DNA from: Octopus vulgaris
Taxonomy: Eukaryota
Reading direction: 5' to 3'
Length of the DNA stretch: 64,000 nucleotides
NCBI GenBank assembly: GCA_951406725.2
Contig: OX597815.1
Location: forward strand, 39,866,001 to 39,930,000
In this document: positions 1 through 64,000 of the stretch, one piece after another
Layout of the letters: each line of letters begins with the position of its first letter
Numbering within the stretch: position 1 is the first letter of the stretch
The notes under the pieces: generated by a model
What the model was told of the DNA's origin: nothing
The model's input: only the letters and a program-made list of their open reading frames with translations
Database searches by the model: none
Translations under genes and position numbers: made by a program

Positions 1-679
1 CAGAGCTTCTGACAGCGTCGACGGCCTTCGACTTTTTATACTGGTATCTGGCATATCCTAAAATGCTTGTGACTAGTTTTTAAAGTCAGCCGAGCATTTG
101 GTAAGCCCTACACTGACCGCTGGGTCCCCAGTATGGTATTTACCAAAAGTTTTCAAGGTGTTTGGTATTTGTCTCTTGTCTCAAGTCCAGTCAACATATT
201 AACTGGTTGATTATCCTCTACATGAAATTATTGAGCGGGTAACTGTTGCTCTTTTGCGCCATGTATAACCGAGTTCCACAATGGGTGTAGGCAGTTCTTG
301 TATCTTGCAGATATTCTGCTTAGGTTCCATTTGTTATCTTGCGAGATGATGGGACGGTACTACTGGCTATAGGGTATTCAAGATCTTGGTCATCAACTTT
401 CGAATCACTGGTTTCCTAGTCGGTTTCTTCGTGAACTTCATTTTTGTTTGCTCGTAGTACTGAAGACAGAGCGATCTCATTCACCGCTGTCTGATTGTTG
501 AGTGACATAGAAGAGATCGACATTCCTCCTTTGCCTGAGAAACAGTCGCAGACAACAGTATTAAATGGAAACAGTAATGTGGGGATAAACATGCGAAAGC
601 AAACGTTTCATAAGACCAAGGATGATGAAAATTTGTGTTTACAGACGACGAATTAAGAGTTCGTATATTTTTTTAAGAA

Positions 680-1030
680 GCTGAAGCTTCTTGATTCACG
701 TTGTCATTTATTCAAACATTTCAGGAGAAGCAGCGTAACAATATATGAACAAAAGTATTAGTAAATGTATTGAAATATGATTAGTCAATAAGGTTTGATT
801 AGTTGCAAAAAAAGAATTTTACAAAGTGCTTAAAACAAATGACATGAATGTGAAACATTTTCTAACGTTTTTCTTTTTTTTTTTAACTAATCAAATCTCG
901 ATGACTAGTTATATTTTCATCGTATTTCGATGCGTATACCAATATTTTTGCTTATATATTATTATATTGCCTCTCTTGTTCATTCCTTTGAATAACTAAC
1001 AACTTCAAACCCAGTTATGATTCAAGACGT
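680..1030. mobile_element. Degenerate foldback/MITE-like inverted repeat
   Basis: Left arm ...aacaaaagtattagtaaatgtattgaaatatg...tttgattagtt pairs imperfectly with right arm aactaatcaaa...tatttcgatgcgtataccaatatttttg. Confidence 0.45.
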
Positions 1031-1161
1031 ATCGGCTTTTCTCAGACTCGTATTTTTGAAGCATTGAAACATTTGAAATCAAGTGGGTCAAACGCAAATG
1101 CAGTTATATATAGCTTATTTAATGGACAAAAACCCTTAATAAGAATATTGATAAAATCATG

Positions 1162-1212
<51 letters not shown>

Positions 1213-1439
1213 GTATGCATATACATATATGAATAACTGGTTCATGAGCATCTGGCGGTGCAGATGTATCTCGTCGAGTGATAAATAAATACAACACGTT
1301 AAAATAACTGTTCCGCAATGTAACTTCCCGTTTCGTAGAGAGAAAAGCAGCCAGCCGGAGGAAATATCTTCATTTATATATAGAAGATAAAAAATTAAAT
1401 TCCAGATGGAAAAAAGAGAAACAAACACACAATCTAGCG

Positions 1440-2660
1440 AGACAAGTATTAAAAATAACCGTTAACAAATATGGATGTATAAGCTAAATGATCATATTAA
1501 GTACATTAATGTAGCATCCAACCATCCACCCTCGATTATACGCGAACTAGTTAAAAATCTTTAGATTATCTGCTAATAATAAAATTTTCGAATCACATGC
1601 AACTTATTATAATGCTGCTCTAATTAGAGCTGGGTACCGTGAAAAAATTCAATATATACAAGAAGCTGGCATGCACAATATTGGTAATTCCTCCAACTGT
1701 GATACCCATTGTATACCACCACAACGTCACAGTTTGAGAACTCACTCAAGTAAAGAACACAGACCAGGACGGCTGGATTGTAAAAATTAATTTAAATGTC
1801 TGTGTTATGAGCGTGAGCGTTAATTATTCAATCTTACATCGATTACAATTCAATACAACAATTCTTTTATCTATTTAAATTACTCGGTATAAAAAGAATT
1901 AATTGTTTAAATTAACTAATAATAATTTTCAATATTTATTTATTATTTTCTCGTAGGGATAATTATGTAGTAGATATGAATAGAAACCTAATGAAAATTT
2001 CCCTCTTTGTTTACTTAATCTATCGCAGAAAGAATTCCGTAATTATATTTTAGGCTACAGCAATGGAAATGGAATTTACTCATTTTTTGTGGGTAACCAG
2101 ATTTGAATTTACTTTAAAAAATGATTATTATTCGCACACCATGGAAGGGAGAATTTAGTGAATCGACAGAAAACATCGATACAAACCAACTAATTTAAAT
2201 AAATAAAAGAGTTGTGGTATTGAAGATGTAATTGTTTATATATTTTTTGTTGTAGTTAGACGTAGGAGAAGACTTAGATACTTACTTATATGCATTTATA
2301 TACACACATATTATTATTATTGTATGTTGTGATGACAAGAGACTATCTTCGATATAGGGTTTCAATTGGTATATGTTTGAGATATAATGAAGTGAATTTC
2401 GATGGTTGTAGATAGTACTTACTTGATTGTATCGTTAAAATGTTTTTGTTGTTTTTTAATTGTAATTGATGTAAGATTGAATAATTAACACTCACGCTCA
2501 TAACACAGATGTTTAAATTAATTTTTACAATCCAGCCGTTCTTTCCAGGCGGGGATTTCGTCTTCCTGAACCGATTGATCCTGAAATGACCTATATATAA
2601 TTGAACTGTGATTATGTATATCAGAAAAAATATAAGTTGAAACAATTTGTTGGTCTTTTA
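1440..2660 (+). mobile_element. Penelope-like element fragment with an inverted duplicated segment
   Basis: 1510-1660 translates SNHPPSIIRELVK...RLSANNKIFESHATYYNAALIRAGYREKIQY, resembling the C-terminal RT region of Penelope-like elements. 1770-1860 is repeated in inverted orientation at 2447-2540. Confidence 0.55.
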
Positions 2661-2770
2661 CGGTTTTTATTAATTATTCATATAATATTATGTTATGTTA
2701 TATATTATATTTATAAAAATAGGAACGTGATCCTATTCTTAATAATATAATTTACTGACTATATATTACA

Positions 2771-5700
2771 TGCAGCGGCAATACACATAAGTTTGGAATG
2801 ACAACAAGATTTCTTTTTAAGATATATACATTATTTATTTTACATATTTTACAATCATGTGGATTCTAAGAGTTCGTAAGCGTTAGCATGTTTTTGTGTC
2901 TGTGTGTTCGTTAGGCGTAAAAAGGTACTGACCAGTGAAATGACGATGGGATCTGATTCACAGTTCATGTTGTTGGTATCGGCCTGGCAACAAGTAATAA
3001 CAGATGGCTTAAGGTAGTTCTTAGAAGAAACTAGAACCCAAGAACAGATAATTGATTTACCGTTTATGAGGTACACTGTAAGAGTTCTATATCAAGGTAT
3101 TGCGTGTCGCAGTTGAGATTAATTGAATCACTCGTTGTGTTTATCTTTCTCTTGATATGAATATACTTCCAGACATGTTTCTGTAGCCGTTTTCTTCGTG
3201 GCGAGAATTTCACCTAACCGCTATAGTTGAATCTGTAGTTGTCTCGTGTACAATTTAAATCTCCGATGTTTGTCGATTGGTTCTTGCTGCTTCTTCATTA
3301 TATGTTCTGCTTGGTTATTTTTCTCTAGTTATAGATATCCTGTAACCGTTTTCTTCATGGTGATATTTCACACTAACAGTATGAGAGGTATCTGTAACAT
3401 CTTGTATTAATGGTGGTCGCCTGCCTCGAAACTGGAACTTGGTCGATTATGCTCTGTGTGGTCAGAGACTTAGCTCTTAAAAGAACTTGTAACGAACTTA
3501 GTGTGAGTGAATATCTTCTCTTGTCTGGTCAAAGATGGCGGCGAACAATGGAGACGATGTTGGTCTGCAACAATTTGGTTAAAGGTCTTTTGGTAAGGTG
3601 CTGCTAGAATCAAGTTCGAACGGAGAAAAAATATACGTGACCGTCGCCTTCAGTCGCTGCTGTCTCAAGTTGCTGCTTGCTGGACGCTGGTGGTCAACGT
3701 CTCTACGACCCCCTTGCCTCGCTAACTGCCACGTAGGCAAAAGGGTTCTTCCGGTGGTTCGCGCATGCGCGAGAGGGCCCTTCCTTTCTGTGCCTTGGTG
3801 AAGGCACCAACACTCGCACGCGCGAAATAGAAAATGGACGGTGCGCGCGCGCACCGTTATAGGATCACTACAAGGCTCCCCTCCAGTGCGTACGCACGAA
3901 GGAAACTTATTGTAGTGACTGCAAAACTCAAGGTGGACACCAGACAACCAAATAGCACACAATATAATAAAATGGCAAAATTTATAACATACACAAGAAA
4001 TTTACTAAAGGAAAAAGAGAAAAATACTCAATGAGCAAAAATCAAGAGTGCATGCATGAAAGTGTATACGTCACAAAGTATAAACCCTTCCGCTGAAAGG
4101 AGCGGAGGGAAAGCAAAACTCACATCAATGAACCTAGGCGAAATTAAATCCAACTCCTCTAAAGGTGGTTGATCCTGCAAAATAGCAGTTAAATCAATTG
4201 CTGCAGGAGAAGAAATGGAATTGACAGAAGCTCGCTAGTAACACAAAAGGCAAAAGTGCAAACATGCTGGTGTGATGCGCGACACAGATAATTTTCTGTT
4301 AATTACGTGACCAACAGTGGTCTAACAGGGAAAAATAATTACGCCTAAACATGGCGCAGCGCATGTGAACATCCGACGTTCTATGAGTCGGGAAAAGAAT
4401 TAAGCCAACGCAAACGTGTTGCAAAAAACAAGGCAATACACGTGCGAAGCAAAGGCGCATGAAATGCAATAGTGCTTGCCAGACCGAAAAACAGCAATGA
4501 ATATGCCAGTGGTTGAGCGATTATATGCCTCGTTCGTACAGGAACAAAGGTATGGCATGCCGGCGCGTTATAATGGACAAACAACCCTCTCTATGTATAC
4601 GTGACCCCTAGGGTCTATAGAAATGAGGTGTGTCCACAAAAGGCATATTTAGCATGGAAAAAACAAGCGAGAAAAGCATGTGTGACGTATGTATGTGAGA
4701 GAGATAGCATTTATGTGTGTGTACGTGTGTGCGACAAAAATACATACAAGGTGAAATGCGAGCAAAAATAAAAATACAGCGCATAGAAAAAATGTCTCTC
4801 AAGGCCATTCCAGACAATGGAGTTAGTTTACCAGTCTGTAATAGCCTGATGCACAATAGCAGTTCGTTCTGTAACAGAATGTTGAAATCACAAATGCAGA
4901 TGCCGATTGAACACAATGTGTAGCGGTTGTAGCTTCGATGCTGTGACATGTTAAATCGTTACAGAAGAATCTCGCAGATAGACGGTGCTGTTAATCCTTG
5001 GTGTGCATATGCACATACAGCGTGCACGCTAAAGTTCCGCGAGTTGCTATGTACATCTTGGTCGACGGTGTTGAAAGGCGACGGTGGTGGTGGCGACTGT
5101 AGTGGACTTGAGACAACATCGTTCTTAGTGATGATGGCGACGAAGATAACGACGACGTGAAGTAGAAAGACGACGATGGCGATGACGAAGGTGGAGAAAA
5201 GGCATCGTTGATATGATGGCGTTCGTCATCATGGCTGTAGAATAAGAAAGAGGCTCCTTCTACAACTGTTTGTGGTGGCCGGAAACAAATCGTCGAAAGA
5301 TGATGACTGCGTAGAGTTAAATCGTGTTCCGACTTCGCAGAAAAACTGGATTTTTTTGTTGTTCAGTGATCTCTGGTTTTAGACCAGAATCACGTCGGGG
5401 TCACCAGTGAAACGAACTTAGTGTGAATATAGCTTCTCTTGTACTTTCGGGGTACAAGAGGCAATCACTATTCGTTGCTTTAATAATCCAGAATTCTACC
5501 CGTCAGAAACAACAAGACGCAGACGTAAATAATATATATACTACTTTATTCTCTAATGTGGTAACAGTAACAATAAGTGGTTATCTGGTATCCCTTTGGT
5601 ATAAATGTGTCGTGCTGAACCTTATCTCTGTAAAATAAGAAAGTGTTCAAATGCAAAACGACACTGGTCAAAGATGGCGGCGAACAATGGAGACGATGTT

Positions 5701-6367
5701 GGTCTGCAACAATTTGGTTAAAGGCCTTTTGGTAAGGTGCTGCTAGAATCAAGTTCGAACGGAGAAAAAATATACGTGACCGTCGCCTTCAGTCGCTGCT
5801 GTCTCAAGTCGCTGCTTGCTGGACGCTGGTGGTCAACGTCTCTACGCCCCCTTGCCTCGCTAACTTCCACGTAGGCAAAAGGGTTCTTCCGGTGGTTCGC
5901 GCATGCGCGAGAGGGCCCTTCCTTTCTGTGCCTTGGTGAAGGCACCAACACTCGCACGCGCGAAATAGAAAATGGACGGTGCGCGCGCGCGCACCGTTAT
6001 AGGATCGCTACAAACTAAAAGCCTAAGACGAGCTGTGTGGTCAGAGGTTCGCCCTGAGAAGGACTGGAAACCTAAGACGAATATTTTTCTGAGAAACCTT
6101 GTTTTTAAGCTTCACCAGGCTCCCAGTGAACTTCAGAAATGGAAAGCTGTGATTGGCTGCTTGGACTATGGCGCGAAAATAAGTCGAGACATTTTGCGCC
6201 AAGTTATAACCAGCGGTGCGAGCGTAGTAGAGACCAACGTGTCAGCCAATCGAATTAGTGTTTACAACAATGTTGAACTAGCCAAAGCTGTTTGTAATCT
6301 CGACCGAGGTCATTCTTAATACTCTTCTCAAACAGTGAAGATAGCAATAAGAGACGAGATTGCTACA
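2771..6367 (-). mobile_element. Older ~1-kb repeat (solo-LTR-like) interrupted by the LTR element
   Basis: Segments ~3420-3487 and ~6280-6367 are reverse-complement homologues of ~9324-9490. Both copies begin TGTAGCAAT and end ...CTGCA. No TSD seen. Confidence 0.5.
3488..6012 (-). mobile_element. Non-autonomous LTR retrotransposon (Gypsy-like), LTRs 3488-3872 and 5408-6012
   Basis: Two near-identical TG...CA LTRs. 4-bp TSD AACT (3484-3487 and 6013-6016). PBS TGGTGACCCCGACGTGAT on the minus strand (5389-5406), complementary to the tRNA-Trp 3' end. PPT GGAGGGGAGCCT (3873-3884). The 1.5-kb interior has no intact ORF. Confidence 0.9.
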
Positions 6368-6464
6368 TATTCATAGTATTTAATGTAATATTGTAATATA
6401 AATACAGGTACTACTCATTGTTGCTAGCTGAGTGGACTGGTGCAATGTGAAATAAAGCGTCTTG

Positions 6465-6508
<44 letters not shown>

Positions 6509-6641
6509 ATACTGCTAGTGAAGTACCCAACAAGGTATTTATATGTATAAGAGTGTGAGTATATGCACTCATATGTATATGTATATGATGTATTATGGGT
6601 ATGTACCCGCACCCATATGGGTATATATATACACTGATTTA

Positions 6642-7173
6642 TCTATATATATAAAACTGTAGTTATGTGAGTGTCTGTCCCCTTCGATTTAGATTCCTAA
6701 CTACTCCCACATTTTGCGGTACAGTTTAACTAAAACCGGGTATCTTATAGTCGTGATTCATATCAAGCCCGTCTGGCTATTAGCGCGCGTCTACGATGAG
6801 TCTACGATTTTAAAAATAATTTAACATCATTTTTTATTCCATTTTAATGCATATTTTTTCGTGTGTCGATGGCGGCGGAGTTGGCGTCCACGCTCACGCC
6901 TGCACCTGTGAAGCTGTGGGGAAGGGAGTGTAAATCAACGTCGTAAAGCGTTGTCAAGGAGACCAGCGTTCTTTTAGAACAACGACTTCATGGCTTGAAG
7001 ACACCAAAACAGAAAATGTCTACGATGAGTCAACGATTTAAAAAAAAAATTACAATAATTTTTTTTTCCATTTTTAATGCATTTGTTTTGCTATTTTTTG
7101 GCTATAACTCTCTAAAAATGCTTATATAGTTATTTCCCTTACAAATCCGAGCAACGCCGGGCGATACTGCTAG
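6642..7173 (+). mobile_element. Non-autonomous Helitron, copy 1
   Basis: A|TCTATATATATAAAAC...subterminal GC hairpin (ccgagcaacgccggg)...CTAG|T, no TSD. Confidence 0.85.
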
Positions 7174-7182
7174 TATCATATA

Positions 7183-7309
7183 ATCTCCGAAGAGGCCTTA
7201 TGATATTTTTGTAAATGTCTCATTTATAACTACATATTGACCTACCATAAAAGGCTAATATGAGTAAAATGAGACATACTTATCTGCATGGCCGAAACAG
7301 CTGTAAGAT
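7183..7309 (+). ncRNA. Hammerhead-ribozyme-like motif (type I, long stem II, U4C core variant)
   Basis: atct-CCGAAGA-ggcc...ggcc-GAAA-cagctg-TA-agat. Palindromic stem III ACAGCTGT, as in Penelope-associated minimal hammerheads. Confidence 0.55.
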
Positions 7310-7561
7310 GTAATCTATATTTATATTTATATTTACTTATATTTATATTCTCTTATATATATTCTACTTATTGTATAACATTACTCTTTTATGTACACTT
7401 TTTTACGTATACTCCTTTATGTACACTGTTTTGCTCTACTTTTTTATGTTTAACCTTACAGTTTCTTATGTGGTGGTTAAATAAAGTATGTGATTGAGTT
7501 TTGTCTGGTAATTGATATTTGATTTAGATGTATTTCTCCATTTTCTTATTTTGTATATATA

Positions 7562-8092
7562 TCTATATATATAAAACTGTAGTTGTGTGAGTGTCTGTCC
7601 CCTTCGATTTAGATTCCTAACTACTCCCACATTTTGCGGTGCAGTTTAACCAAATTCGGGTATCTTATAGTCGTGATTCATATCAAGCCCGTCTGAGTAT
7701 TAGTGCGCGTCTACGATGAGTCTACGATTTTAAAAATAATTTAACATCATTTTTTATTCCATTTTAATGCATAATTTTTCGTGTGTCGATGGCGGCGGAG
7801 TTGGCGTCCACGGTCACACCTGCACCTGTTTGCTTCTCCCCCTTCTTCCCTCCCTCGTGAAGCTGTGGGGAAGGGAGTGTAAGGAAATCAACGTCGTAAA
7901 GCGTTGTCAAGGAGACCAGCGTTCTTTTAGAACAACGACTTCATGGCTTGAAGACACCAAAACAGAAATGGCTAAGAAAGCCCGAATTGGCTAAGAAAGC
8001 CCGAATTGGCATCTATAAGGGAAGTAACTCTCTAAAAATGCTTATATAGTTATTTCCCTTACAAACCCGAGCAACGCCGGGCGATACTGCTA

Positions 8093-8093
<1 letters not shown>
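7562..8093 (+). mobile_element. Non-autonomous Helitron, copy 2
   Basis: Same 5' TC and 3' cccgagcaacgccggg...CTAG|T ends as copy 1; first ~270 bp nearly identical. Confidence 0.85.
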
Positions 8094-8141
<48 letters not shown>

Positions 8142-8599
8142 CATACATATATACACATATATATATACACACATATATACATATATATACATACATACAA
8201 ACACACACACACATATTACAAATGCTGCTGGATAATTTAGAAAATTTTAAACTGTTTCATTAAGCATTATGAGACAAATACAAAAATAAAAGGACGACTC
8301 CAGCTCGTGTCGAATGATTTAAGAAGTAAATCTTACACGATAGAGCATATTCAACCGCTTCAAACATAAAGTGTTACTCACAGAAAAGCATATATATATA
8401 CATGTATAAATAGTTGCGATATAATTGTCAGGTAGCCGAACCGTTGAAAGCGCTCTAATCGGTACACTTCTAGACATACACACACATATACACACAGAAA
8501 CACGTATTGAATTCTATATATTGACTAACAAAAGAATCCTGTCTGCTACTGTGTGTGCGTGTGTGTAAAATAGCTCTTTCACAAATTTCTGATCATCTT

Positions 8600-8638
8600 A
8601 ACGTCTTTCTCTTTTCCCTGTCATTTTTTTAGGTAAGT
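8600..8638 (+). promoter_or_regulatory. Juxtaposed 3'/5' splice site (AG|GTAAGT); candidate recursive splice site or 5'UTR exon donor
   Basis: ctttctcttttccctgtcatttttttAG|GTAAGT: a long pyrimidine tract and AG (8631-8632) directly followed by a perfect donor. Confidence 0.45.
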
Positions 8639-8998
8639 TGATTGGCTGCTTTCATACCTTTCCCAAGGATATCAGCGATGTATTACAAGTCATGTTTGTA
8701 TTAGCTTTAACTAAAACTTATCTATTTTTATTTTTACTGGTTTCACCTGTCAATGACAGTAGTAGCTGTTTGCATTGTAAATTAAAGAATTCAGTTGTGA
8801 TTCTCTTTGGAACTATTCTCTTGCGTAAATAGATGACTTTTAGAAAGATATAAATATCATTGCCTATTTTGCAGAGTGTCGACACGAGGGTCATAGAGCA
8901 GTAAACTGGCTGAGATGCAATAGCGTTTCAATTCGGCAAAATACATGATATCGACAATACACCATTGCAAATCAGATACGTAGGATGGAGATCCAAGT

Positions 8999-9198
8999 TG
9001 CTGAAAAGTTCCTGGCTTTAAGGATGTCACGAAAGGCCTGGTTGGAGGCCCAACCTTCCGAGTTTTTTTACAGGGCTTAGAAAACCTGAAAGACCGTTGC
9101 AATAAGCGTGTGAATTTCAGAGGGGATACGTTGGGCAAAATCATAATAAACTGATTTTCCTGTATTTTCTTTTACTCAAAACCAGGAACTTTTCAGCA
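8999..9198 (+). mobile_element. Mariner-derived MITE
   Basis: 17-bp perfect inverted repeat tgctgaaaagttcctgg / ccaggaacttttcagca. The interior encodes a mariner C-terminus remnant, GLENLKDRCNKRVNFRGDYVGQ. Confidence 0.75.
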
Positions 9199-9323
9199 CC
9201 ACCACGGAGATGTTTTTTAATATCTAGTTGGAGGTTTCGTGATTCTAAATTTAAAATTTCACCAACAACAATGAACTTTACCGTTCATTGGATACCTATT
9301 TAAACTTAGGTGATCTTTACTAC

Positions 9324-10320
9324 TGTAGCAATATTGTTTTCTTCATTGCTATCTTCACTGTTTGAGAAAAATATTAAGAATGATCTCGTTTGAGATTACA
9401 AACATCTCTTGGCTTAAGACCTTTTAAGGTCTTAGTCGGAGACCACACAGAGCATACGCAACCATGTTCCAGTTCGAAAGGCAGACGACAACCAAGCAAA
9501 ACATAATATGAAGACGCTATAGTAAACCAAGCGACAGACATAACGTCATCACCAACATCGTCTCTATCTACGAAGATTTAACTTGTACACAAGATAACTC
9601 CAGATTCAACTCATGCTGTTAGTGTGAAAATCTAACCACGGAAAAACAGTTGCAGTATATATATCTGAATGAATATCTATATCAAGAGAAAAATAAGCAC
9701 AACAAGTGACTCAACTAAACCTCTGACCACAGAGCTACTCAACATGTTCCAGTCACAGCGACAGACGATCACCCACGACGACGCTAATGTACACTCACCA
9801 CAGAAAGCCTTCTATCTCCGCCGCCGTCGTTACCATCATTGTACAAACTTCAAGTCGCCATCACCATCGTCCACTTCAAACATGTACACACGAACTTCAC
9901 AGAATCACGCTGTTAGAGTGAATCCCTTCACCATGTAGAAACAGCCCATCTGAAGAATTCTATATTAAGAGAACCCGCTCGCCGATTGAGACCACGACCG
10001 CGGCTCGACAATAATTCGCCCAACCGGCCTCCGCCCGAGACACAAAATCTTGATATTGAACTCTTACATATCTAGTACCTTATGAACTGTAAACCAATTT
10101 CCATCATTAACTCTATGCTCTGTACCTACTATGTCACACGCTTTCACCCTTATTGTATCTGTCACACACACAAACACGTGTTGCATGCACACACACACAC
10201 ACACACACTTGCTAGCACTCACAACCTTCTAACATTAATACCATTGTAAATAAAATCTTATCTTCTCTCAAACAATGGAACGGCTTGTCGTCAATTCATC
10301 TATATTCTGTTGGCACTGCA
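9324..10320 (+). mobile_element. Second copy of the ~1-kb solo-LTR-like repeat
   Basis: Starts TGTAGCAAT and ends GGCACTGCA. Shares cactgtttgagaa...aagaatga...gagattacaaaca and gaccacacagagcat...gttccagt blocks with the 2771-6367 copy. AATAAA near the 3' end. Confidence 0.5.
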
Positions 10321-11193
10321 TTGTATAAATTGTATTTATGGCTTATCTTATTTCGTTAGGAAATACGACCGTGGTCGTATTTCCTACACCACTGAAGATT
10401 AAGTTTTTTGGCCATACACACAACTCAATGCTGTTGACACGACTCAAATTGACAAGGTTTCAGCGTGTTATCAAGCAACTGTACGCGTTATCATGTTTTT
10501 CTGATATAAATAAATCGAGAAAATATATCATAAACATTTTCCTTCGGGAAAAGTGCCTTATGCCGAAGAAAGAAATCTTAATTATCTTTTAACGTAATTT
10601 CAATCAGCGTGTTTTGATATTCGCTTGTATCTATTTATCATAAGAGCAATTCAAGAGAAGTCTTATCTGAACAGCTGTTAATTGCCCAGCCTTGTACATA
10701 GGGTGTAACTACTGCAATGAGATTACTTTGTAGTTAACAATAATAATTTATTGAAATTAACAACCTCTGTTGTGGTAAGTTGTTTCAAGTTTACTTCACT
10801 AATCTTTGCTGTTAATCACAATTATAATTATTAAAATTATTTATTAATTATTAAGCTAGGTCAGTTCAAACAAATTCGTATTTATTGAATATAAATATAA
10901 ATAGATAAGTTAAAAATTAAAAGCTCTTACCTAGGAAGTAATTTCGAGTTCTACACAGAAGCCTTGTTTGTTTTTGTGTTTCCGTATGATCCGTGTCAAT
11001 GGTTCTGAAATAGTGGGCCGCAGGTTTGTAAAAATATAAGTTTGTAAAAAAAATTCATGCGAACACTTAATCATCTTGAAAAAGTATCATTCGTAATTAT
11101 TCTATACACATATACTAATGAAATAAATTAAAAAGTACTTTTCCATACTTATTCCTTTTTTTAAAAAAGAAAAAAAGCCTTGTATTTATTTTT

Positions 11194-11791
11194 GGAAAGA
11201 CTTTCGGCCGTCCCCGCCATTTTCTCCCAAATTTGTTTATTAAAAAAATTTTTTTTTGCCCAAAACCCCCGTTTTCGGATACGGCGGTTCTGGAAAATTT
11301 CCATAAATCGGCATTGTTATATTTTTCTCACTTCCCCACCCAAATTCTTCAATTTTGACTTTTTTCCCTAACTCTAACCCTAAGACCCTAACCCTAACCC
11401 TAAAACCCTAACCCTAACCCTAAAACACTAACCCTAACCGTAACTACAGAAATATTTTGAAATTTTTGTCCAAATCACAATGTCCGTATTTTTCCGCATA
11501 TCTAGGAAAAAGAAAAGTCTTAAAAGAAAATTTTAGAAATATTTCTGGAAATTCTTTTCAGAATCATAATCTCCGTATTTTTCCGCATATTTTGAAAAAA
11601 AATTCTGAAAAAAATTTCTTTAAATGAAGGAAATTGGGGTAGGGGTGGAGTGGGGTAATTTAAAAATGCCGTTTTTGGCCAATTTTTTTGCAGATTCGTA
11701 TTCCCCTTAGCCGAAAAGAGGGCGGGGTTTGTGTCGAAAAAATTTCCTTAAAAAAGGTGGTTTTTGGTTGGGGACGAGCGGAAGTCTTGCC
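11194..11791. mobile_element. TIR element (MULE-like) with internal (CCCTAA)n repeats
   Basis: TIR ggaaagactttcggccgtcccc vs ggggacgagcggaagtcttgcc. Flanks ttattttt / ttgttttt (7/8 TSD). CCCTAA-type tract at ~11366-11443. Confidence 0.65.
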
Positions 11792-11918
11792 TTGTTTTTT
11801 TTTATGCTTCCGTAAGAAGTGCGCCACGAAGTCAAAACTTTCGAGAACCATCGAGCTACGTTCTCCATTACATTTATTATATTTCAATGTACTCACAGCT
11901 TTTAAAATTTTCTCGCAT

Positions 11919-12150
11919 TAAGGCAGTGAGCTGGCAGAGTCGTTAGCACGCCGGGCAAAATGTTTAGCGATATTTCATTCGTTTTTACGTTCTGAGTTCA
12001 AATTCCACCGGAGTCAAATTTGCCTTTCATCCTTTCGGAGTCAATGAAATAAGTACCGGTTGAGCACTGGGGTCGATATAATCGACTAACCCCCCCCCCC
12101 CCCCAAAAAAAAAAAAATTGCAAGTTTTGTGCCAAAATTTGAAGCCAATA
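11919..12150 (+). mobile_element. tRNA-derived SINE (family A)
   Basis: ggcagtgagctggcagagtcgttagcacgccggg...gttcaaattcc...gcctttcatcctttcgg core; many copies in the window. Confidence 0.85.
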
Positions 12151-12192
12151 TTTTCTGGCATATAAATGTTTAGTGTCTTTGAAATATATATA

Positions 12193-12422
12193 TAGGGTTG
12201 GCTAAAAGTTACCTGAGAGTATATACAAACCATTTAATTCCAATATTTATTTATGTTTAACAACTGAATGAATTTAATAAAAGCATCTAAATGTGAAACA
12301 TCATGAAAATTGTTCAAACTGAAGTCCTTGAGCGACACATTTTCCCACTCGAGTCAATACAGATCTACAGGTAGTATTTATGGAATTTTGATTTACTATC
12401 GAGTGGCTTTTGATCAACCCTG
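12193..12422. mobile_element. Small Tc1/mariner-like MITE
   Basis: Imperfect TIR agggttggctaaaagttac / gtggcttttgatcaaccct near TA dinucleotides. Confidence 0.5.
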
Positions 12423-14188
12423 CATATAAGTGGTGGTGGTGGTGGTGGTTGTGGTGGTAGAGTTAGTCCTGTAATTATTTTGGGCAATTGGAAGATCGCT
12501 GAAACTTAGTCTTCCTATTAGGAATCAATAAGGAAATATATTGCAGTAGTTTTCCGCTTCTTCCTCTGAACTCAGAAGAAGACTTGATTTTAGCGGTGAA
12601 AGCTAAACAAAAATCAGAAAGGCGTTTATCAATTTTATAATTTTGTCATCTCCTACAACAATGTACAATAACACCTTACTTAAAGCGAAATGGTCTTTAT
12701 TGCAGAGAGTTAAGTTTTTTGGCCACACACAAAAGCAACGCAATACCGTTAGCATAATTCGAACGGCCAACCTTACTGCTTGTTGTGAAGCAACTCGTTG
12801 AATTGACTGTTTCTATTCTCGTATAAAGATGCAAAATTTAATCCTTTTTTCTTTTATCATTTTTTTTTATATCTGTGTACGAAAAACATTAAGATGCCGA
12901 GTAACTATTATGGCTAATAAGACGTGTAAGGTTACTTTATATATGTTATTAAGCATAGAATAGTAAGAAATCTTAGTTTTTTTTTTATTACAGTAGCGTA
13001 CTATCAAACACATTACCGTTTCAAATCTATTGTCCTTTGAAAAATCAATAGCTCAATACATGTGGCAGTTTTATTATACCACGGGAAGCTTCAGCCTTCT
13101 GTTGTGGGCAGCAGAAGCAGTGTTTAACTGACAACGATTCTGTTAATTTGTTGTGTATAATACAAATTCAGAAATCTCTGCAAAACTTGCGACTGAAAGG
13201 TTTTTCCACCAGAAGAATTTTATCGATGAAAAGTAAGTTAAATTCAGGACATAACAGTATCTTCCCACAACCACAGCAAGGAAATAACACTAGATTGTCT
13301 AGTTATCATTCAATACATTTTATGAAAAAATACAGTATGAAGAGCGTAAAAAATAAATAAAGCAAAACTTTATATGAACGGAAGACTAGAGTATTGTATT
13401 AATGGAAGGATTATGAATAGAAATGAAAATGGTCGGAAGCAACTTTAAGTCTTTTACGTTCAAAATCCCTAAAACCCACTTAAGTACCAGTTTAGAATAC
13501 TCTCTCTCCTGACAATGAGTAGCCTTAAGCTTGTGCTAGATATTTGCAATATTAAAGTGCAAAATGGGTAAATGGATTTGGCAGAATCGTCAAGGCGTCG
13601 GCTAAAATGCATTGCGGTACTTGCATCACTCCTTACATTTTGAGTTAAAACCTGTTGAGGTTAACTTTGCTTTTCGCCCCTGTGAGATCGATAAAATGAC
13701 TTATCAGTTGGGGTGGTCGATGGTATTAATTTATTCCTTCCCCTGGCCTTATGCCTAAATCAAGCAATTATTAAAATGTAAGAGATTACAGAGTGCCGTA
13801 TTGAATGCCGAGCAGATAAGGTTTGAGTTCAAATCAGACCAGGTCCCTTTTGTCTTTCCAATAGATGTCAGTCATCTATTGCAATTGAGTTAACTATGCA
13901 GCTATGTATGGTGAGTAGTGGGAGATGTGTTTTTTTTTTATGTCCCCAACATATGAAGCTGAGTGTATATCTTGAAGTGCTGAGATATAGTGTAGATACA
14001 GGAAAAAGATGGGGTGAGGTTCTTATCGTATTCTATTCGGAAAATTACAGACCCTTGATACGTTGTGAACTACAAATGCTTGCCGACTTGAAATATTATT
14101 TAGTAGTAGACATCGTATTGTGATGCTTATTATTTGATTGAAATAAGCAAAAATATGTCTATGTTCATTTTTTTTTTTCACAGGAACC

Positions 14189-14246
14189 ATGTTGACATAT
14201 TCTGGTATCTTATTATTAGTATTGTCTGGGATTTCTTTGGTGGCAG
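14189..14246 (+). CDS. GH18 chitinase-like protein, coding exon 1 (signal peptide)
   Basis: Acceptor tttttttcacag ends at 14183, then gaaccATG at 14189. Encodes hydrophobic MLTYSGILLLVLSGISLVA plus 1 nt. Donor GTAAGT at 14247; phase 1 matches exon 2. Confidence 0.85.
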
Positions 14247-14563
14247 GTAAGTGTAAGAAAATGACGAATACATTAAATTTCTTCTCCAGAAATTGCTGCT
14301 ATTTTAGTCAACCAATAAACAAGAAGTTTAAAGTTCGCATTGTGTCATCCACGATGTGTGTGTGTGCGACCAAAACAATTATCAAGTTACAGTATGAGCA
14401 ACCTTTCTTTCTACCAGTAGGTCTAATGAGATTATAGCTCATTAAAAAATCTAGCCACACTTTTAAAAGAATTAATTTAACAAATATCGCATGCAATACA
14501 GTGCACACCATGTATTACACTATGCCAATTATAAGAAATATAAGTTAGACTTAAAGATGTAGC

Positions 14564-14659
14564 TACAAAACGTTAAGTTTATAGAAAGCTAACATTATGC
14601 ATGCCTTACAAAACATTAAGTTTATAGAAAGCTAACATTATGCATGCCTTACAAAACAT
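14564..14659. repeat. 43-bp tandem duplication (2.2 copies)
   Basis: tacaaaac starts at 14564, 14607 and 14650; units nearly identical. Confidence 0.9.
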
Positions 14660-15449
14660 CATAAACGACAAAAAGCAGCTCTCGAGTAATTGCGGATTGC
14701 CCATGTCTGATCTAATCAAAGGTTGTATAATTCATCGCCCTCAGCAGTAGTACTATAATAAAGTACGTGTGATCCACTCACTTGTCCTACTGACTTTAGT
14801 CCTCACAGTGAGTAAACTGACATTCTCTCCTGGCGTAGCTGATAGATACCAAACCTGTGGAACAAGGCAAATTATTTTTGTATCTGTTATATTGAGGGAA
14901 ATGTTCAAATAATGATATATATCCCGTACACTGGGTCTTTGGAACATCCTAAAGCCCTCGTTTTCATGTAATATATCAGGTACATATCAGCCTGTCGTAG
15001 AAATATTTTTTCCAAATATTTCTGTTGTTTTGATTGATCAGAAACATATATTGGGAGGAAGAACAACATATTAATGAAATTGCGTCTCCTCTAAGTCTGG
15101 AAATCTTGAATTTATAAATTAAAGAATTACATATAAATAGCTGACCCCGTGCCGTCACAAATAACGGCTAAATTTAGCATTTTATATATAAATAAGGTAC
15201 AAAAGGAAGTACATAATAATCACACATACAGACATTCATATACTTCCTTTATTCATGCATTCACATACACACATATACTCACACAGAGTTGAAACGCTGA
15301 TTTGTTTTTTCACCCCTTCCTTCCTTCCTTATTCATCTATCATCCCTTCCTTTCTCTCATTGCTATTACTTTCTCTCACTCCCTCTCCGTCAGGGCTATT
15401 ACTCTCACTACTTCTCCTTCACTGAATTACTATTTTCTTTCCTCCTCTG

Positions 15450-15587
15450 CGTCCGGCGTGATTCGACTTTGCCTTTCATCCTTTCGGGGTCGATAAATAA
15501 AGTACCAGTTACGCACTGGGGTCGATGTAATCCCTTTGTCTGTCCTTGTTTGTCCCCTCTATGTTTAGCCCCTTGTGGGCAATAAAG

Positions 15588-15590
<3 letters not shown>
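15450..15590 (+). mobile_element. SINE family A, 3' half
   Basis: cgactttgcctttcatcctttcggggtcgataaa...gccccttgtgggcaataaagaaat followed by (AT)n. Confidence 0.85.
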
Positions 15591-15621
<31 letters not shown>

Positions 15622-16312
15622 ACTACGCTCATTATTATATTAGGAGATGAATAATTTTGTCGTATAGACATATTTGCCTGCTGATGGTTTTAAAGATTAA
15701 ACCAGCTTGGTCCAGGTTTTGGTGACATGTTCAAATTCCTTTTCAAGTTAAAATATGTATAGACGAGTTTAAAATGATGTTCGGAATTTCCGCTGCAGTA
15801 GCCGATCGCCAGGCAGCTGGGTCTATAAAATAACTAAAAAAAAATTTTTAATTGCTATTCCCACAACTTTTACCCCTTTGATGAAGCGATAACAAAGTCA
15901 TGAAATATGATTTCCTCACTCGCTGAAATAGTCTTGGTGAGTAGTTATGAATATAATTCTACATTTTCGTTTGAGAGACGATGAAGCGGAAGGATTGAAA
16001 AAAGAATCAATATGAGATTAAAATAGTCGGCATACATGTTTTCTAGATATATTTACTCAATCAAGATTTTTACTGAGTTAATTACTGTTAGAGCATGTTT
16101 CCAATTTTAATATAAAACTACACCAAACTCCAGAACTAAATGTGAAAAATGCACGTAAGTGGCTGTTTCGTGGATCATTTTTAAAAACTATATGAAGAAA
16201 TTTGAGCATCTCACCTGTGAGGGGTTATTTACGGCTATTGATTTGCGTGATTATTTAGCAAGTCTGTAGAATTTTTTGCACAATATGATTGCATGGTAGT
16301 GATAATTTGGTT

Positions 16313-16490
16313 AAGGCGGCGAGCTGGCAGAATCGTTAGCATGCTGGAGAAAATGCTTAGCGGCATTTCGCCAATCTTTATGTCCTTAGTTTCAGCCTTT
16401 TGGGGTCGATGAAATAAGTACCAGTCGAGTGTTGAGATCAACGTAACTGACAAGCTCCACTCCCGAGAAATTTCAGGATTTGTGCCAATA
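16313..16490 (+). mobile_element. SINE family A, degenerate
   Basis: aaggcggcgagctggcagaatcgttagca...ggggtcgatgaaataagtaccag. Confidence 0.75.
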
Positions 16491-16601
16491 GTAAAAAGGT
16501 ATTAGTAGTTTGGTGCAACAGAGCATGTGCGCATCTTATATTATACAATGGATTAACGTTGATGATACGGGAAATACTTGAGTTTAGAAGGGTTCGGTTA
16601 C

Positions 16602-16644
16602 TCTGCATTGATAAAGGACAAATACCCCGAAACATGTCTGTAGA
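16602..16644 (+). ncRNA. Hammerhead-ribozyme-like motif (U3-A8 core variant or decayed) in intron 1
   Basis: tctgca-TTGATAA-aggacaaatacccc-GAAA-catg-TC-tgtaga. 6-bp stem I, palindromic ACATGT stem III, GUC site; stem II has A.C mismatches. Confidence 0.5.
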
Positions 16645-17079
16645 TGCCTGACCAGCAAGGGGAAGCGGCTGACCTCCCCTGTTCGGAGGTTATAATGGAC
16701 ACATGTTCGTGTGTCATTTAGCTAGCTAGAGGCGATGGCCTCTTGGAGCTAATCAACGGCAGCTTTCGTCCTATATTATTCAAATAATTCAATTATTTTA
16801 TAACTTTCAGATATATTAAATACATCATTTTGTTTGTTTAAAACCCATTCAATGTCTTATTTTCAACAATATCAGTCATCTCTAGGAATTGTCTGAGATT
16901 TAGGACAGCAATATTGCAGGGAAGGGAATTATTTCACATCAAATCACGTATTAAACAAATACATCTCCGAAAACGACTTCATTATTTACTTATTTTGGTT
17001 GACATGCAGTTTATTGTCATAAAACAGTGAAAGTAAAATGTCCTTAAAAATGAAAGTATACAACGATAAAAAGCGAAGT

Positions 17080-17557
17080 GATTACAGACATATCCTGTAA
17101 TTTATAAAATAATTGTAGAAGACAACACTGAGTGTGCCTTTCCAAATGTAGACATTGCCTTTCGTACATTTTAAACAGTAATGATCACAAATTACTCAGC
17201 TGAGCGTTATTTTCTCTGTTGAATTATATTAAAAATCTCATTAGACCAACTATGCAACAAGGCAGGCTGGATACCTTATCACTAAGTATAGAAGCAGATT
17301 TGTCATGTAAGATTAATTTTGAGGGTCTGATCAAAGACTTTGTGATTAAAAATAATGTAGGGGAAAACTTTTCAAATATAAATAAAGTGGAAGTATACAA
17401 AATTAAACATTATTTTTCATCTTACTGTTAGTTTTGTTGCCTTTTGAAAAATAATACTAAAAAAAATTTTATGATTTATTATTGTTTGTATTTTGAATTA
17501 CATTTCTATGAGGGCACCAAAATCTTTTAAGTACTTAGGGGTTTTAATCCGACCCTG
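17080..17557 (+). mobile_element. hAT transposase C-terminal (dimerisation domain) relic
   Basis: FPNVDIAFRTF*TVMITNYSAERYFSLLNYIKNLIRPTMQQGRLDTLSLSIE matches the hAT dimer motif (ERxFSxLxxIKxxLRxTMxQxRL). Ends ...ccctg. Confidence 0.8.
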
Positions 17558-17706
17558 GATGAAATCTAGCACTTCATAGCTCCTTTATGTTATCAACCAA
17601 GAAAGGAGGACAGGTAACGCTGACTTGAACGGCAAACATGAAAACCTGGAACAAATATCGCAAAGCATTTTGTCCAACGTTCTAACAATTGTGCTAAACC
17701 ATAGTC

Positions 17707-17755
<49 letters not shown>

Positions 17756-18041
17756 ACAAACACACACACACACACACATTTATGCAATATCGATGGGCAT
17801 AGTTTAATAATCATCTGTTGCTGCTTAGTTCTTTGTCAGCTGGATGCTCAAAGGCGTACCAGGTATGACTACCTGGTACAGCAATGTAACCTTCCTATTT
17901 TAAGGTATCAGGTATGATTTCAAACAGATCACGCGCCCGCATAGAGATTTCCTCGTTAGCTCATGGCCCCTTTGTTGAAATGTATGGAAGAAGTTTAGGT
18001 GTAGCAGCTAAGTATCTTAAGAAATTAAGATTATATCTAGA

Positions 18042-18435
18042 CTAGCAGTATCACCCGGCGTTGCTCGGGTTTGTTTCGACCCTTTAGAATTGGAATCTTT
18101 GAAAAGTAAAAATTTTGCATTATGTAGCTTGTTATTCTCTTTAAGTGAACATTTTTCTGGTTGAAATACACCGAAAAATGGCTACACAGCAGTCAAAATA
18201 TCGTAAAAAAATAAGCATTGTCATAGAAAAAATAGCACATTTTTGATGTAAATAATTTTTGGTCTTAACATGGTCCGATTTGAATTTTTTCTTCTACGGA
18301 AGGAAGAGCAAGCCTTCTTCTATCATACTCTCAATTTTGGTCAACTTGCGCCGCAGGGTCTCGGAGGAGATAGTGTTAGTTGAAGGCTACCAAACCTGCC
18401 ACACACAGACAACTTCAGCTTTATATATAGAGAGA
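18042..18435 (-). mobile_element. Non-autonomous Helitron (same termini as the 6642/7562 copies, different interior)
   Basis: Minus strand A|TCTCTCTATATATAAAGCTG...cccgagcaacgccggg...CTAG|T. Confidence 0.8.
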
Positions 18436-19729
18436 TATCAATGCAATTGAATAGTTCTCTGAAATTCTTATGGTTAATTACGTTTCGGTATATGATCTCT
18501 TATAGCATGTTTTATGATTTTGTAATATGATCTGTCGATTGCTCCATTTGTTTACTTAATAAACCTATCGTGTAATTTTATTTAAATGTGACGGTGAAAT
18601 GAATAATTCTACTTGTTCTTTTAATATAACATGAAAGCTATGTTATCATTTTATATAAAAATGTGATGGCAAAATTATGTTGTTCGGTACATTTAATCAT
18701 AAATACGTACATGGTGCATCATATTGCGAAGTTTGCAATAATGATAGAGACCTATAACCAAGCTTTGATGTTAATTTAATATTCCACCACTAAAAAACGT
18801 ATAGAATTTATAAATATTCCATTACCTAGTACGTACGTGCCTGTCACAGGCATAGCTAGCTTAGACATTTTGTTATTCCGATCAACACGAACATTCAGTT
18901 ACCTAGACAATGTTTCTGTGAAAAACTTACTCGTAATTCTTCCTATAATCATTTCCTGAAGTGGAAAGAATATTTATTTTGATAATGAAATTAAAATCAA
19001 CATGATATGTAGATTAAGAAACTGTTCTCGGATTGTGGAATTTGTTTAATAATCAATAATTTTGAATACCATTAATTTCTTTTGCTTATATCGTCATTTT
19101 TCTTTTTCTTTGATCAATATGATATTATAACCACCTTCACACTAACATTAAATCTACGCATATTATAATCTTCTGTGAACTTTCGGTTATTTTGCTCATG
19201 GATAAAAAGAAGAGAATAAAAAGTAAAATAAGCTTATAAGTAAGGATGAAAAAAGGATAAAAAGAAAAATAAGATCAGGGATTATTGGTTTGTGTTTTCA
19301 TTTCCCATATACTTGTTCCTAATGTCGATGACTTATCTACGTCTACCTCCGAATCACTTAACGATATAAATAGATTTCTGTTGCTTTCGCATTAGCCATT
19401 CCCGAGAATCTATCAACTGAATTGGATAAGTCTTCTACAGATACTTTCACAAGATGCTATACCGTAGGACTGAGCGCAAGATTTCACGATCACGAAAGGA
19501 ACGCCTTAATCACTTAGCCATAATCGTGTCACTTTAACATCAACAATATTTACTAAAATTAAGCAATATATCTTTACAAGAAATAAAAACAAGAAAAGAA
19601 AACTCCAAAAGTATAACAGATCAAATTATTTAGGAAGTAAAACAGAACTACCTCACCAAGAAAAATTTTTAAATAAATAAAAGGGGGAGGGATTAAACAT
19701 CAGAAGATAAGGAAAAGTGAATACCAGGT

Positions 19730-20322
19730 TATAGACCCCAGACCAAATGGCTAGTTCAGTCGTACCTCGCGGATATGATTGCAAAGGCTTTGCTGCGGAA
19801 AATAGATACCAACACTCACTGCAACAGCCACCACGCGTCGCAGGGTTAATTTTTCTGACAGGCCGCAGTTATCCCGATTTTGCGGAGGAAATCAACAGTG
19901 CAGGGTCCGAGATTACCTGCGGTCTCGATAGCGACTGACACAAAGTAACAATGGTCAGCCAGGCTCTTGCATTTGCTTATTTTCCTCTCCTCTTCGTTAC
20001 GGGCGGGGATACTCGGGTTTGCGACCGACGCAACAAGGTTGGAACCGGAGAACGTGTTTAAGCACGTCGCGTCCCAGATTAGGGATTTAACTTCTTCGTA
20101 TGAGAAAAGGGTTACTCCGTCGGAGCGCTTAACATCCCCGCGCTCAAGATCTACTGGCCCCAGTTGTGACAGGAAGCCAGCCGTGTCGCGGCCGCTTCTT
20201 GTAGTCATTCAGAGCAGCGTGCCGGGATAGCCGGCCTACGATATGGATTCAGGATAATGGACGCACGTCGGATTCATAAGCTGCTTGATGAGATTGAGGA
20301 AAGATAAGCCGGCAAAGCCAGG
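19730..20322 (-). mobile_element. CRE-like non-LTR retrotransposon fragment (restriction-like endonuclease domain)
   Basis: RHAALND...LERGDVKRSDGVTL...LIWDATC...EERKISK...FVSVAIETAGNLGP, with frameshifts. Appears to continue at ~22296-22355 beyond the inserted TIR element. Confidence 0.75.
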
Positions 20323-22287
<1,965 letters not shown>

Positions 22288-22356
22288 AAGCCAGGTCCTA
22301 AGCGGAACATTGACCAAGGCCAAGGAATCTAACAAGTAACAGCCTGTTGCCAGCCT

Positions 22357-22503
<147 letters not shown>

Positions 22504-23216
22504 TTAAAATTACATATGCCCATGTGTGTCTGTGTGTGTAGATATACTAATATAAATACAATAAATATGTCACGTGTTACGCACACAAAGTATATGAATT
22601 AAAATAAACTAAAATGAGCAAAAAAATTAAATATCTTAAATTGGAAATGAAATTACAGAAAGATATTGAGATGCAAAATAAAACGTAATTCTCTCGTTCG
22701 TCTGTCTCTCTGCAAAAATGATTAACAAGAAACAAAAAGGTAAATAGAAGAAAGAGAAAAAGACATTGGAATAAAAGACTGTGCAAGTAATAAGTTTGAT
22801 AAATTTAGAGAGAACTTTTCTCTTAAAAAAAATAATACGACAAAAATGTCGCGCATATTGTGCTTCTTTTCTTTTTTATACGAAAGTCGAATTTCTTGAT
22901 TTAACATTAATCATCTAATGCTCCTTTTCTTATATATAAATATAATATATTATACTATATTAGAAATGATCCAACTTTAGCAATTCTATATATTTAATCT
23001 GATAAGTAAAGTCTGTGACCACAACCTTCTTATGTTATTCTAGATTATGAAATAGAGAAAGTTGATGTGAGTGATACAGTGTAATGCAGTCATTTGATGG
23101 AGAAAGAATGCCGAGAAGAGAGTTTCAAAGGGATGCAGTTTCGAGTAAATAAAAGGAAAAAGAATTAGTCCATTAAATATTTTCAATCACTTATCCTTGT
23201 TTTTGTTGTTTTGTAG

Positions 23217-23382
23217 GCAAACGTCTTCTATGTTACTATACCAACTGGTCTCAGTATAGATTTGGTCAAGGTAAATTCACAGCCGACAATGTTGATCCAT
23301 ATTTGTGTACCCATGTGGTATATGCATATGCGAAATTGAACGGAAACCAGCTCGCAAAAATTGAACTGAATGATGAACAGTA
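23217..23382 (+). CDS. GH18 chitinase-like protein, coding exon 2
   Basis: ttttgtag acceptor. Translates (G)KRLLCYYTNWSQYRFGQGKFTADNVDPYLCTHVVYAYAKLNGNQLAKIELNDEQ(Y), the classic GH18 N-terminal CYYTNW/DPxLCTH motifs. GTAAGT donor, phase 2. Not in the ORF track. Confidence 0.95.
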
Positions 23383-23729
23383 GTAAGTAATCCCAAGCAT
23401 TTCTATTCATTAACCCTCATAACCCAATATAGATATGAAACATCCTTATCGTGTTCCAAGATGAAGAATGATAAAATATATACAGAAAATTTGAAAATTC
23501 ATAAATTGTACTTTGGATTGCTTAGGAATAATTTTGGAACACAGTTATGGGTTTCCAGGATAAGAAACAGAGAATTTGAAAAATTGATTTAAACGACTAA
23601 GTATAAAAGGCAGGACTAGTATTTCGTTTATAGCAGGATAGATAATCAGTGAGGATGCCGAATGTAAAATACAACCGGCATTGGCATAATGAAGAAGTGG
23701 TATTGAGCGTAAAGTATAATCAGCAATAA

Positions 23730-24111
23730 TGTGTGAAAAGTCTGGCTGCATCCGAAAAAATATATATTATGAAACAAAAATAAACTCAAAATTTATTACA
23801 CGAATCTGTTACTACCACGACAGTCAACTATTTGACGCCGAACACGAGTTTGATGTTGAATACATCCACGAATTTTCCGCTCAGATAGCTCTTCCGAAGA
23901 CTGCAAGACGGCTTCGTGCAATTCATGCCTTGTTGTAGGGTTTTTCAGTTCAACTTTATCGGCCAAAACATCTAAAGTTAATAATGATTCTGCTAATTCC
24001 ACGTGTAAACATGTGTTGAATAGAACTCACTGAATAAATCTTAATTAACTGTGTTGTCAATTGTATGCACCTGACTTATGCTAACGTGTATGCAGCCAGA
24101 CTTTTCACACA
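23730..24111. mobile_element. MITE with 22-bp perfect inverted repeats
   Basis: tgtgtgaaaagtctggctgcat (23730) / atgcagccagacttttcacaca (ends 24111). Confidence 0.75.
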
Positions 24112-24532
24112 GAGGATATGATAGTAAAGATGGTGAGTGTGAGAGCGTTGTTGTTATGTAGCCTCAAGCTGTTATCGAAGAAATATATGGGGCACAGGTA
24201 ACCAGCAGAAGGGTTACACGCAACTCACAAATTTATTTTTTCCAGTTAAACCATCCTTTCGCCTAACTGGGGGCCATACTGCACACCCTCAATTTGTACA
24301 AATGAATCGTATGGGATCAGTGCGACAGTATAAACATGTTGTATTCTCCGTAATACTCTAGTATTAAAAATAGAGAAATACACACACACACACACACGTG
24401 GTGGTTACAACAAGATGGGTTCGTTCAGAACGTGACAGCTTCTGTTCCTTTGTATCTCTTAGTAGCGTACATCCGAGTGCAGTGTATAGAACGAGTGAGG
24501 CTAACGATGTTGTATCCATATCCGTACCCCTC

Positions 24533-24603
<71 letters not shown>

Positions 24604-24691
24604 GGATTTGAGCTCATTTTACAAAGAACTGGAAAGAATTACACAAAGCATTTTGGCTGATATTCTAATGATACTGTGAGTCCACATCTAA

Positions 24692-24692
24692 A

Positions 24693-24750
<58 letters not shown>

Positions 24751-24790
24751 GGAGGAGGAGGAGGAGGAGGAGGAGGAGGAGGAGGAGGAG
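24692..24790. repeat. (GAT)n(GAG)n compound microsatellite just upstream of exon 3
   Basis: Direct reading; ends 29 nt before the exon start. Confidence 0.95.
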
Positions 24791-24819
24791 TTATTGTTTA
24801 AATTATTTATTATTGACAG

Positions 24820-25072
24820 CTACCTAAAACTGAATTATTTGAAGAGCAGAAATCCAAATCTGAAAGTTTTGCTGGCAGTCGGCGGATGGAGTGTTGGATC
24901 GAAACCTTTCACTGAAGTTTCTTCACATAGTTCAAACAGAAGAGAATTTGCACATAATGCGATCCAATTTCTACGCCTATTCAAGTTTGATGGTCTAGAC
25001 TTCCATTGGATGTACCCGACATCGAAAGGTAGTCCTGCAGGAGATAAATACGAATTCGCTGAGCTTATTGCG
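24820..25072 (+). CDS. GH18 chitinase-like protein, coding exon 3 (altered catalytic motif)
   Basis: gacag acceptor. YLKLNYLKSRNPNLKVLLAVGGW...FDGLDFHWMYP...AELIA. Donor GTAAAA at 25073, phase 0. Confidence 0.95.
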
Positions 25073-25099
25073 GTAAAATTGCTTATATTCTTATATTCT

Positions 25100-25472
25100 T
25101 TTATTTGTTTCAGTCATTTGACTGCGGCCAAGTTGGAGCACCCCTTTAGTTGAACAAATCGACCCCAGAATTTATTCTTTGTAAGCCTAGTACTTATTCT
25201 ATCGGTCTCTTTTGCCGAACCGCTAAGTTACAGGGACGTAAGCACACCAGCATCGGTTGTTAAGCGATAGTGGGGGGGGACAAACACATACACACACACA
25301 CACATATATGACGGGCTTCTTTCAGTTTCCGTCTATCAAATCCATTCACAAATCTTTGGTCGGCCCGAGGCTATAGCAGAAGACACTCACCCAAGGTACC
25401 ACACAGCGGGGCTGAACCCAGAACCATGTGGTTGGTAAGCAAGTTACTTACCACACAGCCACTCCTGTGCCT
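25100..25472 (-). mobile_element. tRNA-derived SINE (family B, CORE-like)
   Basis: Minus strand ggcacaggagtggctgtgtggtaag...gggttcagccccg...ccttgggtgagtgtctt, with A/B-box-like head. Confidence 0.8.
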
Positions 25473-25974
25473 ATATGTAAACATTTTTAATATACTTTTA
25501 CAGATTTAATTTTATGCTTTATTATCGTGATTTAAATCAGCTTTCTTTTCTTTCAAATTCAAATTTCTAATCCCGCCCAATGTTGCAAGGGAATGATTGA
25601 TTATCTTCCTTGTATTAACGGCCTTTGCCATAAAATATGCTCAGCTTTTGTATTTGTTTTGCATGATTCTTGATGTAAAATCATGTATTAAAGTAAACAT
25701 TGTCGTACTTTTGGAAGGTCTGTCTGCTGACAAAACACTCGCACTCGTATTTGCTTATTTTATTTTAATTAAACGACTGATTAATTAACTAATCAATCGA
25801 TTAAGTAAATGGTTTTTCAAAATCCTTTCGTCACACTATGGTATTATCGGTCGGTTGGTCGCCTGGCTGGTGAAAGGTTGAATTGTAAACATTAAATGAA
25901 TTAAAGTGAAAATAAATGTATAAAGTAAACTAATTAATTAACTGATAAATAAGAGGAAAAACAATACAAATATA

Positions 25975-26390
25975 TTTATTTTCAGTCATTGGACTGCAGT
26001 CACACTGGAGAAGGGCTTTGAAGAGTTTTAGTCGAAAAATCAGTCTCAGAACTTTTGGTTTTTCTTCTTAAAACCGGTATTTAATCTATAGTCTCTTCTG
26101 CCGAACCGTTAAGTAAACAAACCAACACGGGTTGTCAAGCGGGATGAGAGGCAAACAAAGACACAAAGATACCCCCCAGCATACACACACACATACACAC
26201 ATATGTATATATACATATATACACACATATGATGGGCTTTCACGTAGTTTCTACCTTTCAAATTCACTCACAAGGCATTGGTTCGGAACTATAGCAGAAG
26301 ATACTTGCCCAAGGTGCTGCGCAGTGGGACTGAACCCGAAACCACGTGTTTGTAAATCTGGCTTCTTAAACCTCACAACCATTCCTGCTC
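25975..26390 (-). mobile_element. SINE family B copy
   Basis: Collinear with 25100-25472 (ttcagtcatt...gccgaaccg...atagcagaagatacttgcccaagg...gactgaaccc). Confidence 0.8.
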
Positions 26391-26393
26391 ATA

Positions 26394-26580
<187 letters not shown>

Positions 26581-26912
26581 TCAAGTCGGCAAATATTTGG
26601 ATGGATAAATGTAAAAGTAAAAAAGGGGAAAGAAATATATGAGTAAGTAAAGTGTAATAAAGGGTATTCTAAAAATTAAATAAAAAAGTATTTGAAAGAA
26701 ATAATAAATCTCTGAACGAGGTATAAACAGTAACTGCACGACACTGTGAGGTATATTTGCCATCTCAATATGGCTAACCACTATGGCTGAGTGTTACTGT
26801 AGCTTATAGCTCCAGGAGAGTATCTCCTCCAGTTGGTGTTAGGCACACTTTCTGTGCCCTAAGGTATTTGCAAAGGGAGGTCATCCTTCCCTCGTCAACC
26901 TAAGTGATACGC

Positions 26913-26951
26913 ACGGACTGCAGTTTCTAGGTATTGACCTGTCATCAGCGT
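26913..26951 (-). ncRNA. Minimal type I hammerhead ribozyme motif with intact core
   Basis: Minus strand acg-CTGATGA-c-aggt-caat-acct-a-GAAA-ctgcag-TC-cgt. Palindromic stem III ACTGCAGT and GUC cleavage triplet; C.A at 10.1/11.1. Confidence 0.65.
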
Positions 26952-28160
26952 TCGACAATCACCGGTTTTCGATGAAAGGGGTCCCAATGCAAATACTTAT
27001 ATCACTTTTCCAGTAACTTTTCGTCACTGATCTCTATTTGAAAGAGCTATCTGGTTAGTTGTAGACAATGGCCATCAGAGAGGATGAAGCCAAGGAAGAA
27101 CCCATGTCTGATGGGTCGTGTGCTTTAATTTATTAGTGTATGTTTGAAGGGCTACTGTTAATTGGAGTCCAGTGTTTTTATTTATGGGACTATGTTTTGA
27201 AGACTTGCTTTTAATTGGTATCAAGAATTGCTGTCGTATTAGAAAGTTAAGCGCATAATAGAAAGGGAAATTTAGCGTTATGGCTGGTTTTGCAACAAAT
27301 ATTCTGTATAGAGAACTGCTCCGCAACCCAAATAAATTTCTTTAGTGCAGGTTGATGAATAGGATCGAATAGTAAATGAATAACTTATAAACAAAATAAA
27401 AAGTGCATAAAAACTAAATGAAGAAGTAATAATTTCAAGCTTAAATCTAATAAAAAAATTTAATATATTGGTGGGTAAATTTAGAATAGTTCAAAGCTGA
27501 AAAGGTAGATTTTTAAGATGCACGATATAAAAGAATCAAAATGACAGCGTTTGTATCTCTAGTAACAGTGGCAGTAGAACTATCGCTTTATAAGGTGATG
27601 ATCGAGTAGACTTGTTACCGAACTGGAAAGGATATATAACGGCATTTCTTCCAGCTCTTTACATATTGAGTCCACTGCCCAAGTCCACTTTGCCTTTCAT
27701 CCTTTCGGGTCGATAAAATACGTACTAGTTGAGCACAGAGATGATGTAATCTATTTCATCTTTCCATTAAAATTGCTGAACTTGAAATAAAATGTCAAAC
27801 CACTGTATGTTTTCAATGAATAAAAAATATTAGAATATACGGTGATAGAAAAAAAAAGACCACCTGAAAATTCCTTTTCTTATTGAAGCAACCCATTTCA
27901 TGAATTTGAATAAGCTAAAGGTTATCCGCAGAAAATTCACAGGTGATAAATGGTTTGTTTAATAGCTCATTTTTCTAGTAATATATATACAATTGAGAAA
28001 TTGGTTAAATTTATTGAAGCATAGGGGAAGTATCAGAGTGACCCATTGTCTGGAGAGTGAAACAGAGGTGGAGAAAGAGAAAGATCGAGAGAGAAGTGGA
28101 GATACACTCTCAATTATATCGTAAGTTATATAATTTACTATTTTATTTGTTAACCAATAG

Positions 28161-28285
28161 GAAACAAGAAAAGCATTTGAATTTGAAGCAACAACTACTG
28201 GGAAAGCTCGCCTTCTGTTATCAGCTGCTGTAGCTTCCGATAAAAATATCATAGATTCGGCCTATGATTTTCCTATACTTAGCGC
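28161..28285 (+). CDS. GH18 chitinase-like protein, coding exon 4
   Basis: aatag acceptor. ETRKAFEFEATTTGKARLLLSAAVASDKNIIDSAYDFPILS(A), containing the RLLLSAAV motif. Donor GTGAGT, phase 2. Confidence 0.93.
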
Positions 28286-28690
28286 GTGAGTTAATGGATG
28301 CTTTATGTATCAATTGTTTTCACAAATGTTTGCTGAGAGAAATAACATATATGTTATGGGTAGGTGACAACTAATAATGAAAAAAAAAAACAATAGATTT
28401 TTGTGCACATTTACACACATACATACACATACACACATTAGCACTAAAAAAATTATTAATTGCCTAGAATTTAATATATTTAATGCTGTCTCCTCAGAAA
28501 TTATAGAAATGAACTATTATTAAAAATCATTGTTGATGAATCAACAGGAAACAAGGGTATGTTATACTCGTTGAAATTCAAATATGAATATGTTTTACTC
28601 TTTTTGTTTCTAGATTACATAATAAGTTAAAGTTTCTTTTGATATCGAAGAAACGGATAACTTTATCAGATATGATCATTTCTTGTCTTT

Positions 28691-29120
28691 AAGGCGAGAA
28701 GCCGGCAGAATCGTTAGCACGCCAGGCAAAATGCTTAGCGGCATTTCGTCCGTTTTATGTTTTGAGTTAAAATTCCACCGAGGTCGACTTAGCCTTTCAT
28801 CTTTTCGTGATCGATAAAATAGGCACCCGTTGAGCACTGGGGTCGATGTAATCGACTTATCCCCTTCCCTTTCTGGTTTTGTGCCAAAATTTTAAATCAT
28901 AATTTCTCGTCTATAAGACGGCAATCGTTCGAGGGTCGGAAAATGCTTTACGGTATTTGTTCCGGTTTTTTTATGCTCTTAGTTCAATCTCCACCCAGGT
29001 CAGTTTTGCTTTAATGCCTTCGGTGTCGATAAAATAAAACAGCAGTCAAGTAATGGAGACTGTGAGTTCGACTAAACACACTCCCTTCAAGACTGCTGCT
29101 TTTGTGCCTAAATCAGAGAC
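28691..29120 (+). mobile_element. Two tandem SINE family A copies
   Basis: aaggcgagaagccggcagaatcgttagcacgcc... (28691-~28895) and a more decayed copy (~28915-29120). Confidence 0.75.
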
Positions 29121-29409
29121 AATAATTATTCCTGATGCAAAAGGAATAGCCTTTTTTTTATTATAAGGTTTTGATATTGACATGTTCTCTTGTGACGTGT
29201 TGCAGTGGAGAAATGATTTGTTGATAGACTGCTAAAGAGCAGAATGGCATTCTAGTTCTCTAATGTGTTGATATTGTTTACTTCTATGTAATAACGTGTT
29301 GTAAGTTATAGTTAGGTTTTGTGTCAGAACACTATTTTAATGTTCTAGTTTTAATGTTTGTGATCTAGAAATTAATTTCACAACTTTTAATTTTTTACAT
29401 AAACGACAG

Positions 29410-29533
29410 AAACTTGGATTTTATCACAGTGCTGACTTATGACTTTCATGGTGCCTGGGAGAAGAAAACGGGTCATAATTCCCCTTTGTTTCAACAATTC
29501 GGTGAGAAACCTCCAGAGTCCTATTCAAATGTG
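29410..29533 (+). CDS. GH18 chitinase-like protein, coding exon 5
   Basis: gacag acceptor. [27 protein letters not shown]...YSNV, containing the YDFHGxW motif. Donor GTAAGT, phase 0. Confidence 0.95.
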
Positions 29534-29571
29534 GTAAGTATATTATTATTTACTCGTCTAAAGCTCCTCAA

Positions 29572-30366
29572 TCTATCTATGTATATATTAGCAGATGTCT
29601 GTGTTTGTATGTCTATGCATAATGCCAATGAGGGAGTGAGAGGGGAGAGAAAGAAACAGAGAAGCAAAGTGAGGAAGTGGCTTTTTCCTTCTCCTCCATC
29701 TCCACATTCGTCACAACGTTTTTCGATAGAGGGAGATATGTAAATAGTGTAAGTGTGTGAGTGAGTTAGAAAGAGAGAGACAGAGAGAGAGACAGGGAGA
29801 GAGACAGAGAGAAAGAAACAGAAATAGATTAAATATGTGTGAGCGAGAGAAACACAGAATGAGAATAAGATAGAGAGAAAGAAAGAAACACAGAGAGAAA
29901 ACAAGTTTCTATAGAAGTTGAAAGAGAGAGGGATAGCGAAAGAGAGAGAGAGAGAGAGAGAGACGAAGGTAGCCAGAGTAAGGTCACTAGAAGCCGCTGC
30001 ACAACGATAGCAAAGACATGTGTTTGTAATCAGGCCGAAGGAGATCTGCCGCACGCAGGGCCAATGAGTTACAAGAGGCACGGGAAAAACGGTTAGAACA
30101 ATTACGCCAACAAAATGCAATCCGTAAGAGCCAAGAGTAAAAAAAAGGAAAGAGAAAAACGTTTAAAGAATGCAAGACAAAGACAAGCTGTCAGAGTTGC
30201 CAATGAGACAATAGGTCAGCGAGAGATAAGACAAAGAAATCCTCAGAGGAAAGGGATAAACGTCTTTATCAAGATAGGCTAAATACGTTTGTCAAAAGAG
30301 TTCCACCTTCAACATATGTGATAGAATTTATCTCCCTTCTTAAAAGTGGTAAATTTTGTATTTTCG

Positions 30367-30438
<72 letters not shown>

Positions 30439-30590
30439 GTATTATGAATTAAGAATTGATTTCATCATGTATCCCAAATGAAGAATATATTGAATTTAGA
30501 ATAACAAATTCCTATACAACATATTTTGCTTTTTCTTCTAATATATAAGGAACGATTTCATTCTCAGGCAACGCTGGGTGCCTCTGCTAG
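29572..30590 (+). mobile_element. Helitron-like element with STPR-like repeat remnant in intron 5
   Basis: A|TCTATCTATGTATATA... 5' end and caggcaacgctggg...CTAG|T 3' end. 29965-30290 translates (with stops) RRANELQEAREKRLEQLRQQ...EREKRLKNARQRQAVRVANETIGQREIR. Confidence 0.6.
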
Positions 30591-31796
30591 TTTATATATG
30601 TATAAACATATTCCATATGTGTAAATTATTCATTATAGTATATAATCGTTCGAGATATTTATCTAGGTATTTTTCTGACAATGGTCGAAATAATAATTAC
30701 CAAAAAAATGGCAAGTTTCTTTCTCTCAGAGAGGTTTGCAAGGAATAAGGTACTGTATGTATGTCTGTGTGTAATTATGCACATAATTATAACTCGCTGG
30801 TACATATTAGCAATAATACCTCAACAGTGAACATAATCAGCTTATTGATTTAATACATATGATACCAGTCACCTTTCTTATTCCATTTAAAGTTTCAGCT
30901 TTTGTTAAATCCGAATGTTAAGATGGAACTATTGCCAGATTACAAACACTGTACCAATCAGATGTTTTAATGAGACATATAATTTCCCGAGCATCTGCCT
31001 GAAGCATATTCTACGAAAGAGGCAGACTGAACGGGTTTCCCTATAGCCTCGTCGTTTTTTTGTTTTTTTGTTTATCTTTTTCTTTTCAGAAAACAAAATA
31101 TATTGCTGCCTCTAATTCTTTAAAGTTTTCTTGTTCATGCAAAGCCTTTCCTGATTGCTTGGCACTGATGAATAGGCAACTATCGCAAATATCGGTATTA
31201 ATAAATGTAGGACATATGCAATTTTAACCACTAATATTAAATACCCTTGCAAACCATTGCTGAAAATATTTAAGTTAATCTTTGCAAACAGGATTCAGTA
31301 AGACGTTTCATGATAAAGTAATAAATGTTGTTTAGCCAACAGTCAATATTAATCAAATAGAACTACGATAGGAGGGGCTCCAGCTAAAAACATTTCATTT
31401 GTTTGCATATCTAGAATAACACTCCCCAGTGTCTCCTTTATTTTCTAAGATAGTAAGGAGCATTTTGAGGGAGATTTCACTGCTATTTCTAGCAAGTTAT
31501 TTGCTTGACATGAAAGTAGTAACCTACACAAGTCAAAAATACAAGCAACATGCAACTGTAGCGACCAGTTACAGAATAGGTAAACGGATTCGAAACCGAA
31601 TCCACATTTCTCAATATTGTCAAGCAAATCTTAACCTATTGTTTTCTGGTCTCTGCGCTCATACACAGCTATAAAGTGAATAACGTTGATTTTATCGCAA
31701 TTAATGTGCTGAATTAAATGATTTAATTGTAAGGAAATTAGAAGCAACCTTTTAAAAAATACTACTTCATTTTCCTGTATTGCCGTTGTGTCACAG

Positions 31797-31982
31797 CAAT
31801 TTGCTGCTAGGTACTGGACTTCCAAGGGTATCCCAGCAAGTAAATTAAACATAGGCATTCCTACGTTTGGACGTGGTTTTACGCTTGCACACAGAATGGT
31901 CACCGGTCCGTCTGCCCCAGCAGTTGGTCCGTCTCCAGCTGGAATTTATACGAGAGAGCCTGGCTATCTTGCTTATTATGAG
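31797..31982 (+). CDS. GH18 chitinase-like protein, coding exon 6
   Basis: tcacag acceptor. QFAARYWTSKGIPASKLNIGIPTFGRGFTL...TREPGYLAYYE. Donor GTAAGT, phase 0. Confidence 0.95.
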
Positions 31983-34161
31983 GTAAGTTACACACCATTT
32001 CATAACTGCATGTCCGCTCGAATATGCGAAAGTATTGTATACATTTTCTTACATTCAGTTGTGTGTGTGTGTGTGTGTGTGCGTGTGTGCACACGTGCCC
32101 GCATGCGTAAGAGAGAGAGAGAGAGAATTTCTTTTTTACACGCTCCTGCACACCAGAATGAGAAAATGTGTCCGCTGCGGAATTATATAGAGAAAAGATT
32201 TTGTCCTTAGATTTCGTGTAAAATTGCATAAAACCGAGCTCCAGGTGATGTAATATATACATATATATATATATATATATACACAAACATACATGCATGC
32301 ATATAGATATACATACATACATACATACATACATACATACATACATACATACATACATACATGCATACTTACATGTGTGTTAGTGATTAATGCCGCATGA
32401 AGCAACTATGGATAAAATATTGTCGTATAAAGTCATGTTTGACACATTCGATTGCATCAGTCGTGATAAGACCAAATGCTGCAAGAACTGTCGCGGGAGA
32501 AACTTCTCCACTTAGACTTGTGAAAACAAACATTTTATTTTGGAGATATGAATGACATCATTAGATCATAGGATGCATGCGTATCTGCGTCGTTTCGCTC
32601 TTCAGGTATTAAAACTAACTCTTATCGCTCACAGCCCAAAAAGTATGAAGTTATATTTCTGAAAACAATATTCAAATTATCGGCTGATGTGCGATTAGTC
32701 TTGTGCGGCCGGAATTAATTAGTGTCACACGAAGCGGTGCGGCTTATGATTGATATATCAGGAAAGATTTCTTAACTTCAAATGCTCTTCAAGCTAAGGA
32801 GGAGAAGAAATTAAATATATCACGAGTCGTTCGAATTTCTTAAAGTACGATTTCAAATGAAAGGAAGACACATTAAGCAATTTCTCCTGAAACATTTCGG
32901 TATACTGTGTTCATTAAAAATAAGAGATATGTAAGTCTTTTTTTTTTTTTTACCAAGGAGCTGAATACAGTAATTGAAAATATGAAACTAAAGTTAGCAG
33001 ATTGTGGTAACATAAAATGAAGTAATAATCAGTCCTCAAATAGCTAACAATAAAATTCACGAACAGATAAATATTCTTGGTATATTGATGAAGTGTTTAT
33101 TCCCTGTTAAAGTAGCCGAAGGAACATCATACCAATTCTTTAAACAAGTTACCATAACATTTTTTTATAATGATGTCCGCGATTATACAGAAAGTGTTGC
33201 CTGAAATTGTCATAATGATTATATTTCAACAGTAGTACAAAGGGCTTAGGATATCATTAAAACCACTGCTCTGAGTTCTGAAAAGATAGAAAAGGGATTT
33301 TTCTGTAATGAAAATCAACACCGCGAAGTTAAAATATAGCAAATCTTTTGATAAATAATTTGATGGCTCTTTCACTGAGTTTGTATGATTATACACGTTC
33401 CGTTCAAATGTGACTTAGAAAAAGCCATTCAGCTGATGACAGAAGATTTAAATATACAACTGATAATACATATGATGGTAATTAGTTTTCAATACGGAAA
33501 TATCTGAAACATGAAAGAAAATATAATTATCAACTACATATTTGTCATAGCAATTCCATAGATAAAAAAAGTATATATTGGAAAGTTTTACATATTTTTA
33601 CTATTCTAGTGATGGCTTGAGTCTGTACTTCTTGAATCAGCTTTTTCCTTTCTGGTTTTGAAAAAAAGCCCAATTTCTCAAGATTGGCATTCAGGCAGTG
33701 GGATACATATCCCAGCGCCTTAACTTGTAATCAGGATAGAGTAACTGCAGATTTCTCAATAGTTCAGTATAGGTATGTATGATTTAGCTTTATGTATATG
33801 TGTGTGTGTGTGTGTATGTGTGTATTATGATATGCTAGATTACTCTTAGTGCTAATGGTAATGTGTAGCACGCACAGATATCACAAACTCTTTAATAAAA
33901 TAACATTGAATGTTAGCTCCAGTTTTACTGAAAAACTTGCAACTTCAGTATCGATGATCAACAGAAGAAACTATACAAATAGACACAAACAGGTCTGAGC
34001 CCCAAGTCTTTGTCACTGTAATATCACTCTTCCATCAATAAAAGTCCCTTGATAAAAGCGTCTTCATCGATAAACAGAGAGAATAAAAATGACATAGACA
34101 AACAGACAAATATTGGATAATTTAATAGACATACACGCGCGCACGTGCGTGCGTACATGCA

Positions 34162-34211
<50 letters not shown>

Positions 34212-35397
34212 ATATAGCTTGCAGTCTCCGACTAAATTCGAAATTTGGACATGTTATTTTCACGTGGGAAATTTGTAATAAACAACCGGGTAGGCCAATA
34301 ACTGATGATATTAATTAAAGCTTATTTAAACTCATGACGTCAGCAATAAACTGGCCACTCAAGGTTGGCTCATTTTTATATATATTTATTGATAATACAA
34401 TACATATTTCAAGTGAGATATTTTCCATCCAATGACTGAGTGCTCATGAATATATCTTTATAAGTAATTTATCTCATATATCATAAACTACTTTCGTGAT
34501 TACAGCATACGTACATGTTGTGCATGTGTGTGAGTGCGTGGGTGGGGAGTTACGTGTATGCGTGTGTGAGGAAGAGAGAAAAAGCATGTATGTACGTGTG
34601 CGTGTGTGTATGAGGGAGAGAGAGAGAGAGAGAAAGAGAGAGAGCATGTGTGGATGAGCGTGGGAAGACCTTTCGCGGCGAAAATAGTCTCCGGAGAAAA
34701 TTCATATGGATAACGTGTGAAAACGTATCTTTGGACTATGATTGATGTCACCACATCGTAGGGCGCATGAATTTTTGCGTCGTTACGCTTGATTATCTGC
34801 ACACATGCATGCATATATATAGTATGTATACATGTACATTTATAATACGTATATATCTGTGTGTGCGTGTATATATATATATAAACACACAAACATATGT
34901 GCGAACGTATATATGCACGTACGTTCACTTGGATGAGTGTATGCAAAAATCAAGCCTAGGGAATATATTATGAAATTATTTATTTATATAAATGCATACT
35001 ATTTACGCATATATACAGGGTGTACCAAACAACGCATACGTACATGAATGATTATAAATCAATCTTTATTAAATACATTTCATTTTCCAAAACAAGTAGA
35101 ATATATTGACATAATTTAATTTATTTTGTGCACGCCTCTTTTCAAACTAACGATCGTCCTGTCCAGACACTACGGATAACACGAAGCAGATGGTGAAGAG
35201 ATCAGCATTGGGCATTCCTATGCGTTAAGGAGGCAAAAGTGGCCTCATACCCTTGGGATCAGCAGAGATCAAATGTGTTTACTACTACTAGCGATCATCG
35301 AGCGCGCTGATCTTTGTCTTGAAAAGAACCAAATCACTTTGTTCTATTTTAATTGCTGATAGAAAAAAATAATTATATATATATATATATATATATA

Positions 35398-36687
35398 CGA
35401 GGGACGTTCAATAAGTAATGCCTCTGACCCATTTGCATTTGTTTGATCTAGCTGAAATTTTGCATGTGCAATCATTTATATCTCTATAGAGTAAGTGGCA
35501 AATTACAGCTCTGAATTAATTGTGGTTTCTGATTTACAGGTGTTTGAACCGAGTCAAGTGTGAAATGGAGCCTGTTGAGTGTCGAGCAGTGATCCGGTTT
35601 TTGTATTTGAAAGGACGCACACCACGGGAGACTTTTGATGAAATGAAAGTAACTTATGGTGATGATGCCCCATCATATGACCTTGTAAAACGCTGGCATC
35701 GTGAATTCAAACATGGTCAGAACTCTGTGGAAACAGCTCCCAGATCTGGTCGCCCCTTCTGCCATTGATGAGGCATCTGTCCGTCAAGTTGAGGCTGCCA
35801 TTTTGGAAGATCGACGCATAATTATTCGCCAAATAGTCCATGAGGTCAAGATTAGTACCGGGTCTGTGGAAACTATCGTTCATGACCATTTGCATATGCA
35901 AAAGGTGTCTGCCAGATAGATTCCCAGGTTGCTCACGCCTTTACAGAAGCAAGAACGCGTCGAGTTCTCGAGGGTGAATTTGGAGATGTGCCAAGAAGAT
36001 GAGTCAAAAGTTTTCAAAAGACTGATTACACAGGATGAAACCTGGGTCCATCACGATGATCCAGAGACCAAAGCCCAGTCAATGCAGTGGAAGCACTGTG
36101 ACTCACCCCCTCCAAAGAAGGCAAGGGTGCAGCCCTCCGCTGGCAAGGTCATGCTCACAGTCTTCTGGGACCAGGACGGAGTAGTGATGACAGATTTCTT
36201 GGCAAAGGGTACCACAATTGCAGGAGCCTATTATGCTTCACTTTTGAGGAAATTAAGAGAAGTTATCAAAATCAAGAGGCGGGGCAAGATCAGCAAAGGC
36301 ATCCTCCTCCTGCAGGACAACGCTCCGATCCACAACTCGTTTGTCGCCAGATCAGAAGCACAGGCGTGCGGCTATGAACTCCTCGCCCATCCCCCTACTT
36401 TCCTGACCGTGCACCCTCTGATTTTCACCTCTTCCCAGTCATGAAGTTGTTTTTGAAAGGAAAGCGTTTCCAAGATGATGCAGCCTTGATTTCTGAAGTC
36501 ACGTTCAGGTTGGAGGACCAAGCTGGGGTCTTCTACAAAAACGGTCTCCAGAGCTGCATCAAACAATGGGAGAAATGCGTAACTCTGGGTGGTTCCTATA
36601 TAGAAAAAGACTAATAACTGTGCCAAGTTTCGTTGCTCTACTGCTATGGGAAGTGGGTCAGGGGCATTACTTATTGAACGCCCCTCG
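35398..36687 (+). mobile_element. Full-length (1290 bp) defective mariner element; transposase pseudogene 35565-36614
   Basis: TIRs cgagggacgttcaataagtaatgcc / ggcattacttattgaacgcccctcg with TA flanks. MEPVECRAVIRFL...ITQDETWVH...LLQDNAPIH. Frameshifts near 35760 and 36400, and a stop at 35917. Confidence 0.95.
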
Positions 36688-36884
36688 TATATATATAATT
36701 ATTTTTTCTATATACTGATGTTCTCTTCGTTGAATTTTTGAATTTTTTAAATTTCTTTCCTTTGAAATTTTCCTTTTCTTTTTATAAGTTTTGCTATGGT
36801 TTACAGTTTTTATAATTGTGCAGTGCGTATATATTGGCAGGTGCTTACCTCCTTAATTTTTTTTATCGTGCATTTAATTGTTTT

Positions 36885-37385
36885 GTACAATGAAAGGCAT
36901 GTTTACATATTCGGGTAGTCAGGGAAAAAAGAACGATAAAGTTTTCACACAAAATTGTAGATATTAAAGTTTCTAAATTTTTTAGAGATATTCGTTTGTG
37001 CTTCCGATCAGGGAAAACTGTTGTGTTTTTGCAATGAGAAGGGTGTTTACATTTTCTAATAGTCAGGGAGAAAGGAAAGGAAAGAGAAGGAAGTTAAATT
37101 TTTCACAGAAAATTGTAGATGTTAAAGTTTTAACATTTACTAGAGATGATCTTTTGTTTGTCCGAACAGAGGAAACTGTTGGGTTCTTAGAATAAAGAGA
37201 ATGTTTACATTTTCGAATACTCAGGGATAAAGGAAAGGATAGGTATTCACAAAAGTTGTAGATATTAAAGTTTGTAAAGCTGATCGTTTGTGTGGTCGAA
37301 AACTGTAGATATGTAAGTTTCTTAACTTATTTTGAGGGAAATTTAAAATACTCACAGGAAATTGTAGATATTCCGGTCTTTGAGA
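36885..37385. repeat. Degenerate tandem repeat, ~145-160 bp unit, ~3.3 copies
   Basis: tgtttacat...cagggaa...ttcaca.aaa.ttgtagat.ttaaagttt recurs at ~36900, ~37044 and ~37202. Confidence 0.75.
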
Positions 37386-37412
37386 GTTATTTTTCAGTTG
37401 TCCTGCTGGGTT

Positions 37413-37464
<52 letters not shown>

Positions 37465-37626
37465 TTTTGTTCATCATATTGAAATGTGAGTGTATTCATC
37501 ATTAGGTCGTTTATTTTATTCAATTGTATGAAAATTGAAGCATGTCTTTGGCAATTCCGGGGCGTATCTTATGATTTTTGATCCACCTTGTATATTATCA
37601 TACGCGTACATATAAATGCATGAAAA

Positions 37627-37682
<56 letters not shown>

Positions 37683-39863
37683 TGTATTATATGTATGTAT
37701 ATTTCGTCGCCGGTAGTATTGGAATCTACGCGAGGAGACCTCCAATGGGTTAATTGGAGTTACTTGATCCCGATTGTCAACGAACAGATTTCATTGTGAA
37801 TATACCTTACTTTTTAAACACATTGATTGGATCTGTTTGAGTGCTGCTGAAAACAATCTGGCAGAAATCACTCCACTCATGGCTATATATGAATACGTGA
37901 GCATAAATATAAATTTATATGAAAAAAAAAAATCTTTATTAACATCAGTCTATAAAAATTCATATGTAATATTTCGTAAAATAATTATTTTTCAAAATCC
38001 TATAGAACGTCAGAAATGCTTTATGGGTAAATTCATATGAAAATTTCTAAAGTGGATCTCTGTTAAAAGAGGCCCCAGCAAACTTTTGAATATAGATGTG
38101 TTTGAAAACTAGTGATTATCGAAAGGGAAAATGTTTACAGAATTAGCAATAAAATAGTTTTGATTTCGTGTGTGCATATGCGCGCGCGCGTGTGTGCTTA
38201 TTTATTCAAGGTATGAATAGCATATAATTCGTATGTTAGCTGTGTCTTTACTAGCAAAAAAAGCTGTTCCGTGTTATATCAGGTAAAGGTCAACTGTAGA
38301 TCATCTTAAAGGCAGTATTACGTGTGTTTTTGCAGTCTGTTGATGTGTACGCTGTAGCTAGCATATATGCAGTCACACACACACATACACACATATGCAT
38401 ACGCATACGCACACATGTTTATATGCATACGTGTGATTTCAGATCATTTCAGTCTTCATTTACATATTCTTGCACACATACACATATTCATGCCCACTTA
38501 CATTTGCATATACTGCATGCATGTGTCCATCCATCCACATATACATACGTACATGAACATATATACACATACACATAAACTTGAATGCATATATATGTGT
38601 GTGTGTGTGAGTGTGTGTGGACTCACAACCACACACGAAAGAGTGAACAATCAAAAGAAAGTAACACTCAACACGTTTGACTTGACTCACAGTGATTTAA
38701 TAAAAGTTAGACTCATATTCACGTTACTTAAAGTTTCGGTGATGCATGACACACCCACCTCATCACATATCCATAGAGGGAGAATGGAGAGAATTAAAAA
38801 GGAATTTGAGATGGCTTCAAGATATTTAAGCCTCCATTGATTATTTCAGAACACATGGTACATTTTGCCATCATAGTCTCATCAGATATTTTATTCTTAG
38901 GCAGCGTGATGGAGCTAACAGGATGCTGGCATTACTCTATCAGTTTTTGCGGGATCACACACACACACACACACACACACACATGCAACAACATCAGTTC
39001 TGTACATTGGATAGTGCACACATAAAACAATATTATCACATTTTTTAAAAAATTTCTCTCCATCCTACAATTACTTGTTTTGAATACATTTCTATATTCG
39101 TAAGTTCAACACGAGGTCCTTTGATTGAATTACTCTTCGAACTGTAACACTTGCTTAAACATTGTTATATACCTAACTATAAAACCGATAACTCCCACTA
39201 CGCTGTGTTCAGCATGGCTCGAATGGATGCAATCTGTGTGTCCGTAAGAATGTTTCAGTAACCATATGATCGATTGTTCGAAGATCGCGACTGAGAAATT
39301 CCAAGTTGTGGCCTGTAACACTCAGACTTGAATAGATATTATACTGTTGTATGTAACAGCATTAATTTTGCAGAATTGCTATTCACTTTAGTGTTATATC
39401 ATATAAATGATACATAGAAAAATATGTATTATATGTTTACAAGAAGAGTGATGACAGTGATTTCGAAGTTTCAGCCTGCTAGCTTTAACCACTCTTTTTG
39501 TAAAACTTTGATAAATATGTACTTTACAAAATGTATTGAGTAATCCATCAGTTTAATATAGAAATTTTTTTTTAAATTATAAATCGACATAAAAACAAAC
39601 ATTAGTACAGAGATAAATAGATACACACACACAAAAATACATATATACACGCCGCAGGCATAGCCGTGTGGTAAAGAGTTTCGCTTAGTAATCATACTGT
39701 TCTTTATTCAGTACCATTATGCAGCAACCTGGGCAAGCATCTTTTATTGTAGCGTCGTCTAAATAACATTTTCCTGGTGGAATTTAGTTTATACAGGTAT
39801 ATAAATGTATCTATGTACTCATATATTATGTATTTATATAAACTGCATATATGTCTGTATATG

Positions 39864-40940
39864 TACAAGGTCTGTCCAAAAGAAACCGAACTTTTAAACC
39901 ACGTCAGTAAGTCAACAATCTATACGTACTAGAATGGATATGTGTTTAGTGCACTGGGAGATTTGTGCAAATTGAAAAACGGAGAGCAATGTATTTGTGC
40001 GAAATTATGCTGCAGAGATCTTTCGAACGTTGCAACAGTCTTATAGAAATGTTTTATTGAACCATACGCAATGTCACAAGTGATACTATTATTTCAAATC
40101 GGGATGAACATCTACCAAAGCGTTTCCAAATCTAGACGACCTTCTACGTAGCTGTCAACGAGTACATTACAGTAGCTATAATCCGTGAAAACTGTCTCTT
40201 GACAACTTGTGAAGTTTCTATAGTAATCAACCTTAAAAATTAATGATAGAGGATTTTTTTTAATCGAAGAAGTATTGCGCTTTCGCAAAATTTGTGTCGC
40301 ATCTGCTACAGATGAACTAAAAGAGAACTGAGTCAGTCAGTCAAGGCTATTTTGAACGTCTGTCTGTTCGTGAATACTTAATGAAAAGTGTCATAACAAG
40401 CGGGGAAATATGAGTGTTTGGCTACGGTACGATGTTGAAAAGAAAAAGGCAGTCGTCGTAGTGGGTTATATCAGTGTCACCGTAACTAAACAAACAAAAA
40501 CAAATTAAAAACAGAGCTCGCCAGAGACGTTCAAATATGGTTAAGCTGATTACTTTTTGGAAGGATATCGTTTATCCTGAAGTTGTTCCATGTTGCCAGG
40601 CGATCGGTAAACTTTTACATGGTTGTTCTGGGGCATTTGAGAAAGGCAGTGGCATCACTATAGCACAGCATTACCTTTTGGCAATGCAGGAAACGACTCT
40701 CGGCCCTCAACCGATTTGTTCTTCGGATTTGCTCCTGCAGATACTTTTTTTTTTGTTCCTAGAATTGAGAGCTACCTTGAAAGGTTGTCGATTTCAGACT
40801 ATTGAAGTAATCCAAGAACATTCGCTTCAAGAACGAACTGTACACTACCTCTGAAGACGTATTCCAAAAACAAAAACAGTAGTTGGGAATGGTGTATCAA
40901 CAATGGAGCGAATTATTTGAAAGGAGACCATTCTGATTTA
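39864..40940 (+). mobile_element. Highly decayed mariner element
   Basis: Recognisable remnants of EQxICxKxC, FVxHLL, ITxGETWVFGY and PQPxxSxDLAPADxFLFxxL in broken frames. Confidence 0.7.
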
Positions 40941-41101
40941 ATAATTTTTTTTTTTTAAATTTTGGTTTCATTCTGTATAGACCTTATATTTAAACACATA
41001 TCTGTTGTGTACATGATGAATTATAACGCTATAGAATAAACAGAGCATCAGATATAACTGTTTGTAAATATTTAAATATTTAAGATCTGTTATTGATTTA
41101 G

Positions 41102-41221
41102 GTGTGCAAACTGATACAGAATGGCGGCCATGTATACAGAATGGCCGATGCACAAGTCCCGTACGTCGTTAACGGAAACCAATGGGTTGGTTATGATGAT
41201 ATACAAAGTGTTATAAACAAG
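41102..41221 (+). CDS. GH18 chitinase-like protein, coding exon 7
   Basis: tttag acceptor. VCKLIQNGGHVYRMADAQVPYVVNGNQWVGYDDIQSVINK. Donor GTATTG, phase 0. Confidence 0.95.
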
Positions 41222-42402
41222 GTATTGTATATTTCAATAGTCTATACTTTTAATTATTTGTTGCCGAGGAAATTAAAGTTGTAATGAAAAATAAAGCAAA
41301 ATGTCAATAGCAAAGTACCTCACTGCTAATATTGGAGATTCCACAGCAGTAGACCAGATCTCATCGACGATTCAGCCATTTACGTAAGTAAGCTTCTGGG
41401 TAACCAATACTGTTGTAACATGCCTTACTCAGTACTTCTTCCAGTGCTACACACCAACTTCTGCTATGAACTAATCCATATCACTCGTCCTTCTTCCCCA
41501 CGTCCAATCACACCTAAAGTCCAAATCCGTCTCTTAACAGCGAATGCAGCGAAGCGTCTACACTCAACCTCTACTGTCCACAACTCTATCTGTTTCTTTT
41601 GCCCCTTTTCACGAAAATTTGAAAACCTGGGCTCAGATCTCACTAATACTGAGAAACTGGTATCTGTAATAGGTATTCTAAGACATAAGTAATTCTTAAT
41701 TGCCTTAGTATGCCTAACTAATTTACAGTTGTTTATTACCTAATGGATAAATTGCTATATTATTGTCCTCAGACTGCGTTATCTAATATTTCAATTCTTT
41801 TCTTTTAAGACGGTAGGGTATTATTTAGAACGATTTGACTTCATTAACCTATATCTTGAAAGAAGAAGTAATTGTCCGCTGTGCTGTCTGCAACTTTATT
41901 TGGATTCCCAATTGCAGACAGATTGTTAATCTTAGATTAGAGTCCTTCGTACAGGTATGAAGGAGAAAAGAAAAAAAATGAAAAATGATAAAGCGATCGA
42001 TCACCGGAATGCACGAGCACGACAAACGAGGCGGGCCAAGTTTCGAATCGAAGCACGCATCGAAGTTCCCGAGACGGCATCGGCCAACGATGTACTCCGT
42101 AAAAGATATCATCTTATTGCTACATAGGTTTAAAATACAAATTATTATCTTTCGTCTGTTCATTTGAGATAGTTAATACCTCACATTTGCGATGTCTTAT
42201 CTCATTATTGCACCAGTAAGTATCCCCACTCCAACATAAACTATCTACTGTCGAAGATGCGCCTAGAAGAAAATTACATTACCTAAAAAGTAACAAATGA
42301 ATTCGAAGGTTCATGCTTCGACGATACTTTAGTGCTAATTGTAAAACTTATTACATATAGAATTTAGTTTGAAAATATTAAAACATATATTTGTTTTTCA
42401 AG

Positions 42403-42534
42403 GCTAATTATGTTCAAATCAGTGGTTATGGCGGCGTAGGAGTGTGGACATTGGCCTTAGATGATTTTTCTGGATCGTGTGGAACTGGAAAATACCCTCT
42501 GATAAACGCTATCAAAACTGCCTTCAGAAACTAA
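42403..42534 (+). CDS. GH18 chitinase-like protein, last coding exon (stop TAA 42532-42534)
   Basis: ttttcaag acceptor. ANYVQISGYGGVGVWTLALDDFSGSCGTGKYPLINAIKTAFRN*. The exons sum to 1164 nt (387 aa plus stop) with all phases compatible. No linker or CBM14 follows. Confidence 0.93.
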   Translation, partial: ANYVQISGYGGVGVWTLALDDFSGSCGTGKYPLINAIKTAFRN

Positions 42535-42587
42535 GATCCCAAGGAATATTACAGTTGTGTGTTCCATTCACTCTTCATGTTATTTAA

Positions 42588-42616
42588 AATAAAAAAGGAT
42601 TTCTTTCAAAAATAAA
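42588..42616 (+). terminator. Candidate polyadenylation signals (AATAAA x2) of the chitinase-like gene
   Basis: AATAAA at 42588 and 42611, 54 and 77 nt after the stop, followed by T-rich sequence. Confidence 0.55.
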
Positions 42617-44033
42617 ATATGATATTAAATCAGGTCTAAATTTTTATTACTAATCAAAAACTTGGTCTTTATGTAGTGACAACATTGTGGATATACTATA
42701 ACAGACCTTCTTTTTCAGCCACGCGGAAGGATTAAATTGTATGAAGTTATTTGTTCACAGGAGAAAGATATCGAGAATGGTAGCAAGTATTTGACAGAGA
42801 AAAGCGATATCATATAAACCTATCTTCATTCCAAGCATGTAAATGTGTTATCTTCATTCCAAACACCTTATATGCAGAGGAAAATAACTCTTGCAATGAT
42901 AATTGCCGTGTGTTCTACAAAATATATTATCATCTGTATATAAAAGATCCAGAATTACAATCTTTGGTTAACCTGCTTGCCTGCAGATAAGAAATGACAA
43001 AAGATTCTGTAACCGTAAATGTGGAGAAACAGTATATTAAATTAGATAAATGTTGCAAGGTGAATGCTGAGCATGTTAGATATCAATCTCTGTGAATGCG
43101 CTGTATAGCACATGTTATGAAAAAATCAGTAAAAAAAATCAGTGAAAGAGTTCATTAAGTGAGGCACTTAAGATGCTCTAAGACAGTGAAACGATAAGTG
43201 AATAACGGTGAATTTTCCTGGCGAGATCCACAAAAATAATATATCGGAATCTTCTGTCACTATATATACTTCTTGTGTATTTGTAAAATAGGCAAGACTG
43301 TATGAAATGGTCTGCAACTCCGGTTGGTATTGAGACAAAATCCTTTCTCAGAGGGGGTCGTTGAAGAGCTTTACATATCAAACATCTTCCTCAGTTGCTG
43401 TTGATATCGTTGGTTTTGTTATTGTCATCGTCGTTGTTGTCGTCACCGTTGTTTTGCTTAAGGTCATCTCCGATCAAGTCGACATGTGATCAACGGCGTT
43501 CCAGCCAGGTCAATCCAGCCCTTCTCACGGTCATTACGTATCTAGGACTACGTTATCCGATGTGTTCTCTCCTTTTCAAAATAGTAAGTTGTAATTTGAA
43601 GAAAATTCGGTCGCCATTTCTAGCAGATCAAGCAGCTACTTAGAGGTGCCATCCTTAGTTTAGTTTTTATCACTGTTGGCGGTTAACCTTTCCAATATAG
43701 GATAGTGGTGTTAAATTACTGTTGTTGGCATCCTTTTTGTCTCGGGAGACAATGGAGTTGCGCATAAAATAATCTAGTCCGGCTTTTACATTTCACGTCC
43801 TAATACATTTCCTGCTGTGGCTGTGTAGTCCTATCCTGGAGAAACACTCCCTCTGGCAAGTGCCGCAAATGTAGCGAATACTGTTCCTGGCTGGTTGTAA
43901 TGTCATAGTTTCTTGTTGACGTCTTTTCTTGTCTTTCTATTTCTCCTCTCTCTCTCTCTCTCTCTCTGTCACTCCTTTGTGTTCCCTCTTTTATGGTACG
44001 TCGCCAATCTCCACGGTTGCTGGCAACCGCTTC

Positions 44034-44095
44034 CCAATTGCTAATATTGATGTTGCAGGGACATGAAGGCCTGCAACATCAATATTAGCAATTGG
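44034..44095. repeat. Perfect 26-bp inverted repeat with 10-nt loop
   Basis: ccaattgctaatattgatgttgcagg-gacatgaagg-cctgcaacatcaatattagcaattgg. Confidence 0.95.
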
Positions 44096-44859
44096 TGTTA
44101 AATATTCGTCTTTTAAAGGAATAAAGATGAATTTAGGATACGTTGGATATTCAATGAGCATACATTGTTTTCTAAATGGTTCTTATATTATATTCGGTAC
44201 AATAGAGAAGCAAAATGTATATTGCTATAAAGCATACTTCCACTCAAGTTACGAATGTGATACTACATGATACAGAAGGACCTTGTTTTTTTTTGTGTGC
44301 TGGTAGTTAACAGTAATCGAGATCTCCGTGAAATATTTTGAACAAATTTCTGTTAACTTATCAATACAAAGAAGAGAACCACATATGGTTACAGTACGTT
44401 GGCTTTGGACACTCAGCTAAGAACATAACCTATTACAGTTAGTGGAAGACACAAATGACACAGTAAGCTACAACAAACTGATGGTTTGGACTGATATCCC
44501 TGTACGTGACTTTTCAATACTATGGACCAGATCAAGACTGTTGTTGCTATACAGAAACTGATTTATACAGAAATAAAGCAGCCTTTAACCATTTCCCAAC
44601 GCTATTAATCAGTGCATACTTTAAATTGCATTATAGCTTGAATCAACTAGTAAAGAAGTCACTAAGTACAATGGTCTCAATATGAAGAATACATGGGCTG
44701 GGTTCAGTATGCTGATAGCTGTTCTTCGACATGGCAGAAGAGAATAGGCGTGTGTGTGCGCGCAGTATGTGTAGAAGTAACAATGAACTATGCATCACCT
44801 TGATTGCAATCTCAACTGTGAATAAATATATAGTTTCTGTAATCGCATTGAGCAACAAG

Positions 44860-47800
44860 GGTGGAGCTAAAAAAGCATTTTTTACATAGGTTTTCAAAAT
44901 AAGTTTTTAATTTTGAATAATGCGCGAAAAATCAATTTACAAGACGTTTGCCGTTCCCTATTTTATTTTTTACATTCATTATTACAAATCGATTTTCTTT
45001 TGCGAAATCTTTTACAAATAAGAATGTTCAAATCTCATGCTCTCAAATTTATGTCTGTAGGCTCCGCAACGCATTTGAAATTTCGAAATGATTTGAAATA
45101 AATTGACTTTTCGACTTTGCTTTCTTTATTATTTTTAATACTAGGTCACCGAATATATGTGCCACATGAGGTCTAGATTACATACACATTAAAATAAAAT
45201 TGGTGAAAACTAATTTTTAATTCGTGACACATTTTGGTGAGGAAAATAATTAACATTTCCTACTTATTCGAAATAATTCAATGTAACTAAATAATGCGAA
45301 TCGTTGTAGTGCCAGCAATAAAACCAATTAATTTTTTTCGTAGACAAGAATTACCATCTCACTCTCGAATAAAGAATGAAGCACACAAAGATTTGTTGTT
45401 TTGAAAATTTCTGAAACGACATAATGCTAATTGCTTGCTCAATTATTGTTCAAAATAGCTAAAACTAAACAACTCTGATTATTGCTATATTACCATTCAA
45501 TTTCAATTTACCATTCAATTTTTTTTTTTATCTCGAACACCTGAATCTTTTCTCTTGATTCGATTCGACTCCTAATGAAACCGTCTCGACTGCTCTCACC
45601 ACAAACATTAGATGATGCTTCTATCACGAATTTTACACATCTCTCCAAAGCTTGGGTGTGGCACGGTAATTTTTTCCATTTGCGTCAAATGCCGTTGAAG
45701 ACTAATGGATATTGAGAAGGTATTTTTGATCAATGCTGAGATCGTTTCTATCTACTGACGGTAAGACCGTTAGAATCTGATTAAATTTCACAACACTTAG
45801 TTGTTTCACATCATTCCATTCTCTTACCAATCGGCTCAAGAAATCCACGAGGCCTGGTAGTTTTTCCGTCGAGATCGTTAATAAGATGGCGTAAGGGAAG
45901 CTCTTTTGCGTGGAACTGAGACACAAACCAATGCAATAGTTTCTTAAATTTATCTGCCAAAAGTCTAATGGTGCCTCCTTTTGGTCCTGTATTGACAGCA
46001 GTACCTTCGCAACCTACAGCTATCATGTGATTGGCTACTATACCATTGGTTTCCAAATAATTCAACAAACCATCGGAAATGGCTTTTGCAGAACCCTTTT
46101 TAACAGTAAAGTGCCCAAGATAGCGATACTCAGGCTCTTCTTCATTATGACCATATATTTCGTCGTGTTACGTGACTGGTCCAAACGGCGTACATCGCCG
46201 AACACCACAGTGGGGACAAAAAACAAAACGAATAGAAAATGGAAAAGTGTACAATGAAATCAATGGTGATGAAATGGCTGCATGCACCCCACTCAGATGA
46301 AGCACCATTTGAGGTTCTTACTTTCAGTTTGTAATCTTTTTCTTTTTCCTTATTTTTTCACTATAAGCATCATTTTGTTTACTCTTTTTCCTTTCTTTTT
46401 TTAAACCATTTTACTCTCTTTTTTTTTTAATATCTGATGTAAGAATCTAGTTCACTTAGTTCTACTACTGGCGGCAGTTCATCGAACTCCACCACGAATC
46501 CCGGCTGCTCAATTTGACACTTTTCCTTCAACTTTTTATATTTTTCTTTGTCGATTAGAAAAGCTTTTACGTTTTCACCGTATATCTCCTTGGTCAACTT
46601 AACCCTTATAACGGATTTAAGCTTGGTTATCGCTCTTTCGGTATATATGCTTTTAGCATATGTCACGAAATTCCAGCTATATTTTCTTTGTCTTCTTGCT
46701 TGTTTGTCATGTGCCACTCTAGGCGCCACTTCCCGCACTCCGGCCAGTGTCGCTGCTTCCTCCCCTTGCCGTCTGAAAAGGTTATCCAGCATACCTGCTT
46801 CCATCTCCCCTCCTCTACAACCCGCCTTCCAACCTCCCTACCACCTCCCTTTCGACCTCCATTTCAACGACCTTCCCCTCATCCACCTTCACGACCTCCC
46901 TCTCCACCTCCTCCTCTACCTCCTCCTTCTTCCGACTCTTCGGCAGAGGTCCCACTCCTTCCCCTCTCGCTCCTTCACCACTTCAAACTCCACCTCCACT
47001 CCTGCTGTCTCCCTCTCCTGCTCCTCAGCCCGTTCCACCCGCTGCTCCTTCTCCTCCCTCTGGGGCACCCCGCTCCCATGTGGCCCCTGCTACACCACCA
47101 CTGCCTTCAATCTCACATTCTCGGGCAACACTACCTCTTCTGGAATCCCGCTCATGCCACTCACAGTCGTCCGGACCGCCATCTCGATTCCGCACCCCCA
47201 CTAGTTCACCTTTCTCGTTCCCGCAACTCTCAGGACCCTCGCCCCCTCCTCCATGCAGCAACCAACCATGCTTCATCCAATCCCGGTGGCAACCCCACAA
47301 CCACCCCACTCCGACAATCCGCCCGTCACAGCACATTGGTAGGAGCACCCACTCCTTCTTCCCCATGGCATCAGTGGAGCGCTCCATCACCTCCCCTCGC
47401 TCGCAATTCGCACCTCCACCGCGCCACATCTTTCCCTTCCCACCACAAACGGGGTAACCCCCCTGACCTCCCTCAAACACCTTTCAATGTCAATAAAATC
47501 TCTTGTTGCATTGTTTTTAAACATATTGCACTTTGTTTGAAACGATGGCACATTTTTTTCTAGTTTTCACAGAATTTAACAATGCTTGGTACTTTAGATA
47601 AATGCTTAAGATTTTCGGTTTAACTGACTCAGTCGTAATACAAGGGATGGATGCCTTTTGCCAAAGAAGAATTATCTTTTCTGCTACAATCTTGACAATT
47701 TGTTTAATTGAAGGATCTTTCTTAACTACATTCTTTTCTTTTTCTCCTTCAAATAAAACATATTTTAGTACGTCCTTGTAAGTTGGCAAAACATGCTCGC

Positions 47801-48316
47801 TAAGATTACATGGAGAACCAAACATTGGGCATTCAGTATCATGACGCGTTATTGGCTTGTGGATCATCACTAAATGTAAACAACACTAAATTTAACACGA
47901 TCATTAATCTTAATACAATGGCCTAAAGTCAAGGTACAAAGCAGAAAACTTCACACACGTACGACGTACGCCCACACGCAACGACCGTTGCAGCGGCATT
48001 GGAGAGAAGTTCAGACTCCCGTTCTCTTTTATAGTCAATGCGGAACCTCAAGATATTGGTCAATTTTATTGAAACCTCTTAAGGATACTATATTTACTGT
48101 TTTGCATTCTGCTATGAAGAAATATGTCTTCGTTACGACTTATAATCCATAAAATTCGACCATAAATTGCGACTTTTAAAATTTTCAATTGCGTTGTAGA
48201 ACCTAAAAAGATATTTCACCCATAAAGTTCTTTATACACCTTTCTTTTAACCCTAATTCGCAACAAAATATCGATTCTTGGTTACCAGTTCCGAAAGTTG
48301 CATTTTTCGCTCCACC
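44860..48316 (-). mobile_element. Internally deleted hAT-like DNA transposon (hATx/hATw-type, tentative)
   Basis: Imperfect TIR ggtggagctaaaaaagc / gcatttttcgctccacc (15/17). Transposase pieces LPTYKDVL...WQKASIP (47870-47517), GCEGTAVNTG...HAKELPLRHL (46068-45811) and CHTQALERCVK (~45660-45560). Exact ends uncertain. Confidence 0.7.
46190..47480 (-). mobile_element. Non-LTR retrotransposon ORF1-like insert (G-rich 5' part) nested in the hAT-like element
   Basis: Broken frames give RERCGAVEVR...RST...WVLLP...GLPPG, a zinc-knuckle remnant RGHMGAGCP and a C-terminal domain ending FDELPPVVELSELDSYIRY* (46427). Homologous to 49600-50960. Confidence 0.7.
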
Positions 48317-49341
48317 ATACTGTACACTGTATCTGACTCCAAACAACTCCCCACCAAACAAACGTCATTCATTTTTTATCAAGTTAAATAGAATTATTTC
48401 ATAGTTCAACGTGTGATGTTTCATTCGAATGGTTTACTTGAAATTCGTAGCTGGAAGTGAGAAGTGTAAAACTATCGACTAAACTGTAGTTCTAGATACA
48501 CAACCTTGTGCACATTTGAATACCAGAATACACACATTTATATGAGTATACGCTATATTTTTATGTTCATTTACATTTTCTTCATAAACATTTCATACCA
48601 TTTTACTACTTCATTATTTACTTAAATGTCTCTTTCCCCCACCTTCTCTCTCCCTCTTCTCTCACTGCTTTTTTTCTCCTTCCTATTGGCGCCAAACATG
48701 ATTCCACTTTCACTAAATGGCAAAGTGAAGAAGTTCACGAATAACTTCTGTATCAGTCACTATCTTCTACCAACTTGTCGGTAACGTCAGCTGCTTCAGT
48801 AGTATTGGTTGTAACAACAAAAACGATGACAATTATATAAAGCTAGCAGCAATACTAATTGAACGTAAACGAAGCTGTGAATATGAAGTACAATATGTCA
48901 TAGACTATTACGATCCTTTTATGGCAGGTGACACAGGAAAGATGAGGTCAGACGAAGAATGAAATATTATCTGACAACGAAAACACACGAAGAGACACGT
49001 GAGCAGAATAAATCTTTCAAGAAAGTGGACAAACATTTCATTTTACATTTAAATAAATAAACTAAAATTATATATATACAAAAACTATAAATACACTAAT
49101 ATAGGAACGACATGTGAAATAATATGGTCATTATGTGAAATGAAGAAAAGCTGAAGAACAGACAAGAACGCTTGGTTTCAAGCAGAAAAAAATGGTATGT
49201 CAAACGGACATGAAGGTATTGTACAATCCTATGAAAGGAACTGGTTGAGAAAAAAAGTTAAAAAAAAACACTAAATGTGCCAGTATAAAAATCATATGTA
49301 ACTATAGAGTCATATGTAATATTCAATACTGACTCGATTTA

Positions 49342-49574
49342 GGGCGGCGAGCTGGCAGAAACGTTAGCACGCCGGGCGAAATGCGTAGCCGTATTTCGTC
49401 TGCCGTTACTTTCTGAGTTCAAATTCCGCCGAGGTCGACTTTGCCTTTCATCCTTTCGGGGTCGATTAAATAAGTACCAGTTACGCGCTAGGGTCGATAT
49501 AATCGATTTAATCCCGTTTGTCTGTCCTTGTTTGTCCCCACTGTGTTTAGCCCCTTGTGGGTAGTAAAGAAATA
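49342..49574 (+). mobile_element. SINE family A, young full-length copy
   Basis: Nearly identical to 61023-61238. Confidence 0.9.
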
Positions 49575-49599
49575 TATCTGTTATATTATCGAAATAAAT

Positions 49600-50960
49600 T
49601 TTACTTAATCTACAAAATAAAGACCTAAATCCTCATATGCTGTCACCGGGGGCAGGATTTCAAACCTCACCCTCTCTCCTACTAGTTGTACATCAGTTTT
49701 GTAGTATTTTTGTAATGTTTAGAATCTTGGTGTATCTATCCCAATGCACTTTGTTTCAGGTGGGTGGATATTGGAAAGTCTAACCCGAGTGATATTTTAA
49801 AATTTATTGATAGTTTTCTCTATGGCTTTACTAGTTTTGTAAGACATTAAATAAGCAGTTTGCTTTGTCGGGGTTTGTGTGTCTGTAGGTGTCTGCTTGA
49901 TGGGAGATTCTGGGCTGTTTGGGGGGAAGGGGTATGTTAACAGTGGTGTGTGCTGTGTGGGTGTGTTATTTTCTGAAGTTGTCTGTAATTTTTCTGTTTG
50001 GTGTGTATGACTGTTTTTCTTTTTTGTGTGCATTTTGGTGATGAATTATTTCTTTCTCTCTTTCTTGTAACTTTGTTTCATCTCAATTGCATCTTGGTTT
50101 CCTTCCGCTGCTTTCGCTGTGTTCTCAGGCTCAGACATGATCTCCGCTGCTTTTTCCTGTTCGTTTTCGTTTTGGGGGCACTTCTTTTTGATGTACCCCT
50201 TCTGGCCGCATCTACTGTAACAGTTTTTTTTTCCTCGGGTAGCTCAATAACTTCTGGGACCTCGCTTAAATCTGCTTCGGTGGCCTGGACAATTAATTCC
50301 AGGCCGTAATCCCATCAATTCAGTTGTTGTGTCCGGGTTACCTGCACAATCAATGGGTCTCATTCCGGTGGAATCCCGCCAATCCTTACGCTAGAGACTC
50401 TTTTCCCTAGGTAGGTTGGCAGGAGCAGCCAAGTTCTTACTAGTACAGTGGAGTGCTTATCTGCCAACTCTACGGAGGGAAATCTTAACTCCACTGTACC
50501 GTATTTCCTACCTCGGGAGTAGTAGGAAATGTCCTTTCTAATGGTATCTAAGCATTTCTCAATGGCCTCATCTGGAGCCATTTCGATCTTTTTTCCAGCT
50601 AGGTATAGGGTCTTGTAGATTATTGTTCTTTTGGCATTTGCGATTAAATCATCTAGAGGGATTAATTTTACTTTCGCCCCTTCCTTTCCTGCACATTCCA
50701 TACATTCATACAATTTATCGTGTGAAATAACCACTTCTCTCATATCTAACTGTGATATAGTCATATTCTGTTTTCCTGCTACCGACGCGTTGCTTCCTGT
50801 TCGTCCTTCTTCGCCTATATTAGGCACATCTGTTTCCATCCCAAACGGGAGAAAACAATAAAAAAACACAAGCTTGCTGAACAAGCTGTGTGTTTCGAAA
50901 AACAGCAACAAATTAACAATGAATCAACAATTTTAACAGTTCAATATAAACGTACATTCA
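49600..50960 (-). mobile_element. Non-LTR retrotransposon ORF1 (gag-like, CCHC) relic without visible ORF2
   Basis: ORF 50911-50360 (RGRKYGTVELRF...HST...WLLLPTYLGKR...GGIPPE), knuckle CYSRCGQKGYIKKKCP (~50220-50170) and C-terminal RVRL...ID...VRFEILPPV...Y* ending ~49606. Confidence 0.7.
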
Positions 50961-51199
50961 ACAAAGCAAATAACAGGGAGGGAGAGATGCTCTTTGTGTG
51001 TTGTGTATGTGTACGCGTGCGCACGAGTGTATGTATGTGTGTGTGAAAGAGAAAGATAAGAATCCAGGAAATATCTGAATTTAAGAAAGAAAAACGTATT
51101 TAGACAGAACTAATAAATTGTTTGCTTCATTTCTTTTCTTTGAATTTTCATTTAAATATTCTCCAAATTGATATTTATACCTTTTCGCCTCACTCTCTC

Positions 51200-51450
51200 T
51201 CTCTCTCTTTCTCTCTCTTTCTTTCCCTCCGTCCTCTCTTTCTCTCTATTTGTCTTGTATTATATTTATTTTTCTTCAACTATAGAACTATTCCCAAAAC
51301 ACCTCCTCTCCCTCCCCCCCTCTCTCTCTCTTTCTCTTTCTTTCTTTTTCCTCCGTCCTCTCTTTCTCTCTATTCGTCTTTCTTTTATTTTTCTTCAACT
51401 ATAGAACTATTCCCAAAACACCCCTCTCCCTCCCCCCTCTCTTTCTCTCC
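51200..51450. repeat. ~118-bp CT-rich tandem duplication
   Basis: tttttcttcaactatagaactattcccaaaacacc occurs at ~51269 and ~51387. Confidence 0.85.
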
Positions 51451-52099
51451 CGTTCTCTCTCTATCCTGTTACAATTTTCTTCAGCTTTGCACTTTATTTC
51501 TTGCCTCCTGCATTTTCTTCCTTTCTTCCAATCTTTTCTTCTCATTTTCTTAATTATCCTACTGATTATTTCCACACTAATTTAATTTTTTTTGTTGTTG
51601 TTCCATTCTTCTTGTTCGTATTGTCTTATTTACTTTTAATTACTCCTGTTTTTGATTTATAAATAACTGAGATTAAAATAATTATCAGAGAATTCTTTCG
51701 GGATAAAAAAGGTCATATAAAGACAACCGTCTTCTTTGTATTCGCTCTAGCTTCCATTTCCTCCTTATATCCAAGTAGGCAGTGTGTGTATGTGTGTGTT
51801 TGGGTTTTAAAAAAGCGTTTTAATAATATACTTGGAGATTTTGTATGAGTTTGAGGATGTATAAATATATGTGTATATATGTCAACAAGTAGAAACGTGT
51901 GAATTCGGTCTTATGTCTGCGTAGATGTATGTTTTGTTAAAATTTTTCGATGGTTTTACAAAATGTAAAAATTTACACACAAAGAAAAATGAACAACTGA
52001 ATGAAAATAATTCTAGCAGGTCAACGAACTAATTTAATTAAATAAATGTCGCTTAGATAATATAGCTTCATTTTGATAAATCTACCGAAAACGTATACG

Positions 52100-52664
52100 T
52101 TGGGTTGTCCGGAAAGTTCGTGCCGATTTATAGTAGCTTACCTTTTGACTTATTTTAGAACATGGTTGAGTCCATAAAATAGGATTTGACTACACCTCCA
52201 TTTAGAGCACAGCTTAAGCTATCTTTTCGTGGAAGAATGTTTATGTTCCTATAACCCGTGTTAATTCTGTGACCCTTTAAAATGGAAGATAAGAAAGTTC
52301 ATTTTTGGCACTTGATGCTTTTCTTTTTCCGTAGAGGGAAAAATGTCTCACAAGCAACCAAAGAAATATGCGCAGTTCACGGTGATGTTTCTTTATCCGA
52401 AAGAACTGTACGGAAGTGGTTCGCAAGGTTCTGAGCCGGAGATTGTAGCCTTATTGATAAAGAGCGATCAGGCAGACCATCCACCACAGATGATGACCAA
52501 ATCAAGTCATAAATTGAGAATAACTTACATTGCACAACCCGAGAATTGGCAGAAAGCCTCAACCTATCAAAATCTGTCGTTCATGAGCCCCTGGTAAAGC
52601 TTGGGTAATTTATTGACCTTTTTCTTTCCTTTAAAAATCGGCATTAACTTTCCGGACAACCCAA
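52100..52664 (+). mobile_element. Internally deleted mariner element
   Basis: TIR ttgggttgtccggaaagtt / aactttccggacaacccaa(TA). ATG 52282 gives MEDKKVHFWHLMLFFFRRGKNVSQATKEICAVHG...RTVRKWFARF (HTH); the catalytic domain is deleted. Confidence 0.9.
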
Positions 52665-53891
52665 TAGTATCTTACATTGGCACAAAAGTACATATTGTTA
52701 GGGAAAAGGTATCGTCGATCAAACAAATGGTATCGACCATCAAATAAATGTTTTGCACTTAATTATCGATCCTGCAAAGATGAAAAACAAAGTCAGACTC
52801 AGAAAAATTTTAATTCAGTTCGTAGTGGAAAGTTTAGCTTTATAATTTGGTGAACTGCGTGTGTATCAAGTATTATTGTCTTCTTGAGTGAGTTTAGACT
52901 AAGTAGGAATGTACGAGGTTTGTACGCTTGTGCGTGTGATTGATGTGATTTGTTTGTGAATGTGTCGTGTGTATATGTGTGCGGTTAGTGACACCTTTTG
53001 TAGGGATTTGTTTTTGTTTGTATTTGTTCTGTGCATCGGAGTGGTGATATTTTGTCTGTGAATATGTGGTCGTATTTGCAGGTAGATAAAGGAAAGTTAG
53101 GCAGTTGTTCAGATAATGTTGGTTGTAGTGCAAAGGCAGAAGATGAGCCTTTCTTCGTATTGTAGGTGAAATATAAGAAAGCTGCAGGGTACGAACCGCT
53201 TTGATTTTCGGAAGCGGTTAAGATGCCTTAATATCTAGAAGGTGAACTATACGCACACAGAAGCATGCACCACTGAAACCACAACGTCATTAAACCGGTT
53301 GACAAGGAGAGCATTGCGTTGGCATGTCGATCCAACTTCTACAGGGCCGAAGCATTTCTTTAACATTTCAACACCCTATTGAGTCGCAAAATGTAATAAT
53401 TGTCAACGTTATTTAATGGAGTTATCTAATGACTACTTTTCTTCAGCAGAAATTCGTTCTATCGATAGAGGATTTGGGAGTAGGGCTAATGTGATTCAGA
53501 GTATAATTGAAAATCGAATGTAAAATATATTTCTGTAACTTCAGAATCAAATCGCAGTTTTAACGTGTAATTATTGCTGACATGTTGAATAAATCCATTT
53601 TAAAATATAATAAATTCTTTCACTTATCTTTTTCGGAGATTAATTCTACGGTATACAGAATTAAAATTAAACAAATTTAATATTACATAAGGACTTAATA
53701 ATGAACCTATGCATACACTAGAGTCGAACCATCAGACACAGGTATGTATTCCGTAAATTCCATCTTCATTTTTCATCTTCATCTCAAAATGAAGAATGAC
53801 TTCGAAAATGTTACTCGAAAACTTGTTTTATTAAAAGATATTTAATGAAAACAATTTCCTCCAGCAGTAAATTTATCATTTTGTCCTCTTT

Positions 53892-53986
<95 letters not shown>

Positions 53987-55260
53987 GGTAGACAGGTAGA
54001 CAGAGGGTGTGTGCGGGTGTGCGCGCGCGTGCATGCTGTCCTATAACTACACACATGGAACTCTAATAAGAATAAACATACAACTTTGCCTGAAATTCAC
54101 AAATCATCAATTTAGCATAATTTGGTAGTGAGAGGATTTTATAAAATTTATATTCTTGCTTCTTTCCCAACCGAAATATAGCGATTTTTGTTGCCTGTTA
54201 GCATTGTGTAGCTGTTAGCGGCCTATGTTCTTCGCCGCTTTTCAATTATTTATTTGACATGAACTATAGGCTAGAATGAAAATTTCCGGTTTTGGCTTCA
54301 GTTTCCTGATGCGTTATACTGATATCAATCATTTCAGATAGTGAAATTTGTCTTCCATTATTTAAATCAACAGTTTCTGTTGAACGCTGCAGGTTGTGTT
54401 TATCAAAATATTTGTATCTATGTGAAACGACATTTTATCTGTTTGGTTAAACTCAACCGAAAGTCAGAGTGGTAAAAGAACCATAATTGATTCGACAGGA
54501 ATTCCTTCGTGGCTATATTCTTAAATTGTTGGACACAGAAATAAACTGAAAGTTTGAACTTAATATTATATTAAAGTTACTGAATTCTTGTTTCAGTGTT
54601 CATCAACAAACTTTAACTTTTGAGAAGCCAGAAGGGATCCGAATTGATCGAAAACCTAAAGTGATTTGTTTATTTACTTTTATCCTATATCGCAATTGGT
54701 GAACAATAACGTCGTTGGTTACAGGTTTCTAGTAGACCAACCATTGACTTACTGCATTTCTCAACGGTGTGAGTGCTGGGGAAGGACGTATCTGGAACTC
54801 GACGCTTGGAACTTCGTGTTTCGGTTTTTATCATCGATATGTATATATCCTTCACTGATATACACCAGAGAATGATATGCATACTCATGCTAACCTGAGC
54901 ACGTATACAAACCATGGCAATTATAACACTTGATGATTAACTGAAAATCAAACTGTTTAAAATGTTAAGACGACGATCGGGAGCCAACAAACGCGATAGA
55001 GCATCATTCGTCTACGTTTTCAGTTCAGATCCTGCCAGGATCTAGTTTATCATTCATCTCTTCGAGGTTGGTAAAATAAATCAATGGCCATAAATCCATA
55101 CTAGAGAAGGTGGCGAATACTGTTGAGTAAGAGGCAAGGTCTCTGGGAACCAAGGATGAGAACGAGTGCCGAACCTCAGCTGAAACTAATTCAGTTACAC
55201 AGCTTTCCATGGAAAAGATATAAATTCTCTCTCTCTCTCTTTCTTTCTCTGTCTGTCTCC

Positions 55261-55302
<42 letters not shown>

Positions 55303-55899
55303 AGTCACAAGGATATTCATTTGAAGAAGAAGGAAAGGAACAAATCTTAGAAGTAGAGTGACGAAATCATTTCTAACAGGGCACAGAGAATAGGAGATAT
55401 AGCAGCTAACTTGACTACAACACACAGAGACACAAAATTACTTACTCTGTCACTCTGACCACAAAAGAATTATATATTTAACTTAGAACCTCATAAAATT
55501 CCGATCTGAGTTGTGAATAAAGCTGACTTAAAATCTATTGAAAACAAGATTGCATGCAAGAGTGACCAAGTTTTCTCTTTATGTATGACAATGCTATTAA
55601 TTTTAAGTGATTTATCAACAATACCATCTATATACATCAAACGTGTTCTCGAGAAAGTGTTCAGAGTTCCTTGAATTATATTTCTTTTAACAATAACATT
55701 CTCATGAGATAAAGAACAAAGCTCTCAAATCAATTTAATGAAAATACCACAGAGATAGGTAAAACAATAACGATTATCGCTCATAGACATCGAAAATGAA
55801 TCAAACTTTAAAACAAATACCACACAGCAGTAAAATGAAATATGAATGTAAACATAACAAACAATCGTAACATTTTGTTACGGTATTAAAAAGTTCTTC

Positions 55900-56250
55900 A
55901 ACATTGACATTTTATCTACCATCAATTCCATCATTATAAAAAATATAATTTTCAAAGATAAAAATATATCTGCACTCAGAAGTAAGTTTTTTCTTCATAA
56001 ATTCTAAAATAATGACCAAAACGCCTCAACTATTTTTTTAAAGCACCTTTGGAAACAGCAAGCTCCGACGCCAAGATAGGAGAAACATTCATAATAAATA
56101 AAACAGATCAGAAGCTAACAAACAAGAGACCTATTTCCCTGAATTCATATATCAACAGAATTATAGAACAAGTTATCACACACAAACTAATTACGTTCTT
56201 ACCAACTTTGTTTGATCATATACGTGATTTCAATAGATAAAATAGTTACT
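55900..56250 (+). mobile_element. Decayed CR1/L2-like reverse transcriptase fragment
   Basis: TNKRPISLNSYINRIIEQVITHKLITFL resembles the NYRPISLTSxxxKxxExII motif. Confidence 0.55.
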
Positions 56251-57646
56251 CGGTATTTCAAATGAGTCATAATAAAGACCAACTGGGCAAGCAGATGACG
56301 TGATAAAGATGCATTGTATGGAAAATGGTGGATGATATAGATGTTAGTTTCAGAGTATTTTAGTCTTTGCTGGTGTCATGAAGATTTAAAAAGGAACAGA
56401 GAACACCAACAGAAGGATAGAAACAGCAACAAGATGAAATAAAAGCCTGGTCAACTTTACAGCAACAAGCAGACAATATTGATGTTTTGTTGCAAAAATA
56501 TTCCATAAGTTGCTCCACGGGTATTTAGCGCTGTCATCAAGCAAATAATAGCAAATGGCTATTTGAACTTTATCATAAACAAGCAATAAATAAAACTGCT
56601 GCAGTTTCTATTGTTACGAGAATGCATATATAAAACACTGCCTGGAGTTCAGTTGCGACTGAAAACAAGGTGGAAATTCGATATTCCGCTTCAAAAAAAT
56701 ATTTACTTCTCTCGACAATATCAGTTGAAAGCGAAGGATAAGAAGGGTATCCAATCATTCTTTGTTCGATTCTGTCAGTGAGTTGTTGTTGTTGGTGGTG
56801 TTGGTGGTGGTGGTGGTGGTGTGTGTGTGTGTGTGTATGCCTGTGCGTGCGTGTGTATGTGTGTGTGTCTGTGTGTGTGTGTCTGTGTGTGTGCGTGCGT
56901 GTGTGTGCATGTTGAACATGTTCCTAGCATTACTGTCCAAATTTGCTTCTTGCGTATTATTCTGAATCTAACAACTTCGATCGGGGACTTCCGAACTGGC
57001 AGCACATTTCGCCTTCAATGGCAACAACGTCTCTACCCCAACTACATTGACTCAGCTATCAACCGAGAATCAATCGTTTCTTTCCTTTCTCATGAATGAG
57101 CTTCTTATCATTCTAACTAACACTATTCACTCTTATTCAGGTAACAAATCACTCCTCTCCTTTTCATGTACATCAAACACGAAACTATTATTTGCAGCTT
57201 TAGACAAATATCACTCTATCAATAAACATCTTAATCATAACCATAACCGCCAAATAAGATCTGACAAACTGGGACATTTAACAGTAATAAAACGTATACA
57301 TTAAATATTTGAAAGACATAAAACTCACTTCTGAACAAATCCTGATCTACAAATGCACACAACTTCTGATATTAATATTGAGTCCTGAAAATTGATGACT
57401 GTTGCCTGTTAGAAATAAGTATTGATTTTTATTAAACATAGGCCTAAAGTATCTAATTTGGGGGTTAAATGTAAAATATTATGTCTTCCAGCTACCCAGC
57501 ACATGATTGGCTTTAATTTCGTCCTCTCAAGAATGGAAGGCATATCTATGGCTAGATTTGAACGCAGTAAGTTAGAGGCTATTACTTAAGACCGACGGTC
57601 TACCACACCACTGCCCCTCTGTTACAGGTAATGCTGCTTCTAACTT

Positions 57647-57830
57647 AAAAATACGGCCAATAATTTTGAGTAATAAATACCACCGAACCAGTATTTGATT
57701 GGTGCTTTACTTTATTGACACCGAAAGGATGAATGACAAGGTCGACTCGGCAGGACTTGAACTCAAACGTAAAGAGTCGAAAAGAATGCGCAAAACAATT
57801 TTTTATCGACGCCTTAACGATCCTTCTAGT
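57647..57830 (-). mobile_element. SINE family A, degenerate
   Basis: ccgaaaggatgaatgacaaggtcgactcggcaggacttgaactc is the reverse complement of the family core. Confidence 0.7.
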
Positions 57831-58575
57831 TTTTGCTGGTAATATCACCAGTACGACATTAACGGGAAACTAGGATTCCTTTTTTTGTTTCAAACATTCC
57901 CACTAAACGTATCTGTTCGTGTATGCTATATTTTCTATTTTTTGCTGGACTCTGAAAAGAAAGCTATCTGAAAAATATACAATAAAAAACAAAAAAAAAC
58001 GATTTACTAACGAAAAACCTAGAACGTAACAATATAATTCTAAATCATTTTGTCTCTGGTAATCACCTACTGTTTCAGATCAATCTTACCCCCAGCAAGT
58101 ACGATGTAAAAGAATAAATTATTAAGTCGTTGCTAGCGTACGAGTATGTTAACACCGTCTTTACTGTTTACTTTTTTATACAGTAAAAGCTGCTGAGTAT
58201 TTTCACATCGTCATGCTTCAAAGAAAAAGCCCAACAAGTTTAGAGAAAGTTCTTAACCAGACATTCTATCTACATTTAGTCAAATACATCAAAACATGAT
58301 GAAGAAAAAACAAATTACAAAAGATATAGTTTACGAATTTCTGTCACGTATTTCGTGCTTAAATAAATACCATTAGTAGTGACGATGCAATATTCAGAAT
58401 TTCTAGGATCTACAAACTGCTTAATTGCTAAGTGTTCAATTTATAGGAACAAGAGTAACCTAACAAGCTGTAACATTTGGAATATAGACTTAATCAGGCA
58501 TTATAATGCCCTGAGTTGGCAGTCAAAGTCTTATTGAAAATTAATAATCATTTCATTTAAAATAAAAATAAATAT

Positions 58576-58977
58576 GGGTCTTTTCGGTTTGATCGGCAGT
58601 TTTTTCTAGCGGTGTCATATGAAATTGTCACCCATAATTATGACCCTAGAATCGATCTATTGCATTTCAATCTCTTTTAGGGTTAGGGTTAGGGTTAGGG
58701 GTGGGGGAAGGGTATCTTTTTTTCTTCACAAATGTAAATAAACCCAATCTGTTTCTTAAACGAGGGACATATTCAAACGGCACAGAATGCTTTATAACTC
58801 AATAGACGTCACTGATTGGTTGAAATTGCAGAAATTGAAGAGAAAAAAAAACAAATATCTCAATAAAGCCAAGAGAAAAAGATGTTTTATAAACACATTC
58901 TACCAGTATACGAAGTTTAAAAATTTTTAGTTACCTAGAAATTATGTTAAAAACTGCCGTTCAAAACGAAAAGATCC
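58576..58977. mobile_element. MULE-like MITE with internal TTAGGG repeats
   Basis: TIR gggtcttttcggtttga.cggcagttttt / aaaaactgccgttcaaaacgaaaagatcc. Flanks ataaatat / ataattat (7/8 TSD). ttagggttagggttagggttaggg at ~58677-58700. Shares acacatt..accagtat.cgaagttt with the 20323 element. Confidence 0.8.
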
Positions 58978-59370
58978 ATAATTATTATTTTTATCACGAA
59001 GTGTTAATGCTTTTGGGGTTACTGAAGCTCAGCAATAAAAAAAAAATCAGCTACTTTACTGAGTTGCATTGTTGGTTATGATATACAGGGCAAGTGTAGA
59101 AAAAATTATGATAAACACTAGTTTATTTCATTTGTTAACTACGTACGTTTCATCGTTGTGTTGTTTGGAATCCAACGCCGAGGTTCTGAAAAGCCACAAC
59201 GGTGAAGCTTACATAGGAAACAAATTCTATAAACTTGTGTCTATCAAAATTTTTCCAATATAGAATATATATAAAAATATATAAATATTGTATGTATGTA
59301 TGTATGTATGTATGTATGTATGTATGTATGTATGTATGTATGTATGTATGTATGTATGTATGTATGTATG

Positions 59371-59700
59371 GGCATGGTTATGTGGTTAAGCAGTCACTTC
59401 ACAACTATGTGGATTCAAATTTGGTCCTACCGAGAGGCACCTTGGATAAATGCCTTTTTCAATAGCATCGAGTTGACCAATGCCTTGCAGAAGAAAGGCA
59501 GCCCGAAGCATGTATGTGTACGCGCGAGTCTAGACTGTGTTTTCATTAACTGCTTTACTACTAGAATAACTAGCGGCTCATAAAATAGAATCCATAAAAT
59601 AAGTATCATGCTTAAAAATAAGCACAAGGCTCGATACGACTGAAAAAACCCTCGAAGGCCACGCACCAGAATGGCTGCAGTCCAATGACTGAAACCGGTG
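59371..59700 (+). mobile_element. SINE family B, degenerate
   Basis: ggcatggttatgtggttaag...ggcaccttggataaatg...tggctgcagtccaatgactgaaac. Confidence 0.65.
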
Positions 59701-60081
59701 AAAGAGTAAAATAATAAAATCACACATGCGCGCGCATACATACATATATATGTTGAGAGAGAGAGAGAGGGGAGAGAGATAAAGACAGAGAGAGTGAAAA
59801 TAATGAGAAAGGATTGAAAATGAAAATGCGTTAAATTTGCACACACGCCCGCACACACACACATACATGTACACACACACATGCACACACATTGCTTGAA
59901 TAAAACAAGTTTTATTTTTTAACTAAAAGGTTAAATAGTTTTCCCATATATTTATGTAACACATATAACTACACAATATGCTTCCATATAACAAATGTTT
60001 TCGTATAATAATAATAATGCTGAAAACATAGTAATGTATGTTGTCACAAGATGAATTACACATACGTAATACACGCACACA

Positions 60082-60082
<1 letters not shown>

Positions 60083-60142
<60 letters not shown>

Positions 60143-60143
60143 T

Positions 60144-60192
<49 letters not shown>

Positions 60193-60203
60193 GGTGGTGG
60201 TGG

Positions 60204-60241
<38 letters not shown>

Positions 60242-60272
60242 GTTGTGGTGGTGGTGGTGGTGGTGGTGGTGG

Positions 60273-60303
<31 letters not shown>
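60083..60303. repeat. Compound trinucleotide array (AAT)n(GAT)n(GGT)n(GAT)n(GGT)n(GAT)n
   Basis: Direct reading. Confidence 0.95.
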
Positions 60304-60543
60304 AAAATAGGCGAGAGAGAAAAGATCAAATGCTATTTAGAAGTTTTCGAATGAAAAACATTTTAGTGAATAACTATTAATTGCATGTCGTAAACTAAAA
60401 GATTTTGTATTGAAAAAAAAAATGAAAAAAAAAACATTTAACAGTCTGGGTTTTCGCTGTCGTACAGCTTCCCAATGTTCTTCCATTACATCTAAAATCC
60501 ATGTGGTCACACACACACACACACACACATGTATATGTACATA

Positions 60544-60575
<32 letters not shown>

Positions 60576-60639
60576 CATGTATGTGTGTGTGTGTACATAC
60601 ATCAGATGGTGTATATATATGATGCGGCCGCATAGTGAA

Positions 60640-60850
60640 GGGGGTGGTCTAGTGGTTAGGAGATCGTGGGTTCGATTCGCGGACCGGGCGGTGCGTTGTG
60701 TTCTTGAGCGAAACACGCCATCTTGCGTTGCTCTGGGATCACTTACGCTCCTGACATGAAGCACACTGTGCACCTGTACAGGTAATATCGATTTGATGGA
60801 GGAAATGAATTAATGTGCAGCAGAAATATTCGATCATTTTAAACAAATCA
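60640..60850 (+). mobile_element. tRNA-derived SINE (family C)
   Basis: A-box-like gtggtctagtggttagg and B-box-like gggttcgattc, then ttgtgttcttgagcgaaacac. Confidence 0.6.
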
Positions 60851-61022
60851 CGTGTACAAGTTGTTCAACAAGTAATTACGGAACTGTCTTTCTCGAGCAC
60901 GAGTGACTACCATTAAAGAGTAGCCCACGCCCTTCTGCTGCTTACAGTTCGGTGCCACTATTTAACCCATGTGGTCAGTCGGAAAACACAGTCGCTTACT
61001 TCGATTGGTCGATAGTAGAATA

Positions 61023-61238
61023 AGGCGGCGAGCTGGCAGAAACGTTAGCACGCCGGGCGAAAAGCGTAGCCGTATTTCGTCTGCCGTTACGTTCTAAGTT
61101 CAAATTCCGCCGAGGTCGACTTTGCCTTTCATCCTTTCGGGGTCGATAAATTAAGTACCAGTTACGCACTGGGGTCGATGTAATCGACTTAATCCGTTTG
61201 TCTGTCCTTGTTTGTCCCCTCTGTGTTTAGCCCCTTGT
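61023..61238 (+). mobile_element. SINE family A, young copy
   Basis: Nearly identical to 49342-49574. Confidence 0.9.
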
Positions 61239-61343
61239 GAAAGTAGAATGATTCTAGGTGTTGTAACCAATGCAGATTAGCGTCTGTTACGCATTAGGGA
61301 AAGCTTTAAAATACAGCAATACAAAAATACAGCGCTCGTGCGC

Positions 61344-61378
<35 letters not shown>

Positions 61379-61989
61379 CACGCGTGTATGTGTGTGTGTG
61401 TGCGTGCACGCGTGTATGTGTGTGTATGCATGTATATATGTGTCTCTAGGTGTTAATATTGGGCTTGTTATTTTTTTTAATTACGAATAACAACAGAACA
61501 AAACCAGTATTAGTGCAGTTCAATATTCACAAGTTCAGTGAAATTTAATCATAATAATTTCAAACAGATTAACCTATTACTAGATGCATTTCTGTTTGGA
61601 TACTGAATTAATTATTTATTAGTAGAAACTTTAATCTTGTAAATCTATCTGAGAAAATACCATATTGACAAGTACGAGCCACTCATTTTCCTTTTGTAGT
61701 AGCAAGCTCTCATTCTTACACGTCATAGAGTCTGTTATAATATCGTGAACATTAAGAATAACTTGATTCACATTTTTTACTCATTAACTTTGTATAAAAC
61801 TTTGCCTCATATTAATTTGCTTTCAAGAGAAATCAGCCCGACATATTAATAGATGTCTATTCATTTCTTTATAAAAGCATACATGCATGTACAATTTATA
61901 ATGTTTAGATTTCATTTTTTATTTACTAAGCCTGGAGGAAGGGATAGAGAGATTCAAAGTGTTGGGAAACATCATTGTAAATGGTTGTC

Positions 61990-62400
61990 TTCATTTTACC
62001 TGAAATATGAAAAGTGATAGAAATGGACGATAGTTGGTTGGGTTGGATGGTATTACCTGTATTTGGAGAGAGACACACTGAAGCCAAATAGTAGGGTATA
62101 GGATTGTAGAGAGTGAAAGGTTAAAGAGTTTGGAGAGTATAGGAGAAAGTTCTGGGGGACATTGCTTATGTACAAGGGAAGGCACATTGCCAGGGCCGGT
62201 GTTCTTATTCGTTCGAAGCACGTAAAGATATTTCTGCATTCGGCATGTATATTAGTAGATTGGGGAGCCCTTCGGTGGAAAGGGCAAGTTTCGGAGTTGA
62301 GGTTAGATGGAAAGTGGCAACGGAGATGAAGGCTTTTTTCCATGGAGCTATTGGTTACAGGGCTATCATTGTTTAGGAGTGGAGGAAAAGAAGACTCCGA
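61990..62400 (-). mobile_element. CR1/Jockey-like RT fragment
   Basis: KNTGPGNVPSLVHKQCPPELSPILSKLFNLSLS...PTIW...NPTNYRP. Confidence 0.75.
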
Positions 62401-63465
62401 AAAGCTAGTAGAGATCCTTTTGGCAAAGGGCTAGTTTCAGTGGCGGAAAAGCCCGGGGGGCCGTGTGGTGCACGAAGGCATCATTTGCAGAGCATCTGTA
62501 GCACCACTAAGAATAAACCGTTGGGTTTTGCTGTGGGGGTAGGGATGTAAATGACTATGCCTATAATTGTGTCGGAACTATGAATCTCAATTATAGATTG
62601 TATAAGATTATGCTTGACTAGTAAGCCATATCTAATTTTTATTACGAATTGGCTAGGTAGAATAACAAGACTGTATATAATTAGCCAATTTACAATGGTA
62701 ATAATAATGCAAATGCATTTTAAACAATTTGGACAAATGTTCTGTTAGTTTTCCATCTTTTTTTTTTTCACTTTTTTCTTTGGTATGCGACAGTCTTCAG
62801 TAGTTGTATTAATTTTACCACAGTGGTTAATGTTTCGTTAAAAATTAAGATTTTAAAATCATTTTTTAACCATGGATATTTTTCTTAGTCTAAATAAACC
62901 CACAACCCATTGAGCTACTATTTCTTTGGAAATGCCATAAGGAATTCACTTTTTCATCGTGAAAGTATCTTTGATATCAAGAAGTGGCACTTCAGGGTTT
63001 TTTTTTCACTGATTTGATACTCATTAGTAGTAAAGGTATTTCCTTACAACATACACTTCATAGATATTTTTTGCGTTTGTTTTCCATCCAACTTAACACT
63101 TGATATGAGTCATTGAAAACTTAGCCTTCAATCTCTTAAATGCATAAAAAAGTATATATATGCTGAAGCCGTTCTTAATGAGAGATATCAAAAACGAAAA
63201 CACAATTTGAAAGCGAAAAATTTGCAATTCAAAATTTCTGCAAATCCTTATCCTTCAAAGATTTTTTTTTTGTATTTGACATTTTAACAACCTATACGTC
63301 ACGTTCATATATGCTGTGTCAACTCTGCATGTGATCATAATTATGTGCTTTTTGTTTCATTTCTTATAGTTAAATCAACATATACAGATATGTGAGTTTG
63401 AGTTGAGTACATACTTTTCATTGAGACAATTAAAGCCAGTAACTAATTGCTAGTTGTTATTAACA

Positions 63466-63573
63466 AAGCGAGCTGGCAGAATCATTAGCACGCCGGACAA
63501 AATACCTAGCGGCATTTCGTCCGTTTATACGTTCTGAGTTCAAATTCCGCCGAAATCGATTTTTGCATTTCAT
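63466..63573 (+). mobile_element. SINE family A, 5' half
   Basis: gcgagctggcagaatcattagcacgccgg...gagttcaaattccgccg. Confidence 0.8.
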
Positions 63574-63735
63574 GTGCGCGCATATATATGTATATATATT
63601 ATTATAATAGGGAGTATAACTCCAAACTTACAGGGTATTAAATTAAATTTCACAGTATAAATATATAATATATATAAATTAGAGAAAAACCACTATTATG
63701 TAAGCTATCAATATAATAATAGTGGTTTTTCTCTA

Positions 63736-63848
<113 letters not shown>

Positions 63849-64000
63849 GACAGAGAGAAATATATATACATATATATATTTCTATATTTAAGAGATGAAG
63901 AATTATGTCGAATGTAAATAATGTATATATATATCTTTTAAACTTATTTACGGGAAACGTTTTTGCACCATACAACGGAACATCAAGAGTATGCAACTTA

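Follow-up and report, generated by a model that had tools for sequence, protein, structure and literature searches.

RNA editing is usually viewed as non-heritable. A retrotransposon copy in the genome of Octopus vulgaris raises the question of whether edited RNA can nevertheless become part of germline DNA. The copy lies in a window of 64,000 nucleotides, the whole stretch analysed here (assembly GCA_951406725.2, contig OX597815.1, positions 39,866,001 to 39,930,000 of the forward strand), and a sequence-only reading had proposed that a hyper-edited transcript was reverse-transcribed and integrated at this site. It had started from a tract rich in C on the forward strand, and hence in G on the element's sense strand, with an A-rich continuation. 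This composition is confirmed: C makes up 32 of the 60 bases at 46861-46920 (+), and the minus (sense) strand contains 47% G and 23% A over 46700-47480, as against 22% G and 40% A over 46427-46690. The A-rich composition of a further copy at 49600-50960 was likewise described correctly. In window coordinates, the features are as follows.

45300..46141, minus strand: right part of the host repeat, unedited (A>G 9/262), with paralogues
46142..46199, minus strand: downstream flank of the family target unit, carried along; the target unit matches 46201-46143 (75% over 60 bp)
46200..46733, minus strand: unedited 3' part of the tract-bearing module (ORF end and 3' UTR), A>G 1/195, or 6/203 over 46719-46142
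46734..47491, minus strand: A>G-hypermutated tract in the ORF1-like part of an ORF1-only non-LTR module truncated at its 5' end, with G at 125 of 274 family A's
47486..47491, minus strand: 6-bp microhomology GACATT, common to host repeat and module, at the 5' junction
47492..48320, minus strand: host repeat (probably a DNA transposon), left part, unedited (A>G 8/280), with paralogues
49600..50960, minus strand: distant ORF1-like module, A-rich, separate from the edited copy

A search of the 2.8-Gb assembly seeded with the A-rich 3' part of the module returned 47 matches, several of which align across the whole of 46200-47491. We aligned the window copy with 33 other copies and took as the family base of each column the majority of at least 70% of at least five copies. 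Between 47491 and 46720 on the sense strand, 125 of 274 family A's are G in the window copy, against 3/105 for T>C, 19/228 for G>A and 9/89 for C>T; the predicted bounded tract, with a large sense A>G excess over T>C and G>A, is therefore present. Downstream in the same alignment (46719-46142), the window copy shows A>G at 6/203 (inside versus downstream, Fisher p 2e-29), and the 33 paralogues themselves show rates between 0.7 and 10.7%. The tract is about 760 bases long, from its last changed A at 46734 to the 5' junction at 47491. Compared pairwise with the paralogue L002, the window copy has 130 of 296 A's changed over 47491-46700, together with 15 G>A and 11 T>C differences, and A>G at 9/197 downstream. 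Ten of the 11 paralogues compared in this way cover most of the tract and give the same picture; the eleventh, L003, reaches only its 3' end. G>A in the tract amounts to 8%, the level of unedited copies, and there is no APOBEC-type cluster of sense G>A. The tract-bearing module is dead, with both frameshifting and in-frame deletions, and about 60-75 bp of its tail, including the AATAAA signal, are deleted at 46200 relative to the 3' ends of its paralogues.

For single residues, the sequence-only reading had relied on the copy at 49600-50960 and cautioned that this comparator was diverged, rightly so: it is 61% identical to a family module over 316 bp and has no informative relatives in our set. 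The two 18-mers quoted from these copies do differ at six positions, four of which are T>C on the forward strand. A lysine-to-arginine change can no longer count as a secure edit, L002 and L033 having AGA and L005 AAA at this codon. The zinc-knuckle residues GHMGAGCP exist in the window copy, but the first half of the knuckle is deleted there.

That the tract is an artefact of assembly or sequencing, for example an edited cDNA included in the assembly, has a negligible probability. Nothing but the oddity of the tract would suggest it, and it is refuted by contigs from the runs X2, X5 and X6 (three studies, with organism labels A, B and C), which carry the tract at flat depth; in each run, one contig spans the 5' junction into the host repeat. 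X2 and X6 are presumably DNA runs and the kind of X5 is unrecorded; a further run, X9 (label D), does not cover the tract. X5 and X6 each provide a single contig (884 nt and 892 nt, respectively) that shows 21 differences, and X2 provides three contigs with 5, 0 and 0 differences. None of the 19 differences listed per orthologue (of 21) returns the family A at an edited site, and two more family-A sites are G in labels B and C. Moreover, a 13-nt piece missing from the window copy exists in B and C, where it is A>G-shifted relative to the family. Given that the edited sites are G in B and C and that this piece is shifted as well, the G's predate the split of these lineages. The hypermutated copy is germline-inherited and older than the split of the organisms A, B and C, and the idea of a heritable mutagen gains support from a tract common to three organism labels. 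The proposed role in defence, like a tie to the high ADAR activity of cephalopods, stays hypothetical.

The window copy is not the only one of its kind. We screened 212 sequences from 195 distinct sites (892 kb in total) all against all, with short tandem repeats masked, and kept segments scoring at least 12; the informative sequence comprised 178.5 kb of the family and 113.6 kb of non-family repeats. Thirty segments were obtained: ten sense A>G tracts in the family, one A>G run in a TA-rich repeat, which was dropped, and 19 segments of G>A or C>T that score 12-23, lie on both strands, often follow C and are read as CpG decay or old copies. A>G/T>C matches at L046, L079 and L152 in a first screen were simple-repeat artefacts. 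The ten tracts, 127-968 nt long, are those of the window copy, L049, L117, L123, L128, L136, L139, L162, L168 and L171, so that the suggested scan for such copies yielded nine more among the 195 sites. Within the tracts, A>G rates are 25-55% over lengths of up to 970 nt. All ten are on the ORF1 sense strand (p 0.002) and sense T>C tracts number 0/10, as would be the case if the template RNA alone were preserved. Six of the nine non-window tracts came from edited queries. Among informative sites retrieved with unedited DNA or protein queries, which probably undercount edited copies, 3 of 112 carry a tract; 60 extra loci from a protein search added zero new tracts. The 113.6 kb of informative non-family repeats contained zero tracts against the three unbiased family tracts, numbers too small to establish family specificity.

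The limits of the tracts are sharp. In tandem arrays, one module only is edited, and its neighbours are unedited at L139 (A>G 6/367), L128 (4/118) and L136 (9/182); the neighbour at L168 has A>G at 55/535 but T>C at 29/263, which is plain divergence. The 3' part is unedited in all six edited copies that retain one, namely the window copy (46142-46733), L128, L136, L139, L162 and L168. Reverse transcription may require an intact tail, or an antisense partner may end short. The full-length copy L162 retains both 14-bp duplications, and its internal tract (A>G 47/168) is located between stretches with 2/322 and 3/75; a complete insertion with an internal tract links the change to one event of retroposition.

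Could the G's simply have been inherited, from a G-rich subfamily, from an edited master copy that spread, or from an ancestor that had G while the paralogues drifted to A? We consider this very unlikely and largely refuted. No genomic copy is more than 75% identical to the tract, and close paralogues keep the A's, contrary to what a GC-rich subfamily would show. Edited copies are spread over several subfamilies beside A-keeping relatives, which for each tract are mostly 6-14% away at non-A/G sites. An ancestral G is contradicted by the A's that both the distant copy and the family have at conserved residues. Changes affect 25/63, 24/62 and 28/47 of the A's at codon positions 1, 2 and 3 (p 0.06), that is, about 40% at the first two and 60% at the third; with all positions changed, the tract is unlike a subfamily evolving under selection. 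The recovery of six of the nine other tracts through edited queries would be compatible with a spreading master, as would a slight excess of edits common to the window copy and L049, which share 45 edits when 38.7 +/- 2.6 are expected from both neighbours (p 0.014). L049 is marginally the nearest relative of the window copy (0.083 vs 0.085), and the two may have some common history; neither set of edits is contained in the other (57 and 18 are private), and few other derived bases are common to both. A>G changes cannot make stop codons, and the 263-codon open frame of the edited L049 is intact, so any damage would be missense. No daughter copies of the window tract were found in the genome, which fits a copy that was dead on arrival.

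The bases next to the changed A's bear on the agent. In the window copy, A>G depends strongly on the 5' neighbour, at 18/21 (86%) after U, 64/97 (66%) after A, 19/39 (49%) after C and 21/105 (20%) after G. The ADAR context anticipated for the tract is therefore found, with G depleted at -1 (21/105 vs 101/157 for the other bases, p 8e-13) and weakly enriched at +1 (p 0.04; 57/101 before G, 14/28 before C, 14/31 before U and 37/94 before A). The ten tracts pooled have A>G at 633/1800, T>C at 27/875, G>A at 85/1374 and C>T at 77/726. Their 5' preferences recur (U 103/185 or 0.56, A 304/596 or 0.51, C 76/269 or 0.28, G 64/508 or 0.13), as does the 3' G, at 202/474 (0.43) vs 0.31-0.38 for other bases (p 4e-4). 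PF02137 (adenosine deaminase/editase), a family that includes non-ADAR relatives too, is above cut-off at four genomic loci. According to the available text on ADAR specificity, the enzyme favours 5' U and A over C and G, and the 5' base is dominant (PMC3113232); the same 5' preferences and a weak 3' G have been described across metazoans (PMC9989829), in agreement with the 3' G seen here. The depletion of 5' G also agrees with invertebrate hyper-edited reads as summarised in PMC5625713, although in that invertebrate cluster the downstream base enriched is A and not G, a mismatch with the octopus tracts.

Two explanations without RNA editing can be judged by these patterns. In the first, a burst of reverse transcriptase errors, C would have been misinserted opposite template A from a skewed dNTP pool; this would be strand-specific, happen once per insertion and need no duplex. 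We regard such a burst as highly improbable: the -1 order U>A>C>G, in which a preceding G lowers the rate four-fold, recurs in the pooled tracts and is the pattern of a deaminase, transversions from A are rare (38/1800), and the tracts have sharp limits within single cDNAs. In the second, duplex DNA mutated after insertion, by hypermutation of the TpA type or biased gene conversion, to which one might attribute that TA sites are the most changed in the window copy (18/21). Mutation of duplex DNA would require changes on both strands, yet sense TA>CA is found at 6/182; AA and CA sites are changed too, and flanks and tandem neighbours are untouched. The strand asymmetry refutes it, and its residual probability is minute.

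What kind of element was edited? The family modules measure 1.7-2.1 kb and consist of a T-rich 5' end, a single ORF that encodes a CCHC knuckle (PF00098, E 3e-5 in L004) and a 3' AATAAA with a few A's. The ORF is similar to ORF1 of abundant two-ORF LINEs (about 30-40% identity over at least 200 residues, E to 1e-54), in which an intact 1130-aa ORF2 with endonuclease, reverse transcriptase and zf-RVT domains follows the ORF1 homologue. The best solved-structure match of this ORF2 is human L1 ORF2p (E 6e-65). ORF2 (APE endonuclease and reverse transcriptase) is absent from the modules themselves and found in the autonomous relatives. The differing module ends, the AATAAA tail and the target duplication argue against an LTR element. 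Modules occupy a fixed site in a tandem unit of 520-620 bp; empty target sites have one 14-bp word, filled sites have the word on both sides (junction motifs were counted at 20 sites 5' and 27 sites 3'), and four modules, the edited L162 among them, have both duplicated flanks. The element is an ORF1-only, target-specific relative of L1/Tx1-like LINEs, and the modules work like non-autonomous passengers. The ORF1 fold model has low confidence (pLDDT 60), with matches to ferredoxin/RRM-like folds only at E 0.015 or weaker. Two ORF1 pieces searched against longer proteins gave no match, and an atlas protein search gave only weak, unnamed matches; named protein relatives of the element come from Octopus and Argonauta.

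ORF1-retaining non-autonomous LINEs seem to form a large class, an ORF1 protein search yielding 9393 first-look candidates. Head-to-tail arrays of diverged ORF1-only modules with the 14-bp duplication between them are present at L043:2100-5400, L044:2100-5300, L053, L139 and L168. A young, abundant L1/Tx1-like LINE with an intact 1132-codon ORF2 and copies 99% identical is found at L270, at L286-L288 and in many other places; it is often tandem and appears to have a target word of its own at either end, and one of its 22-mers has 248 exact matches. By eye, the 3' tail of the autonomous LINE looks similar to that of the modules. It showed no clear tract in 42 sites (139.6 kb), which were the best protein matches and thus biased to intact copies. 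A possible weak sense A>G patch in an autonomous-LINE ORF1 (L283:5610-5807, 16/60) is ambiguous, with other substitutions raised too. With exact motifs, 0 edited copies of the young LINE were found against 248 unedited matches; as a rough estimate expects only about 0.3, this zero carries no weight.

The window copy is atypical of its family, being 5'-truncated at the microhomology, without its tail, joined to about 59 bp of target flank and lacking a target-site duplication. Around it, most paralogue comparisons show about 650-670 bp of the host repeat missing at the insertion. We attribute these non-canonical junctions either to a deletion that came later or to capture of the copy at a break. 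The host repeat, probably a DNA transposon, has frames that read as transposase-like and at least 14 paralogues at 80-90% identity; a Pfam search of it gave no match. Elsewhere in the window are exons of a chitinase-like gene of glycosyl hydrolase family 18 (24800-32207, +) and a mariner-type transposase fragment (35920-36444, +; PF01359, E 3e-23).

Taken together, spectrum, strand and context support the proposal that a hyper-edited transcript was reverse-transcribed and integrated. The tract is very probably the fossil, in a non-autonomous LINE-derived copy, of element RNA that ADAR hyper-edited before its reverse transcription into the germline. An ORF1-only module would have been transcribed, and part of its RNA would have paired with antisense RNA or an inverted copy. 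ADAR, as the presumed enzyme, would then have deaminated about half of the A's in the paired patch, sparing those 3' of G, as the pattern displays. A related autonomous APE-RT LINE, the likely helper, would have provided the reverse transcriptase that read inosine as G and inserted the cDNA, a step that has left duplications in the family. The copy would have passed through the germline before the split of A, B and C, as the common contigs show, and later deletions and ordinary decay would have given it its present form. Templating in place from a locus-wide edited pre-mRNA is disfavoured, the flanks being unedited.

As for the double-stranded partner, the modules contain no long inverted repeat and the window no opposite-strand copy of the family; among ORF1-bearing loci, only 4 of 154 have matches on both strands. 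The target unit (L073, L075, L087 and L041, for example L087:1400-2000; window 46142-46199) forms several hairpins. Rfam gave no match on the module array and nothing above threshold on the target unit, its best hit there being a mir-252-like hairpin (23.7 bits, cut-off 45) on the strand opposite to the modules. If the target unit is transcribed antisense to the modules, read-through could supply antisense RNA. Sense-antisense pairing is a documented editing substrate in metazoans, according to the accessible part of PMC9989829; for human L1, the corresponding part of PMC5224506 describes over 2.5 kb of L1 RNA in cells as unedited and the restriction by ADAR1 as editing-independent.

The missing partner would be less of a difficulty if DNA had been the substrate. 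ADAR acts on RNA:DNA hybrids, and ADAR or another deaminase working during integration on the sense (second) DNA strand, single-stranded or in a hybrid, would change the same strand and, in the case of ADAR, produce a similar neighbour bias. We nevertheless hold this to be improbable: target-primed reverse transcription naturally forms a hybrid that contains the antisense cDNA, from which sense T>C is expected, and this was seen in 0/10 tracts. Rates of 25-55% over up to 970 nt would rather fit hyper-editing of long dsRNA.

The finding is real and recurrent, and inherited scars of a deaminase have a precedent in the APOBEC G>A changes of vertebrate LTR elements. Knisbacher and Levanon (PMC4866542) described, in the text available, APOBEC-edited LTR retrotransposons fixed in vertebrate genomes; their LTR screen of 123 genomes reported only APOBEC G>A, in vertebrates, with other cluster types called 'negligible' and 19 invertebrate genomes at noise level. 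The octopus tracts resemble these scars as inherited, strand-biased clusters of a single transition in single copies, gained during retrotransposition. They differ in being A>G in an ADAR context in an invertebrate non-LTR element, rather than G>A from cytidine deamination of LTR-element cDNA. ADAR A-to-G hypermutation has been reviewed for avian RAV-1 and ALV and for HTLV-2/STLV-3 in culture (PMC8586724, in part); there, too, edited RNA is reverse-transcribed and leaves A>G in the DNA copy, but these are exogenous viruses in infected cells, unlike the germline-fixed endogenous non-LTR copies common to several organism labels. With the hyper-edited RNA clusters of metazoans, as outlined in PMC5625713 and PMC9989829, the tracts have in common dense A>G, depletion of G and preference for U/A at -1 and an origin in repeats; those changes are confined to RNA and contrast with an unedited genome, whereas here they are in genomic DNA. 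In the section available, PMC2873906 likewise treats A>G clusters as RNA-only. Insertion at a fixed site in another repeat, with tandem copies sandwiching the target-site duplication, is shared with Tx1-clade elements and their non-autonomous passengers (PMC4494074, in part). In contrast to Tx1 as portrayed there, the modules keep ORF1, lack ORF2 and target a 520-620-bp tandem unit, the likeness being one of behaviour. The part of PMC9115989 on octopus LINEs that was available makes no mention of such tracts. Full-text searches, in a collection with few subscription papers, yielded no account of ADAR-type tracts fixed in non-LTR copies. The finding may be anticipated in a review by Knisbacher and Levanon that is said to deal with DNA and RNA editing of retrotransposons.

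ADAR-signature A>G patches have thus entered germline DNA repeatedly via retrotransposition in an invertebrate non-LTR family, and each edited copy is a single-molecule record of editing in a germline cell. Such copies distort the dating of repeats and can mimic RNA editing in read mapping. They also make it testable from genomes whether ADAR restricts retroelements by mutation, whether its specificity changed over time and whether the fossil load is higher in clades with high editing. Tentatively, and with slightly more doubt than conviction, we suggest a wider role: in octopods, ADAR hyper-editing may act repeatedly as a germline mutagen on LINE-type retroposition, with a few percent of family insertions arriving pre-edited. 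The genome would then preserve a large number of dated fossils that record how active and how specific ADAR was in the germline, and editing, by crippling new copies, might be the invertebrate counterpart of APOBEC3 acting on vertebrate ERVs.
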